A stretch of 64,000 nucleotides of DNA from contig NZ_CP157522.1 in the NCBI RefSeq assembly GCF_049075655.1, positions 1,376,001-1,440,000 on the forward strand, written 5' to 3'. The notes under the pieces were generated by a model. The model was given only the letters and a program-made list of their open reading frames with translations, was not told the origin of the DNA and did not search any database. The DNA comes from Methanothermococcus sp. Ax23. GTDB taxonomy: Archaea > AGJL01 > Methanococci > Methanococcales > Methanococcaceae. A program made the translations under genes and the position numbers. Below, piece after piece: positions 1 through 64,000 of the stretch (position 1 is the first letter of the stretch; each line of letters opens with the position of its first letter).

Positions 1-407
1 TCAAATAGTGGAATATTCATTACCTGCTCTACATTATTCCATCCCATATGTGGTATTTTTTCAACAGTATCTTTAAATTTTATAACATCTCCTTTTATAA
101 TTCCCAATCCCTTTGCACCATTTCCTTCTTCACTTTTTTCCATCAATAACTGCATCCCTAAACATATACCTAAGAATGGAACCTCTTTTACTATTCCACA
201 TATGGCTTCTTTTAAGGAGCTCCCATTAACCTCTTTTGAAAGGTTCTCCATGGCACTTTCAAAATTTCCGACACCAGGTAGTATAATCTTATCTGCACTG
301 AGTATGGTTTCAGGATTATCAGTTACCACTACATCTTTTGAATATAATTCAACTGCCTTCACTATGCTTCTTAAATTTCCCGCATTGTAATCTATTATGG
401 CAATCAC
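1..407 (-). CDS. hisH: Imidazole glycerol phosphate synthase glutaminase subunit (runs off window start)
   Basis: Manual translation from GTG at 407: MIAIIDYNAGNLRSI...LPGVGNF...FLGICLGMQ...IPHMGWN. Confidence 0.93.
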   Translation of the reverse strand, partial: MIAIIDYNAGNLRSIVKAVELYSKDVVVTDNPETILSADKIILPGVGNFESAMENLSKEVNGSSLKEAICGIVKEVPFLGICLGMQLLMEKSEEGNGAKGLGIIKGDVIKFKDTVEKIPHMGWNNVEQVMNIPLF

Positions 408-416
408 ATTATCACT

Positions 417-962
417 TTAATAGTATTCCTCTTCTAATTCTTTTAAGGTATCCAATATCTTTTCCAGTGCAATATAGGCATCTTCTTTATTTTTTAAACC
501 TGTGATAACCACTTTTCCACTTCCAAATATTAACACAACGACTTTTGGATTATCCAGCCTATAAACTAAACCTGGAAATTGTTCAGGTTCATATTCGGTT
601 CCTTCGAGGGTTGATATATCATCTAAATTAGGTTCAACTCCGAGCTCTGCGGTAGCTACCATATTTTGAACTTTGACTTCTGGATTCTCATCTATTTCAA
701 AACCTGCTTCTTTTAAATAACCTATAACTTTTTTTATTGCTATTTCCGCTTCTTCCTTGCTTTTAGCCCCCGTGCAGTTTAATTTACCACTTCTGAATAT
801 TAACAAAGCTACTTTTGGCTCACTCAACCTACAAACTAAACCTGGAAATTGTTCAGGTTCATATTCTGCATTATCCAATATATCCGCAGCATATTCTAAA
901 TCTATATCATTTCCAATTTTAGTAGATACTACAACATTTACAATCTTTATATCGGGCTTCAC
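417..962 (-). CDS. tbp: TATA-box binding protein
   Basis: Two repeats of EYEPEQFPGLV.RL..PKV..LIF.SGK. Confidence 0.98.
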   Translation of the reverse strand: MKPDIKIVNVVVSTKIGNDIDLEYAADILDNAEYEPEQFPGLVCRLSEPKVALLIFRSGKLNCTGAKSKEEAEIAIKKVIGYLKEAGFEIDENPEVKVQNMVATAELGVEPNLDDISTLEGTEYEPEQFPGLVYRLDNPKVVVLIFGSGKVVITGLKNKEDAYIALEKILDTLKELEEEYY

Positions 963-1084
963 AATTTCACCTAATTCTTTATATAGTATTTATATATTTT
1001 ATATACTATATAAATATTATTTATTATTAATTTGAATATATGGATTAATGTTTTAAAAAAAGAAAAAAATGGAAATGAAAGAAT

Positions 1085-1390
1085 TTACATGAATAAAGCA
1101 CCGAGACCTGCTGCAGCAGTTGCGGTTGTGTCTTCTTCTTTCTTTTCTTCTTTCTTTTCTTCTTTTGCTTCTTCAGCAGGAGCAGCAGGAGCAGCAGCAG
1201 CTGCAACTGGAGCAACAGCAGCTTTTTCGATAGCTTCTTCAATGTTTACTCCTTCTAATGCAGCAACTAATGCTTTAACTCTTGCGTCATCTGCTTCTAC
1301 ACCAGCAGCGGTTAATATTGCCTTAACAGCGTCTTCTGTGATTTCTTTACCTGCGGAATGTAATAATAATGCAGCGTATATGTATTCCAT
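1085..1390 (-). CDS. rpl12: 50S ribosomal protein L12 (P1)
   Basis: [11 protein letters not shown] start, Ala-rich hinge, acidic tail ending GLGALF. Confidence 0.97.
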
Positions 1391-1491
1391 ACTTACACCT
1401 CCAAAGTAAAAATTTTATTTTTTGTCTTATTGTTTTAATATATAATGTTTTCGATTAAGTCAATATGTGAGATAGGTAGTTATTTGATAAT

Positions 1492-2508
1492 TTAGAAGAG
1501 CAACCCTAATCCAGCAGCAGGTGCTTCTTCTTCTTTCTTTTCTTCTTCTTTTTCTTCTGGTGCTTCTTCTTTAACTTCCTCAGCAGACACTGCTGCTGTT
1601 GAAGATAATTTTTCTTTTAACTCATCATCAAGTGCTTCATCACCAACTTCTGATGCAATAGCAAGCATTTGTGAGTATGCTTTGCCAAGTATATCGTCTG
1701 TGGTTTTGTCTGTAAGGAACGCACTTTCGATAGATACTGCTTTTGCATCTCTGAATGCTTTCTGCAATATTGTTTCGATTGTTTCAGTAGTTGGTATTGC
1801 CGCATTAACTGACAAGTTAAATGCACTGTTGAATGCTTTCTGTATTTTCTGGACGAATTCATCTTCGTCTATCTTCAATACATCTGGGGTGTAGACTACT
1901 CCATCTTCATAAGCTGCTAAGAGGTCTAAACCTACTTTTGTAGGCTTTATGCCCAATGCAGAAAGCACTACTGCAACTTTGTGAGGAACAACCTCTCCCT
2001 CTTTAACAAGTACGGTGTCTTCCCTTATTGCTATCTTACCTTTTTCGATAACTGCTGGAAGACCTGCACTTTTTAATTCCCCTAAGAATGGTCCTGGTGG
2101 CATTCCGGTTGAACCTTTTTCCACCACAATGTCGCATGGAGCAACAGCTCCTCCTTTTATAGGAGCAGGTGTTTTACTCTCTTCTAAGGTCTTGTAAAGC
2201 TTAAATGGATTCATATCCGTGACTATAATAGCTGCCCCTTTTGCTATGTGCTCAGCTAACTTAGCAAATTCAGGATTACCAGTTTCTTCGGCAACTTCCT
2301 CAATAGCTCTTTTAATCAGAGTGTTCCTTGACATCCTTAAAATCATTTTTCCTCTGATTTTATCTCTGATTTCTTGAAGTTGCCTTGCAGGGACTTCCAT
2401 CATGTCTGCCAATGCTACAACATTACCTTCTTTGAGCAACTTCTTTAACTTATTTACTTCTTCAATCTTCCAAGGGGCAATTTTGTGTTCAAATTCTGCT
2501 TCTATCAT
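1492..2508 (-). CDS. rpl10: 50S ribosomal protein L10 (P0)
   Basis: RNTL and GSTGMPPGP motifs, acidic tail GLGLLF, operon position. Confidence 0.97.
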
Positions 2509-2520
2509 AGTTCCATCCCC

Positions 2521-3162
2521 TTACTTTTCTATGGGGACTGCTGGTCCCATTGTTAGTTTTGTATAGGCATTTTTAACATGGTAAAGCCCCTTTTCATATT
2601 TCCTAGCTACCGTGTTTAAAACTGCTTCAATGTTTTCAGCTAATTCTTCATCGCTCATCTGCTCAGTTCCCACTAATGTTTGGAACGATGGCTTGTCTCT
2701 TGTATTTATAATAACTGTCTTCTTAAATCTCTCAACCAATGGTTTTAAGTTTGCGTTCGCAGGAACTGGTTGAGGCATTTTTCCTCTCGGACCTAATACA
2801 GGACCTAAGGCTTTACCAACAAGTGGCATCATATCTGCCTGAGCAATGAAAAAGTCATGCTCATTTGCTATCTTCTTAGCTTGTTTTTTATTTTTTCCTA
2901 ATTCTTCCAATTCTTCCTGTCTTATTACAGTGAGGCCCATTTCTTCAGCCTGTGCCGCCAAATCACCTTTTGCAATTACTGCAATTTTTGGTTCCTTCCC
3001 TCGTCCGTGAGGTAATACGACCTGCTGTTTCAATCTATTTTCAGGTCTTGTGAGGTCGAGCTCCTTTAAATTTACGACCAAATCCACGGACTGTGTGAAG
3101 TTTCGCGGCTTAGCAAGAGAACGAGCCTCCTTCACTGCTTTTATTATGTTTTCTCTGTCCAT
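2521..3162 (-). CDS. rpl1: 50S ribosomal protein L1
   Basis: [17 protein letters not shown] and KLTMGP motifs. Confidence 0.97.
3095..3135 (-). promoter_or_regulatory. L1 autoregulatory mRNA binding site within the 5' end of rpl1
   Basis: GUGAAGGAGGCU...AGCCGCGAAACUUCAC stem-loop ~30 nt into rpl1, matching the position known for Methanococcus L1 operons. Confidence 0.75.
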
Positions 3163-3330
3163 GTTATAGCCTCCTGTAATTATAAACCGCAGTCAAAAAT
3201 TTGAGCAACATAAAAGTTGCCTGTGTCCAACATAATCTGTTGGAATATAAATTAAATCCCAACTGCGGTCAAACATGGAGCAAATCTACTTATTTAATAA
3301 CTATTATATAAAGATTACGCTACACTAAAT

Positions 3331-3633
3331 TTATTGGCTTAAACTTTCCAATGTTTTATTACACAAATCAATTACTTCTCTCAATGCCTCTTTAAGCACT
3401 TCTTCGGCATCATTTCCTTCGGTGGTTTTTACAATCAATTTTGGATTGGAGATATATCTACCAGTTTCAGGATTTAAAACAGGATGCTCTATAACATAGG
3501 ACGCCATAATTACCTTATCCGTTTTTTCCAACAATATATCTTTTAAAAGGTTGCATAATGAATGGTCATCATCTATTAATTCTACTTCTATACTATTTTC
3601 TGTCTTTTCCAATATTCTCATGGATTTGCTCAT
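3331..3633 (-). CDS. rpoL: DNA-directed RNA polymerase subunit L
   Basis: DDHSLCNLL...ASYVIEHP motif. Confidence 0.92.
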
Positions 3634-3635
3634 GG

Positions 3636-4253
3636 TTATCCCTCCAAATTATAGTATTCTTTAATCAAATTTATATCTTTATTCAATACAATTTTGTCGT
3701 TTTCTATTCTGAAAAATTCTTTTTCAATGCATTCATCTATAATGTCGTTAATATCTTTTTTGGTGAAGTATGCCACCAACACAATAATGTTTCTCACTGG
3801 TTTTGAACCAACATTTACAAAATTGAGCTCAGTATTTATATCATATAATTCTTTTAATATGTTATTGAATTTGTCAAAAGGTAGTGAGCATTTAATTAGG
3901 TTTTCATCTTCTTTATATATAAAATTAATTTTTAAGGATTTAAGTGCATCTAATATCAAGTTTTTGTTAATGGGGTATTTTATATCGGATAAATAATACT
4001 CGAATAATCCCTTTGAATTTGGGTTATATTTTTTGTGGATTCTATTTATTAAATTCATAACACTTTTATAATCTTCCACTGTCTTGTTCTTATCATAACC
4101 ATATATTTTTATCCTAAGGGTGCTTACATCATTTAATTCTTCGGTATAGGCTGCTTTTGATTCTATTGAACAATCAACATCCATTTTTGAAATTTCTTTG
4201 CAAATATCCATTATCTCTCTATTGGTTGCCTTCACGCTTATCATTTTTTTCAT
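3636..4253 (-). CDS. Conserved archaeal protein (DUF2067-like) upstream of rpoL
   Basis: Long ORF; likely start ATG at 4253 after GGTGA RBS; family guess from context. Confidence 0.55.
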
Positions 4254-4555
4254 AATCTCACCAAATAAACATATATATAGTATATGCAATTATTTAAAGT
4301 TAGTATATACCTAACTTAACATAAAAATTTAACATATAAATCTAAATATGTGGTTAATATCAATTTTCATAAAAGAATATCAATAAAAAAATTTTTATAA
4401 AAATCGTATATTTTATATTTTATAATATTTTATTAATTTAAAAAAATATGCAATTTTATATTTTTCTACTACTACATGGTAATTAATACATACATAATAC
4501 ATATATTTTTTATAATTGCTCATGAAAAAATGAAATAAAGATAAAAGATGATAAT

Positions 4556-5497
4556 ATGGAAAACGGGAGTATAGAAAATATAATAAAGAACACATCGGAA
4601 GTGGTATCCGTAGAAGAGTTAAAAGAAGTCATGAATAAAGATGAGAAAAGAGCATACATTGGATTTGAACCAAGTGGGAAAATTCATTTAGGACATTATC
4701 TCCAAATCAGAAAGATGATAGACTTGCAAAATGCAGGATTCGATATAATTATCCTACTGGCAGATTTACATGCATACTTAAATCAGAAAGGAACAATGGA
4801 AGAGATACAGGAGCTCGCAGAATACAACAAAACTATATTCAACGCTATGGGATTAAAGGCAGAGTATGTTTATGGTAGTGAGTTCCAGCTTGAAAAGGAT
4901 TATACAATCGATGTTTATAAAATAGCCCTAAAAACTACACTAAAAAGGGCTAGAAGAAGTATGGAAGTAATAGCAAGGGAAGATGAAAATCCAAAGGTTG
5001 CAGAAGTGGTATATCCATTAATGCAGGTAAATGACATAAAACATTTAAATGTGGATGTTGCAGTGGGTGGAATGGAACAGAGAAAAATACACATGCTTGC
5101 GCGGGAGCTCCTACCAAGTATGGGGTATAAGGCACCAGTTTGCATACACAATCCAGTGCTCACAGGTCTCGATGGAGAAGGCAAAATGTCATCATCAAAA
5201 GGGAACTTCATTGCAGTTGATGATGAGCCAAACACTATTAAATCAAAGATAAAAAAGGCATACTGTCCAATTGGAACTGTTGAAGGGAATCCGGTATTGG
5301 AGTTGGCAAAATACTATCTAAACTATCCACATACCATAGAAAGACCAGAAAAATTCGGAGGAAATTTAACCATCAGTAGCTATGAGGAATTGGAAAAAAT
5401 GTATGCTGAACAAAAACTACATCCTATGGACTTAAAAAATACCGTTGCAAAAGAGATTATAGATATTTTAGCTCCAATTAGGGAAAAATTAATATAA
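4556..5497 (+). CDS. tyrS: Tyrosyl-tRNA synthetase
   Basis: [24 protein letters not shown]. Confidence 0.98.
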
Positions 5498-5556
5498 TTA
5501 AATATTTATATTTATTTTTACTATTGTTCATCAGTTTTCGGTGGAAGAGGGAGATT

Positions 5557-6621
5557 ATGGATTTATTAAATGCCACATATTTTGGAAACACCCTATATAA
5601 TTATATAATTTTTATTTTGTTTATAATATTTGGAATCGTATTTGGAAAATTATTCAACTCCATCATCAAAAGATATATAAAAAATTTGGTTGGAAAAACA
5701 AAAACAAAATTTGATGATATTATATTGGAAGCTCTCGAGCTCCCCATTATATTATTAGTATTTGTTGGATTTCTATATTTGGGATTGAAATTTCTCGTTC
5801 TTCCAAGCAGTATTGATATATTGTTAAATGAGGCCATTAAAATCGTGGTTATATTATGCGGGACATGGTTTGCAGTCAATTTTGTTGATGATTTTATAGG
5901 TCATTATATCATGCCTATTGTAGAAAAATCAGAAACTAAATTTGATGACCAAGTGGTATCTCCATTGAGGAAGCTTTTAAAAATAATAATCGTAATTGCC
6001 GGGTTATTGATGGCACTTAAAACTGCTGGCTATGATATAACAACACTCCTTGCTGGTTTAGGTATCAGCGGTTTGGCCGTGGCTCTTGCAGCACAGGATA
6101 CCGTTAAAAATTTCATTGCAGGGGTGTTAATATTTGTGGATAAACCTTTTAAAATAAATCATTGGATTAAATTCGATGGTGGAGAGGGGATTGTAGAGGA
6201 TATAGGGATTAGAAGCACAAAAATAAGGACTTTTGGAGATAGCCTTATAATTGTTCCCAATGCAAATCTTTTAAGTGCGAATATCGAAAATTTCTCTGAG
6301 ATGAGAAAAAGGAGGGTGCTTGTAACTATTGGTTTAACCTACGACACTTCTGTGGAAAAACTGAGTAAAGCAAAAGAAATTATCAAAAACATAATCGACA
6401 ATCACAACGCCACACTACCCCCCATAAGAATCACATTTGAAGAGTTTGGCGATTTTTCATTAAATATAAGGGTTGAATACTTTATTAGAAACTTTGGTTT
6501 TGACTACTACTTAGATACCATGGATGAAATAAATATGAAAATTAAAGAGGAATTTGAAAAAGAAGGGATAGAGATGGCATTTCCAACTCAAACAGTTTAT
6601 TTGAAAAAAGACGGTGACTAA
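5557..6621 (+). CDS. Small-conductance mechanosensitive channel (MscS family)
   Basis: TM helices, GLGISGLAVALAAQD..NF, VEDIGIRST, AFPTQTV; start probably ATG at 5557. Confidence 0.93.
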   Translation: MDLLNATYFGNTLYNYIIFILFIIFGIVFGKLFNSIIKRYIKNLVGKTKTKFDDIILEALELPIILLVFVGFLYLGLKFLVLPSSIDILLNEAIKIVVILCGTWFAVNFVDDFIGHYIMPIVEKSETKFDDQVVSPLRKLLKIIIVIAGLLMALKTAGYDITTLLAGLGISGLAVALAAQDTVKNFIAGVLIFVDKPFKINHWIKFDGGEGIVEDIGIRSTKIRTFGDSLIIVPNANLLSANIENFSEMRKRRVLVTIGLTYDTSVEKLSKAKEIIKNIIDNHNATLPPIRITFEEFGDFSLNIRVEYFIRNFGFDYYLDTMDEINMKIKEEFEKEGIEMAFPTQTVYLKKDGD

Positions 6622-7710
6622 ATGACTGTATCACAAATAATAAATGATATAATACTTAATAATAGTATAGAAAATTATTTATTATGTCTTTTATCCATAT
6701 TTTTTTCAATAATCATTGGGCGGTATATGGATGCTTTAATTGAACGACTTGCAGATAAATTAAATAAAAAGAAGGAACTTGAATTTGATGAAGTGATAGT
6801 AAGGGCATTATCATTACCTATTGCAATTGCTATCGTATTATCAGGGTTTTATTTGGGATTTAATTTTTTATACACTCCACAAGATTTAAAAACAATGATA
6901 AATGAAGGAATATCAACTGCATTTATTATTTGCATAATTGTATTTTTTGATAGATTTGTCTCTGAATTAGTTGAGAAATATTTAGCAGATGCAATATCAA
7001 AAAGAACAAGAATGGAAATTGATGACCAAATAATTATTCTAACCAAAAAAATCATAAGATTGATTATTTGGATTGTTGGATTGGTCCTCATTTTAAGCAA
7101 TTTAGGATATGATGTAAAAACACTACTCACAGGTTTGGGGATTGGAGGTTTGGCAGTTGCATTGGCATCTCAGAATTTGGTTTCTAATCTTATAGGGGGT
7201 TTTATAATCATCACTGATAAACCATTCAAAATAGGAAATTGGGTTAATTTTAGTGGAGGGACAGGAATTGTAGAAGACATTGGAGTTAGAAGCACCAAAA
7301 TAAGAAGTATGGATAATTCCATTATCGTTGTTCCAAATTCTAAATTGGTGGATGAAACCATACAGAATGTTCCTTCAAAGAATAAATGGAAGGTCTCTTC
7401 AACAATAGGATTGACCTATAACACGAGTGCAGATGACTTAAAAAAGGCAATGAATATTATCAAAAACATTTTATTGAATAATCCAAATATTGAAAGAGAA
7501 CCAATAACTATATATTTTAAAGAATATGGTGATTGGAGTTTGAATATTCAAGTAGTTTATTACATCAAAAATAACAGGTATAATGGTTATCAAAAATATA
7601 CAAGCACAGTTAATGAAATTAATCTAAAAATAAAAGAAGAATTTGATAGAGAAGGACTTGAATTTGCATTCCCAACTCAGACAGTTTATTTAAGGAGGGA
7701 TGGTAATTAA
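6622..7710 (+). CDS. Small-conductance mechanosensitive channel (MscS family), tandem paralog
   Basis: GLGIGGLAVALASQ, VEDIGVRST, AFPTQTV. Confidence 0.93.
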   Translation: MTVSQIINDIILNNSIENYLLCLLSIFFSIIIGRYMDALIERLADKLNKKKELEFDEVIVRALSLPIAIAIVLSGFYLGFNFLYTPQDLKTMINEGISTAFIICIIVFFDRFVSELVEKYLADAISKRTRMEIDDQIIILTKKIIRLIIWIVGLVLILSNLGYDVKTLLTGLGIGGLAVALASQNLVSNLIGGFIIITDKPFKIGNWVNFSGGTGIVEDIGVRSTKIRSMDNSIIVVPNSKLVDETIQNVPSKNKWKVSSTIGLTYNTSADDLKKAMNIIKNILLNNPNIEREPITIYFKEYGDWSLNIQVVYYIKNNRYNGYQKYTSTVNEINLKIKEEFDREGLEFAFPTQTVYLRRDGN

Positions 7711-7735
7711 TTACAAAAAGATATTAAATTATTAA

Positions 7736-8500
7736 TTAAATATCTAATCCAAAAATATTTTTGGCGTTATCGTGGGAAACCATTTTAATAATTTCATTAT
7801 CTATATTATTCATTTTCATCTTTAAAACTGTTTTTGGAACTCCCATTATATCCGATGGTGCAGAGGAGCTATCGCTGTTTAATAAAAATCTTTCTCCACC
7901 GTATTCCTTTACAATCTCAACAGCGTCCATAGGAGTTAATTTACTTGGCTGAACTGTCAAACCCATATTCATAACAGTATCATAAATCATCGGAACGGTT
8001 TCTTTTGTGCAGTGTTCAATTATAATATTCTTCTCTGCGTCCTTATATAATCCCAATGAGTCAATAACTTCCAAAATGGTTTTTGTAGTTTCCTTTTTGT
8101 TTCTTCTTGGAGTATGAACAACAGCTGGAAGGTTTAACTCTTGTGCCATAAGCAACTGCTCTTCAAAAACTTCAATTTCTTCTTTTGTGCATTTTTCCAG
8201 CCCTATTTCTCCAACACCTACAACATTTTTGGCTTTTAAATATTCCCTTAATATATTGTAATTTACATCAGAGGGTATCATTCTTGGGTGTATTCCCAAA
8301 CAAACAAATAATTTCAATCCAGTTTTGTTTGCTCTTTCAATCTCGTTGTATATTATTTTATCAAAGTGAGCTCTCAAAATATCCATAGAATAGGGCTCCA
8401 ATGGGTCGTGTGCCAATGTGATGGCACAATCAAAACACAATGCCATCTTCTCAAAATCTTCATAAGGTCTTGTGTCGGAATGAATATGGGAGTCAATCAT
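7736..8500 (-). CDS. TatD-family metallohydrolase
   Basis: DSHIH, GIHP, VGEIGL, VHTP, EH, NSD motifs. Confidence 0.9.
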   Translation of the reverse strand: MIDSHIHSDTRPYEDFEKMALCFDCAITLAHDPLEPYSMDILRAHFDKIIYNEIERANKTGLKLFVCLGIHPRMIPSDVNYNILREYLKAKNVVGVGEIGLEKCTKEEIEVFEEQLLMAQELNLPAVVHTPRRNKKETTKTILEVIDSLGLYKDAEKNIIIEHCTKETVPMIYDTVMNMGLTVQPSKLTPMDAVEIVKEYGGERFLLNSDSSSAPSDIMGVPKTVLKMKMNNIDNEIIKMVSHDNAKNIFGLDI

Positions 8501-8569
8501 GGTTTCACCATATTATTTTTAATATATAATAGATAATACCTAATAGTTTAAAATTATTTTGGTGATAAA

Positions 8570-9127
8570 ATGGATGATTTAAAAGAATTCATAAACATTT
8601 GTCATAAACTATACGATAGAAAATACATCGTTGGAAGCGGAGGAAATGTAAGTATAAGAAAAGAAAATTTAATATATGCAACTCCAACAGGCTCAATATT
8701 GGGATTTTTAAAAGAAGATGATATATCAGTTGTTGATATAGATGGAAATGTTATAAAAGGAGCTCCCACATCTGAAATAAAAATGCACTTAAACCTATAC
8801 AAAAAAAGAAAAGACATAAATGCAGTAGTTCATACTCATTCAATATACTCCACAGCATTTTCAATAATAGATAAAAAAATAGAGCTCCTAACACCTGAGG
8901 CACAACTATTTATAAAAGAGATAGGTTATGTTCCTTACTTCAAGGCAGGTAGTGTAGAGCTCGCAAATGAAGTTTCTAAAAGAAATGAAGATGTAATACT
9001 TTTAAAAAATCATGGAATAGTATGCGTTGGAAAAAACTTAATTGAAGCATATTTAAAAACAGAAGTTATGGAAGAGATTGCAAAATTAAACTACATTATT
9101 CATTCTTTACAGTCTCCAACTCACTAA
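8570..9127 (+). CDS. Class II aldolase (fuculose-1-phosphate aldolase-like)
   Basis: GGNVS, PTSE..MH, HTHS, LLKNHG. Confidence 0.9.
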
Positions 9128-9374
9128 CGATGCTCCATATTTGGGTTCTTGTGTGTAGTGGCATATTTGGGTCATCGCTTATATCGTCTAAATACTGAAT
9201 TGCGGTGGCACTTCTTACAATAAATTCTTCATTTTCATTTAAAACAGAATCTTTTGCATTTTGTGCAGCAGCTCTTATGTTTCTTGGAACTGTTGTGTCG
9301 TTAATGATTTCATCAAGCATAAAAGCTATGTTTTTTAATTTATCCTCAGGACTAATTTTTTTAGGTTTAAACAT
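9096..9374 (-). CDS. UPF0147 family protein
   Basis: DTTVPRNIR...[13 protein letters not shown]. Confidence 0.9.
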
Positions 9375-9509
9375 AGTATCACCCCGTAAAATTATGTAAA
9401 TTGAATTTATTATTAAATATGTAATATTGTTTTTAATATAAATAATGTATCGTATTTAAATGAAAAATAAAAAAATACAGCATAAACTAAAATTAAAAAA
9501 GATTTAGAT

Positions 9510-9881
9510 TTATTCCTGTCCGAGTATTTCAGCGATTGGTTTTTCTCCAGCTTCTACAACTTTTGTATTTACCTGAACGATATCTGATGAAATTGTGTTT
9601 CCTCTTACACTTTTTCTTCTTCTGATACCTTTATCAGTTGGTTTGTATCCTGGCTTTTTGCTTAATAAAACTCTCATCTTCATACTTCCGTGTATATCGT
9701 GTCTCATTGGGAATCCACACTTATCTGAACCGCCTGTGATTTTTAATTTGTATCCATCCAATCCTACAATTGAACCGTTTATTTCATCACCGATTCTTTT
9801 ACCGATTAATGCTGTTGTTTCTACTTCTAACTGGTATGATTTTCCATCTTTGTCAGATACTACAACTTTAAATTTTGCCAT
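9510..9881 (-). CDS. rps6e: 30S ribosomal protein S6e
   Basis: KITGGSDK.GFPM, RRRKSVRGN. Confidence 0.97.
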   Translation of the reverse strand: MAKFKVVVSDKDGKSYQLEVETTALIGKRIGDEINGSIVGLDGYKLKITGGSDKCGFPMRHDIHGSMKMRVLLSKKPGYKPTDKGIRRRKSVRGNTISSDIVQVNTKVVEAGEKPIAEILGQE

Positions 9882-10126
9882 GTTATCACCTTTTTATTTT
9901 TTATATTTATTTTTTATCTTTTTATTTTTAGCATTATCCTTTATCTTTTAGAAGATATTAAAAATCCTTAGATTTCTATATTTTAATTACTATTTCTTGC
10001 ATCATTAACTACTTCTGCCTAAAAACTGAATGACTTCTAATTTATATGTTTTAACTTTTTATTTGTGTTTTTCCAATTTCGCCCATCTTTGACTATATTA
10101 TGACATTCTCATTTTTATACTTTTTC

Positions 10127-11248
10127 CTAAAATTCATCTTGTGGATATTTTCCCAATATATTTCCTTTCATATCAATTATAATACAGCTGAAATTTATAC
10201 CATCCCATCTATTGCGAGCTCTCTCAATCACCCTATTTGCTATGGCATTAAAAACCTCCGTTAAAACACCTTCTTTTTTTAGAATTTCTATAATTTCCTC
10301 TGTTGTATTGGCATATAACATATTTTTTAAAACTTCTTTATCTTCAATATGTAACGAACTGTATGCAGTCAATACCTCATTTCTTCCATCTGCAACCTTT
10401 GAATGGGTGTTGTATATGCCAGCGGCAAGTTTTATAATTTTCCCAGAATGTCCAAATATTAAAATGTCCTTAACTCCCTTTTCCAATGCTTTATCAAGCA
10501 TAAAATCCCAAAAATTAGAGACTTCAATAATTTGGTCATCGGGTGCATTAAACATCTTCTTTGCATATTTTGTTCCTATATTTCCCGGTGTAAATATCAA
10601 CCTCTTATAATTATTTGCAAGTGCAACATCAATCTGCGGAACAAGGGATTCTTTATAAGCATCGTTTGACATTGGTCTGACTACCCCTGTTGTTCCAAGT
10701 ATTGAAATTCCTCCAACTATTCCAAGCTTTGGATTTAGTGTTTTTTTTGCCAGTTCCCTTCCTTTTGGAACAGATATTTTAACTATGACTCTATCATTTT
10801 CATCAAGTAAATTTATAATATTGTTTATGATGAGCTCTCTTGGTTTTGGATTTATGGCATAATCTCCTTTTTTTATTTGTAGCCCGTCCTTTGTAATTAT
10901 GCCCACACCATCTCCGCCGATGATTTCTACCTTTGGTTTGTTGGATTCGTCCTTTCCATTTATCTTCAAGAGCTCAACTTCTACAATAATATCTATTCCG
11001 TTTGTAATGTCTATATCTTCGCCTGCAAACTTTTTAACAGTTGCAATTGTTTTGTTTTTTTCCTTAATTTCTAAATTTTCAATTGGAATTATTAATTTAT
11101 CTCCCTTATCATTTCCCAATTGCACATAATCCAATTTTATTCCTTTTTTTAAATAATAAACTCCGCAGTAAGCACCAGCTGCGGCACATGAGCCTGTGGT
11201 ATATCCAAACTTTTTTTCTTTCCTAAAATCGTAAATCATAAATCCCAC
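10127..11248 (-). CDS. cbiD: Cobalt-precorrin-5B C1-methyltransferase
   Basis: GYTTGSCAAA, TLNPKLGIVGGISILGTTG. Confidence 0.96.
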   Translation of the reverse strand: MGFMIYDFRKEKKFGYTTGSCAAAGAYCGVYYLKKGIKLDYVQLGNDKGDKLIIPIENLEIKEKNKTIATVKKFAGEDIDITNGIDIIVEVELLKINGKDESNKPKVEIIGGDGVGIITKDGLQIKKGDYAINPKPRELIINNIINLLDENDRVIVKISVPKGRELAKKTLNPKLGIVGGISILGTTGVVRPMSNDAYKESLVPQIDVALANNYKRLIFTPGNIGTKYAKKMFNAPDDQIIEVSNFWDFMLDKALEKGVKDILIFGHSGKIIKLAAGIYNTHSKVADGRNEVLTAYSSLHIEDKEVLKNMLYANTTEEIIEILKKEGVLTEVFNAIANRVIERARNRWDGINFSCIIIDMKGNILGKYPQDEF

Positions 11249-11354
11249 GGTTTTTTATATTCTATATTATACTATATTGAAAATATTATATTTTTATCTT
11301 AGTTATTCTTTATTTTAATTCTATTTATTTATTATTTTTATAAACAGTGATATT

Positions 11355-12194
11355 ATGCACCAAAAAATAAGAGACATTAGGATAGAAGCGTCATTAAAAA
11401 ATTTAGATTCCCTCTATAATAATCACGTATTAGATGATAATCTATACAATAATTTGAAAAATCTTTTAGAATTAAGAAAAACTGATTTTAACGAGTTTTT
11501 AAATATTATAACAAAAGACGATTATGCAAATCAAAGATTTGCAAAATCCCTCGCTATCGCTCAGGATGAACCAAATAAACTAAAAAACAAACCAAAGGCA
11601 GTAGTGGCTTTTAGTGGTGGCGTAGATAGCACCGCGTCTTCCATAATATCAAAAAAAATCTTCGATGTAATAGGTATCACAGCATATTCCCCCATTGTAA
11701 TGCATCCCAATAATAAAAAAAATATATCACAACTGGCAAAAAAGTTAAACATAAATCATGAATTTATAGATGTTGATTTAAATGAAATTCAAAATGACAC
11801 ATTAAATGGAAAATACCACCCATGCGGAAGATGCCATAAAACCATAGAAAACGCAGTTTTAAACTATGCAAAAGAAAATAATATAAAATACATAATATAC
11901 GGTGATATGCTTTCTGTTGGGCATTTATCAATTGTTCCAGAAGATGATAATGTTTTAAGAATAAATATGCCCTCCTATTTAGTCCTAACAAAAAATGAGA
12001 GCAGAGAAATTTTAAAAAGGAACAACATAACCATATCTCAAAGATACGGATGCCCACTTCTTAAAAGTGCCCATAAATATAATCGAAATAAAAAATTCAC
12101 AATCCAGAGAATTTTAAGAGAAGTCAGAGCTCAGGTTATAGATAAAGATGAAGGTTTAAAGAATATTTTGGATGTTTTGGAATATGATTTGTGA
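11355..12194 (+). CDS. PP-loop ATPase (QueC/ExsB-like)
   Basis: AFSGGVDS PP-loop, CGRC motif. Confidence 0.8.
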   Translation: MHQKIRDIRIEASLKNLDSLYNNHVLDDNLYNNLKNLLELRKTDFNEFLNIITKDDYANQRFAKSLAIAQDEPNKLKNKPKAVVAFSGGVDSTASSIISKKIFDVIGITAYSPIVMHPNNKKNISQLAKKLNINHEFIDVDLNEIQNDTLNGKYHPCGRCHKTIENAVLNYAKENNIKYIIYGDMLSVGHLSIVPEDDNVLRINMPSYLVLTKNESREILKRNNITISQRYGCPLLKSAHKYNRNKKFTIQRILREVRAQVIDKDEGLKNILDVLEYDL

Positions 12195-12198
12195 TAAA

Positions 12199-13182
12199 TC
12201 ATCCAACAGATATTGCAACAGAAACCCCATTCTTTTTAAATTTCTTTAAAATCAAATTTATATCGTTTATATCGTTTATATGATTATTACTTAGTTTTTT
12301 TACCCCCAATATAGAAACAGGTTCAGAAACCCCATAAACTCCAATGGTTTTAAAAACAAAATCGGATTTTATTAAATCGTCCCTAATCTTATAAATCTCG
12401 TTTATATCATCTCTATCAAATATAAACAAATTCTTTTTAAACCTTTTTACAGTTTCTAAAATTCCCCTTTCATCCTTCTTCACATCAACAGTTGCAAAGG
12501 CATCTACTCTCCACATCGGAATATCTCTTAAATACAGTGCCTTTTTAACTGCCCAATATACCTTATGGGATTTGATATTTCTCCGAGCTCCGATACCAAC
12601 AACAATCTTTTTTGGTTTTAAAATTACAGCATCATCTACAACTACATAATTATTATTGTGATATTCTACATTGTATGTATTTAATACATTTTTTAGCGGT
12701 TTCCAGCCGTTAGGAAGGATTAAATCAACTTTTTCATTTAAAACCTTTTTATTTATCTTTAAAATATCCTTTTTCTCTGGCACATCTAAAAAATAAATAT
12801 TGGAAAGCTCATCAATACCTACTTTATTATTCACATCTGTTGCAGTGGTTAAAACAATATTTCCCTTTAATTCCCTTCCAATTAAATTAGAAAAATAGTT
12901 TCCACCACCTAAATGATTTGACAGGATTGGCATTATATTTTTGCCGAGCTCATCTAGGACTATTACAAAGGCATCTTTTGTTTTATCCTTCTTGATTTTA
13001 TCGATATATTTTCTTAAAACGATGCCTGTTGCCATTATAAAAATAAATCCTTTTTCATTTCCATCAATAATTAAATCCCTTGAATGATATATCCCATTAT
13101 CATAAAAATAATAATCTAAAATACATTTAATTTTATTTGCTAAAATTTCACCGTTTTTTGTGATATAAACTATTTTTATCAT
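12199..13182 (-). CDS. cbiG: Cobalt-precorrin-5A hydrolase
   Basis: MATGIVLR, LSNHLGGGN, TTATD, GVSEP. Confidence 0.93.
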   Translation of the reverse strand: MIKIVYITKNGEILANKIKCILDYYFYDNGIYHSRDLIIDGNEKGFIFIMATGIVLRKYIDKIKKDKTKDAFVIVLDELGKNIMPILSNHLGGGNYFSNLIGRELKGNIVLTTATDVNNKVGIDELSNIYFLDVPEKKDILKINKKVLNEKVDLILPNGWKPLKNVLNTYNVEYHNNNYVVVDDAVILKPKKIVVGIGARRNIKSHKVYWAVKKALYLRDIPMWRVDAFATVDVKKDERGILETVKRFKKNLFIFDRDDINEIYKIRDDLIKSDFVFKTIGVYGVSEPVSILGVKKLSNNHINDINDINLILKKFKKNGVSVAISVG

Positions 13183-13723
13183 GAGCTCATCCTTAATGTT
13201 TTGTAATGCGGATTATTCAATTGTATGTCGAAAAAATATAAATAATTATATGCTAAATATTCTTTACTTTTCTATGAATCAACCATGTATTTTTCATATA
13301 TATAGATTTATAAAAATATAATTAATATATGAATGAGGAGGGGAAATTTTGAAAGAATCAGTTTGTTTTTTAATAGGAAATGGATTTAATTATATGATTA
13401 GAGATATTTTGAGAAATGAATTTAATGATAAATATGAAAAATATTCTAACTCACAATTGGCATTCCTTAGGAATTCCATACCTCTCAGAAATAATTTATA
13501 CTCTAGGGATGAAATTAATGAATTTTTAGATAATATCGACAAATTAATAAAACTTTGGGATGAGCCTAAAAACCGTTATGAAAAATTACTTAATAATCTG
13601 AATAACATTAATATAAAGATAAATGAAGAAGAATCTATTGAAGTATTGAACTGTGTAATTAATTATTTGCATGAAATTGGAGCAATAGATGATTGGAATA
13701 AGGATTATCTTTATAATATAAAC

Positions 13724-14768
13724 GAGGTTGTCGAATAATTGAATTAGTAAATTTATTTGGTATCATATGTTAATACTAATATCCTCATTAGTGTTAATAT
13801 GTTATGCACTATCGCTACTGCGATAGTGCTTTTACATCTGCTATCCGCCAACCTGTCATCTAATTTTAACCTGTTTTTAGTCTCCAGCCCTCCAAATATG
13901 GATTCTACTATCCCCCGAAGGCGATACCAATCCTTGTTAAACATGCTCTTAATGGTTTTTCTAACTTTGCTAATATGATACTTCCACTTGAATTCTTTTG
14001 TTTTAACTATTGGAGTGATATTGTGTTGTAGTAAATATTCAAACAATTCACAGCAATCATATCCTCCATCAGCCAGTAGATATTCATTATCTAAAAAATC
14101 AATCTGTTTAACCATTTCCAATAGGTTGGCACTATCGGAACTATAACCTCCGCCCCAACGGGCGGAGATTATTGGAATATATCCTTGTTCTGGATAGTAT
14201 GATGCTAGAACATGCAATTTATCATGCACCAATCGTTTAGTACGTTTCCCTCCGTGAATGCACTCATAGTATAACCTATTTATGGAAACTCCTGTTGAGT
14301 CTGCCATATATAGTTTGTTGGAGGGCTGAGTTAGTAGATTATCTATAATTACATATGTAAAAGTAAGTAAGGTAGATAACCACCAGGTATCTATTCGCTT
14401 GAATGCTTTACCGTATGTGGAATGGTCAATATGTTTGTTATGTAATGTATTTGAGAGTGTCTCTAAATCCCTTAAACTTAGTTTGTAGATATGTTTTAAT
14501 ATTAGAACTACCACATATTCATTATAGGGTAGGGCAGATACCCTACCAACCTTTCGTCCTTCGGTAGAAGGACGATTCAGCATGTTTGTAATGGATAAAA
14601 TCAACGTATAAGTAGTTCTTAGGTCGTATTTCTTATATCTAAGGTCGTATATTCTCCAGTATCCTTTTGTCTTAGGATTGGTCTTTTTCTTTTCTATTTT
14701 CTTTTTTATATTCCCCTTCATAACATGTATTATATGTTATTGATAATTTAATATTTTTCGACAACCTC
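13724..14768 (-). mobile_element. IS element (IS4/IS5-superfamily DDE), 1045 bp
   Basis: TIRs GAGGTTGTCGAA / TTCGACAACCTC; 9-bp TSD AATATAAAC at 13715-13723 and 14769-14777. Confidence 0.93.
13753..14721 (-). CDS. DDE transposase
   Basis: ADSTG, ADGGYD, Y.LRGIVESIFG motifs. Confidence 0.92.
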   Translation of the reverse strand: MKGNIKKKIEKKKTNPKTKGYWRIYDLRYKKYDLRTTYTLILSITNMLNRPSTEGRKVGRVSALPYNEYVVVLILKHIYKLSLRDLETLSNTLHNKHIDHSTYGKAFKRIDTWWLSTLLTFTYVIIDNLLTQPSNKLYMADSTGVSINRLYYECIHGGKRTKRLVHDKLHVLASYYPEQGYIPIISARWGGGYSSDSANLLEMVKQIDFLDNEYLLADGGYDCCELFEYLLQHNITPIVKTKEFKWKYHISKVRKTIKSMFNKDWYRLRGIVESIFGGLETKNRLKLDDRLADSRCKSTIAVAIVHNILTLMRILVLTYDTK

Positions 14769-15653
14769 AATATAAACAAAAAGATGATATCCCAAATAAT
14801 TGGAACCACTGCAAATAAATTGATAGATTTTGAATTGAATAATCGTTATAAGATTTTGGGAAAAGCGTTAGATATTGATGACGAATGGTTTGGAGACGCA
14901 CTATACCAATTGTTTGAAAAAAGTAAGGTTATCACTCATTTTTATACAACAAATTATGATGGAATTTTGGATATTATGTTAATGAGAAACAATGGACGAT
15001 ATTTAAGTGATGGTTTCGAGGCGTATAATAAGGTTGAAATAAAATTTGATAGCGAAGATGCCTGGAATGCATGCAAGTTTAATCTATCAAACTTCCTCAA
15101 GAGCCATAAAAACGACAATATAATTGCCCATTTGCACGGTTCATATAAATTTATCAACACTAAGAGTGGAAAAACTCGCAAACTTATAAAAACCAAGGAT
15201 GGTAATCATCCAATTGGATATTATCCAGTAATTGTATATAACAGTCCAATATTAAAATATGATTTAATTGAACAAATTGATGTCTTAAAGTGGTATTTTC
15301 TACATTTTAGGTTAAGTTTAGGGGAATGCTCAAAACTTGTAATTTGGGGAAATTCACTAAGAACCGACCCGCACATTGTAGATGCAATTTGTCAAAATTT
15401 TGATAAAGAAAAGCCATTATATATTATTGATATTAATCCAAAATCAGTAATAGAACGGCTACAAAATACATGTAAAAATAAAGGATTTGATAAATTCAAA
15501 AATATAAAAACTATCAATAATTTAGGATTTGATGAACCGCCGAAAACAAAAAAAGATTTATTTGAGTTGTTTAAGAAGTTAATCACTGATTGATGTTATC
15601 ATTGTTATGCATTGTTAAAGTTATACATTTTATAGTAAAAAATAAAATATCAC

Positions 15654-16745
15654 TTATTTTATAATCTCTCTAGCAATTTCCTTTGCACATTCTCTTTTTT
15701 CACTTAAATCATTTAGAAACTCTGTAATTTTTTCATAGCACGATTTTTTACACTGTCCGCAGGTGAGCTCACCATTCTTACATTTATCATATATCTCTTT
15801 AAGCTCATTATCATCATCAATTAAATGATAAACATAGAGCTCATACACCACACACTCCTCAGGAATTCCTCCAAGCTTTTTCTGCTCTTCAAGAGTCTCT
15901 CTACCTCCTGTTTTACACGACATTATCTTTTTCCTAAGAGATTTGGATGGCTTATCACTTAAAAATATTGCAGTCTCTGGTTTGGATGAGCTCATCTTAC
16001 CTCCTAAAAGTCCAGTCATGAACCTATGGTATGTTGATGATGGAGGTATAAATTTAAATTCCTTTGCCCTATTTGCTATATCCCTAGTTAATCTTAAATG
16101 AGGGTCTTGGTCAATACCAACTGGAACAACAACCGGATTCTTTTCCTTTAATTGAGGATGAAGTATGTCGGCAACTTGAACAATTGGAGCAAGGATATGC
16201 CCTATATTTGTTTCACCACCAAATCCATATATTGCCCTCATCTCACTAAAATTAACTCGTTTAGCCAATTTCATCGCCAAATCCTTAACCGTCTCATTTT
16301 TTGATTGAAGGTAAACATTTATTTTATTTGGATTTAATCCCAGTGCTATATAGTTTGTAATATACTCCTCAACCGCAAGCTTTTTTGTGGTTTCGAAGTC
16401 CATTCCTCTTGCCCAGTATGCCTCTAAATCAGCTATCGGAATATATATTTCTGTGTTGTAGTTTTGGTAGTAAAGGAGCTGGTCAACTATCATCTTATGT
16501 CCAAAGTGCATTTTACCAGAAGGCATCATACCGCTTAGAACTGTAAATTTTTTACCTTCTTTCATTGATTTTATTATTCTCTCAAAATCTCTATGTCCGA
16601 ATATTATGCCTCTTCTCATAAGATGGTGGGGATTTTCAATATCCTTTAATAAATCTTTAATTGGTTTTATTCCAAAGTTTTCCATTGTTTTTTTATAATC
16701 AACATTATCTGAAACATCCCAAGGTGTTATCAATGTCTCACCCAA
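15654..16745 (-). CDS. trpS: Tryptophanyl-tRNA synthetase
   Basis: TPW, HFGH, GIDQDPH, KMSSS. Confidence 0.97.
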   Translation of the reverse strand: MGETLITPWDVSDNVDYKKTMENFGIKPIKDLLKDIENPHHLMRRGIIFGHRDFERIIKSMKEGKKFTVLSGMMPSGKMHFGHKMIVDQLLYYQNYNTEIYIPIADLEAYWARGMDFETTKKLAVEEYITNYIALGLNPNKINVYLQSKNETVKDLAMKLAKRVNFSEMRAIYGFGGETNIGHILAPIVQVADILHPQLKEKNPVVVPVGIDQDPHLRLTRDIANRAKEFKFIPPSSTYHRFMTGLLGGKMSSSKPETAIFLSDKPSKSLRKKIMSCKTGGRETLEEQKKLGGIPEECVVYELYVYHLIDDDNELKEIYDKCKNGELTCGQCKKSCYEKITEFLNDLSEKRECAKEIAREIIK

Positions 16746-16852
16746 CTACTTTAATATTTAGTATTATTTATCCATCTATTTAAATTTATTATATATTATA
16801 TTTTATTTTGATTTATTACTTATTTTTTATTTATTGACTCTAATTTACTCAA

Positions 16853-17776
16853 TTATTCAAAGTCATCAGGGAGTTTTGCCGCAATATCGTGATGTTCTGC
16901 AAGTCCAAGTGCCGCAACTGCTCCAATTATTCCTCCATCCTTTTCAAATATTTTAATAATGTCGATATTATTTCTCATTGCCACAGCTTTTGCCTCTTCA
17001 ACAGAAACCATGCCTCTTTTTGCTTTGCAAGTATATAATTTCATGCTTTTTGATGGGGTGATTCCATAATATACTGCCATTGCAGTTTTATCTGACAAAC
17101 TTTTTTCTTTTAAATGATTTTTAATTAATTCCTTGATTTTATATTTATATTTTGGATATACTGCGAAGGTCAGTGCAATAGATACGCAGTTTTGTGTTTT
17201 ATCAGGATTTCCAGGATAAAGCTGAATTATAGTATGGTCTATATAGTATCCAATGCCCTCTTTTTCAACTAATTTTCCAATCTCATTTGCAAGAACCCAG
17301 GTTGCTCCTTCTTCCTTTGTATCAGTATCATCAATACCTATTATTACCTTTTCCATCCTTGGGGTGATTACTACTCCTTTTCCAAGCTTTGAACCGCCAC
17401 CTTCTTCATGCAATATGGCATCAACTACATTTTCGGCATTTTTTCTCAATTCAACACCAACTCCTGCACCAGCCAAACCTGCATAAATAATATGAACATT
17501 ATCATCTTTAACAAAAACCTGCTCAATACCTGCGGCAGATAATGAAGGGACAAGTTTTAACCTGCATTTATCTATTTTTAATATAAAATGGTGATTATTT
17601 CCTTCCCTCCATGCTGAAATAATAAGGGGAGAAGTTCTCTGATATTGATATATTACCCACTGAGCTCCGTTTGGACAAGGGTGTTCTTCTATGAGCTCGA
17701 CAATTCCCAATTCTTCATCAACCATGGCTATTATTTTTTTATATGAAATATCCTCTGCATTGCCGTATTTGTCCAT
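16853..17776 (-). CDS. Methanogenesis marker protein 11-like (TiaS N-terminal-like domain)
   Basis: GLAGAGVG, IGIDDTD, KTQNC, GIIGAVAALG. Confidence 0.75.
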   Translation of the reverse strand: MDKYGNAEDISYKKIIAMVDEELGIVELIEEHPCPNGAQWVIYQYQRTSPLIISAWREGNNHHFILKIDKCRLKLVPSLSAAGIEQVFVKDDNVHIIYAGLAGAGVGVELRKNAENVVDAILHEEGGGSKLGKGVVITPRMEKVIIGIDDTDTKEEGATWVLANEIGKLVEKEGIGYYIDHTIIQLYPGNPDKTQNCVSIALTFAVYPKYKYKIKELIKNHLKEKSLSDKTAMAVYYGITPSKSMKLYTCKAKRGMVSVEEAKAVAMRNNIDIIKIFEKDGGIIGAVAALGLAEHHDIAAKLPDDFE

Positions 17777-17793
17777 TTATATCCCTCTTTTAT

Positions 17794-18348
17794 TTATTTT
17801 TCATCTAAATTGGTTAAATGTTGAATAATCTTTTGGTAAATATAATCGTATAACTCTTCATTATTATCATTATCATCTATTTCAAATTTTTGTAATCCAT
17901 AATTTAGTATTATTAATTCGAGCTCCCACTCGACAGTTTCAAGTTCTTTTTTAAGTTCATCTATTTTATTATATATGTCCCATTTTAACGAATCATCAAC
18001 ATTTACCACTATATTTCTCATTTTTTTGATACATTCATTTAACTCATCATAATTTACCACATTTACATTGCTGTTCAGTTCATTTAATTGACATCTAAGT
18101 TTGTTCAATGTGTTTAGGTATTTTCGTAGTTCATTACTTAAAAATTTTGCATCATTGATATTTAAAGTGTTTGAATTATTGTCCAAATCTTTTAATGTAT
18201 CCTCTAAAATGCCTATTTCATTATTTAGGTCTATATATTTTTTTAAATATTCTTTTAATTTTTCAATTTCGCTATATTCTTTATCTTTTAAAAGTATCAA
18301 CTCTGCAATCTTTTTTATTTTATTAATCACCATCCCCTCCATCCACAT
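17794..18348 (-). CDS. Hypothetical coiled-coil protein
   Basis: 184-aa ORF rich in heptad Leu/Glu/Lys. Confidence 0.55.
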   Translation of the reverse strand: MWMEGMVINKIKKIAELILLKDKEYSEIEKLKEYLKKYIDLNNEIGILEDTLKDLDNNSNTLNINDAKFLSNELRKYLNTLNKLRCQLNELNSNVNVVNYDELNECIKKMRNIVVNVDDSLKWDIYNKIDELKKELETVEWELELIILNYGLQKFEIDDNDNNEELYDYIYQKIIQHLTNLDEK

Positions 18349-18542
18349 ATATAAATGACGAACATCTAAATCTTAAATGGGTGAAGTGGGAATCCTCAAA
18401 ATCACTTTTTTATTTTATTACGATAATACAGTATTATACCGATGAATATATTTTAAATCCCCTTCACCACAATAATAAAAGTTTAATAATATGTGTTATA
18501 TATTATTACACCTATTGCTACTATATTTTAGTCATACCATAC

Positions 18543-20279
18543 TCAGTCATATTTTACATGCCTTATATTTGCCAGTGAGCCATGTTTTGCCTTTTTCATT
18601 TCCAGTCCACTCATCAGAGCTCTGCCTACGCCTATTACTTTACCATCATATATTATTACAATTTCATCATTCACAGAAATATTTTCATCGCAATCCTTAA
18701 ATCCCGGAGCAAATAGCGAACCTTTTTTGACTTTAAAATCTACCTCTACCCAATTTGTTTTCCCAAGTAGATTTCCGCCGTCATAGGTTAAAACTAAAAG
18801 CCCATTTTCCTCATTTAAAGAACATATTTGAACTAATTTGTTGTTCTGTTTAACAAAGAATTTTCTATGCCTTCCTTTAATAATTACATCGTCTGGGATA
18901 AAATCTTTATTAAATTGGAACTTTGCAAGCTGTTTGTAGTTGTGTATGAATTGCTGTTTTCTGGTTTTATTGCTTTCATTATCATTGTCGGGATTTTCAT
19001 TTAATACTAATTCCTTTAACTCTTTTAATGTATTTTTTAGATTTTCAAGAGACTTTGTAGATGTTGGATTGTCGTCCTCAGAAGTAATTATATAATTACC
19101 GTATTTTTTATATTCATTTTCATCTAAAATTTCCAAATAATGCTCTGGCAAATGTGCAATTATATTTAACTTCCCAAATTTATCTTTTGCATTATCAAGG
19201 TATTCTTTTAAATGCTTGTTTATAAATTCAATTTCTTCGGAGCTCCACTTTCCAGTAACTGGAATATCATAATCTATTGCACCTTCCAGAGCTCGTGGAA
19301 CTATACCATAGGGGGATGTAAGGATTACCTCCTCAACTGGGAAATTTACCGAGTTTATGGCATTTATGAAAAATTGATGAGATTTTGAATAGGAATATGG
19401 CTTTTTTGATGAACAAGGTAATAAAACGATTGTATTTGTAAATGCCTCATAGTTTTTCACTCGTTCAATGTATTTTTTTACCTCTGGAATGGTGGTTTCA
19501 TCAATGGACACTATAATCTTTTTGCCCTTAGATAGTGGAATGTTTCTTAAATCTGGATTGTATCGCCTATAATTTGCACGGAGATATGGGTCTGATAAAC
19601 TCGTTTCTTCTACAAGGTTTCTTAAACATCCCTCTTTTATACAGTATTTTATCTCTTCAACCACTTCATCTAAAATTGACATGTTATGTTGTAGGAGCTC
19701 ATCAAAAGATTTATTGCTTATCGTCATCATCCTATTTTTTGTAAATTTATATCCAAGGGATGCGTAGTATGATGCAGATGAATAATCAAAATAATCTACA
19801 CCCAAATATGCCAATAAAGGCATTTCCCATGGAAGCGCAGTGGGGAAATATATGGCAGTATTTGGAGAGATTTTTTCCCTTAATTTTGGAATTAACTCAA
19901 CAAGTTCTTTTCTTTTAATTAATCTCCTTCCATCTGCAATTATTATTAAATCAGGTTCTAATTCATTTAAATTAATGTTATCAATATTATCAACATATTT
20001 TCCAAAATTTATAATGCAGTATTTAATCTTTTCTTCATTTTTAAGTTCAACTGTTCCATAGGTTTCTTCTTTATTTACATCTATTAAATAATTTGCAATA
20101 TCTTCTGGACAATCAAATGGTATTTTTAGTAGGGGGAGTTCAATATCATTCAATATATTCTCATCAATCATTTTCGGAGTTATACTTTGGTTATTATTTT
20201 TTTTATTTTTATCATATTGTGCCTTACAATATACTTCCTTGCAAATTCTTCCTATATCATAATAAATTGGTTCAAGCAT
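18543..20279 (-). CDS. arcS: Archaeosine synthase subunit alpha (TgtA2) with PUA domain
   Basis: LLPCSSKKPYS.SKSH, YDIPVTG.W, C-terminal PUA domain. Confidence 0.9.
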   Translation of the reverse strand: MLEPIYYDIGRICKEVYCKAQYDKNKKNNNQSITPKMIDENILNDIELPLLKIPFDCPEDIANYLIDVNKEETYGTVELKNEEKIKYCIINFGKYVDNIDNINLNELEPDLIIIADGRRLIKRKELVELIPKLREKISPNTAIYFPTALPWEMPLLAYLGVDYFDYSSASYYASLGYKFTKNRMMTISNKSFDELLQHNMSILDEVVEEIKYCIKEGCLRNLVEETSLSDPYLRANYRRYNPDLRNIPLSKGKKIIVSIDETTIPEVKKYIERVKNYEAFTNTIVLLPCSSKKPYSYSKSHQFFINAINSVNFPVEEVILTSPYGIVPRALEGAIDYDIPVTGKWSSEEIEFINKHLKEYLDNAKDKFGKLNIIAHLPEHYLEILDENEYKKYGNYIITSEDDNPTSTKSLENLKNTLKELKELVLNENPDNDNESNKTRKQQFIHNYKQLAKFQFNKDFIPDDVIIKGRHRKFFVKQNNKLVQICSLNEENGLLVLTYDGGNLLGKTNWVEVDFKVKKGSLFAPGFKDCDENISVNDEIVIIYDGKVIGVGRALMSGLEMKKAKHGSLANIRHVKYD

Positions 20280-20394
20280 CTTATCACTTTTTCATTATTA
20301 AAATAGATTAAAAAATATTAAATTATATTTAAAAGTTAAATAAAAATTAAATAATAAATATTATTCTTCTCATATTTATGTGGTTTATTGAAAA

Positions 20395-21024
20395 TTATCC
20401 TATTATAAGTTTTTTTATCTCGAAGGTAACGGAGCTCTCAATTATTCCTGCAATTACAAATAACAGTATGGAAATAAATAATAATCTTAAAGAATCTTTA
20501 CAATCCATAATGTAATTATTATTCTTTTTTAATTTTTTTATCATCCCTTTAAATAGCACTATTCCAGAACTACTGGAAAGTATAAGTGCAGGGATTTCCA
20601 CAATACCATGAGGTAATACCAATAATATAAATGTTAAGGGGTTGTTTATATATAATACATAAGCCAAAATAAAGGCATTTGATATTACAATCAATATTGA
20701 AAATATCGTTAATACATACTCTAAAATTTCAACACTTAAATTATGAGTCAATATATAGTAGAATATATCAAATGAGGATTTATTTTCAAGATTTAATGAA
20801 TTTATATATTCTGAAAATTGCTTAAAAGTCATTTCTCCAATTTCTTTAATCCCTCCAATATCTAAATAAAATAAAATATATGAAATAACAAATGACATTA
20901 AAAATAATATAGCAACAGTATATATGATAGTTTTCTGCCTTTCAAAAGCATATATAATTTCTAATATTTCATATGTTGTTTTACTCATACTTATCACGAA
21001 GTTATTTTTATAAAATTTAGACAA
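20395..21024 (-). CDS. SpoIIM-like membrane protein
   Basis: HN, LPHGIVEIPA, AGIIES motifs. Confidence 0.85.
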   Translation of the reverse strand: MSKFYKNNFVISMSKTTYEILEIIYAFERQKTIIYTVAILFLMSFVISYILFYLDIGGIKEIGEMTFKQFSEYINSLNLENKSSFDIFYYILTHNLSVEILEYVLTIFSILIVISNAFILAYVLYINNPLTFILLVLPHGIVEIPALILSSSSGIVLFKGMIKKLKKNNNYIMDCKDSLRLLFISILLFVIAGIIESSVTFEIKKLIIG

Positions 21025-21074
21025 TTATTAGATAAAAATATTTTCAATTATAACATAGTTAATGAATTATAAAA

Positions 21075-21536
21075 ATGGGTGAGCTCATGGATGATAATAT
21101 TTCCAATATTTTAAAAACCTTAGAGAAATATGATGTTAATATAGAAAATATGATAGATTGTGGAATGGAACTTTGTATTTCTGATGATGTTGAAAAAGAA
21201 AATATTAGAAAAAAACTTGAAGAAACAATTTTAAACAGCTTAAACAACCCTAATGTATCCACTCTAATAATAGGTGCTGTAAAACTTGAAGAGGAGGGTA
21301 TGAGGGGAAATTTACCGTTCAATTATGATGAAGACCCCAATTATATATATGTAGATGAAGTCATTGGTATGGCAATAGCCAACGAAATAGCCGGGACAAA
21401 GGCGATATTTAATTTTAGATGGTATGATGCAAAAAAACCCGGGATTGTGGGAATTCTCGACGAAAAAGGATATATATTTTTAGATGATGCCATCGCCGGT
21501 TTTATTGCTGGATGCATGTCAAAAGTCTTTGAATAA
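21075..21536 (+). CDS. cobZ: Alpha-ribazole phosphatase CobZ (PgpA-like)
   Basis: DEVIGMAIA..IAG.KAIFNF.WYD.KKPG, FLDDAIAG. Confidence 0.82.
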   Translation: MGELMDDNISNILKTLEKYDVNIENMIDCGMELCISDDVEKENIRKKLEETILNSLNNPNVSTLIIGAVKLEEEGMRGNLPFNYDEDPNYIYVDEVIGMAIANEIAGTKAIFNFRWYDAKKPGIVGILDEKGYIFLDDAIAGFIAGCMSKVFE

Positions 21537-21598
21537 GTTAAAATTCCATAAATACACTTAACAAAAAATTAAAAAAGGAAATGGAAAAATATAGACAT

Positions 21599-24500
21599 TT
21601 AAGGTTTTTCAACCTTTACTGCTTTTCCATCCTTCCATTCTACGAATATTGGTTCTGATGGAATGTCATCCAATGTTTTGAAGTATTCTACTGCTGCTTT
21701 TGTTCCCCATCTGTCAGAACCTGCTAATAATATTACCGTATGGCCGTTTATTATCTGTTTTTGAATTACTCCTTTATTTGCACCTGGGTAATCGTTGGTG
21801 ATTTTTACTTTGAATGTCCATGCGTATTTTTTAGCCAATGGGTTTGCCACAGGACCTCCAACTAAGATACAATCTTCGGTTATTTCCAATGATTTATTTA
21901 CTAATTCGGTGGTATTTTTAAGACATTTTGCTGATAGGTTGTTATCTATTTCTGAACCGATTATTAATTTTGCATTATGGACAATTTCTTTAATTTTCTC
22001 TGATTTGATGTCCTGTGCGACATCCAGATAGTTTATAGTCCCATGTCTAGAGCTTGATGATGTTGATATTGTGGTGGTTCCAGTAGTAGTTGGCAGTGTT
22101 GCAGCAAGTATAATATTTACTTCTGGGTCTTTGATTAAGGTTAGTTCCAACACTCCCTCAACAGGTATTCTATACCACCCGATCTTGCTGGTAATATCGT
22201 TTTCTTTCAAGGTTATATTTTCTGTTCCATTATTTACGATTATATTTTCAACATCCAAAGTTCCTATTGGGATTCTTATTATTGAAAATCCTTTTTTTGA
22301 GGTGTTTATTGCTTTGAATTTTATTGTAGATATTAATTTACTATTTTCTTTTTTAGCTTCTTCTTTTGTTATGTTTGTTATGTTAAATCCTTCATTTAGG
22401 ATTGGTTTAATCTCTGACAATATATTATCAAGTGTTTTATTCATCTCGTTTTCATCGTTAATTTTAGTGTTTTTAAGTTCGATGGCTTTCTGCATCACTT
22501 CTTTTAAAGTTTCAATATGTTCTCCAGTAAAGTTTATTGATATATTTTCAAGATGAGGTATCTCAATGCTGTCATTTTTTACAGGAATTACTGTAATATT
22601 AAGGTCATTTCCAGATATTACTTTTATATTATCCAAATCAACGTTCTTCAATGCCTCGGAGTCCATATTAATATTTTTCAATGCTTCTTTTAATTCTTCC
22701 CCCATAATTGTGTTGTTTATAAATATTTTCTTAAATATATAGCCTTCACAATCTGACAATACTGCATGTTTTAGTATTGCTGAATAGGTATCATTTTCAT
22801 TAATAACTTTGAATGTTACATTTCCAAGGTTAAATGTTCCAGATTTTGTGAAGTTATAACCACTTATAAATAGGCTGCCATTATTTACGCTCCAATTAAC
22901 TATGCCAATTCCACTTACATTTAAAATTTCGATATTTTTGAAGGTTATGTTAAAATCATAACCACTACAAGGTCTTTTAGAACTTATAGATTCTGCATCA
23001 ATGGATGCTACAATGGTTCCATTAGTTTCAGATATATTATATAATTTCAAATAAACAGGCACTTCAACAACTTTTATGTTTTTAACCAGTTTATTATCGC
23101 TTTCATTTTCTTCTTTGATAGAATTGGATTCATCAACCATTGTAACGATTGTATATGTTTTTGTGTCATCTGGTGTCCAGTTAAATGTTATTACTTTTGT
23201 TTCTCCAATATTTAATCCGCCTATTGTTTTTGTTCCCAAGTCATTTGAATCTATGTATAAATGGACATCAAACGACTTATTTGTTATATTCTGATGACCA
23301 TTGTTTGTTAATGTTATGTTTATTGTTGCCGGCATCCTATATATTGATGGATTTGAAATTTTCATGTCGATGATTTTAATGTTTGGTCCCTGAACTACAA
23401 CAGTTTTTGGATTGATAATTAGATTATTAAACTTGTATCCGTTTATGTCGGACACAACGACTCCATCTATCGCAATCTCTGAGTTTCCTACGTCCAATGC
23501 CTTAAAGGTTGCTCTTGCTATGGTTGTTGATGTGTTTATACTTCCATCCATTATACTGAATATGACCTTTCCATCTTCAAATGTTGTGTTTTTAAGTCCT
23601 TCTGACGAGTTTATTAAGAATGTGAAATTTGTGCATTCCAATATTTTTGAATCATAGGTTAAAACTCCGTCAATGCCTTTTGCAGGCCTATCTGCGGTAA
23701 TATTATTTAATGATATATCTACTGTAAATGTTTCGCCTGTTTTTGTTAAATTTATTGATGGGATTAAATTTAATGCGATAGGTTCTTCAACTGATTCAGC
23801 TGTTTTTGTGTATTGGTTATTATTTTCATTAGTTTCTTTTATTTCCCCATTTGAATCAACTACTGCAACAATTGTATAGTTTTTATTTTCTGTCGGCATG
23901 AATGTGAAGTTTATGGTTTTTGTTTCACCCACATTTAATCCTGAGATAGTTTTTGTTCCAAGGTCTTGGGCATCAATATACAATGCCACTGAAAAATTAT
24001 TTGAAACGTTTCTTTCGCCGATATTTTTAATTACAATTGGTATTGTATTCTCTTGATATGATTTTAAGTTTAATACTAAAATATCATTAATTGTTAAATC
24101 TGACCCAGGAATAATTATTTTGGTAATATCTGAACTTTTAATGACACTGTAATTTTCATTATCTTTGATAGTAACATCCTTCAACTGAGTTGTAGCATTT
24201 CCAACATTTATTATATTATAAGTAATATTTACTGTGAAATTTGTTGATTTATTAAGGTTCTCTATTTTAAAGAGGTCATTTGAAGTATTAAACGAAACAA
24301 CTCCTGCATTTGATGATATACCAACTGGTGTCATTATTGATTTATCGTAGCTCAGCGTTCCACTAATTTCACTTAGGGTTTCATTTTCTTTTGGAGATAT
24401 GATTATTGGAACAGTTATATTCTCTCCGAGCTCTCCACTTACAGTCGTAGGAGTTATTATATCTGCTATTGGTTTTAATAGTATTGTTATGTTTGAATTT

Positions 24501-24937
24501 TTTAAAGTTATGTAATATTTTACCCCATTGGCATCAGATACAGAAGTTTGAGTTAAATCTACTGAATCATTTCCATCCTTTAACGCCTTAAATGATAATG
24601 TTGCTACTGTGAAGTTACCATAGGGTTCATTAGACATCCACAATAAACTTATTTTTCCAGACGAAACATCGATATCCTTCAAACCAGCATTATTTGCAAT
24701 ATCACTTAACGTAATGTTCGTTAAATTCAAAATACTTGAATCATAAGATATAGTAGTTTCAAATCCACCACATTTTGTATCAGCAGGGACATTTTTTACA
24801 ACTAAATCTAAGTTGAATGTATCTCCAACATAGGCATTTATATTGTCGGGGGCTAATCCTACGGATACATTTTCTGCATAACACACTCCCAACAAAGAAA
24901 TCATCAAAACCGAGAGTGTAAATAACTTCCATTTCAT
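21599..24937 (-). CDS. Secreted scaffoldin-like protein: ~4 cohesin-like domains, 2 CARDB domains, Thr/Ser linker, S-layer-type C-terminal domain
   Basis: Signal peptide; cohesin patterns (GDTF.LDL.V.NV...GFE..ISYD.SIL...ATLSFKAL); CARDB (N.G...VD....I.E.NE.NN); ILVGGPVANPL...LAGSDRWGTKAA tail. Confidence 0.85.
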   Translation of the reverse strand: MKWKLFTLSVLMISLLGVCYAENVSVGLAPDNINAYVGDTFNLDLVVKNVPADTKCGGFETTISYDSSILNLTNITLSDIANNAGLKDIDVSSGKISLLWMSNEPYGNFTVATLSFKALKDGNDSVDLTQTSVSDANGVKYYITLKNSNITILLKPIADIITPTTVSGELGENITVPIIISPKENETLSEISGTLSYDKSIMTPVGISSNAGVVSFNTSNDLFKIENLNKSTNFTVNITYNIINVGNATTQLKDVTIKDNENYSVIKSSDITKIIIPGSDLTINDILVLNLKSYQENTIPIVIKNIGERNVSNNFSVALYIDAQDLGTKTISGLNVGETKTINFTFMPTENKNYTIVAVVDSNGEIKETNENNNQYTKTAESVEEPIALNLIPSINLTKTGETFTVDISLNNITADRPAKGIDGVLTYDSKILECTNFTFLINSSEGLKNTTFEDGKVIFSIMDGSINTSTTIARATFKALDVGNSEIAIDGVVVSDINGYKFNNLIINPKTVVVQGPNIKIIDMKISNPSIYRMPATINITLTNNGHQNITNKSFDVHLYIDSNDLGTKTIGGLNIGETKVITFNWTPDDTKTYTIVTMVDESNSIKEENESDNKLVKNIKVVEVPVYLKLYNISETNGTIVASIDAESISSKRPCSGYDFNITFKNIEILNVSGIGIVNWSVNNGSLFISGYNFTKSGTFNLGNVTFKVINENDTYSAILKHAVLSDCEGYIFKKIFINNTIMGEELKEALKNINMDSEALKNVDLDNIKVISGNDLNITVIPVKNDSIEIPHLENISINFTGEHIETLKEVMQKAIELKNTKINDENEMNKTLDNILSEIKPILNEGFNITNITKEEAKKENSKLISTIKFKAINTSKKGFSIIRIPIGTLDVENIIVNNGTENITLKENDITSKIGWYRIPVEGVLELTLIKDPEVNIILAATLPTTTGTTTISTSSSSRHGTINYLDVAQDIKSEKIKEIVHNAKLIIGSEIDNNLSAKCLKNTTELVNKSLEITEDCILVGGPVANPLAKKYAWTFKVKITNDYPGANKGVIQKQIINGHTVILLAGSDRWGTKAAVEYFKTLDDIPSEPIFVEWKDGKAVKVEKP
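24482..24874 (-). repeat. 393-bp cohesin-coding repeat, copy A (inverted relative to 27992-28384)
   Basis: Direct nucleotide comparison, including a 164-bp identical tract. Confidence 0.95.
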
Positions 24938-24975
24938 GATGTATCACCCAAAAAATCAAAAAATAATTAATTAAT

Positions 24976-26337
24976 TCAATTTGCAGTATATGCTGTTGCT
25001 GTTCCCGTATCTGGGTCATATTTAAGGAAGTAATGTGTAGTTCTTCCGCTGAATGCATCTGGGTGTATGATTGTTCCCAAATCCATCAACACCTGGTCAG
25101 TATTCATAAGTCCGAGTTGCCAGTAATCTTCACTTATACAGAATAATTTACCATTTTGAACTGATTTAAATGTGTCATATCCGGGATGGTCATCTTTGAA
25201 GTTTGATAGCCAGTTTGTATTTGATGGCACGACCCAAATATCAGCATTTTTTGCTCTCTCTGCAAATGTTTCATAGTCAATCTTTGCACTGCCTGTTCCA
25301 GGATAATCGCTAAATATATAATCCCCATGGCAGTCATCCATTATTCCCTTAGCTACATAGGATTGAGCCTTAGGCACATAGGTTCCACCATAGGATGGGT
25401 AATTTTTACCCCATGCAACTAGAACAGGTTCTTTACCTCTTGTTAATCTTCTAACATTTAATGCCTTCTTTTCAACCTTTGTGAAGTATTTGCTTGCCAC
25501 ATCCTCTTTGTTGTAAAATGCGGCAAACATCTTAACCCATTCACATCTTGAGATATATGAGTCTTCTAAATATTCTGCATCCGCAATATAGGTAATATTC
25601 AAATCTTTACATTTTGCAATAATGGCATCTCCACTGTATCCAGGATAAACGAATACAGCCTGTGGAGATATGTTTATTATTTTGTCATAGTTTGGACTGT
25701 ATGATGAACCAACATCAACTATGGAGCCGTTATCAAGCCCCTGTTTAATATCGTCGAAATACCACGTGTAGCTTCCGCCCCACATGATTCCTTTAACTGA
25801 ATCAATTACTGAACCGTCATTGTTCAATGGCTCCATTAATGCTATCTGTGTAGAGCTCATCACAACGACATTTGTTAATGGAACATCTAGGATTTTATCA
25901 TACTTTCCATCCGCCCAGGTTGGTATGGATTGAGATGCATTTTTTAATAAGAATTTCTGCCCTGTGGCATCTTCAACTATTTTATAGGAGTATGCATCGC
26001 CGTTGTATGGATTTACTTCATTTCCATTTTCGTCATAGTAAGTAATTTTTATGTCTTTGGCGTAGTGAATAGGTTCTCTCATTTTATCATAGTTTTTGAA
26101 GAGATAAACTACATCTGCAATATCTATTGAATTATCAGCGTTTAAATCTCCATCTTCAAGGTCGAGATTTCTATTTTTGAAGAGATAAACTACATCTGCA
26201 ATATCTATTGAACCATCTGCATTTACATCGCCTAATCTATGGTTGTAATCCCCATCTGCGAATGTTGGGGAAATACATATTAATAAAGATAATACACTAA
26301 GTATTATCATGGGATGAGTATTTATATTTTTCGACAT
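24976..26337 (-). CDS. Dockerin-bearing ABC-type solute-binding protein (Fe-chelate/cobalamin class)
   Basis: Signal peptide, duplicated EF-hand-like GD.N.D.SIDIADVVYL, BtuF/FepB-like body (R.EWVK.FAAF, DLGTIIHP). Confidence 0.87.
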   Translation of the reverse strand: MSKNINTHPMIILSVLSLLICISPTFADGDYNHRLGDVNADGSIDIADVVYLFKNRNLDLEDGDLNADNSIDIADVVYLFKNYDKMREPIHYAKDIKITYYDENGNEVNPYNGDAYSYKIVEDATGQKFLLKNASQSIPTWADGKYDKILDVPLTNVVVMSSTQIALMEPLNNDGSVIDSVKGIMWGGSYTWYFDDIKQGLDNGSIVDVGSSYSPNYDKIINISPQAVFVYPGYSGDAIIAKCKDLNITYIADAEYLEDSYISRCEWVKMFAAFYNKEDVASKYFTKVEKKALNVRRLTRGKEPVLVAWGKNYPSYGGTYVPKAQSYVAKGIMDDCHGDYIFSDYPGTGSAKIDYETFAERAKNADIWVVPSNTNWLSNFKDDHPGYDTFKSVQNGKLFCISEDYWQLGLMNTDQVLMDLGTIIHPDAFSGRTTHYFLKYDPDTGTATAYTAN

Positions 26338-26495
26338 ATTACATCACCCAAAAAGTTTTTAAAGTAATATTCTAATCATATATTGTATTTTATTTAATAT
26401 TATACAAGAAAAGTTTAAAAAAATTCATAATATTTATATATTACGGTTTAATTTATAATATATAAACATATGTTTAATATACTAAAAAATATTAT

Positions 26496-27068
26496 ATGAG
26501 TGGCGATATTATGAAAAAAACTGTATTTTTTATTACCATATTCCTTCTATCAATCCCAATAGTATTGGCAGATGATGTAAATCTAAATGTAGATATGCCC
26601 AACAAGGTTAGTAAAGGAGATAATTTTACCATTAATATAGATGTTAATTTAAAAAATAAGGACATATTAGGTTTTGAATGCACAGTGAAAATTCCTATCG
26701 AAAAAGTTGATGATATAAAAATAACAGGCATTGCAGGAAATGAAGAACTAAAAAAAGAAGCAGGGAAATTTTACGAAATTAAAAAGAAAGATTCATCAGT
26801 ATCTATAAGATTTACCACTTTTGGAAAGCCATTAAATTCAGATTTTCATTTAATGACTATAAATGCAACAGCTTTAAAAGAAGGTAATGTGACATTTACA
26901 TTTAAATCGATAGCATCTGATGAAAATGGACATAGGATTCCAGTTGATAAAAAAACTACCGATTTGATAATAGTTGATAACAACAAAACAGTTGAATCCG
27001 ATGAAAATTTTTTATTATCAATAATTGATGCCATAACGAATTTTTTAAAATCCATACTTGGTGGTTAA
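26496..27068 (+). CDS. Single cohesin-like exported protein with C-terminal amphipathic/anchor helix
   Basis: Signal peptide; V.KGDNFTINI.V...ILGFE...ALKEG...ASDENG. Confidence 0.75.
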   Translation: MSGDIMKKTVFFITIFLLSIPIVLADDVNLNVDMPNKVSKGDNFTINIDVNLKNKDILGFECTVKIPIEKVDDIKITGIAGNEELKKEAGKFYEIKKKDSSVSIRFTTFGKPLNSDFHLMTINATALKEGNVTFTFKSIASDENGHRIPVDKKTTDLIIVDNNKTVESDENFLLSIIDAITNFLKSILGG

Positions 27069-27938
27069 ATGAAAATAAATAAATTATTAATTATACCTAT
27101 TTTTTTGATATTATTTACTGAAAATTTTGCATTGGATGATATCATTGTGAAATTAACCCCTGATAACATAGAAACTAATGGAGATTTGGTAAATTTTAAT
27201 ATTACAGTTGAAAATATACCTCCAAAGGAAAGTTTAGGCATGCCATCATCATATAGTGACTCAGAAATAAAAGACGGTGGATGTCAAGGCGTGGATATTT
27301 GTATAAATTATTCGAAGGATTATCTAAGCCCCATTGGATTTAATTGGAGCGATAAGTGTAAGGATGTTAAAATAAAGGAATATAAATTCGAAGATGGAAT
27401 TTTTTATTTATCCATAATGTTTGATGAGATAATATATGATAATACCATAAACCTCGGGACAATAACCTTTAACCCCATAAAAAAAGGAGAAACTAACTTG
27501 AATGTTAGTGGTAAGGTGAGCTCCGAATGGGGCGTTAAATATGATAGTGATAATATGTATTGGCGTAACTATGGTGAAACATCACAATATAAAGAGCCTT
27601 ATCCTAACACTAAATTTTATGGCGCCACAGTAAATATTAAGGAAATAGGAAATTACACAGGTTCTGCTAATTTAAATGGAGAATTGAATGACAATATAGT
27701 TTCATCATCTTCGTCTTCATCGACAATAATTAACAATGTAAATGTAATCACAAACCAAAGTGTGCCTGAAATTATTGTAAAGGAAATAAATATTTCAGAG
27801 GAGAAGCCGAATATAACGGTTATAATAAACACTGATGGAAAAAATGGTTTAGATTATAATTTATTAGCGTCTATTTTTGTTGGAGGTATTTTTTCAGGAA
27901 TTACATTTGGATTATTATTTAGAAGGATGATACCATGA
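27069..27938 (+). CDS. Cohesin-like exported protein with Ser-rich linker and C-terminal TM helix
   Basis: FNITVENIP..GCQGVDI.INY...LGTITF...KGET; poly-Ser; terminal TM helix followed by RR. Confidence 0.75.
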   Translation: MKINKLLIIPIFLILFTENFALDDIIVKLTPDNIETNGDLVNFNITVENIPPKESLGMPSSYSDSEIKDGGCQGVDICINYSKDYLSPIGFNWSDKCKDVKIKEYKFEDGIFYLSIMFDEIIYDNTINLGTITFNPIKKGETNLNVSGKVSSEWGVKYDSDNMYWRNYGETSQYKEPYPNTKFYGATVNIKEIGNYTGSANLNGELNDNIVSSSSSSSTIINNVNVITNQSVPEIIVKEINISEEKPNITVIINTDGKNGLDYNLLASIFVGGIFSGITFGLLFRRMIP

Positions 27939-30016
27939 AATACATAATTTTATTTTTATCCTTTTTTGTTTTTCTATCAGGAGTATGTGGTGAAAATGTA
28001 TCCGTAGAATTGACCCCAGAGAGTATAAATGCCTATGTTGGAGATACCTTTAATTTAGATTTAGTTGTAAAAAATGTCCCTGCTGATACAAAATGTGGTG
28101 GATTTGAAACTACTATATCTTATGATTCAAGTATTTTGAATTTAACGAACATTACGTTAAGTGGTACATCCAATACTGCAAATTTAAAAACAGTAGATGT
28201 TTCATCTGGAAAAATAAGTCTATTGTGGATGTCTAATGAACCCTATGGTAACTTCACAGTAGCAACATTATCATTTAAGGCGTTAAAGGATGGAAATGAT
28301 TCAGTAGATTTAACTCAAACTTCTGTATCTGATGCCAATGGGGTAAAATATTACATAACTTTAAAAAATTCAAACATAACAATAAATCCATTAAACCAGA
28401 CCTTAGGAACCATTACATTAAAAGATTTTGACCTGAATAAAAATATTGATGCAGTTTTATCCATAACTGGGGCAAAAACTCCTATAAAGAATATTTCAGG
28501 TAGCATTTCATTTAAAAATATAACAATAGAAAACAGCCCTACCCTAATGGACATATTTTGTAATAATTTCAGCTATACCATATATAATAACAATATTTCA
28601 TTTTTTATCATTCCAAATGAAAAGGATGAGAATAAAACCATATTCAATCTTTTAAAAATACCAGTAAATGTCAATAATGCTAACTATAACATTTCAATGA
28701 ATTTAACGATAAATGGAGAGCAGATTAAGAACATAACAATAAAAACAGAAGAAGAACAGGAAAATATCTCAGAGTATAAGGGATTAATGTTCTACGTAGA
28801 TTCTGGATACAATGAAGAAACAAATATCTCAATAGGCTACTCAAAAGAAATTAAGTTAAAAGTATGCAATATTGACAAAAATTTGACAAATTTTTCAGGA
28901 TATCTCTTCATAAATAATTCATTATTTGATGTTTCAGATTATGGAATTTCAGAATATTCTGACATATATGATAGAATAAACACTTCAAATATTACCTTTA
29001 ATAACAGCTACCTGTATTTCAACATTTCACTAATAAACGGAACAAATGGGACATTTAGTATTTTAAAGTTTAAATTGTCTCCAAAGATTAATGAAAATAT
29101 TTCTTCAATAATATATCTTGAAAATCTATCTATATACGCAAATGATACAAAAATAAACTTATCAGTTAAAAATTTAACAGTAAATATTGTAAAGAGGGAA
29201 TCCAATAATCCACCAAAATTAAAAATAGCCTACAAAATAGTTAATAACAAAGAAGTGCATTTTTATGCCTTAGGTTATGATGAGGATAACGACGATTTAA
29301 AATATGTATGGGATTTTGGAGATGGGAAAAACTCAACAGAGGAAAATCCAATTCATATATATTCAAATTATTCAATATATAAAATAAGATGTATTGTTAA
29401 TGACCCATTAAATGGAACAGACGAAGTGGAAGGAATTATCTCCATTAAAAATATTAATCCAGTAAATTATACAATTTCCAATGATTCCTTCATGCTGGAC
29501 AAGGAAAATGAAAATAAAACCATTTATTTAAATATAACCTTAAAAAATCCATTAAATTATAAAGTTGATGGGTATATCAATTTTATGGATTACGGAAATA
29601 ATTATCATCCGCCAAAAACCCAGTATCACATTATATTAAATCCAAATGGAACAAAAAATCTTATTATTCCAATAAATGTGTCAAAATCATGCAAAATTAA
29701 ATGGAATGTTGTTTATTATCCAAATATACGAAATAACGCAAACAGCAAAATAGATATCATATTCTATCAGTGGGATTTTGAAAAAAAGATAGAATTTAAA
29801 TCCAAACCACCGATGGTAATAAACAATTATACAAAAGTCATAAACTTCAACAATACAAAGGTAATATTGAAGGTAAATAAAGTTGAGACCGTTAGGAACT
29901 ATGTTATAAACAAAACCATAACAACTACAAGTCAAAACTCTATACCATACTATTCATTTGCGTTATTATTTGGATTTATAGTGGGAGTAATATTAATTAG
30001 ATTTAAAATTAAATAA
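27935..30016 (+). CDS. Membrane-anchored multi-cohesin/PKD protein
   Basis: First domain nearly identical to cohesin 1 of 21599-24937; PKD motif YVWDFGDG...NP.H.Y; C-terminal TM helix. Confidence 0.85.
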   Translation: MKYIILFLSFFVFLSGVCGENVSVELTPESINAYVGDTFNLDLVVKNVPADTKCGGFETTISYDSSILNLTNITLSGTSNTANLKTVDVSSGKISLLWMSNEPYGNFTVATLSFKALKDGNDSVDLTQTSVSDANGVKYYITLKNSNITINPLNQTLGTITLKDFDLNKNIDAVLSITGAKTPIKNISGSISFKNITIENSPTLMDIFCNNFSYTIYNNNISFFIIPNEKDENKTIFNLLKIPVNVNNANYNISMNLTINGEQIKNITIKTEEEQENISEYKGLMFYVDSGYNEETNISIGYSKEIKLKVCNIDKNLTNFSGYLFINNSLFDVSDYGISEYSDIYDRINTSNITFNNSYLYFNISLINGTNGTFSILKFKLSPKINENISSIIYLENLSIYANDTKINLSVKNLTVNIVKRESNNPPKLKIAYKIVNNKEVHFYALGYDEDNDDLKYVWDFGDGKNSTEENPIHIYSNYSIYKIRCIVNDPLNGTDEVEGIISIKNINPVNYTISNDSFMLDKENENKTIYLNITLKNPLNYKVDGYINFMDYGNNYHPPKTQYHIILNPNGTKNLIIPINVSKSCKIKWNVVYYPNIRNNANSKIDIIFYQWDFEKKIEFKSKPPMVINNYTKVINFNNTKVILKVNKVETVRNYVINKTITTTSQNSIPYYSFALLFGFIVGVILIRFKIK
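27992..28384 (+). repeat. 393-bp cohesin-coding repeat, copy B
   Basis: Reverse complement of 24482-24874 apart from one divergent patch and scattered changes near the 5' end. Confidence 0.95.
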
Positions 30017-30207
30017 TTATTTTTTAATATTTTTTATACATACTCAAATATTAATTAAATAAAAATAATTTTTTTAATATATTTAATACCAGTTTAATAA
30101 TTATTTAAAATTGAATGGTAAATTTTAAATACTATTTTAATTACTATAATATTACTATAATATAAATATTTAATTAATTATTACCAATTAGATAAAAAGG
30201 TGTTATT

Positions 30208-31473
30208 ATGAAGAGAATATTAATACTCTCTATTTTGACATTAATATCGCTGATTCCCGCAACAATGGGAGCAGAAATAGGAGATGTAAATAACGATGGT
30301 TCAATAGATATTGCAGATGTGGTTTATCTGTTCAAGAACAGAAACCTTGACCTTGAAGATGGAGATTTGAACTGCGATAATTCCATAGATATTGCAGATG
30401 TGGTTTATCTCTTCAAAAACTACGATACATTTAGAAGTCCAGTTGTATTTGCTAAAACATTTAAATTAGAGCCGCACTGGGATGAAGGATATTGTTATAT
30501 GGAAGATTCAAAAGGATACAAATTTGTTTTATTAAAAGAAGGTGCAACACCACCAAATATTCCTGATGCAAAGGTAATCACAACACCAGTGAAAAGCATA
30601 GATACTATATTTTACTGCCCAATTGTTTCAACAGCTGATGTATTAAACGATTCCTCATGCTATGATACAATAAAAGGAGTTCCGAGCTCCGTCTTGAAAT
30701 ATTCATCGGAGCTCACAAAAAGATACGACGAAGGTAAGGTTGCAAATATTGGTACATCATCCAGTATGAATTATGAAGTAGTAGTTAATACAACTCCTGA
30801 TATTGTATTCTTAGGAGATTGGTCGTCCCATGACACAATGGAAGCTAAATTGAAAGAATTGGGAATTACTGTATCAAGGTTCTACACATATGATGAACCA
30901 ACATTCTTAGGAAGGATAGAGTGGGTGAAATATGCCGCTGCCTTCTGGGGAGAAGACAAATACAACAAAACAAACGATTACTTCCAAAGTGCATGGAAGA
31001 AGAAGAACGAGTTGTTAAGGACAACAAGAAACGCAAAAGACTACCCAAAAGTTGTTAATTTCTGGAAATATAGCGATACAAGCACGCCAAGTATTCCACA
31101 GGCTCAAAATTTTTACAGTAAGTTAATAAATGATTTCAGAGGAGATTATGCATTTAATGACATACCTGGAACAGGTTCTGAAAAATTAGATACTGAAACA
31201 TTTATGGAAAGGGCAACGAATGCTGATGTTGTCATATTAAGACAGTGTAGTGATATAAAAACAAAAGAAGACTTATTGGCTAAATATCCAACATCAGGCT
31301 TTGAAAACTTCAATGCGTATAAAAATGGAAGATTCTATGTTTCAAAACCTGATTATTATATATGGGAAGCAAAAGACCCGATTGGATATATGGAGGACTA
31401 TGCCAAGATGGTTCATCCAGAATTATTCCCTAATGGAGATAGTGATTTAAAATACTACATTAAGCTTCAATAA
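30208..31473 (+). CDS. Second dockerin-bearing ABC-type solute-binding protein
   Basis: Near-identical dockerin (GDVNNDGSIDIADVVYLFKN...); EPT.LGRIEWVK, MEDYAKMVHPELF. Confidence 0.87.
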   Translation: MKRILILSILTLISLIPATMGAEIGDVNNDGSIDIADVVYLFKNRNLDLEDGDLNCDNSIDIADVVYLFKNYDTFRSPVVFAKTFKLEPHWDEGYCYMEDSKGYKFVLLKEGATPPNIPDAKVITTPVKSIDTIFYCPIVSTADVLNDSSCYDTIKGVPSSVLKYSSELTKRYDEGKVANIGTSSSMNYEVVVNTTPDIVFLGDWSSHDTMEAKLKELGITVSRFYTYDEPTFLGRIEWVKYAAAFWGEDKYNKTNDYFQSAWKKKNELLRTTRNAKDYPKVVNFWKYSDTSTPSIPQAQNFYSKLINDFRGDYAFNDIPGTGSEKLDTETFMERATNADVVILRQCSDIKTKEDLLAKYPTSGFENFNAYKNGRFYVSKPDYYIWEAKDPIGYMEDYAKMVHPELFPNGDSDLKYYIKLQ

Positions 31474-31617
31474 ATCTTTATTTTATTAAATAAAATGAAA
31501 TTATTTTTTATTTCTATTTCTATTTTTTACTATTTCATTTTGTTTTTATATGTTTAAACATAATTTTTTTATATATAGTTTAAAATAAATAATTTTATAG
31601 ACTTATAACGTGGAATA

Positions 31618-32412
31618 ATGAAAACGATGCAAAAATATTCGGTATTTGTAAATTGGTTTAAAGATTATGTAAGCAAATATAATTTAGACCCAAAAGACCA
31701 AGAAAACATAAATTTAAAAATTTACCATACTTACCGCGTATGCGATGAAATAACTGATATTGGAAATAGTTTAAACCTAAATGAGCTCGACATGTTTTTA
31801 GCAAAAACTATTGCATTATTCCATGACATCGGAAGATTTGAACAGTATGCAAAATATAAAACATTTTCAGATGCTAAATCCGAAGACCATGCATTATTGG
31901 GTATAAAAATACTATTGGAGAATAATATACTAGGGGAGCTCGACAACTCTCATGTTGAAATAATTATAAATGCAATTAAATATCACAACAAAGCAAAAAT
32001 ACCCAATAACTTAGATGCTAAAAGTTTATTATTTGCAAAACTAATTCGTGATGCAGATAAACTGGATATTTGGCGTGTTGTGATTGATTATTATGAAAAA
32101 AAATCAGACAATGAAAAAATTGGGCTTGGATTTTTGGATGAACCATATATCTCTGATGAAACATACTACGCTGTAAAAAATAAGGAAATTGTGGGATATG
32201 AGAAAGTAAAAACCATCAATGATTTAAAATTGCTCCAAATGGCATGGATTTATGATATAAACTTCCATAGAACCTTTGAAATAATAAAGGAAAGAAATTA
32301 TTTAAAAAGGATATATAATACATTGCCAAAATCTGAAAAAACATATAATATTTATAAAGACATGAAAAACTATCTAAATAATATATTAAAGAATAACATA
32401 AGAAAAAAATGA
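31618..32412 (+). CDS. HD-domain phosphohydrolase
   Basis: HT.RV, FHDIGR, DHA, YHN, RDADKLD. Confidence 0.9.
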   Translation: MKTMQKYSVFVNWFKDYVSKYNLDPKDQENINLKIYHTYRVCDEITDIGNSLNLNELDMFLAKTIALFHDIGRFEQYAKYKTFSDAKSEDHALLGIKILLENNILGELDNSHVEIIINAIKYHNKAKIPNNLDAKSLLFAKLIRDADKLDIWRVVIDYYEKKSDNEKIGLGFLDEPYISDETYYAVKNKEIVGYEKVKTINDLKLLQMAWIYDINFHRTFEIIKERNYLKRIYNTLPKSEKTYNIYKDMKNYLNNILKNNIRKK

Positions 32413-32452
32413 AAAGAAAAAATAAATAAATAAAAATAAATTTGATGATACT

Positions 32453-32839
32453 ATGGATTTATTTCATTCAAAATATAAAACACTAAAATACAATCGAGAT
32501 ATGGTAATTAAAATAAGCGGTGAGCTCTTCCCAGATGAGCTCTGTGAAAGATGTGGTAGGTGTTGCATAGTAAATGTTTTTAAGGATTCGGACGGCGTTC
32601 CTGTAATAATCTACTGTGAGCATTTTGATAAAGAAACGAAACTATGTAGAATATACTACGACAGATTTAAAAAAGAAAAAACCTGCCTATCCATGATGGA
32701 AGCAATAATGGCTCAGGCGTTGCCTAAGGACTGCCCTTATGTAAAAAATTTAAAAAACTACATAGAACCGAGATGCTATGAACTGTTAAGGAGCTATGAA
32801 AAAACAATGAAAAAAGAAATAACCGAAGGGGAAGAGTAA
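32453..32839 (+). CDS. YkgJ/CxxCxxCC cysteine-cluster protein
   Basis: CERCGRCC...C..C.IY..R...C. Confidence 0.85.
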   Translation: MDLFHSKYKTLKYNRDMVIKISGELFPDELCERCGRCCIVNVFKDSDGVPVIIYCEHFDKETKLCRIYYDRFKKEKTCLSMMEAIMAQALPKDCPYVKNLKNYIEPRCYELLRSYEKTMKKEITEGEE

Positions 32840-32843
32840 TAAT

Positions 32844-33578
32844 TTATATACTCGTAAGATACCCCCTGAGCTCGTCAATAGTCATTCTCTCCTTTGCATG
32901 TTCTATTGGTATGATGTATATGAATTTTGGTTTATGGGGCTCCCCTTTTAACCCCAATATTATTACATCAACTTCTGGTTTATTATCATACAATCGTATA
33001 ATTTCATTTATTGGATAGGATTTCTTATAAACGGGATAAACTAATTTATCATTATAATACAGTAAATTATTTTCAAATTTAAGCCCCTTTTCTATCAAGT
33101 ATGTAATGAACCCTTTTGTTTCTGAATCTTCTGGAATAATCTTAATACCATCTTCTTCAATTGCTATTGGAGGTATTTCTTTTATCATATTATTGTCTTT
33201 ATCATCTTTATTATTATCTTTTACAGATATTGTTAATTTGCTTTCTTCTGGCTTTTGTCCTTTCTTTTTATTTTGTATTCCCTGTTTTTTCTCCTTTTCG
33301 GATTCTATTGAAATGGATTTTGCAAAATGTATTTTTACCTCTCCGTTTTGTGATTCATTCTTTATTTTTATTTTCTTCTTATTAATATTCTTTATAAATT
33401 CTTTAATAGATTTTTTAAACTTTCTATATCCTAAATAAATCAATATCAATAATACTGCTCCGATGAATAGGGGCGATAGAAGTATTGCCAAAATCATTAG
33501 TAAAGTGAGCAGTAATAATATAGCAATAATCCCAGAAACCCCATCTAATCGATATACTTTAAACATATTATCACACAT
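32844..33578 (-). CDS. Hypothetical membrane protein
   Basis: N-terminal TM helices, 244-aa ORF. Confidence 0.7.
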   Translation of the reverse strand: MCDNMFKVYRLDGVSGIIAILLLLTLLMILAILLSPLFIGAVLLILIYLGYRKFKKSIKEFIKNINKKKIKIKNESQNGEVKIHFAKSISIESEKEKKQGIQNKKKGQKPEESKLTISVKDNNKDDKDNNMIKEIPPIAIEEDGIKIIPEDSETKGFITYLIEKGLKFENNLLYYNDKLVYPVYKKSYPINEIIRLYDNKPEVDVIILGLKGEPHKPKFIYIIPIEHAKERMTIDELRGYLTSI

Positions 33579-33605
33579 TAACTTAATATTTATATTTATA
33601 TAAAT

Positions 33606-34580
33606 CTAAAACCACGATTCAAGAGTGGTTTGGCTTTTTTTCTTATTGACCATTTTTTCCAGTTTTTTAATAGATGGCATAATTCTATCCTCTGAAAAAT
33701 CATTCTCTTCAATTAAAAATTCTTTTAATCCTTCAATGTCGGGAGCTCCCAATTTCAAATCATAATCATCAGTTATTTTTGGATTTTTAAATATATTTTT
33801 TATCACTTCATAGTTATCAATATCCTTTATATACTCTTCCATTTTATTGTTTTTTACTATATCTAATGCTTTTTTAGGACCAATTCCCTTAATGCCCCCC
33901 ATGTTATAATCCGTTCCAATCAATATTGCCATATCTATGAGATTATCAAGTGATATATTTAGAGCTCCTAAAACTTCATCCAATTCAATTAACTCCACTG
34001 GTTTGTTTGATGCCGTGATGTTTCTAACAGTTCTCGGAGCTCCGTATAATAGGGCATCGTAATCCTGACTTACAACCGCATAGGCATCTCCTTTTTTTAC
34101 CATGTATGAGCACTGTGCCTCTCCTTCTGATGGTGCATTTATGTAAGGAATTCCCATTAAATCTAAAAGCTTTTTTGAATTTTCAACAACCTTTGGTTCT
34201 AAATAATTGATTCTTTTTGCATATTTCTGCATGTCTTCTACATTCCCTTCCTCTTTTGCCTTTATATAGTCATCCAGTGCTTTTTCCTTTACCTTTTTTC
34301 TTTCCTCTCTTGTTTTAGTTTTTAATTCCGGCGGTTTTCCATCAAATACCCACACCGGCGTAATGTCATTTTCAAGCATATATACATTCTTATAAAATAT
34401 ACCGTTGTATGTTGAAGTGATTTCCCCTTTTGAATTCCTAAGGGGGCTTCCATCCCTTAACCTTATACTTGATAGAAATTGATATAATATGTTCATGGAA
34501 TCAATTGCTATGGTTTTATTCTTTAAATCCTTTAACGATATTTCTTTTTTTGGGATTAATTCATTAAACTGCACTCCCAT
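33606..34580 (-). CDS. fen: Flap endonuclease 1
   Basis: MGV start, YQFL, APSEGEAQ, SQDYD, GTDY, PIP box QTTLESWF. Confidence 0.97.
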   Translation of the reverse strand: MGVQFNELIPKKEISLKDLKNKTIAIDSMNILYQFLSSIRLRDGSPLRNSKGEITSTYNGIFYKNVYMLENDITPVWVFDGKPPELKTKTREERKKVKEKALDDYIKAKEEGNVEDMQKYAKRINYLEPKVVENSKKLLDLMGIPYINAPSEGEAQCSYMVKKGDAYAVVSQDYDALLYGAPRTVRNITASNKPVELIELDEVLGALNISLDNLIDMAILIGTDYNMGGIKGIGPKKALDIVKNNKMEEYIKDIDNYEVIKNIFKNPKITDDYDLKLGAPDIEGLKEFLIEENDFSEDRIMPSIKKLEKMVNKKKSQTTLESWF

Positions 34581-34773
34581 TTTATTCACCAAGATGTTTG
34601 TTAAATTCATAAAAATATGGTTTTTTGATTATTATCAGTAGTAAATTATAATTAAATTATAACATAACCTAAATTTCGTTTAAATTTCTTATTTTTTCCT
34701 TTAAATAGCATACTGAGCTCTAAATGTATGATAAAAATATTATAAATTATTATATTATTATTTATACTCATCA

Positions 34774-36027
34774 TTATATAATTATCTTCCCATTCATTAA
34801 CAAAGGCGGTGAAATAAGCTTTCCACGCTGTTCTACCCTATCCAATGGAATGGCATCTTTAAGAATTTCAAATATGTTTCCAGAAAGCATACCTTTTTTA
34901 ACTGGTATTTTTTCACCGTTTTTTACTATGTAGCTGTTGCTTATTTCAACTGAAAAGTCCCCGGTAATAGGATTTGAAGTATGGCATCCAATAAGCCCAT
35001 TTATATATAAATATTCGTCAAAATTATCGATTTTTTCAACTGGTTCTATTATAAAGTTTGAAGCTGAAACACTTGGCAAACTGCTGTATCCTCTCATTCC
35101 GTTTCCTGTGGATTCCTTTCCTTCGATATTCGCCCTTTTTATGTCATATAAATAGTTCTTTAAAACACCATCTTCCACAAGAACAGTTCTTTTTGTTGGT
35201 GTTCCTTCACCATCAACTTTGGCAGAATATAAACCATTGTCCAGAGCTCCGTCATCAATGATATTAATGTTCTCCCCAAATATTTCTTCTCCAATTTTTC
35301 CAGCAAGAACAGACCTGTTTCTCTGGACATTCTCAGCATTGAAGGATGGTATAAGCGTATATCCTAAAAGAGAACTTAACGCCCTTGTGGTTAATACAAT
35401 ATTTCCTTCGTATTCGGTTTTAATGCTCTTTGGTAGTGTCAGTAGTTCTTTAACGGTATTTGCTATTTCTTCAACATTAAATTTATAGGTTCTTGTTAAA
35501 TAATCATAAGCTGTTTCGTTGTCTTTTATTCCAGAAATTGATGCTGAATAGTGTGTAAATTCCTCTTCAACATCCAATCCTTTTGAATTTACTATTCTAT
35601 TGTATTCATAGGATTTACTTACGCCTCCGCCTGTAATGGTAATGCCACTTTCCGCCAATATATCTTTCATGGTGATTAAATCATCTATAAGCTCTTTTTC
35701 ATCCATATTTATAATATCTTTGTAAAACATCCCCTTTGGATTTGGATATTTTTCTGCGAGCTCCGGGAAGTTGGTATATTCATCGGGAACAAGGTTTTCC
35801 ATAGCTTTATAAATTACCTTTTCATTTTCTTCCGATGAAAATGCAAAGCCAATTTTTTTATCCTTTAATACCCTTACACCAATGCCGAAATCCTTATTTT
35901 CTTCCACACTGTCTAAACTATCTCCATCTAAATCTGCACTTGTGCTGTCTGATTTTGATAAAAAAATATCTACTTCAAAACCGTTTTTTTCTCCGATTTT
36001 TAATATTTTATCTATTAAATGTTCCAT
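34774..36027 (-). CDS. TldD/PmbA family protein (PmbA/TldE-like)
   Basis: DGEGTP, STGNG, N..TGDFS. Confidence 0.9.
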   Translation of the reverse strand: MEHLIDKILKIGEKNGFEVDIFLSKSDSTSADLDGDSLDSVEENKDFGIGVRVLKDKKIGFAFSSEENEKVIYKAMENLVPDEYTNFPELAEKYPNPKGMFYKDIINMDEKELIDDLITMKDILAESGITITGGGVSKSYEYNRIVNSKGLDVEEEFTHYSASISGIKDNETAYDYLTRTYKFNVEEIANTVKELLTLPKSIKTEYEGNIVLTTRALSSLLGYTLIPSFNAENVQRNRSVLAGKIGEEIFGENINIIDDGALDNGLYSAKVDGEGTPTKRTVLVEDGVLKNYLYDIKRANIEGKESTGNGMRGYSSLPSVSASNFIIEPVEKIDNFDEYLYINGLIGCHTSNPITGDFSVEISNSYIVKNGEKIPVKKGMLSGNIFEILKDAIPLDRVEQRGKLISPPLLMNGKIII

Positions 36028-36110
36028 AATTACACCTAAAAATCTTTTAAAAAATAAAAAAGAAAAAATAAAATTTTTATAAAAAATAATAAATAAAGTA
36101 TTAATAAAAA

Positions 36111-37361
36111 TTATTCAAATACAAACTCAATTTCTGACAGTCTTCTTTTTACTTCATTTAATATTCTGTCTTCTTCTTCCTCTGATACTTCTCCATCTTT
36201 AAATGCTGGGAAACATGCCGCTAATCTTACAAAGCTTCCTGCATCATCCCATGGAACTGTTGAAATTAGCTTTTCTTTTATTAAATACTGTGAGAACTCC
36301 TCAGCGTTGTTGAATACGATGCCGTCCTTTGTTCCTTTTGGTATTTTTAAGTATAGATAGAATGTTCCGCCCGGCATTTTAGCATCAAATCCTAATTCAT
36401 TGAATATCTCTACCATCTTTTTTAATCTTCTTTCGTATTTCTGTCTTGTTCTTTCGGTGATTTCTGGATGCTTTAAACAGTATATTCCTGCCTTTTGAAT
36501 TGGTATAAACTGACCACTATCGAAATTATCCTTAACTGTTGCAAAACCTTTTACTATTAACTCGTTTCCAACTACAAATGCCAATCTCCAACCTGTCATG
36601 TTGTATGCCTTTGAGAAACTGTGGATTTCCACACCAACATCCTTTGCACCATCTACTGATAAAAATGATAATGGCTTACCGTTGTAGGTGAGAGCTCCGT
36701 AAGCTGCATCCTGAACAACAATTATGTTGTTTTCTTTTGCAAATTCAACAACTTCCTTGTAAAATTCCACAGTTGCCTGAGCTCCGGTGGGGTTGTTTGG
36801 GTAGTTTAAGTATAATATTTTTGCCCTCTTTTTTACGTCCTCTGGGATGCTTTCTAAATCTGGTAAAAATCCATTTTCTTCAAGCAATGGGAGTTTATAA
36901 ACTTCTCCACCATACCATTCTGTGTGTGTGGCAGTTACTGGATAACCTGGAACAGTCATAAGTGTAATATCTCCCGGATTTATGAAAACTGATGTAATGT
37001 ATGCCAATGCTGGTTTTGAGCCAATTGAGTGTATTACTTCATTTACTGGGTCAATACCTTTAACGCCATATACATTTTCCATATATTCAACAACAGCATC
37101 CTTTAACTCTTGAATTCCGTTGTCTGCGTATCCTCTGTTTTCGTGTTTTTTCGCCTCTTCATATAATGTTTCTATTACTTCTGGGTCTGCCATTTCGTCA
37201 GGTTCCCCAACTCCCATGTCTATCAATTCAACATCTGGAAACCTTTTTTTTGCTTCCATCTTTGCTCTTTTTATCTTTTCAAACTTGTAAATTACATCCT
37301 CTTTACCGAAATTTTTTCCTCCAATTCTCTCAGCAAATAGATTTTGAATATAGCTTTCCAT
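36111..37361 (-). CDS. dapL: LL-diaminopimelate aminotransferase
   Basis: GVGEPD, GSK.AL, NYPNNPTG, DAAY, SFSKAYNMTGWR. Confidence 0.88.
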   Translation of the reverse strand: MESYIQNLFAERIGGKNFGKEDVIYKFEKIKRAKMEAKKRFPDVELIDMGVGEPDEMADPEVIETLYEEAKKHENRGYADNGIQELKDAVVEYMENVYGVKGIDPVNEVIHSIGSKPALAYITSVFINPGDITLMTVPGYPVTATHTEWYGGEVYKLPLLEENGFLPDLESIPEDVKKRAKILYLNYPNNPTGAQATVEFYKEVVEFAKENNIIVVQDAAYGALTYNGKPLSFLSVDGAKDVGVEIHSFSKAYNMTGWRLAFVVGNELIVKGFATVKDNFDSGQFIPIQKAGIYCLKHPEITERTRQKYERRLKKMVEIFNELGFDAKMPGGTFYLYLKIPKGTKDGIVFNNAEEFSQYLIKEKLISTVPWDDAGSFVRLAACFPAFKDGEVSEEEEDRILNEVKRRLSEIEFVFE

Positions 37362-37529
37362 ATTAACACCTTATTTTAATTTTATTATAGGATTTGTTAT
37401 GTTATTTTATTAATTATATTATTTTTTATTAATTTTACTATTCTTATAATATTATATTTCTATTTTTTTATGTTGTATTTAATTATATATTTATTTATAA
37501 AATTTAAATATCATCATTGTTTTATTATA

Positions 37530-38571
37530 ACCTTAGTTCCCATCAAACATATAACTATATAAATGTAGTAGCAATAATCCAATAAAAAAGGAGATAAAAA
37601 TATGTTTATGTTTCCATTTTTAGCAAGTTGGATAAAGTGTAGTAGTAATAATCTAATAAAAAAGGAGATAAAAATGAAAAAATCAAAGGTTCCTAATATT
37701 AAGCGTTTGATTCAAATTATGCGTTCCAAATTTTATCCAATTATAAGGAGGTATGAATCACCATACCTCCGCAGAGAAATTATATCGCTCTTGGACTTAA
37801 TAATCTTTTCGGTTTTATGTATGATATACTTCTCAGGAGTATATAAGAGAGGGTACGAAATTTTAATAGATGCTTTTGAATTATTTCCAAAAATAAGATA
37901 TAACAAACTGGTTGAACGGATAAATAGGTATGAATCTTTATTATTTAAAATTCAAAAAACATTTCTGAATAAGAACTGCCTATTGTTTATAGATACGATT
38001 CCAATTGAAACTAAGCAGATTATAAGAAAGAACAGGCATGAAAAAATTGGATACTCAGAAATCATTAAAAAAGGGGTGCAGTTGGATACAATTCTTCAAA
38101 AAAACGCTGGTATTTTGGATATAAAGCTACCGTTATTACAGACGAGGCTCACTTGTATCTACTGTATATTACACCTGCCAATCAGCATGATTTAGATATC
38201 TTAAAAGAAAACCACAAAGAATTTATTAAAGAATTCAGTTATTGCAGTATTATAGGAGATAAGGGTTATATCTCCGAGTATTTTAAAAACCAGTTAAGAC
38301 ATAACCATGTCTATTTAGACAGTATAAAACGAAGAAATATGCTTAAATCCTTCACAGAAAAGATAAAATACCGTAGATTAAATAAGTTAAGAAGGATAAT
38401 TGAAACAAACTTCTCAAAGTTTGTTGAGAAGTTTCCAAAACATATTAGGGCAGTAAGTAAGAATGGTTTAAGTGTTAAACTCTTACTCTTCACAATTGCT
38501 TATAATATTGAAATATTAAATGAAGTTAATTTATATTAATAAATATTTAAGTATGTGATGGGAACTACGGT
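37530..38571 (+). mobile_element. IS982-family element, 1042 bp
   Basis: TIRs ACCTTAGTTCCCATCA / TGATGGGAACTACGGT (1 mismatch); 7-bp TSD TATTATA. Confidence 0.9.
37674..38539 (+). pseudogene. IS982 transposase split by a -1 frameshift near 38067-38076
   Basis: ORF1 has IDTIPI; the -1 frame continues GAVGYNSSKKRWYFGYK...GDKGY...RRIIETNFS. Confidence 0.82.
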
Positions 38572-38688
38572 TATTATATTAATTGTAGTTATACCGCACA
38601 TATAATTTTTTTATAATTTTTTTATAATTTGTATTCTTGTATTATAATCTTGTATTATAATTAATATAATATTAATATCGGTGAAATT

Positions 38689-40122
38689 ATGAAGATTGTA
38701 GTCGTAGGTGGGGGAACATCGGGTTTGTTATCCGCCCTAGCACTTGAAAAGAAAGGTCATGATGTAATAGTCCTTGAAAAAGATAAAATTGGCGGATTAT
38801 GTAGAAGCGAGCATATAGATGGTTATACTGTTGATATTGGAGTTCATGCCATTACTATGTTAAATGATGGACCGTTGATAAGGTTGTTAAAAAAATATTC
38901 AAAATATCTTCCAAATTTTAGACCTTATGGGGATTATTATATCAGAACTGATAAATTACATAATATACCTGTGTCTATGCAGGAATGGACAACCACCCCA
39001 ATAGTCCCAAACAGGGATAAGATTTTAATTACCACAAAAATAATAGATTTGATGACAAGTGGTTTTTCAAAGGAAACTTCTGTTTATGATGTAATTAAGG
39101 ATATGAATTTAAGCAAAACATCAATTGATTTTTTTGATACAATATGTTATTTTTTAAGTGGGGAAGATGCTAAAAAAACACCACTGTGGAGATTATTCAC
39201 CGGTGCAGGATATATACCAGAAGATGACATATTGCCTTTTATATATGAAGATTTAAAAATAAACCCATTAAAAACCGTATTATTCAAAAAATTTAACAGA
39301 AATAAAATTATGGACATATTAAACGCTGGTTTTTTATCATCCATAAAAAGTGGTTCTAAAAGATATATCAATAAATTTATAAATAAAAACAGATACTGGA
39401 CTCAGGGTTATCCTCTCGGAGGAGTTCAATCCATTTGTAATTGTATATTGTATTCCTTAGATAAAACTGATATAAAACAGGAAGAAGTTAAAAAAATCAT
39501 TGAAACGAGCAATAAAAATAATAAAAATAATAAAAATGGCTATATTGTTAAAACCAATAAAAACAGCTATTATGCGGATGTTGTGATATATTCCGCTCCA
39601 TCTAGATTACTCCCAGATATTGCAAAAATACCTGAAATTCAAAAAAATAAACACAATTTAAAAAATATAAAATTCACAGAATCATTAACTGTTTGGATAG
39701 GTCATGAAGAGAACCCATTCCCATATATGGGTTCAGAGGTTTGGATAGATTATCCGTGCTGGGCAACATGCACCTCAAATTACGATAAAAGTTTAGCACC
39801 AGATGGAAAACATTTGCTGGGATTCTCTTTTGTTAATACAAAAAAAGAGGATGCTTTGAATATTATAGAAAATAAATTAAATCTAAATCTAAGTAAAGCG
39901 GATATGATTCATTTTCAGGAGCATATTCCTGAGCAGGCATCCTGTGCAGTTAATCAATTCTTTGTTTATCCAAAAGTGAGGGATAATTTTTATGTAGTTG
40001 GAACAGATGCCGACCCAAGAAGTATGGGTATTACAAGAGCTGCATATTCTGTTGAGGTAATGTTATCAGAGTTCGAAAATACATTCAGCAAAAATAACAA
40101 TAATGATAAAGAACAGCAATAA
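38689..40122 (+). CDS. Phytoene desaturase (CrtI)-like FAD-dependent oxidoreductase
   Basis: VVGGGTSGL, GG.CRS...GY.VD.G.H, YP.GG, S..D.SLAP.GKHL. Confidence 0.8.
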   Translation: MKIVVVGGGTSGLLSALALEKKGHDVIVLEKDKIGGLCRSEHIDGYTVDIGVHAITMLNDGPLIRLLKKYSKYLPNFRPYGDYYIRTDKLHNIPVSMQEWTTTPIVPNRDKILITTKIIDLMTSGFSKETSVYDVIKDMNLSKTSIDFFDTICYFLSGEDAKKTPLWRLFTGAGYIPEDDILPFIYEDLKINPLKTVLFKKFNRNKIMDILNAGFLSSIKSGSKRYINKFINKNRYWTQGYPLGGVQSICNCILYSLDKTDIKQEEVKKIIETSNKNNKNNKNGYIVKTNKNSYYADVVIYSAPSRLLPDIAKIPEIQKNKHNLKNIKFTESLTVWIGHEENPFPYMGSEVWIDYPCWATCTSNYDKSLAPDGKHLLGFSFVNTKKEDALNIIENKLNLNLSKADMIHFQEHIPEQASCAVNQFFVYPKVRDNFYVVGTDADPRSMGITRAAYSVEVMLSEFENTFSKNNNNDKEQQ

Positions 40123-40234
40123 TAACGAAAATAACAAGGATAAAATTAAATTAGATAAAAAATTAATATAAAATAAAATATAAAAAATAAATAAAAGATA
40201 AAAAAGAAAAAGAAAAAATAAAAACGGTGATATT

Positions 40235-40786
40235 GTGAAATTATTAGAGGATACCTTAAAATCATGCCCAATTGTAAAAAGAGGAATATATAACTACTTC
40301 ATACATCCAATATCTGATGGAGTTCCTGTGATGAATCCTCAGTTATTGAGGGAAGTGGCAACAAAAATTATAAAAATTGCCGATATGGATGTCGATAAAA
40401 TAGTTACGGCTGAAGCCATGGGAATACCAATTGTAACTGCAATATCTCTATATACAGATATTCCTTATGTAATCATGAGGAAAAGGGAATATTTACTTGA
40501 AGGGGAAATACCTGTTCATCAGGAGACTGGATACAGTAAAGGCGAATTATATTTAAATGGAATAAATAAGGGGGATAAAGTTTTGATAATTGATGATGTC
40601 CTATCCACAGGCGGAACAATGGTTGCAATAATCAAAGCCTTGGAAAGAGCAGGAGCTCACATAAAAGATATTGTTTGTGTAATTGAAAGAGGAAACGGTA
40701 AGGAAGAGGTAAAGGAAAAAACAGGTTATGACATAAAAACTCTTGTTAAAATAGATGTAGTAGATGGAAAAGTTATGATTTTATAA
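40235..40786 (+). CDS. hpt: Hypoxanthine/guanine phosphoribosyltransferase (archaeal APRT-like)
   Basis: [24 protein letters not shown]. Confidence 0.85.
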
Positions 40787-40829
40787 AATGATTAAATAAT
40801 AATTAAAATAAATTATTTTTTGGGATTCT

Positions 40830-41546
40830 ATGGACACTATGAGGATATTAGACATAGATTTGGATTTTTTCCTAAACAAAATAGTGTTTTGGAAAAAGGA
40901 CAATAAACGATTAAATGAAAAAGAATATATCCCCTGGAAAAAAGAAAAATTAACTGACTTTTTAGAAAATCAGTGTGGATTATCAACAAATAATAAAATC
41001 AAAGGGAGAATCATTAAAAAACATCATGAGGCATTTTACTTTTGGAAGGAGCTCATACACAAAAACGAACTTACCACACCATTTGAGGTTGTGCATGTTG
41101 ATGCCCATGCTGACTTGGGATTGGGGGATATGTCATATAAATATATCATGGAGGAGCTCCTTCATAAACCTGTAAATGAAAGGGATAGTCCTAATCCAAA
41201 ACACATTTGTGAAGGAAATTATTTGGCATTTTCAATTGCAAATAGGTGGATAGGTAAATTAACATACATCACCCATCCAAAAGGTGGAAATGACCTTTTA
41301 AAAGAGCATTTTATGAATTACGACATAAACAGTGGATACATACAAATGAAGAAAATGAAGGATGCAGATAATCCTGACAGCATCCTATCTCTTGAACCAA
41401 AGGTAAAGTTTGAAAAAATAGCCCTTGCAGATTTTAAGGATACGGGGGATTTTAACTATATTGTGTTGGCAATTTCACCGCGATATACTCCAAAACGGGC
41501 AGATGCACTTATACCAATATTTAAAAAATATATTGATGAAATATAA
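40830..41546 (+). CDS. UPF0489-like protein
   Basis: LDIDLDFF, HH, HVDAHADL, SP.Y. Confidence 0.7.
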   Translation: MDTMRILDIDLDFFLNKIVFWKKDNKRLNEKEYIPWKKEKLTDFLENQCGLSTNNKIKGRIIKKHHEAFYFWKELIHKNELTTPFEVVHVDAHADLGLGDMSYKYIMEELLHKPVNERDSPNPKHICEGNYLAFSIANRWIGKLTYITHPKGGNDLLKEHFMNYDINSGYIQMKKMKDADNPDSILSLEPKVKFEKIALADFKDTGDFNYIVLAISPRYTPKRADALIPIFKKYIDEI

Positions 41547-41681
41547 GATTAATATAATTTAATAGGTTTATAACTTAATAGTTTTAATATTTATTTATAA
41601 TTTTAATAATTATTTTGGCATGCAATTTAAAAAGATAAAAGAAAATATTTAATAAAAAATTAAAGTTAAATTTGTGATACT

Positions 41682-42296
41682 ATGACATTGAATATAAATC
41701 CAACAAAGATAATCTGCGTAGGTTTAAATTATATAGACCATGCGAAAGAATTGAATATGGAAATTCCAGAAGAGCCAATTATATTCCTAAAACCAACATC
41801 TTCAATAATATATAACAACGATAAAATAATTATGCCGAAACAATCAAATAGGGTGGATTATGAGGTAGAGCTCGCAGTGGTAATTGGTAAAAAATGTAAA
41901 AATGTAAAAAAAGAAGATGCACTAAATTACATTAAGGGATACACCATACTAAACGACATAACAGCAAGAGACCTTCAAGAAAAGGATGGACAATGGACTA
42001 GGGCAAAATCATTTGACACATTCTGCCCAATAGGTCCAAAAATAGTTAAAAACATCGATTCACATAATCTAAACATTCAGTTAAAAGTGAATGGGGAAAT
42101 AAAACAAAAGTCTAACACAAAAAATATGATTTTTACCGTTGAAGAATTGATAGAATTCATATCCTCCATTATGACATTATATCCCGATGATGTAATTTCA
42201 ACGGGAACTCCTCCAGGTGTCGGAAAATTAAATAATGGAGATATTGTTGAGGCAGAAATTGAAAATATAGGAATTTTGAGAAATTATGTAGTCTGA
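41682..42296 (+). CDS. Fumarylacetoacetate hydrolase family protein
   Basis: GLNY..H, DYEVEL, ND.TARD, KSFDTF.P.GP, TGTP.G. Confidence 0.93.
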   Translation: MTLNINPTKIICVGLNYIDHAKELNMEIPEEPIIFLKPTSSIIYNNDKIIMPKQSNRVDYEVELAVVIGKKCKNVKKEDALNYIKGYTILNDITARDLQEKDGQWTRAKSFDTFCPIGPKIVKNIDSHNLNIQLKVNGEIKQKSNTKNMIFTVEELIEFISSIMTLYPDDVISTGTPPGVGKLNNGDIVEAEIENIGILRNYVV

Positions 42297-42381
42297 CCCA
42301 CTCCAACGAATAAATTCGTTGGGTTCATTTGTGGAGTTTAACCTTACAATAGTGGCCAAGCCCCTGCCCTTACTCATTAAT
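42293..42381 (-). mobile_element. Right-end fragment of an IS200/IS605-derived element
   Basis: Homologous to the 3' part of 42402-42684; GAAC-hairpin...TCAG end. Confidence 0.8.
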
Positions 42382-42401
42382 GTATTAAATAATTTATTTA
42401 C

Positions 42402-42684
42402 GATAAACCGCCGAGAAAGCCAACGACTTTAGTCGTTGGATGAAAGGCGCACATTATATAATCGTAAATAGTAAAATATAAATATGTGAATTCCCATAGT
42501 AAGTAATGCTGCCAGTCCAAGTTCTAATGGGTAGGGTTAGTGAAAACTCTATCGCTGGTAGTGTTTGGAGATTCAAAAGGTAGCCCTGAACCCATTAATG
42601 GGTAGGGGTAGTGGGCTTGGCCACCCTTGTAGGGTTAAACCCTGCTAAAAGAACCCCACGACTTCAGTCGTGGGAGTAGGTCAG
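42402..42684 (+). mobile_element. ORF-less IS200/IS605-derived element with omegaRNA-like structured body
   Basis: Follows TTAC; left-end AAAG plus hairpin CCAACGAC-TTTA-GTCGTTGG; right-end GAAC plus hairpin CCCACGAC-TTCA-GTCGTGGG then TCAG; second copy at 47541-47915. Confidence 0.85.
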
Positions 42685-43530
42685 AATATCCTTTTGAATT
42701 ATCGTTATTTTCCACAGTTTTTAGAATATCCTCCCTACTAACATAATCATGCCAAACCATCGGAGTTCATCAGTAATATATCACCATTAGTTAAATCCCA
42801 TTCGTAATCATCTACTTTAAATTCATCCATGCCTCTTTTAAAATTCTTTTATCTCTTCAATTGATAATTTTCATTGTATTTTTCCGTTATAATGTTATTT
42901 AGAGTACCTATTGCCATTTCTAATGTAACTTCTCCCGAATTATGCCCTCCAACACCATATGCAACTGCCGTTTAAAACTGTTTAGTTTTTTGTGAGTATT
43001 TGTGAGTGTATGGGAGCATTTAGTTTTCGAAATGTTTATATAGTATTTTCATGCATAGTTTATAGTGTCAATCTAATCAACCCCAAGACTTTCCTAAACC
43101 TCTTTTAAACATGTTAAAACATCCAACAAATTGTCGAATTGATGGGTGGAGCTGGGGTCCCCACGACAGGGGAGGAGACCGATGACATGCTCCCAATGAA
43201 CCCAGAGGGATATAAGGTTGATGACGCCCAAGTCCAATGTGGGCATTTACTCACCAACGCTCACATTGGACAGACCCCAATATGTAAGTATTATTTATTT
43301 TTCTAATTAGAATGTTATCTTCGTTATTTTCTCTATTTCCTTTGTGGGATATGCCGTAGGCATTATCTTCCTTAAAAGCAATTTCATTACGGTCAAAAGT
43401 TTCAATAAGTTCAATTTCTGGAATTTCTATTTTAGGGTTATAGTTGATATATCTCCTTCATTGTTTGTTGTGATTTCTTCGTTGAGTATGTTGTTAGTAT
43501 CCTTAATTTCATCAATATCAAAATGTTCCT
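42685..43530 (-). pseudogene. PP2C-family Ser/Thr phosphatase pseudogene
   Basis: Fragments AYGISHKGNRENNEDNIL, YIL|AVAYGVGGHNSGEV and GDILLMNSDGL, with frameshifts, deletion and an inserted element. Confidence 0.8.
42970..43278 (+). mobile_element. ORF-less IS607-type element with omegaRNA-like 3' region
   Basis: CC/GG dinucleotide at both junctions; repeated TGTGAG motifs at the left end, inverted at the right; removal restores the PP2C frame. Confidence 0.78.
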
Positions 43531-43756
43531 ACAATAATAAAGTGGGTCAAAGAATATAAAAAAATATAAGCTTAAAGGAATTGGATGAAATCACTTCGTG
43601 ATTTCATTGCTATCCTTCGCTATCGCTCGGATACAACTGTGAGATTAGTCAGGAGAGGAATCAGATTTTCCAAATCCCTCGATATGCATAACACTGTAAT
43701 GGATTTATTAGTATATTTCTACAATAATGAGTTATAACCAAATGTTTAGCATTACT
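43525..43756 (+). pseudogene. IS1-family transposase remnant
   Basis: TIIKWVKEY and RLVRRGIRFSKSLDMHNTVMDLLVYFYNNEL*, ending AGCATTAC. Confidence 0.55.
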
Positions 43757-43761
43757 ATAAA

Positions 43762-44883
43762 TTAAGTGTTAAATACTTCGGAAGACACTTCAACAGTCTC
43801 AAAATTATCTCCATAAAGCACACATTTTATTTGAGAAGTTTCACCACGAGGGATTTTTACAACCGCCTCCGCAGAACCCCGAGCTCCTTCAACATAATCA
43901 TCCAATTCAATAACATGGTCAGGTTTCCATACATAACCATCCCCCTTACTTAATGCCAATGCACATATATACAATTTAGGATTTTTAGCAGTCCCTGAAC
44001 CAATATTTTCAATATCGCAATGCACTTTGTAGTAGATATAGGAGGCATCATAACTTATATAATTTGCAGAGAATGAGAGCTCCATCTTAGGAATTTGAAT
44101 CATTGGGCGAATTATTGCATTTGTGTTTTTATACTCATCAGGTATCTCTCCAATATTCCAGCCAGTATCGGTTGTTTCTAAATAATAGTATCTATTGCCG
44201 TTATATTCGTAGTAGCTTCCGTATATTCCATCTCCTCCTTTGATGCCTACTGCCATATGATTTGGGAGCTCTATTAATACCACATCATATCCCATCTCTT
44301 TTAATAATGATGCTGTAAGTATTGCAGTATCTTCACAATCCCCACCATCATCTACGAGAGTTTCTATTGGATAACGAGGATATTCATCGTATCCTGTGGT
44401 TGTGCTGTCCGAAGTATATTTCAGTGATTGAACAAAGGATACCACAAACATTACAGTGTCATAGTCAGAGTATCCTTTTTCAGCAGAAACCTCTTTGAAT
44501 TTTTGAATTATCGAGTCTAAATATGGCTTATCGTAATCTGATAGTGCATATTGGGCATAGTTTTCTTCCCTGTTGTGAGGTTTATTTTTATAATAGTTGT
44601 AGAGCTCCTTAGGAATTTTCAAATCCCATGTCCATAAATTCCCTTTATATTTCCATTCATAGTGTCTGATATAATATTTATTGGAATTTGATGTTTTATA
44701 GCTGTCATTGGCGTCGTTGATTGTATTAGCAATATTATTGTCTTTGGCATAATTATATTCGTTGTTATTGTTGGCATCAATATTGTAACCATTATATTCT
44801 CCCGCCCCCAAGTTGTCATAGGGACTTATGCACCCAGAAAAACACAGGCATATTATTAACCCGATTAGTGCATAATTCCTCAT
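43762..44883 (-). CDS. Lipoprotein with transglutaminase-like domain
   Basis: Lipobox FSGC; YP.ETL...GDCED, H.AVG, YLETT. Confidence 0.82.
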   Translation of the reverse strand: MRNYALIGLIICLCFSGCISPYDNLGAGEYNGYNIDANNNNEYNYAKDNNIANTINDANDSYKTSNSNKYYIRHYEWKYKGNLWTWDLKIPKELYNYYKNKPHNREENYAQYALSDYDKPYLDSIIQKFKEVSAEKGYSDYDTVMFVVSFVQSLKYTSDSTTTGYDEYPRYPIETLVDDGGDCEDTAILTASLLKEMGYDVVLIELPNHMAVGIKGGDGIYGSYYEYNGNRYYYLETTDTGWNIGEIPDEYKNTNAIIRPMIQIPKMELSFSANYISYDASYIYYKVHCDIENIGSGTAKNPKLYICALALSKGDGYVWKPDHVIELDDYVEGARGSAEAVVKIPRGETSQIKCVLYGDNFETVEVSSEVFNT

Positions 44884-44884
44884 A

Positions 44885-46084
44885 TTATCCTCCCTTAAAG
44901 AATTTTTTAAATAAATCTTTTAAAATGGTTGAAGGATTATCCATGTCTCCTTTTTCGTTTATATATTCTGTAAAATTATTTTTTATGATAAATTCTAAAA
45001 GTTTATCAATTTTTTTATCATCCATTTTTTTTATTATGCTTCTAAATTTCAGTCCAAAATCAATTTCACTTCCAATATTTTTTTTCCAAAGGAGCTCATA
45101 ATTTTTTAAATAATTTAAATCATAACCATTTGTTAAATATTCATCTACAATTTTTCCACAGATTTTGGCACATTTTGCTCCATAATACAACCCCCCGCCA
45201 CTTAAAGGTTTAACCTGCCCTGCGGCATCACCCACAAGCATTAGATTGTTTTTTACAGTAGTTTTTAGGTAGCCCATTGGAAGTGTCCCAACTGAAAATT
45301 CTACGGGAACTGCATTTTTTAATATTTTGGAAGCTATCGGATGTTCGTTTATAAAATTTAAAAGTTTATTGTATGAGTTTGAGCTATCACAGAGTCCAAC
45401 TCTTACTCTATCCTTTCCCATGGGAATTATCCATATAAAGAAATCCTTACAAAAAGTTCTATCAAAAAAGACATGAACAAAGTCATCATCAATATCCACA
45501 TTAACCATTTCTATCTGAGCTCCGGACAATACCTCCCTCTTCATCGAAAGACCTGCGGATTTTCCAATGCCTGACCTTGCACCATCTGCGCCGATTATAA
45601 TCTCTGGATGAAGTTCGTAGCTCTCCCCAAGATGATTGATAGATATGCCGTATTTTAAATCTTCCGAGTTTTTCAAAAAATTCAACCTGTCGAAACTTAA
45701 TAAATTCTTTTTTTTATTTAAATTATCATTTATTAATCTACCATATGCCTTTAATAAAAAATCAGCTTTTTTTGATGCCCTTGTAGCTATATCTTTATCC
45801 ATTACTTTCCTTTCAAATACATATGCCCTAATTTCTTCATTTCCAATTTTTATAGTGTTATTTTTTGAATGAATATAGGCTCCCCTCACTTTATTTACAC
45901 AACCTTTGGGATTGCCGAGCTCCTTCACACCTTTTTTACTTATCAATCCTGCACACTGCAACGGAGCTCCTATTGCCTGATGTTCTTCAATAATCAAAAC
46001 TTTATGATGTTTTATATGTTCCCCTGTAATGCATCCAGCAGGACCTCCACCTACTATAATTACATCGTATTTTTCAAAATCCAT
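44885..46084 (-). CDS. Geranylgeranyl reductase family protein
   Basis: GGGPAG, CAG, WI.P, VGDAAGQV.PL.GGG. Confidence 0.88.
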   Translation of the reverse strand: MDFEKYDVIIVGGGPAGCITGEHIKHHKVLIIEEHQAIGAPLQCAGLISKKGVKELGNPKGCVNKVRGAYIHSKNNTIKIGNEEIRAYVFERKVMDKDIATRASKKADFLLKAYGRLINDNLNKKKNLLSFDRLNFLKNSEDLKYGISINHLGESYELHPEIIIGADGARSGIGKSAGLSMKREVLSGAQIEMVNVDIDDDFVHVFFDRTFCKDFFIWIIPMGKDRVRVGLCDSSNSYNKLLNFINEHPIASKILKNAVPVEFSVGTLPMGYLKTTVKNNLMLVGDAAGQVKPLSGGGLYYGAKCAKICGKIVDEYLTNGYDLNYLKNYELLWKKNIGSEIDFGLKFRSIIKKMDDKKIDKLLEFIIKNNFTEYINEKGDMDNPSTILKDLFKKFFKGG

Positions 46085-46251
46085 ATATTTCCCCTTAAAA
46101 TAGTAGATAAGATTATTAATATTATTTTAGATAAAATATTTATTTATTATAAAATACCATATGACAAATATATAATATAATTTTTAATATATTTATTCTA
46201 ATACATAATAAATATAATTCTTTTAAATATAAAAAGTGAAATCGTGAAAAT

Positions 46252-46413
46252 ATGATTGTGTTAGATAAATGTGTTGGATGTGGCGAATGTGTTCCCTTCT
46301 GCCCATTTGAAGCGATTACTACATATGGGAGAGCTATTGTTGATGAAGAGAAATGCACAGAGTGTGGAGTTTGTGCCAATTACTGCCCTATTGATGCAAT
46401 TATAGTAAAATAA
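46252..46413 (+). CDS. 2x[4Fe-4S] ferredoxin, 53 aa (absent from ORF track)
   Basis: MIVLDKCVGCGECVPFCPFEAI...KCTECGVCANYCPIDAIIVK*. Confidence 0.93.
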   Translation: MIVLDKCVGCGECVPFCPFEAITTYGRAIVDEEKCTECGVCANYCPIDAIIVK

Positions 46414-46485
46414 AAAATAATAAAATAATAAATAAAAAGATAAAAAAGATAAATAGTAATAAATAATAAAACATAATGTGAAAAA

Positions 46486-47493
46486 ATGATAATCATACCG
46501 AGATACATAGTTATTGAAGAGAATGGAATTGAGATATTATATGATATACTTTCAAAACTTAATTTAAAAAATCCTCTTGTAATTGCAGGTAAAAAAACCA
46601 AAAAATATACTCCCGATTTTGATTATATGTATTACTCGGATGTCGATTTAGATGATATACCATCTATTAAAAAACTTACAAAGGATTACGATTCTATAAT
46701 TGGTGTTGGTGGTGGAAAGTCCATAGATATTGGAAAATATATAGCACATCATTCAAAAAAGCCTTTTATATCTATACCTACCACGGCATCAAATGATGGT
46801 ATAGCATCACCAATTATATCACTAAAACAGCCTTCAATTATGGCAGAATCTCCAATCGCTATAATTGCAGATATAACCACCATAAAAAAATCCCCTAAAA
46901 GACTTTTAAATGCTGGATTGGGGGATGTTGTTTCAAATATTACTGCGGTATTAGATTGGAATCTTGCCCATAAAGAAGTTGGTGAAGAATACAGCGAGAG
47001 CTCGGCAATATTCTCAAAAACAATAGCCAAGGAATTAATAGATTATGTGTTAAATGAGCCCGATATTCATGAATATTCAAAAAAACTTGTTAAGGCACTT
47101 ATTGGAAGCGGAATTACAATAGCAATAGCAGGTTCTACAAGACCAGCCTCTGGAAGTGAGCATCTTTTCTCCCATGCACTTGATTATTTAAAAACAAAAT
47201 ATGATTTAAAAGTAAATAGCCTCCACGGAGAGCAATGCGGTGTAGGAACAATTATTTCATCATATATGCACTACAATGAAGGAAATTTAAATAAAGAAGA
47301 TATGGAACATATAAAATTATCCCTTAAAAAGATAAATGCCCCAACCACTGGGAAGGAGCTCGGTTTTGATGACGATATTTTAATAGAGGCTTTGACAATA
47401 GCACATAATATTAGAAATCGATACACCATATTAAGAAAGGGAATATCAAAAGATAAGGCAGAGACAATATTAAAAGAGACGGAAATAATATAA
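46486..47493 (+). CDS. egsA: sn-glycerol-1-phosphate dehydrogenase
   Basis: [36 protein letters not shown]. Confidence 0.95.
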
Positions 47494-47540
47494 AATAAAA
47501 TTCACCATAAGATAAGATATAATAATATGATAAAAAGAGT

Positions 47541-47915
47541 CTGACCTACTCCAACGAGTGAACTCGTTGGGTTCTCGCTTACGGTAGTAAGCGAGCAACG
47601 AAATCATGAAGTGATTTCGTCTAATTTTAGTAGGGTTTAACCCTACACGGGTGGCCAAACCCACTACCCCTATCCCCGTTTAGGAGATTCAGGGCTACCT
47701 TTTGAACTTCCAAACACTACCAGCGGTAGAGTTTTCGATAACCCTACCCATAGATACTTGGACTGGTAGCGTTACTTACTACTAATCTTCACATATTTAT
47801 ATTTTACTACTTACTAGCCGATATAATGTCCGCCTCTCATCCAATCTCGTAAGAGATTTTACAAAACTATGTTTTGTATAACGATTAAAATCGTTGGCTT
47901 TCTCGGCGGTTTATC
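47541..47915 (-). mobile_element. Second copy of the ORF-less IS200/IS605-derived element, with inserted mini-hairpins
   Basis: Colinear with 42402-42684; same TTAC target and TCAG end. Confidence 0.85.
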
Positions 47916-47943
47916 GTAAATTGCACTATTTTATAATTTTAAA

Positions 47944-48180
47944 ATATCTCCCAACATTAACACCATATCTTCATCCTTGGCAGACGCCATGTCCGATGGC
48001 TAACCCATGTTGGGAGTGATATAGGATTTTTGCTGTATCGTGCTCATCCTAAGGGAGCTCTCCCTATCACACGACTCGCCCAAAAATCCATTTTAAAAAA
48101 ATATACCTTCAATTTCGAACCCGCTATCATTGCAAGGTCACCCATGAGCTCCATGTAGGTCGGTTTATTGAAGGTATATT
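47944..48180 (-). ncRNA. Three-hairpin box H/ACA guide RNA
   Basis: Three stem-pocket-stem units with K-turn-like GA/AUGA motifs, each followed by an AUA box ~14 nt from the pocket; pockets complementary to conserved 23S rRNA; upstream TATA, downstream U-run. Confidence 0.8.
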
Positions 48181-48255
48181 ATAATATATTAATCTAGTAT
48201 ATATATTTTTGTATGTAATTTTTGTATGGTTATTTTAGAAAAAAATTTTTTTTAT

Positions 48256-49745
48256 CTAATGTCGGCGGAAAGACCCCTTCCGTCTTAAAAACCTACGGTT
48301 TTTAAAATCACCGAACGAAGTGAGGTGAGCTACAAAAATCGCTAGATTTTTGTTTAATCTCCTCGCTACGCTCGAAGATAAGGGCGGGGATGAGAGCCGA
48401 CAGAAAAATACAAATATCATAATCTATAATATTATATATATAATATAATTGGTGATATAATGTATCTTACTCAAAAAAATCACTTACGAGGTGATAAAAA
48501 AACATACAAAATATTAAAAATATTAACGAGATTATCAAAAAATCTATATAATTACACATTATACACAGTTAGACAGTATTTTGAATTAAATAATCAATTT
48601 CTAAATTATGAAAGTGCATATCATCACATAAAAGAAAATGAAAATTATAAATTATTGCCATCACAAGTGGCACAACAAACAATGAAAATAGTAGATAGAA
48701 GTTTCAAATCATTCTTCAGATTAATACAAGAAAGACAAAAAGGAAATTACAACAGACCAATAAAAATGCCTTATTACTTACCAAAAAATGGTTATTTCGT
48801 GATAATATTTCCAAAAAATATGTTCAAAATCATTAATAATAAAATAAGATTATCATTAGGTAGAAACTTCAAGAAAGAATGTGGAATTCAATATTTAGAA
48901 TTCCAACTTCCTAAAAACATTATTGGAAAGAAAATTAAAGAAGTAAGAATAATCCCAAAATATAATGGTTTATGGTTTGAGATTGAGTATGTTTATGAAG
49001 TTGAATCAATTGATTTGAAATTAGATAAAAATAATTACTTATCAATTGATTTAGGATTGGATAATTTTGCTACTTGTTTCTCAACCACCAGTAGGACTCC
49101 CTTCATTATTGAAGGTCGAGATATTAAATCATTCAACTGCTGGTGGAATAAAAGAAAAGCAGAGTTGCAATCAATCTATGATAAACAAGGAATTAAGTTT
49201 GGTAAAAAAATGACTTACTTACTGAATAAAAGAAAAAATGTAATAAACAATTTTATGAACCAATCAGTAAATTATATTATTAAATATTGTATCAAAAATA
49301 ATATTGGTAGGGTAGTAATTGGTGAATTGAAGGAAATAAAACAAAACATAAATCTTGGTAAGAATAACAATAGGAATTTTGTTTTAATTCCTTATGGATT
49401 ATTCAAACAAAAATTGCAATCAAAATGTAAATTATTTGGTATTGATTATATTGAAGTTGATGAGGCTTACACTTCAAAATGTGATGCATTGGCATTAGAA
49501 CCAATTAAAAAACATAAAAAATATTTAGGTAATAGAATTAAAAGAGGATTATTTCAATCATCAATTGGCAAATTAATCAATGCTGATGTTAATGGTGCTA
49601 TTAATATACTACGAAAGATAGCTGGGGATTCCCTTGTTAAAGGGATACTCAGTAATGGGCTCGTGAATAGTCCTGTAAGGGTGAGAGTTGTATAACTCGA
49701 TGACATACCTTACGAAGCCCCTCCCATAAGGGAGGAGTAATTCAC
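48256..49745 (+). mobile_element. IS200/IS605 family, IS1341-type (tnpB only)
   Basis: Follows TTAT; left-end stem GTCGGC...GCCGAC; right-end GAAG plus hairpin CTCCC-ATAA-GGGAG then TCAC. Confidence 0.88.
48460..49695 (+). CDS. tnpB: RNA-guided nuclease TnpB
   Basis: RuvC D/E/D residues in SIDLG, VIGEL, NADVNGA; EAYTSK; degenerate Zn finger. Confidence 0.93.
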   Translation: MYLTQKNHLRGDKKTYKILKILTRLSKNLYNYTLYTVRQYFELNNQFLNYESAYHHIKENENYKLLPSQVAQQTMKIVDRSFKSFFRLIQERQKGNYNRPIKMPYYLPKNGYFVIIFPKNMFKIINNKIRLSLGRNFKKECGIQYLEFQLPKNIIGKKIKEVRIIPKYNGLWFEIEYVYEVESIDLKLDKNNYLSIDLGLDNFATCFSTTSRTPFIIEGRDIKSFNCWWNKRKAELQSIYDKQGIKFGKKMTYLLNKRKNVINNFMNQSVNYIIKYCIKNNIGRVVIGELKEIKQNINLGKNNNRNFVLIPYGLFKQKLQSKCKLFGIDYIEVDEAYTSKCDALALEPIKKHKKYLGNRIKRGLFQSSIGKLINADVNGAINILRKIAGDSLVKGILSNGLVNSPVRVRVV

Positions 49746-50662
49746 TTAACATTTAACATGTATTCAATAGCTTTTTTCGCTTTTTCTATTACTTCATCAT
49801 CCAAGGTAATTTCATATTTTTCTTCAATTAAACATTTTTCAACTTTTTCAAGGGTCATCTGTTTCATAGGGTCACAGATGGCATCCTTTCTAAGTGGTAT
49901 CAATTTTTTTGTTTTTCCAACTTTTTCAAGTTCAATTTTTAACCTTGTTATCATGTCACATTCTGTTCCAATAATGAACTCTTCCTTATCGGAGCTCAGG
50001 ACATGTCTAAGTATTCCCCCTGTGCTAAGAACATAATCTGCCAAATCTTGAACCTCTGGATTACATTCAGGATGCACTAAAACATCAGCATTAGGGTATT
50101 GTTTTTTAATATTAATCACATCATCAGCGGTGAATTTCTTATGAACATAGCAGTGCCCATCCTCAGGCATACCGATTATTTTTTTATCGGTTTTTTTGCT
50201 CACATAATATCCAAGATTTTGGTCTGGTCCAAATAATATCTCGTTTTCTTCAAATGAATTTACAATCTTATCTGCATTTGCTGATGTGCAGGTTGCATCT
50301 GCAAGTGCCTTTGCCGAAGCAAGGGTATTTACATATATAACAACTTTCGCATCAGGATGCCCCTTTTTAGCATTTTCTATTACTTCAGGTGGAAGCTGAT
50401 GAGCCATAGGGCATTCTGTATCCTTTATTTCAGGCATCAAAACTTTTTTGTCTTTATTAAGTATTTTTGCAGTTTCTGCCATAAAATCTACGCCGCAGAA
50501 CAAAATAATATCTGCATCAGTTTCCTTTGCTTTTATACATAATTCCAATGAATCTCCTATGAAATCAGCTATCCTTTGAATTTCTTCTGGCTGGTAATTA
50601 TGTGCCAATATTATCGCATTTTTCTCTTTTTTTAACTTATTTATTCTTTCTACTATCTCCAT
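49742..50662 (-). CDS. nadA: Quinolinate synthase
   Basis: AHNYQ, GDSL, CGV.FM, C.MA, HPEC, C..M. Confidence 0.96.
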   Translation of the reverse strand: MEIVERINKLKKEKNAIILAHNYQPEEIQRIADFIGDSLELCIKAKETDADIILFCGVDFMAETAKILNKDKKVLMPEIKDTECPMAHQLPPEVIENAKKGHPDAKVVIYVNTLASAKALADATCTSANADKIVNSFEENEILFGPDQNLGYYVSKKTDKKIIGMPEDGHCYVHKKFTADDVINIKKQYPNADVLVHPECNPEVQDLADYVLSTGGILRHVLSSDKEEFIIGTECDMITRLKIELEKVGKTKKLIPLRKDAICDPMKQMTLEKVEKCLIEEKYEITLDDEVIEKAKKAIEYMLNVK

Positions 50663-50788
50663 AATATCTCCTATTTTTTGGTATTTAATTATGGTTTATA
50701 TTATTGTAAAATTTAATTAAAATAATTTACTATAATATTAATTTAATATAATATTATAAAAATAAAAACTCAATATATATTTATAGTA

Positions 50789-51403
50789 TTATATTTTATT
50801 TAAAACTTTTAAACATTCAATTACCATTTTTTTGGATATCTCATCAAGAGTATATGGTGTTATAGGTTCGCCATCTCTTATAAATCTCCCAGTTCCAACA
50901 ACGATATGCCCTTCTTCTTTGATATTCATATACTGAACTGGTCCATTTGCATATTTTGCATCGGAAACCTTAACTTTTTCGTCAATTCCAAAAACTCCAT
51001 TAGTTCCTATGGTTTTTATACCGTTCTTTGCACAGTATTCTATTATCCCATTTCTTATGGGGGCTGTATCGCCACCTGCAATACATATAATAGCAACATC
51101 TCCTTTAATCAAATCAAGATTATCTAATGTTATGTTTTCAGTAATTCCAACAACTTTATCGCTGAAAAACCTCTCTGCAAATTTAACCTTGTATTCTCCG
51201 ATTTCTCCGCCAAACTTCCTGTGGATTATGTCATTTTTATCAATTTTTGCATTATCGAATAAATATATTTTCTGAGCTCCGCCTCTATGAACTTCAAGTA
51301 AATCCATTACAACGCGAATTCCTAATCTTCCACATCCGATTACTGAAACATTTCCTTTTGGAATAAGTTTTTTTTCTAAATCATTTACATTTTCAATTTC
51401 CAT
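50789..51403 (-). CDS. hcgE: FeGP-cofactor biosynthesis E1-like protein HcgE
   Basis: GCGRLG, HRGG, IAGGDT, GVFG, GTG..IRD.EP.TP. Confidence 0.8.
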   Translation of the reverse strand: MEIENVNDLEKKLIPKGNVSVIGCGRLGIRVVMDLLEVHRGGAQKIYLFDNAKIDKNDIIHRKFGGEIGEYKVKFAERFFSDKVVGITENITLDNLDLIKGDVAIICIAGGDTAPIRNGIIEYCAKNGIKTIGTNGVFGIDEKVKVSDAKYANGPVQYMNIKEEGHIVVGTGRFIRDGEPITPYTLDEISKKMVIECLKVLNKI

Positions 51404-51466
51404 TATTTCGACCTGAATTAATTCTATTTATTATCTATTCTTCAATTATTTATTTTTATTTTATTA

Positions 51467-52489
51467 TCATTCTTCATTGAAATTATACTCAAATGCCTTT
51501 AAAAGACCCACGCATCCAGTAATCATCACATCTCCACCGGGATAGGCATATTTTCCATATTCTTTAAACAAACTTCTATTTGGTCCTGCAATTAATATAT
51601 CCTCAGGATTTATTTTATCAACAACTGTGGCACCATGCCCCCTATCGTTGAATATTTCTTCATTTGTTAAAAGTCCATTTGAAAGTTTATTAACAATCTT
51701 TTTTAATTTTTCAGGAGTTAATAATCTCGTGTGGTGTTCAAATATTCCCTTTATTTCGCCGTCTTTTATAGAAACTCCCAATGTATGGCCATTCCCAATG
51801 TCAAGACCTACAAACTCATTTATGCCGTTTTCATTTGCATAGTCCAGTATTCCACATATGGATGCTACCTTACTATCCATTACAAATCCATTGTAGTTAT
51901 TTTCATTTAACATTTCCAATATGCTGTTGAATCTTGAAAATGCATTACAGTCGTTATACTTCAATATAAATTCATACGGATTTGCAGTTTTTTTCAGTAG
52001 TTCCTCAAAGTATTTAAATCTTGTAATTCTGTCACTTTGCCCCTTCACAAAACCGTGGTCTTGGCAGGCAACACACACAAAATCAGGTTTGAATTCTTCT
52101 CCAAAAGTATTAAAAATATTTTTAAGCATATCAAAATCCAAATCTCCAAATATTACATTTGGATTGTCTATTTCATCCTTTAAAATTATTCCCCTTTTAG
52201 CCACTTCCTCCAAATCATCCCTAATGGTTTTTGCCGCATTTTTGGAGATTTCAACCTTAAATCCTTTTTGAATATGGTCATCAATTGCTTTATTTACTGG
52301 ACCTCCGCCCATTATTTTTCCATCTATTCTTAAATCTTCATTCATATTTCTTATTTTATTGGCAATTATGCTTGTTGGTGATGGAAGTATAAGCTTTACG
52401 GCATTTTCTATATTGTTTTTGTTTTTTTCGGTGTTGAAATATAATATATCCTGAGTTCCCTTTCCAATGTCTATACATAAAATATTCAT
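51467..52489 (-). CDS. DUF1786-like actin-fold protein
   Basis: DIG.GTQD, MGGGP, QDHG, GNGHT, FEHHT, M.TGC.G. Confidence 0.75.
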   Translation of the reverse strand: MNILCIDIGKGTQDILYFNTEKNKNNIENAVKLILPSPTSIIANKIRNMNEDLRIDGKIMGGGPVNKAIDDHIQKGFKVEISKNAAKTIRDDLEEVAKRGIILKDEIDNPNVIFGDLDFDMLKNIFNTFGEEFKPDFVCVACQDHGFVKGQSDRITRFKYFEELLKKTANPYEFILKYNDCNAFSRFNSILEMLNENNYNGFVMDSKVASICGILDYANENGINEFVGLDIGNGHTLGVSIKDGEIKGIFEHHTRLLTPEKLKKIVNKLSNGLLTNEEIFNDRGHGATVVDKINPEDILIAGPNRSLFKEYGKYAYPGGDVMITGCVGLLKAFEYNFNEE

Positions 52490-52504
52490 AATATCCCTCT
52501 TATT

Positions 52505-53077
52505 TTAAATAACTCCCTTGGTGCTCACAATTCCCTTTCTTTCGTCAATTTGGGTTGCATTATCGAGAGCAATTCCAAACGCTTTAAAAAGTGCCTCTAT
52601 TTTATGGTGTTCGTTCTCTCCAATGACCTCAAAATGTATATTCATATTTCCATTGTTTGCTACTGATTCAAAAAAATGAACTACATTTTCAGTTGAAAGG
52701 TCTCCAACCTTGTCCCTTTTTGGAGTATAATCTCCAACAACATATGGTCTTCCGCCTAAATCAATTGAAACCATAGCTCTCGCTTCATCCATTGGAACAA
52801 TAGCCCATCCAAATCTCTTTATATTTTTCTTTTCAATTTTATCCAATGCCATCCCCAAACATATACCAACATCCTCAACTGTATGATGGTCATCTACTTC
52901 CAAATCTCCAACTGCATCCAGATACAAATCAAATGAACCGTGCTTTGCAAAGGATGAAAGCACATGGTCAAAAAAAGGAATTTTTGTGTTTATTTCGTAT
53001 TTTCCTGTGCCGTCTATATTTATCTTTAAGTTTATATCAGTCTCGCCTGTTTTCCTTTTGATTTCAAAAACTCGCAA
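52505..53077 (-). CDS. hisB: Imidazoleglycerol-phosphate dehydratase
   Basis: [30 protein letters not shown]. Confidence 0.97.
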
Positions 53078-53242
53078 TATACCACCCGTATCTAGTTTAT
53101 TTATTATTGAATATATATTAATATATTATTGTATATTACCTCATTTATATTATTACATTTATATTTTTATAATGTTTAATGGTATTAAATTAATTTTTTC
53201 GTATAACTTAATTTTATATTATTAATTCAAATTATATATAAA

Positions 53243-54568
53243 TTACATATTATTTTTAAGCTGTTTTCCAACGGCATCATCTACCTTTTTTAAAAATTCC
53301 TCTATGTGAATTTTTGGAACTCTGGCACCAGATGCTACATTGTGCCCTCCACCATCTCCTCCAAATTCAACTGCAATTTTCATAACCTCGGAGAGATTCA
53401 GACCCTCATTTACAAGAGTTTCATTACCTCTCGATGATATTTTATAATATTCTCCCTCTTCGTAAATACCTAAAACTGGCTTATCCTTCACAAGTAATGA
53501 TGCTATAAGTCCAGTCATGCTTTTTTTTCCAAAGAAATATTCTATATTATTTAGCGAGTTTATTTTAGTATCTTTTAACTGGATAATAATTTCTTCTTTA
53601 TATTCAATGTAGGTTTCTTTTGCAATTTTTATACATTCATCATCTTCAAGAGCCACGCCTATACCTACTGAACCCTTATCTTTTCTACCGCATGCATTTA
53701 GGAGCTCCGATAGGTAAAATGCGTCATTGATTTTATGTTTTATAACATACCTATCAACGATAATATCGTCCTTTTCCACATATGCCATAAGTGCAATTTC
53801 CAGCTTTTGCCTATCTTCTTCATTAAAACTTGTTTTATTTGGGTCTATGTCTAATTTTTTCAAAAAATTAATTATTTTATTTTTGTCGTTGAGCTCCCGA
53901 ATATAGGGCTGAGTGGAATATAACATGGATTTCCAAACAGGCAAATCATAGCAGTTATAAACTATATCCTTTAAAATACCTGTTATATATCGGTATTCCC
54001 GAGCTTCATTTATTATATATTTGTTCATTCCAGAGAAGGGCCTATGTTGCATATCACCAATTGCCCCAGTAATTGCCAAAATACTCAAATCATAAAATCC
54101 AAATTCTCGTGCAACCAAATAGCACACTCCACTTGCAGAGATTTCCTTAGCTCCATTGATACCAAAGATATGTGAATTTAATTGATAAATCCCTTCAATT
54201 TCCAAATCATCTATTGCTGGAGGGTGGTGGTCTAAAATAATGGCATTGAATTTGTTGTTTAATATGTCTTTTATCTGTCCGCTTCCCATGTCACAAAAAA
54301 TGTATAATATATCGTTTTTATTATCATGTTCCTCGCCAAGTCTGTCGATAACTTCTTTTGATAGATATTCTACAATAGAAAGATGAAACTCCTTATTTAA
54401 TCTGTAAAGCATTTTTATGACTATTGCTCCTGAGGTTAGTCCATCTGTGTCGTGATGCGTAATTACCCTTATTAGTCCTTCGTGATTTCTAATCCTTTCT
54501 GTAATCTTTTTTAGAATATATTTATATCTCTGGATGCCCTCATCGTCCTTAAAGATGTTTGTTATCAT
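53243..54568 (-). CDS. DHH-family phosphoesterase (RecJ-like)
   Basis: HHDTDG, DMGSG, LDHH, GGGH. Confidence 0.92.
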   Translation of the reverse strand: MITNIFKDDEGIQRYKYILKKITERIRNHEGLIRVITHHDTDGLTSGAIVIKMLYRLNKEFHLSIVEYLSKEVIDRLGEEHDNKNDILYIFCDMGSGQIKDILNNKFNAIILDHHPPAIDDLEIEGIYQLNSHIFGINGAKEISASGVCYLVAREFGFYDLSILAITGAIGDMQHRPFSGMNKYIINEAREYRYITGILKDIVYNCYDLPVWKSMLYSTQPYIRELNDKNKIINFLKKLDIDPNKTSFNEEDRQKLEIALMAYVEKDDIIVDRYVIKHKINDAFYLSELLNACGRKDKGSVGIGVALEDDECIKIAKETYIEYKEEIIIQLKDTKINSLNNIEYFFGKKSMTGLIASLLVKDKPVLGIYEEGEYYKISSRGNETLVNEGLNLSEVMKIAVEFGGDGGGHNVASGARVPKIHIEEFLKKVDDAVGKQLKNNM

Positions 54569-54714
54569 AAAAATCCCAATGCTCCAGTTTGTTATTATTA
54601 TTTAAATTTCATTTATTATATTAATTGTAGCATAGATTATATTATATCGTATAGAGCTCTGCATATAAGCAAAGTGTCCAACTACATCTGTCATTATATT
54701 CCACATATAAATTA

Positions 54715-55329
54715 TTAACAACTGCCATACATGATTTTTTCTACAACCTGGGAATTTGGCATTACTTCTTCAAAAACCTGTGCTTGAAATGAGTATATAT
54801 TTACTTTGCGCTCCAACCAAGTATTTGGAGGTAATCCTGCTTTTAAACATAGATTGGATAAATATTGGGCAACATCCCAATCAAATTCAACTGGAACTTG
54901 TGGCAACAACAATCCTCTACATGTCTCACACTCTATAACCAACCCATCTCTTCCAATTTTTATTTTTTCCAAATATTCAGCAGGGTCTTCCACCTCCACT
55001 AATTTTGGAATTGTCAAAATACTAACTTCGATAACGATTTCATCTAATTCATCAAGATTTACGGCTGGGAATCTCGGGTCATTAACTGCTGCACTTATTG
55101 AAGCCTCTTTCAATGCATCTATTAACGGCATTACAGGTTCAGGTATTCCAATACATCCTCTTAAATTATGTTCAGGGTATGTATGAAGTGATACAAAAAC
55201 ACCTCTTGGTTCATTGAATTTTTCAGGAAAATCAACTAATATGGTATCTTCACCGGTTAAATAACTTTCAATAACAGTTCGTGCAAATTTTACTGCAAAA
55301 GTTCCTTCTTCAAGTGTTAATTTTTCCAT
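54715..55329 (-). CDS. AMMECR1-domain protein
   Basis: GVFVSL, LRGCIG, DPRF, GLLLPQV, LC.KAGL. Confidence 0.93.
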   Translation of the reverse strand: MEKLTLEEGTFAVKFARTVIESYLTGEDTILVDFPEKFNEPRGVFVSLHTYPEHNLRGCIGIPEPVMPLIDALKEASISAAVNDPRFPAVNLDELDEIVIEVSILTIPKLVEVEDPAEYLEKIKIGRDGLVIECETCRGLLLPQVPVEFDWDVAQYLSNLCLKAGLPPNTWLERKVNIYSFQAQVFEEVMPNSQVVEKIMYGSC

Positions 55330-55532
55330 GGTATCCCCCTCTGTATTTTTCATATTTTTATGTTAGGAATATTTAATTATTAATTGTTTAAACTATATTT
55401 TGGTTTTTATCTTTTAAATAGATATTATATATTAAATATTAAATAGTTATAAAGATATAATGACCAATGATAAGAATTATATATTTATTAATAAAATTAT
55501 TTAAATACATATGATGATTTTAAGGTGATATT

Positions 55533-56399
55533 TTGATTTTACTTGCATTACCAAATAAAGGAAGGATTTCAGAACCTATCAATAAAATTTTAGAGAAAGC
55601 AGGATTAAAAATGACAGTCCAAGGAAGGAGTTTATTTGCTAAAACAGTTGATAAAGATATAAATGTAATGTTTGCCAGGGCAAAGGATATTCCCGAGTTT
55701 GTTGCAGATGGTGTGGCAGATGTTGGTATTACAGGATACGATTTAATACTTGAGAGGGGCGTGGAGAATAAAGTTGAGTTTTTACTTGATTTTGAATTTG
55801 GAAAGGCAAATTTGGTTATTGCAGCACCAGAAGATTCAAATATAAACTCTATCGATGACATAAAGGATGGAATGAAAATAGCAACAGAGTTCCCACACCT
55901 TACAGAGAAATACTTAAAAAGCAAAAATCTTAACCTTGAAATTATAGAGCTCAGCGGGGCAACAGAAATTGCACCGTTCATTGGTGTTGCAGACCTAATA
56001 AGTGATTTAACCTCCACGGGAACAACATTGAAATTGAATAGATTAAAACCAATAGAAACGATAGTTTCATCTACAACAAGATTAATAGCAAATAAGGAGA
56101 GCATAAAAAATCCAGAAAAACAGGCAAAGATAAATCAAATAGTTTCAGGGATAAAAAGCGTTCTTTATGCCCAAACAAAAAGATTGATTATGATGAATGC
56201 TCCAAAGGACAAAGTAAATGAAATAAAAAATATCATCCCTGGAATGAGCGGACCTACAATTTCAGAAGTTTTATCAAATGATGACATGGTGGCAATACAT
56301 GTGGTAATTGATGAAAAGGAAGTGTTCCATGTTGTTGCTAAATTGGAGGAGCTCGGTGCTAAGGATGTACTTGTAGTTCCGATTGAGAGAATTCTTTAA
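55533..56399 (+). CDS. hisG: ATP phosphoribosyltransferase (long form)
   Basis: [29 protein letters not shown]. Confidence 0.97.
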
Positions 56400-56403
56400 T
56401 ATA

Positions 56404-57306
56404 TTATATATAATTTTTAATATATTTTAAAATCTCTTCTGGAATATCTGCAAAATTCATAACACCTCTAAACTGCGGTGTAATATTCATTTCTAAAATA
56501 TATGGATTGTCATTTTTGTCAATTAGCACATCTACACCAACAATATCGGCATTGACTTTTTTTACAGATTTTAAAACAATATCTTCAACATCTTCATTTA
56601 AATCAAATCTTTTGATATCTGCACCAAGTGAATAATTTGCCCTCCAATCATCCTTTGGAATCCTCTCCATAGCACATATGATTTTATTACCAATAACAAA
56701 AACCCTTATATCATGCTTATATGGAATATATTTCTGAATAAATACCTCCTTCTTATTGAATTTCAATATCTCAAAAATGTTTTTTAATTCATCCAAGCTA
56801 TTTATCTTTAAAACACTATTTCCATAACCGCCATATATTGGCTTTACAACAATGGGAAAATCAAAATCGTTATTTTTTAATGTGTTTTTTATATCTTCAA
56901 AATCATCGGTGTAGGTTAAGAATGATTTTGGCATGAGCTCCTTTAATTTAACATAAGTTAAATATTTATTTTGACAGGTTTCTATACATTCCGATGAGTT
57001 GATTATTTTTATATCATTTTTATTATTTTCATTGGCAATGCTTTCAATATATTTCAATGCATAAATTCCTTCTAATAAATAATCCCTTTCAACTCGTGAA
57101 ATGATTAAATCATAATCAAAATCATTATTTTTTAATCCAGAAACAACTTTTAAAGTATCTAAAAAAGATACATCATATTTATTTTTTAATTTTTCATAAA
57201 TCATCATGTTTTCCGGTGTTTTTTTATGGCAAAGTATTGCAATTTTCCTTGGAAAATTCACAAATCTTTGATTTGGGTAAACTTTAATACTATCACCTAT
57301 AAGCAT
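56404..57306 (-). CDS. RimK-family ATP-grasp alpha-L-glutamate ligase (CofF/MptN-like)
   Basis: K..TY, VVKP..G..G, DIRVFV, WRAN, GVD, EMN..P. Confidence 0.85.
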   Translation of the reverse strand: MLIGDSIKVYPNQRFVNFPRKIAILCHKKTPENMMIYEKLKNKYDVSFLDTLKVVSGLKNNDFDYDLIISRVERDYLLEGIYALKYIESIANENNKNDIKIINSSECIETCQNKYLTYVKLKELMPKSFLTYTDDFEDIKNTLKNNDFDFPIVVKPIYGGYGNSVLKINSLDELKNIFEILKFNKKEVFIQKYIPYKHDIRVFVIGNKIICAMERIPKDDWRANYSLGADIKRFDLNEDVEDIVLKSVKKVNADIVGVDVLIDKNDNPYILEMNITPQFRGVMNFADIPEEILKYIKNYI

Positions 57307-58094
57307 TTTACCTTAATGCTTTCCAAATCACCGCCCATTTTATAGGACAATTCAATATTTAATACTCCATTCTTAATTACTGGATTTTCTATTGGGATTA
57401 TTAACGGTGGATTTAACATTGGTGTGCTTCCTGCAATTATCTTTTCGTTTAATTCTGTATATGAGTTTAATCTAACTCCAAGTGATATATTTTCTATATT
57501 TTTTATATCCTCATTTATGTTAAATTTCAAATTATACGATACTTCTTCATCATTTATTTTATAAAAATCAACTGTGCTATAATGTATTTCCTCTGAGATT
57601 GGCTCTGAAATCACTTCCTCATCATAATATATATGACCCATTTTAGCTATGACTATCTGGGCAGTATTGTGAGCTCTCTCAGGGACGATTTTTCCCCCTT
57701 CTTTAAGTAGTCCTTTTTTGAGAATTGAGTTCAAAACTGGGACTTGTGGTTCTGTAATAAGTGCGGTGTCCAGCATCTCAGCAATAATTACATCAGCAGG
57801 TTCTTTAAAATTATACTCCGATGCATCAGCTTCTATTAAATTTATGTTTTCAAAGTTATTGATTTTTATATTTTCCTTTGCATACTCATAAGTGATTGGG
57901 TCGAGCTCTACGGCATAAACATTTTTTGTAATTCGAGATGCAATCATTGCCAATATTCCGCTACCTGTTCCCAAGTCATAAACTACATCGCCAGTTTTAA
58001 CAGTTTTTTCAATCGCCTCTTTAAAAACTGCCACCCTATCTCTGTCAAGAAGCATGCTGTAATGCCATTGTGGGACGCTTAATTTGAGTTTCAT
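57297..58094 (-). CDS. SAM-dependent methyltransferase (PRMT-like)
   Basis: ML.D.DR, DLGTGSGIL, AEMLDT.LI.E; likely start MKLKL at 58094. Confidence 0.85.
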   Translation of the reverse strand: MKLKLSVPQWHYSMLLDRDRVAVFKEAIEKTVKTGDVVYDLGTGSGILAMIASRITKNVYAVELDPITYEYAKENIKINNFENINLIEADASEYNFKEPADVIIAEMLDTALITEPQVPVLNSILKKGLLKEGGKIVPERAHNTAQIVIAKMGHIYYDEEVISEPISEEIHYSTVDFYKINDEEVSYNLKFNINEDIKNIENISLGVRLNSYTELNEKIIAGSTPMLNPPLIIPIENPVIKNGVLNIELSYKMGGDLESIKVKCL

Positions 58095-58167
58095 AATAAA
58101 CCTCCTTAAAAATGTAGATAATAAAAAAATAATAAAAAATAAAATAAAAAAATATATTGTATATAAA

Positions 58168-60975
58168 TTATCCTTTAACAACACCCATTGGCTTCATTCT
58201 ACTGACTTTTAAAGATATTCCTGAGTTATGGGCAACATCCGCCACTAATTCAATGCTTTTATATGCTTCGGAGCATTCCTCAGCGATTACCCCTTTTGAA
58301 TCTGCCATGATATATATTCCCTTTCTTTCGAGCTCAGCCTTAATATTATTTGAGTCATACAACTTCAATGCCTTTGCCCTACTGAGAGCTCTCCCAGCAC
58401 CATGAGCCGTAGAGCCAAAGGTTTCTTCCATGGCGGTTGTTGTCCCGTGCATTAGATAGGAAGCTGTTCCCATATCTCCCGGAATAATTACCGGCTGTCC
58501 TATTTTTCTATATTCTTCTGGTATATCCTCACAACCTGGTCCAAATGCCCTAGTTGCCCCTTTCCTATGCACCATCACATTTTTTAACTTACCGTCTATT
58601 TTATGTTTCTCCCTCTTTGCTATGTTATGTGCTACATCATACAGTATATTCATTTCAAGGTCTTCTGCTGGTGTTTTAAATACCTCTTCAAAGCTTTCCC
58701 TTACCCAATGTGTGATAAGCTGCCTGTTTGTCCATGCGTAGTTTGCACCACAGTTCATTGCCTTGAAGTATCTGATACCCTCCTCGGAGTTGATTGGAGC
58801 ACATGCCAACTGCCTATCTGGTAATTTTATATTGTATTTTCTAGCCGCCTTTTCCATATATCTAAGATAATCGGAACATATTTGATGCCCCAACCCTCTG
58901 GAACCTGTGTGAATCATAATTACTACTTGATTTTTTTCAATTCCATACACTTTTGCAGCTTCTTCGTCAAACACTTCATCTACATACTGGATTTCTAAAA
59001 AGTGGTTCCCACTACCTAATGAACCTAACTGCGGAAGCCCTCTTTTCTTAGCATTATCTGAAACAAATGAAGCGTCTGCCTCCTTCATACATCCATTTTC
59101 TTCAATATATTTTGTATCTTCATCCCATCCGTAGTTGTTATCTATTGCCCATTTTACCCCTTCTTCAAGGACATCATCTATTTCATTTTTTGTAATTCTT
59201 ATCTTTCCTTTACTTCCAAGACCTGATGGAATATTTTTAAATAGTTTATGTACGAGTTCCTTTATTTTTGGTTGCACATCTTCTTTTGTAAGATTGGTTT
59301 TTAATAATCTTACTCCGCAGTTATGAACTACAATTCCATTTGCTATGAAGTTGTGTTCTTTGCTTGCTATTCCAACATCATATAGTTTTGAATTGTATGG
59401 TATTTTTTCAATTTCTTTTATTTTATCAATTATGAATCCTCCTTTAACTCCGTATTTTTTAATAAACTCTTCTAATGTTTCAAAATTATTTGCGAATGTT
59501 TTATTTTGCTCCACTTTTGAAATTCCTTCTTTGTCTATATTTTCCCATATAATCAATTTTCTCCTTAAATATTCTGTAATTATTAAAATTTTCTCATCAT
59601 TGCAATATACATAACCAATTTTAGATAGAAAATTATAGAGCTCCTTATTGTCTGAGCTCATATATAACCTATACATAATTTTCTCATCATACTCTTTAAC
59701 TTTGTAGATTTTTGCATTTATATCAAATTCTTTTAACATATATACTAATTCATCTAAATAGTTTATAAGTTCATTTTCAATATCATTTGTCTTTGAGATT
59801 GTTAAAGATATTGGGCTTATGGCGTATTTATCGTTTTTAGTCCTTGATATTGGCTTACTTCCATCTGCTCCAAACAATCCTGCTAAGAAATTTGCTTTTA
59901 CCCATTTTGGAGATTCCTTTATCCAGTCTGGAACTTTTGGAATTTGATTTATTTTTTTACCAATTGGCATTCCTAATTTATGCATAAACAATGCAAATGC
60001 TTTTGATGCTATTTTTATATAGTTGTCTTCACATGAGCTTATATATTCGCTACCCCACGCATTTTTTATTTTAATATCTCTATTTCTTGAATATATTTTT
60101 GAACTTTTTACGCCTAATTTTTCTAAATCTTCCTTAATCTTAATTAATGTTTCTTTCTTTCCATAATATGCAACATATAACCTTTTTCTATCTCCATTTT
60201 CTTGAACAATACTTCCATCACCAAGAGCAAAACCCAACAATCGTGCTATTGCTCCTATTTGTTTATGATTCATTTTTAATGGCAATAAACCCCTTTCTTT
60301 TAAATATTTTACTATTTGAGCATCATATTCTGCAAAATCCTTTTCATCCAATATTATATCATCAGATGGCTCTCCATACTCCACACCTTCAAAAGGATAA
60401 ACTATAATATCATGTCCTTCTTCTAACATGCCCATTGGAACATAGCCGTTTGGTGTTAAAACTGGATGGTCTGCACTACCTTCCAAAACTCTTCCAAATT
60501 CTGTTTTTATCTTTATTATATCTTCTTCTGCATCTCTTTCAGAAACAAATAATACATTTGAATGCTTTTCTTTACTTTCTTCTATATTATAAACTTTTAG
60601 GCATAAATCTAGTTTTTCTTTTAAGTCCTCCAATTTTATAAAGTATTTATCTTCTGTCAATATTTTTGAGTTTGGTGTGAGACATGATATATCAAATCCC
60701 ACGCCCCCAGGGCTTATTACTCCCGTTTTTTCGTCAAATGCCGCCACTCCGCCGATACAGAACCCATATCCATAGTGAGCGTCGGGCATTGCTAAGGAAT
60801 ACTTTTGAATACCTGGAAGACATGCAACATTCGATACTTGTTCAAGAACATCATCTTCCATGTTTTCAAAGAGCTCATCATTTAAATAAACTCTACCTGG
60901 AACTTTCATTTCCTTTTTATACTCCTTTGGGAGCTCCCATACATTTTCCTTAACCTTCACCATGTTTTCCTTCAT
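58168..60975 (-). CDS. rtcB: tRNA-splicing ligase RtcB containing an intein
   Basis: MPDAH.GYGF.IG, GSGNHF, HTGSRG, HN, HRKGA, HGAGR. Confidence 0.97.
59320..60684 (-). mobile_element. RtcB intein, 455 aa, with LAGLIDADG homing endonuclease
   Basis: CL start, DHP block [10 protein letters not shown] and [19 protein letters not shown] end. Confidence 0.95.
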
Positions 60976-61091
60976 CGTATCACCAACATGTAAAATTAAA
61001 ATATAATATATCAATTAAAAGATGATTAAAATAGTAATAAATTATATCATTTACTATATCTATTACACACTTATAAAATTATGGTGAAATT

Positions 61092-61508
61092 ATGGAAGAT
61101 TACATAATTACAATTCATGCGACGGGGCACCCAAATGTCAAATCCACCCACAAAACAACATTGGAAATTACAAAAGAAGATTATTTAACACCAACGGGAG
61201 ATTGTATTATTGGAATAAACGCCGATAAATCCATGGCTGATTTTTCAGAAGAACTTAGAGAAAGAATCAGAAATTCTGGTAAAATTATTATAGAAATTGT
61301 TGTTGGAGATTTGAAAGATACCATAATTGGAAAAGGACATAAGGATTTAATTTTAAACCATCCAACCGATATTGTAATAAGAAAAAGTAATTTCATCTGC
61401 CCGAGAACTTTAATGATAAACGCAGATAAAAGTGCAAAGGAATTGAACTATAAAATTGTAGAAAGATTGAAAAAAGGAGAAGATTTAATTTTTAGGATAA
61501 TTATTTAA
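61092..61508 (+). CDS. DUF371-family protein
   Basis: GHPNV..TH.TTLE.TK...LT..GDCIIG, VIRKS. Confidence 0.85.
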   Translation: MEDYIITIHATGHPNVKSTHKTTLEITKEDYLTPTGDCIIGINADKSMADFSEELRERIRNSGKIIIEIVVGDLKDTIIGKGHKDLILNHPTDIVIRKSNFICPRTLMINADKSAKELNYKIVERLKKGEDLIFRIII

Positions 61509-61540
61509 ATTATTTTATCAAAGTATAATTAGGTGAGCTC

Positions 61541-62443
61541 ATGGAATTTAATAAAATATATTGCATGGATTGTTTGGAAGGCATGAAATTAATGGATGAT
61601 AATGAAGTTGATATAATAATCACATCCCCGCCATATAATATTGGAATAAATTATAACAAATACAATGATAATAAATCGAATGATGAATATTTGGTGTGGA
61701 TTGAAGAGATTGGAAAAGAATTAAATAGAATATTAAAAAAAGATGGCTCATTTTTCTTAAATATGGGATATACATGCAGTAATCCATACATAGCTTGGGA
61801 AGTTGCATTTAGGTTAAGAAAATATTTTAAACTTCAAAATGTAATCCACTGGATAAAATCAATAGCAATTCAAAAAGAAGATGTGGGAAATTACCCAAAT
61901 ATAATTGGAGATATTGCCGTTGGACACTATAAACCAGTAAATAGCGATAGATATTTAAGCAACATGCACGAGTATATATTTCACTTTACAAAAACTGGAA
62001 ATGTAAAATTAAATAAATTAGCAATTGGAGTTCCATACCAAGACAAAAGCAATATAAAAAGATTCAATAGAAAAAATGATTTAAGAGATAGGGGAAATAC
62101 ATGGTTTATTCCTTATGAGACAATACAATCAAAAAACAAAGAAAGACCACATCCTGCAACTTTTCCATCAAAACTGGCTGAAATGTGTATAAAATTACAC
62201 GGTGTCGAAAAAACTAAATTAGTGTTAGACCCATTTATGGGATTGGGAAACACTGCTATTGCATGTGCTAAATTGGGAGTTAATTTTATTGGTTTTGAAA
62301 TTGATGATTATTACTGCGATATTGCTAAAAAAAGATTAGATGAAATAATTAAAAAGAATGCTAAAAAGACTATTAAATCAGATACTGGGACCAATACATG
62401 CATTACTGCATCTCTTGATAATTACATACAGTCAAATTTATAA
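61541..62443 (+). CDS. Type II N4-cytosine DNA methyltransferase (beta class), M.MjaV-like
   Basis: TSPPY, HPATFP, DPFMG.G; resembles M.MjaV (GTAC) from memory. Confidence 0.85.
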
Positions 62444-63123
62444 TTTTTACTGCATATCACTAATTCCTCATCATATAACTCTTTATTAGAAGCATTAAAT
62501 TCTCTTTTTATAGAACCTGTCAATTTATATAAATCTACGATTTTAAAACCTGTTGCATAGTAGTTATTGTTTATTTTTTCAATTTTAAAGGATATTACAA
62601 TATGTGGTGCATCATGGATTATTTTAAATCCATCTTTATCATTAGGTGGTGATGCATAAAATGTTCTCTGTGATGAATTTACATTTTTCTCATTGTATGT
62701 TTTTATTTCAATATAAACGACCCTACCCTCATTTTCAGATTTTCCACCATACCAAAATTCAATATCTGGATAACCTGTTGATTTATGTTTTCCGTTTTTA
62801 GTCTTTGGAGTAGTTGCATATCCATATTTGGATAGTGCTTTTTTAACATAAGGTTCTATATGATTTCCCACTTCATTTACTCGTTTTGGAGTTTCCCCAT
62901 CTTTTGTTTTTATACCCTTTGTATTTCTTATATCTTTGATTACTTCATTAGATGCTTTTATTAAATCATCAACAAGTTTTTTATCTTTATTGGCTGATAA
63001 ATCCAAAGGTATTACCTTGTATCCGCTAATTACTCTTATGAATGTGGAAAAAGATATTTTTTCTATCGGCTGTAATATTTGTCTTAATATTAGTTCAATT
63101 TCATTATAATAATCGTCATCCAT
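62422..63123 (-). CDS. Type II restriction endonuclease, MjaV-like
   Basis: NEVG..IE, GYPD...IEIKT (PD-D/ExK); convergent with the methyltransferase. Confidence 0.82.
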
Positions 63124-63140
63124 AATATCGCCTAAAATAT

Positions 63141-63797
63141 TTATTTCAAGAGCTCCCATATTTTCTTCAACTTAACAACATCAACTTGCCCAGGTGCCGA
63201 GCTCCTACCTTCCATAGATGAGAATGTTAAAATGCTACCAAAATCAACCCCTAAAATTCTTGTTAATTTGCCCTCTTCACCCATACCTATACCTATTATT
63301 TTGCCTTCAAACTCATTTACAATCCTTAAAATATTCAAAACATCCTTTTTTGATTTCGCCATTGTGGCAAACTTTGCAATATCTCCTATTTCAAGTTCTC
63401 TTTTAACGATTTGTAGGAGCTCACCATAATCTGGTGTTTTTTCAAAATCGTGATACGATACGATAATTTTAGTTTCTGAGTTTATGCTGTTTCTAAATTC
63501 AACAAGTTCCTTATTTTTTTCTTCTTTTAATTCAATATCTATGAATTTTACATTATTTTCAATTGCCGTTTTATATAATTCCATCCTTTTGTCGTTATCT
63601 CCGGTATATTCTCCTCCTTCCCAATCTGCCCTTATTGTGATAATTGACGGATATTTTGCCATTTTTGCTATGTCCTCTTTATCTACGCTTTCAAGCATAT
63701 CAACTCTAAATTCCACAATATCGGCAACTTTTAAGGCATTTTCTGCACTTTTTAAAGCATCATCCACATTTTTATCAATTACTGGAATGCAAATCAT
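63141..63797 (-). CDS. aroD: Type I 3-dehydroquinate dehydratase
   Basis: EFRVD, T.R..EGG, SYHDF..TP, MG..G..TR, APGQ. Confidence 0.95.
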
Positions 63798-64000
63798 GAT
63801 TATCGCCTCTTTCAGTTAATATATTTTTTAGACCGTTCAATCCAAGAACATAATCAACATCCTTATATTTATCAAACAACACATACATTGGGATATTATT
63901 TATTTCTACTATTTTTTTATTTCCCTTTTTTATAATTTTAACTCGCTCGTAGGGGTGAAAAGTGCCATCTATCTTGATACCATTTTGGTAAAATCTCAAT
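63775..64000 (-). CDS. 3' end of a hypothetical protein (starts beyond the window)
   Basis: Open frame running from the window edge and overlapping the aroD start. Confidence 0.5.

Follow-up and report, generated by a model that had tools for sequence, protein, structure and literature searches.

The six contiguous genes at positions 21599-31473 of the window (the 64,000-nucleotide stretch of DNA analysed here, from the thermophilic methanogen Methanothermococcus sp. Ax23) are best read as the surface half of a conserved Methanococcales gene cluster for one FecCD-type (class III, chelate-type) ABC importer. Judging from sequence, a cohesin-dockerin tether probably takes the place of a lipid anchor for the binding proteins of this importer (probability about 0.7). 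All six open reading frames were found where a preliminary description of this DNA had placed them, and all encode exported proteins: a 1112-aa scaffold, three further cohesin proteins and two binding proteins, A and B (Table 1). The cohesin and dockerin genes are contiguous in this locus and in all 13 other loci compared, with the 190-aa cohesin gene always head to head with that of protein A. Between these two genes, the intergenic DNA has a conserved core, TTACGG, as well as a TATA-like stretch; this core or near variants are visible in 10 of 13 compared intergenic regions, and the genome has a single copy of its 22-nt form.

Table 1. Positions of the six genes and their parts within the window
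Feature	Positions	Strand	Basis or parts
1112-aa scaffold	21599..24937	-	Pfam, NCBIfam; BLAST for the fourth module
Scaffold S-layer-protein C-terminal module	21602-21937	-	Pfam, NCBIfam, shared motif
Scaffold stalk with Thr/Ser-rich linker, no module assigned	21938-22657	-	
Scaffold cohesin-like 4	22658-23065	-	BLAST
Scaffold CARDB 2	23081-23374	-	Pfam
Scaffold cohesin 3	23444-23746	-	Pfam
Scaffold CARDB 1	23804-24103	-	Pfam
Scaffold cohesin 2	24197-24454	-	Pfam
Scaffold cohesin 1	24473-24874	-	Pfam
Binding protein A, 453 aa	24976..26337	-	Signal peptide, dockerin 26086-26235, Peripla_BP_2 25015-26073
Divergent intergenic region, A/190-aa cohesin gene, 158 bp	26338..26495	.	Intergenic comparison
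190-aa single-cohesin protein	26496..27068	+	Signal peptide, cohesin fold ~26577-26975, amphipathic helix 27003-27059
289-aa single-cohesin protein	27069..27938	+	Signal peptide, cohesin fold with insertions ~27138-27668, TM helix 27855-27929
693-aa cohesin protein	27935..30016	+	Signal peptide, cohesin 27992-28384, PKD 29237-29419, TM helix ~29939-30004
Binding protein B, 421 aa	30208..31473	+	Signal peptide, dockerin 30277-30426, Peripla_BP_2 30439-31470

From its N-terminus, the scaffold consists of a signal peptide, cohesins 1 and 2, CARDB 1, cohesin 3, CARDB 2, cohesin-like module 4, the stalk and the S-layer module, an architecture found in 12 of 13 relatives. Searched whole against Pfam, it scored 52.5 bits for Cohesin, 120.6 bits for CARDB (two stretches) and 34.6 bits for S_layer_C, with a further 39.1 bits against the NCBIfam model TIGR01564 (S_layer_MJ). 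When cut out, residues 156-278 and 380-510 matched Pfam Cohesin with 25.0 bits (cut-off 24.1) and 36.3 bits, respectively, and residues 1005-1112 matched S_layer_C with 49.9 bits; the C-terminal motif is common to the S-layer protein of this genome. These scores agree with the two CARDB domains and the S-layer-like C-terminus proposed earlier. Residues 622-765 were without a match in the Pfam search and align to the cohesin of the 693-aa protein (BLAST, E 6e-8, six-protein database). Therefore, three of the roughly four cohesins that had been counted are above the Pfam cut-off, and the alignment makes a fourth one probable.

The 190-, 289- and 693-aa proteins had been described as cohesin proteins with transmembrane or amphipathic anchors, in keeping with what Pfam (693 aa), AlphaFold models (190 and 289 aa) and helix profiles indicate. 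The N-terminal module of the 693-aa protein scored 42 bits against Pfam Cohesin when cut out, and is accompanied by one PKD module and by beta-rich modules with no family assigned. The two smaller proteins gave no Pfam match, and their relatives never matched Pfam Cohesin (0/9 in the 190-aa and 0/18 in the 289-aa family), which counts against a tether. Their AlphaFold models (mean pLDDT 73 and 74.5) matched cohesins of the PDB first: listed ranks 1 to 13 are all cohesins for the 190-aa protein, as are all among the matches listed for the 289-aa protein, with type I cohesins as the best matches of both. On these models, both proteins are probably cohesins. The 289- and 693-aa proteins end in hydrophobic helices and the 190-aa protein in a conserved amphipathic helix (mean hydropathy 0.93, moment 1.68), in place of which its orthologues in Methanocaldococcus-type loci have a true transmembrane helix and then Lys residues. 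The stalk preceding the C-terminal helix comprises ~10 residues in the 190-aa protein, a disordered spacer of ~55 residues in the 289-aa protein, and ~500 residues of Ig-like and PKD modules in the 693-aa protein.

Proteins A and B, previously assigned to the BtuF/FepB class, scored 70.5 and 56.7 bits against Pfam Peripla_BP_2. This match gives the fold family, within which a corrinoid or a metal chelate would be a candidate ligand. Both have ordinary-looking signal peptides and mature chains that start with a dockerin, and neither a lipobox nor a transmembrane helix was found past the signal peptide, as had been noted before. The dockerin is built of two near-identical segments (83-90% at the DNA level), each with the calcium-loop pattern D-x-N-x-D-G-x-I-D-x-x-D. 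A profile of 15 such N-terminal modules retrieved dockerins from the PDB (best E 2.6e-5), the top 14 matches all being dockerin-bearing chains and the best of them type I dockerins. Against Pfam Dockerin_1, however, the N-terminal module reached 19.0 bits (cut-off 22.9), and when the whole genome was searched its two dockerins scored 14.8 and 11.9 bits, also under the cut-off; they match EF-hand weakly as well. The spacer between the segments has only ~5 residues, fewer than in canonical dockerins. The sub-threshold scores and the short spacer both weigh against the tether. The genome scan suggested in the preliminary description, made here with a custom dockerin HMM, covered 13,709 six-frame ORFs and gave four matches below E 1e-20, namely A, B and two start-less B-type fragments, with the next match only at E 0.045. 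Among intact proteins of the genome, only A and B were found to carry a dockerin. Across the order, dockerin matches fall either in fragments or in frames that are 411-475 aa long, except for one of 549 aa and one of 631 aa.

The distribution of the two modules was compared in 40 Methanococcales genomes, with a match to the Pfam model, the 289-aa family or the 190-aa family taken as presence of a cohesin. Cohesin and dockerin were both found in 26 genomes and neither in 11, and three genomes were discordant. Two of these have a cohesin and no dockerin, G030 (81% complete) and G031 (64% complete), where the contig start cuts off the binding-protein gene. The third, G018 (99% complete), has a dockerin-tagged B-type protein adjoining an ATPase gene and no cohesin by the three profiles, which tells against the tether; no FecCD was seen by eye among ORFs of at least 110 aa within 19 kb. 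Given the relatedness of these genomes, as few as three or so independent events may underlie the 26/11 split, a further point against the tether reading.

In some genomes without cohesins, a probable lipid-anchor site takes the place of the dockerin. In alignment A1, 18 of 23 homologues carry the dockerin and the other five have Gly-Cys right after the signal peptide. Six genomes with neither module keep orthologues of protein A (64-66% identity); the N-termini of all six A-type and all four B-type proteins read ...[AS]GC or PGC, and this lipobox-like site occupies the position of the dockerin. For the lipid-anchored orthologues in other Methanocaldococcus genomes (for instance P0027 from sp. 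FS406-22 and P0030 from M. fervens), identity of the binding bodies is 62-65% for A and 46-55% for B; these genomes have a lipobox-like Gly-Cys, no cohesin genes, and orthologous FecCD1, FecCD2 and ATPase.

A comparison of the loci of 13 relatives, in line with the synteny survey proposed earlier, revealed a conserved cluster. In 10 of these loci, FecCD genes, an ATPase gene or both are immediate neighbours of the cohesin and dockerin genes, and in L019, the closest of the relatives compared, FecCD1 and FecCD2 come directly after the six-gene set. Lipobox-type genes are arranged as A - FecCD - FecCD - ATPase - B (four genomes), and their FecCD and ATPase products are 61-82% identical to those of Ax23. 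The Ax23 importer genes are intact and lie ~650 kb from the locus (G000:C1:744224-748023), a distance that speaks against the tether; degraded B-type copies adjoin them, and no intact binding-protein gene does.

Modules of one kind also seem to have stayed similar to each other inside single genomes. Between A and B, the dockerins share 92% identity (87% complementary along 158 nt of DNA), compared with 32% for their binding bodies, and across 11 genomes mean A-B dockerin identity is 85% within and 63% between genomes. Likewise, the first cohesins of the scaffold and the 693-aa protein share 122 of 142 residues (DNA 93% complementary over 393 nt), against 37% identity over the first ~590 residues with this cohesin included; the remainder is far more diverged. 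This pattern suggests that the dockerins and the two cohesins were homogenised module by module. Co-occurrence, the lipobox swap, the importer cluster and this homogenisation all point to docking of the binding proteins by the cohesin proteins, as the preliminary description proposed. The dockerins of A and B would bind the four cohesin proteins, probably in a calcium-dependent manner. Three of these carriers end in a C-terminal helix, each with a stalk of different length, and the fourth is the scaffold with its S-layer module. The tether would thereby keep A and B between membrane and S-layer, as the lipid anchor does in sister lineages, where they could hand ligands to the FecCD1/FecCD2/ATPase importer.

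The four carriers, whose stalks differ widely in length and one of which has an S-layer-type module, would also suit a tiered relay, a fuller form of the idea in the preliminary description, in which graded cohesins pass loaded binding proteins or ligand from the S-layer to the permease and a two-fold symmetric dockerin lets the cohesins hand over. The similarity between both segments of the dockerin would allow for two equivalent binding faces, and the first cohesin is near-identical on the scaffold and the membrane-anchored 693-aa protein. Such a relay is nevertheless unlikely: exchange between cohesins is speculation, cohesin-dockerin bonds of cellulosomes are tight and not fast-exchanging, and one locus (L028) has the 190-aa cohesin alone with both binding proteins, so a single tier can suffice.

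The cohesin proteins might instead serve mainly in the envelope or in adhesion, while the dockerin-like module does not engage them and is a calcium-binding stabiliser or a tag that binds the S-layer. Archaeal surface and adhesion proteins typically have CARDB and PKD modules (PMC5244752), and both G018, with its dockerin but no cohesin detected, and the weak EF-hand matches fit this possibility. We regard it as quite improbable, given that cohesin and dockerin come and go together, that their genes are contiguous in all loci compared, that the genome scan found no other intact dockerin protein for the cohesins to bind, and that the dockerin lies at the exact site of the lipid-anchor residue of the orthologues. 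Because their genes no longer adjoin the importer genes in this genome, A and B could also have left transport, either to act as receptors or sensors at the surface or as a step towards being lost, and the degraded B-type copies beside the distant importer are in line with this. This is very improbable, since A and B are both intact, with 93% and 85% identity to named orthologues, the importer genes are intact as well, and L019 combines the six genes with FecCD1 and FecCD2. Contigs from RNA libraries of a ~90%-identical relative also cover the six genes; this is weak support, as carried-over DNA may be their source.

The Ax23 set resembles bacterial cellulosomes (PDB 3ul4, 4dh2, 1ohz) in its multi-cohesin scaffold, its single-cohesin anchors, the counterpart of the anchoring scaffoldins OlpA/OlpC, and its duplicated calcium-loop dockerin. 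In contrast to cellulosomes, it has no glycoside hydrolase or carbohydrate-binding module, its cargo consists of transport receptors, its dockerin sits at the N-terminus, and anchoring relies on transmembrane helices and an archaeal S-layer-protein module rather than SLH domains or sortase. Haloarchaeal ABC binding proteins with PGF-CTERM anchors (TIGR04281; only a weak match, E 2e-4, 20.6 bits, cut-off 325) represent a related family with different anchoring, and no PGF-CTERM was found in the Ax23 proteins. A non-cellulosomal cohesin and dockerin of Archaeoglobus fulgidus were reportedly described by Bayer in 1999 and Haimovitz in 2008, both cited in PMC9012536. The A. fulgidus cohesin 2xdh matches the 190-aa model at rank 18 (TM 0.69) and the 289-aa model at rank 15 (TM 0.77); the passages of PMC9012536 used here give no transporter link for the A. 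fulgidus pair, whereas for the Ax23 pair the gene clusters of relatives suggest one. The Archaeoglobus veneficus homologue P0055 has Gly-Cys and no dockerin, unlike A and B.

Dockerin-bearing ABC substrate-binding proteins and multi-cohesin proteins are already published for ANME archaea (Chadwick et al. 2022, PMC9012536), and the present arrangement is less new than the preliminary description assumed. Both sets are archaeal and non-cellulolytic, with the ABC binding component as common dockerin cargo and scaffoldin-like multi-cohesin proteins linked to S-layer domains. ANME cargo there includes NikA/OppA and TroA families and many other dockerin proteins, whereas the Ax23 cargo is only two Peripla_BP_2 proteins, probably of one importer; some ANME-2c dockerin proteins carry S-layer domains, a module found on the cohesin scaffold in Ax23. 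The N-terminal dockerin and the lipobox alternative in sister lineages also differ from the ANME set. The Sulfolobus bindosome likewise holds ABC binding proteins in the envelope and contacts the S-layer (Zolghadr et al. 2011, PMC3047682), but there through class III pilin-like signal peptides and the type IV pilus-like assembly system BasABCEF, not ordinary signal peptides and modular cohesin-dockerin pairs. If the tether reading is true, archaeal cohesin-dockerin pairs would gain a testable role in culturable organisms.

The locus comprises six open reading frames (ORFs) in a genome of 1.67 Mb with a G+C content of ~30%, and its nearest named proteins come from Methanothermococcus thermolithotrophicus (93% identity for protein A). 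Two of the genes encode the binding proteins A and B, both of which score above the Peripla_BP_2 cut-off (PF01497, 27.5 bits), in agreement with the BtuF/FepB class assigned to them in the preliminary description. A sequence search of the PDB with A gave as its best clue a weak match to a Fe-citrate binding protein (E 0.1), the ESM Atlas returned generic Peripla_BP_2 clusters only, and the NCBIfam matches were all sub-threshold. The ligand class established for A and B is nothing narrower than a chelate-type fold family.

Genes of the locus and other features discussed in the text. G000 is the genome under study (C1, contig) and L018 its importer locus; L012 and L013 are loci of relatives that have a Gly-Cys lipid-anchor-like site in place of the dockerin and no cohesins (lipobox type); G005 and G018 are other Methanococcales genomes.
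Feature	Position	Strand and placement	Content
Six-gene locus	window 21599-31473	flanked by housekeeping genes	
Neighbours on one side			ArcS-like DUF5591/PUA protein, SpoIIM, PgpA
Neighbours on the other side			HD-domain protein, FEN1
A, 453 aa		minus strand, first in transcription	signal peptide, dockerin-like module, Peripla_BP_2 (70.5 bits)
Scaffold, 1112 aa		minus strand, 38 bp downstream of A	
Genes of the 190-, 289- and 693-aa proteins		plus strand, abutting/overlapping, beginning 158 bp from A	
B, 421 aa		plus strand, 191 bp after the 693-aa gene	signal peptide, dockerin-like module, Peripla_BP_2 (56.7 bits)
Divergent intergenic region	window 26338-26495		
Dockerin-coding stretches with contig breaks in a related organism	window 26116-26215 and 30292-30396		
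DDE transposase gene	window 13753-14721	~7 kb from the locus	38.8 bits
Gene adjoining the transposase gene	window 14784-15593		weak SIR2_2 match
Importer orthologues	G000:C1:744224-748023		Pfam FecCD twice, ABC_tran
Importer ATPase gene	L018:2743-3888 (orthologues e.g. L012:5086-6219)		375-391 aa
NifH/frxC-family gene	L018:1683-2522 (G000:C1:743183-744022)	directly upstream of the importer ATPase gene, same strand	396 bits
Region with B-type fragments	G000:C1:749043-755970 (L018:7543-14470)	beside the importer	
Lipobox-type locus L013	G005:C1:795000-805500		
Locus L032	G018:C1:432000-451000		

Type I dockerins (PF00404, cut-off 22.9 bits) consist of two tandem ~22-residue segments, each with a D-x-N-x-D-G-x-x-D/N-x-x-D loop followed by a helix. 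This duplicated calcium loop is present in A (DVNADGSIDIAD and DLNADNSIDIAD), where the segments repeat every 81 nt with a DNA identity of 83-90%, and the loop residues are invariant across 15 modules. The N-terminal dockerins proposed in the preliminary description are supported by these loops and by a profile of the 15 modules, which matches PDB dockerins at E 2.6e-5 to 0.03 with dockerin-bearing chains as the top 14 matches, though the single module scores below the Pfam Dockerin_1 cut-off (19.0 bits; a search of the genome gave 14.8 and 11.9 bits). PF00404 is precomputed for two orthologues, P0014 and P0022. Beyond the Methanococcales the nearest relatives of the module are bacterial, with identities of at most 51%, and include sequences from Ruminococcus flavefaciens and Acetivibrio. 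A scan of the genome for further dockerin-tagged proteins, also proposed at the outset, revealed no intact one besides A and B.

Against a curated Pfam Cohesin cut-off of 24.1 bits (PF00963), the scaffold has modules scoring 44.1 and 34.3 bits, and pieces cut from it score 25.0 and 36.3 bits; once cut up, it has three cohesin modules above the cut-off (44.1, 25.0 and 36.3 bits), together with two CARDB domains and S_layer_C. Its residues 622-765 have no Pfam match, but they align to the cohesin of the 693-aa protein and are positioned where relatives show a detectable cohesin. The 693-aa protein contains a single N-terminal cohesin (42 bits), a PKD module and a C-terminal hydrophobic helix, and within the genome Pfam-detectable cohesins are confined to the locus. 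The 190- and 289-aa proteins and their relatives are unmatched by Pfam Cohesin (0 of 9 and 0 of 18, respectively), and a sequence search of the PDB with the 190-aa protein found no relevant match. Profiles of both families match the cohesins that Pfam detects in the scaffold and in the 693-aa protein. Among the PDB matches listed for the AlphaFold model of the 190-aa protein (pLDDT 73), ranks 1-13 are cohesins with a target TM of up to 0.75, and integrin domains appear from rank 15 on; for the 289-aa model (core pLDDT above 90) every match listed is a cohesin, with a target TM of up to 0.77. Both sets of matches include the Archaeoglobus fulgidus cohesin 2xdh. The 190- and 289-aa proteins are thus predicted cohesins, two calls that come from models alone. 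The cohesin modules described initially are therefore backed by Pfam in the scaffold and the 693-aa protein and by fold matches of the models in the other two, and the generic Ig fold that was to speak against them was not seen, both models matching cohesins foremost in the PDB. In the 289-aa model the core leads into a disordered spacer (residues 206-261) and then into a transmembrane helix (263-287). A conserved amphipathic helix forms the C-terminus of the 190-aa protein; at this end, its orthologues from Methanocaldococcus-type loci have a true hydrophobic helix and then lysines.

The resemblance of the scaffold C-terminus to that of the Methanococcales S-layer protein, also noted initially, is seen in its last ~110 residues, which match S_layer_C with 49.9 bits and have the motif LIGGPV...PG...GVIQ...AG.DR.GT.AA in common with the S-layer protein of this genome (554-aa frame) and a 438-aa protein. 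S-layer models are matched only at their ~70 last positions (102-172 of 177 in PF05124 and 499-565 of 571 in TIGR01564), and the full-length S-layer protein architecture of TIGR01564 and PF05124 is absent from the scaffold, which therefore carries a borrowed C-terminal module without being an S-layer protein. The consulted part of the review PMC5744192 is silent on the role of the C-terminus of the S-layer protein.

The dockerins of A and B are 92% identical, their binding bodies 32%. Across 11 genomes, A-B dockerin identity averages 85% within a genome versus 63% between genomes, and the B dockerin of the same genome is the best match of the A dockerin in 7 of the 11. At the DNA level, the locus contains an inverted repeat of 158 nt (87% complementary), made up of the two dockerin regions, and another of 393 nt (93% complementary), made up of the first cohesin of the scaffold and that of the 693-aa protein. 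These homogenised modules suggest gene conversion or joint selection preserving one specificity, and they fit a single dockerin type for several docking sites. RNA-seq contigs from an organism ~90% identical (three runs of one sample) span all six genes, with DNA carry-over possible and the level not readable from contigs. Within each of the two stretches that encode a dockerin, contigs of the related organism break off, and the free ends are mutually reverse-complementary, as expected if the dockerin DNAs form a near-identical inverted repeat there too.

The divergent intergenic region contains a conserved TATATATTACGGT-like / TATATATTACGGTTTA-like stretch, which is kept on the cohesin side in relatives, and of the 13 corresponding intergenic regions compared, 10 visibly contain TTACGG or a close variant. 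An operator shared with the importer was considered and dropped, as the genome has a single copy of the 22-nt form of the stretch and no near-match lies upstream of the importer; on the same grounds, the stretch is read as a promoter.

Forty genomes of the order were searched with four queries for cohesin and dockerin. Both modules were found in 26 genomes and neither in 11, one genome (G018) has the dockerin alone, and cohesin without dockerin occurs in two incomplete assemblies, in one of which (G031) a contig start truncates the binding-protein gene. The absences are spread over three genera and thus involve several events, among genomes that are related to each other. For a survey of synteny, as suggested in the preliminary description, the loci of 13 relatives were taken from the 26 genomes with both modules, chosen for hits lying together on one contig. 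In 12 of these loci, a core of 693-type, 289-type and 190-type cohesin genes stands head to head with A and the scaffold. Ten of the 13 loci have the FecCD genes, the ATPase gene or both directly alongside the cohesin and dockerin genes. The thirteenth locus has the 190-type gene alone, with A and B. Depending on the relative, the scaffold contains 2 to 4 cohesin-CARDB units.

In an alignment of 23 homologues of the binding proteins, 18 have the dockerin and five a Gly-Cys right after the signal peptide, the latter including proteins of Methanocaldococcus sp. FS406-22, M. fervens and Archaeoglobus veneficus (names as in the source). Orthologues of A with 64-66% identity are kept in six genomes without cohesin and dockerin, and a lipobox-like site is present in all A-type (6/6) and B-type (4/4) N-termini fetched. 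Because Gly-Cys occurs at the same place in the cohesin-less orthologues, the dockerin takes the position of a lipid anchor, and it presumably also takes over its function. In G018, no cohesin was detected by three profiles; its locus L032 encodes a dockerin-tagged B-type binding protein after the ATPase gene, and inspection by eye, without a domain scan, of ORFs of at least 110 aa across 19 kb found no FecCD.

Four lipobox-type genomes have the gene order A, FecCD, FecCD, ATPase, B. In the genome under study the orthologues of this importer (61-82% identical) lie outside the window, with no intact binding-protein gene beside them, and the third FecCD gene of the genome adjoins a lipobox-type binding protein of its own. 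In the nearest relative, FecCD1 and FecCD2 immediately follow B. Since the cohesin locus and the importer are contiguous in 10 of 13 relatives including the nearest one, their separation here is a derived rearrangement, and judged by gene order the cohesin genes are part of the gene cluster of the importer. The mobile element near the locus, a transposase gene with an adjoining gene, is consistent with a rearrangement that parted the locus from the importer.

The region beside the importer contains the same start-less 5' fragment of a B-type dockerin binding protein twice, once in a 66-aa frame and once in a 549-aa frame, where it is accompanied by a partial Peripla_BP_2 and an unassigned ~230-residue C-terminal extension. 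Seven minus-strand ORFs (139-246 aa) between the fragments have no Pfam match, and the region looks like a rearranged or cassette-like one. The NifH/frxC-family gene next to the importer is missing at the matching place in the lipobox-type locus L012. The importer ATPase and its orthologues have a conserved ~130-residue extension C-terminal to ABC_tran, for which no family match was found. In the lipobox-type locus L013, the FecCD1 and ATPase orthologues are each split over two adjoining frames, which could be frameshifts or sequencing errors.

Archaea whose only outer cover is an S-layer must, like Gram-positive bacteria, tether their binding proteins. We therefore interpret the system as a non-covalent tether that offers several docking sites between the membrane and the S-layer. 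The dockerins of A and B would bind the cohesins of the locus through a link requiring calcium, and the cohesin-bound proteins would still reach the permease. The initial observation is borne out, and comparative genomics gives good support to the core of this docking interpretation. Against the tether stand the sub-threshold scores of the dockerins in this genome, the two cohesin calls made from models alone and the dockerin-tagged B-type protein of G018 without a detectable cohesin. The system differs from a cellulosome in that its sole dockerin proteins are binding proteins, and Pfam scans of the six proteins revealed no glycoside hydrolase or CBM families. The N-termini of A and B resemble, by eye, ordinary signal peptides, the Sulfolobus-type bindosome being characterized by class III, prepilin-like ones and by Bas assembly genes.

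Relay of the ligand and outward display are speculative additions to the tether. In a height-graded ladder of the four cohesin carriers spanning the gap from membrane to S-layer, the S-layer scaffold would gather binding proteins at the lattice pores, and the two-fold symmetry of the dockerin would allow a loaded binding protein to pass from one cohesin to the next, down to the short 190-aa cohesin beside the permease. We consider such a ladder improbable; if true, it would be an archaeal, protein-scaffolded counterpart of nutrient relays from the outer envelope to the membrane.

The role of non-cellulosomal cohesin-dockerin pairs has been an open question since their first sighting in Archaeoglobus. 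In ANME archaea, according to the consulted part of Chadwick et al. 2022 (PMC9012536), the common dockerin proteins are binding components of ABC transporters (NikA/OppA, TroA), and there are scaffoldin-like multi-cohesin proteins and S-layer-linked dockerin proteins, whose binding awaits experiments. The corresponding part of Timmers et al. 2017 (PMC5244752) gives domain counts only, and in these portions of the two papers the archaeal cohesin-dockerin role is covered by genome-annotation remarks only. A literature search of titles and abstract openings found nothing on the Methanococcales system, and the survey by Peer et al. 2009 may list Methanococcales modules. Absent from the literature searched are the Methanococcales system, the fact that it is limited to a single importer and its two receptors, the natural lipobox alternative and the scaffold with an S-layer module. 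As this kind of system has already been noted, the novelty is moderate.

The locus offers an unusually clean case, with one dockerin type, two cargo proteins, one importer and four cohesin carriers, as well as a natural control in sister species, where the same importer is served by lipid-anchored binding proteins and cohesins are absent. The presence of the family in cultured methanogens, among them Methanococcus vannielii, M. voltae, M. aeolicus, Methanothermococcus okinawensis and M. thermolithotrophicus (names as in the source), makes the system readily testable. If the tether reading is true, it would represent a third mechanism, non-covalent in nature, by which cells lacking an outer membrane keep hold of their binding proteins, and also a route for attaching proteins to the archaeal S-layer.
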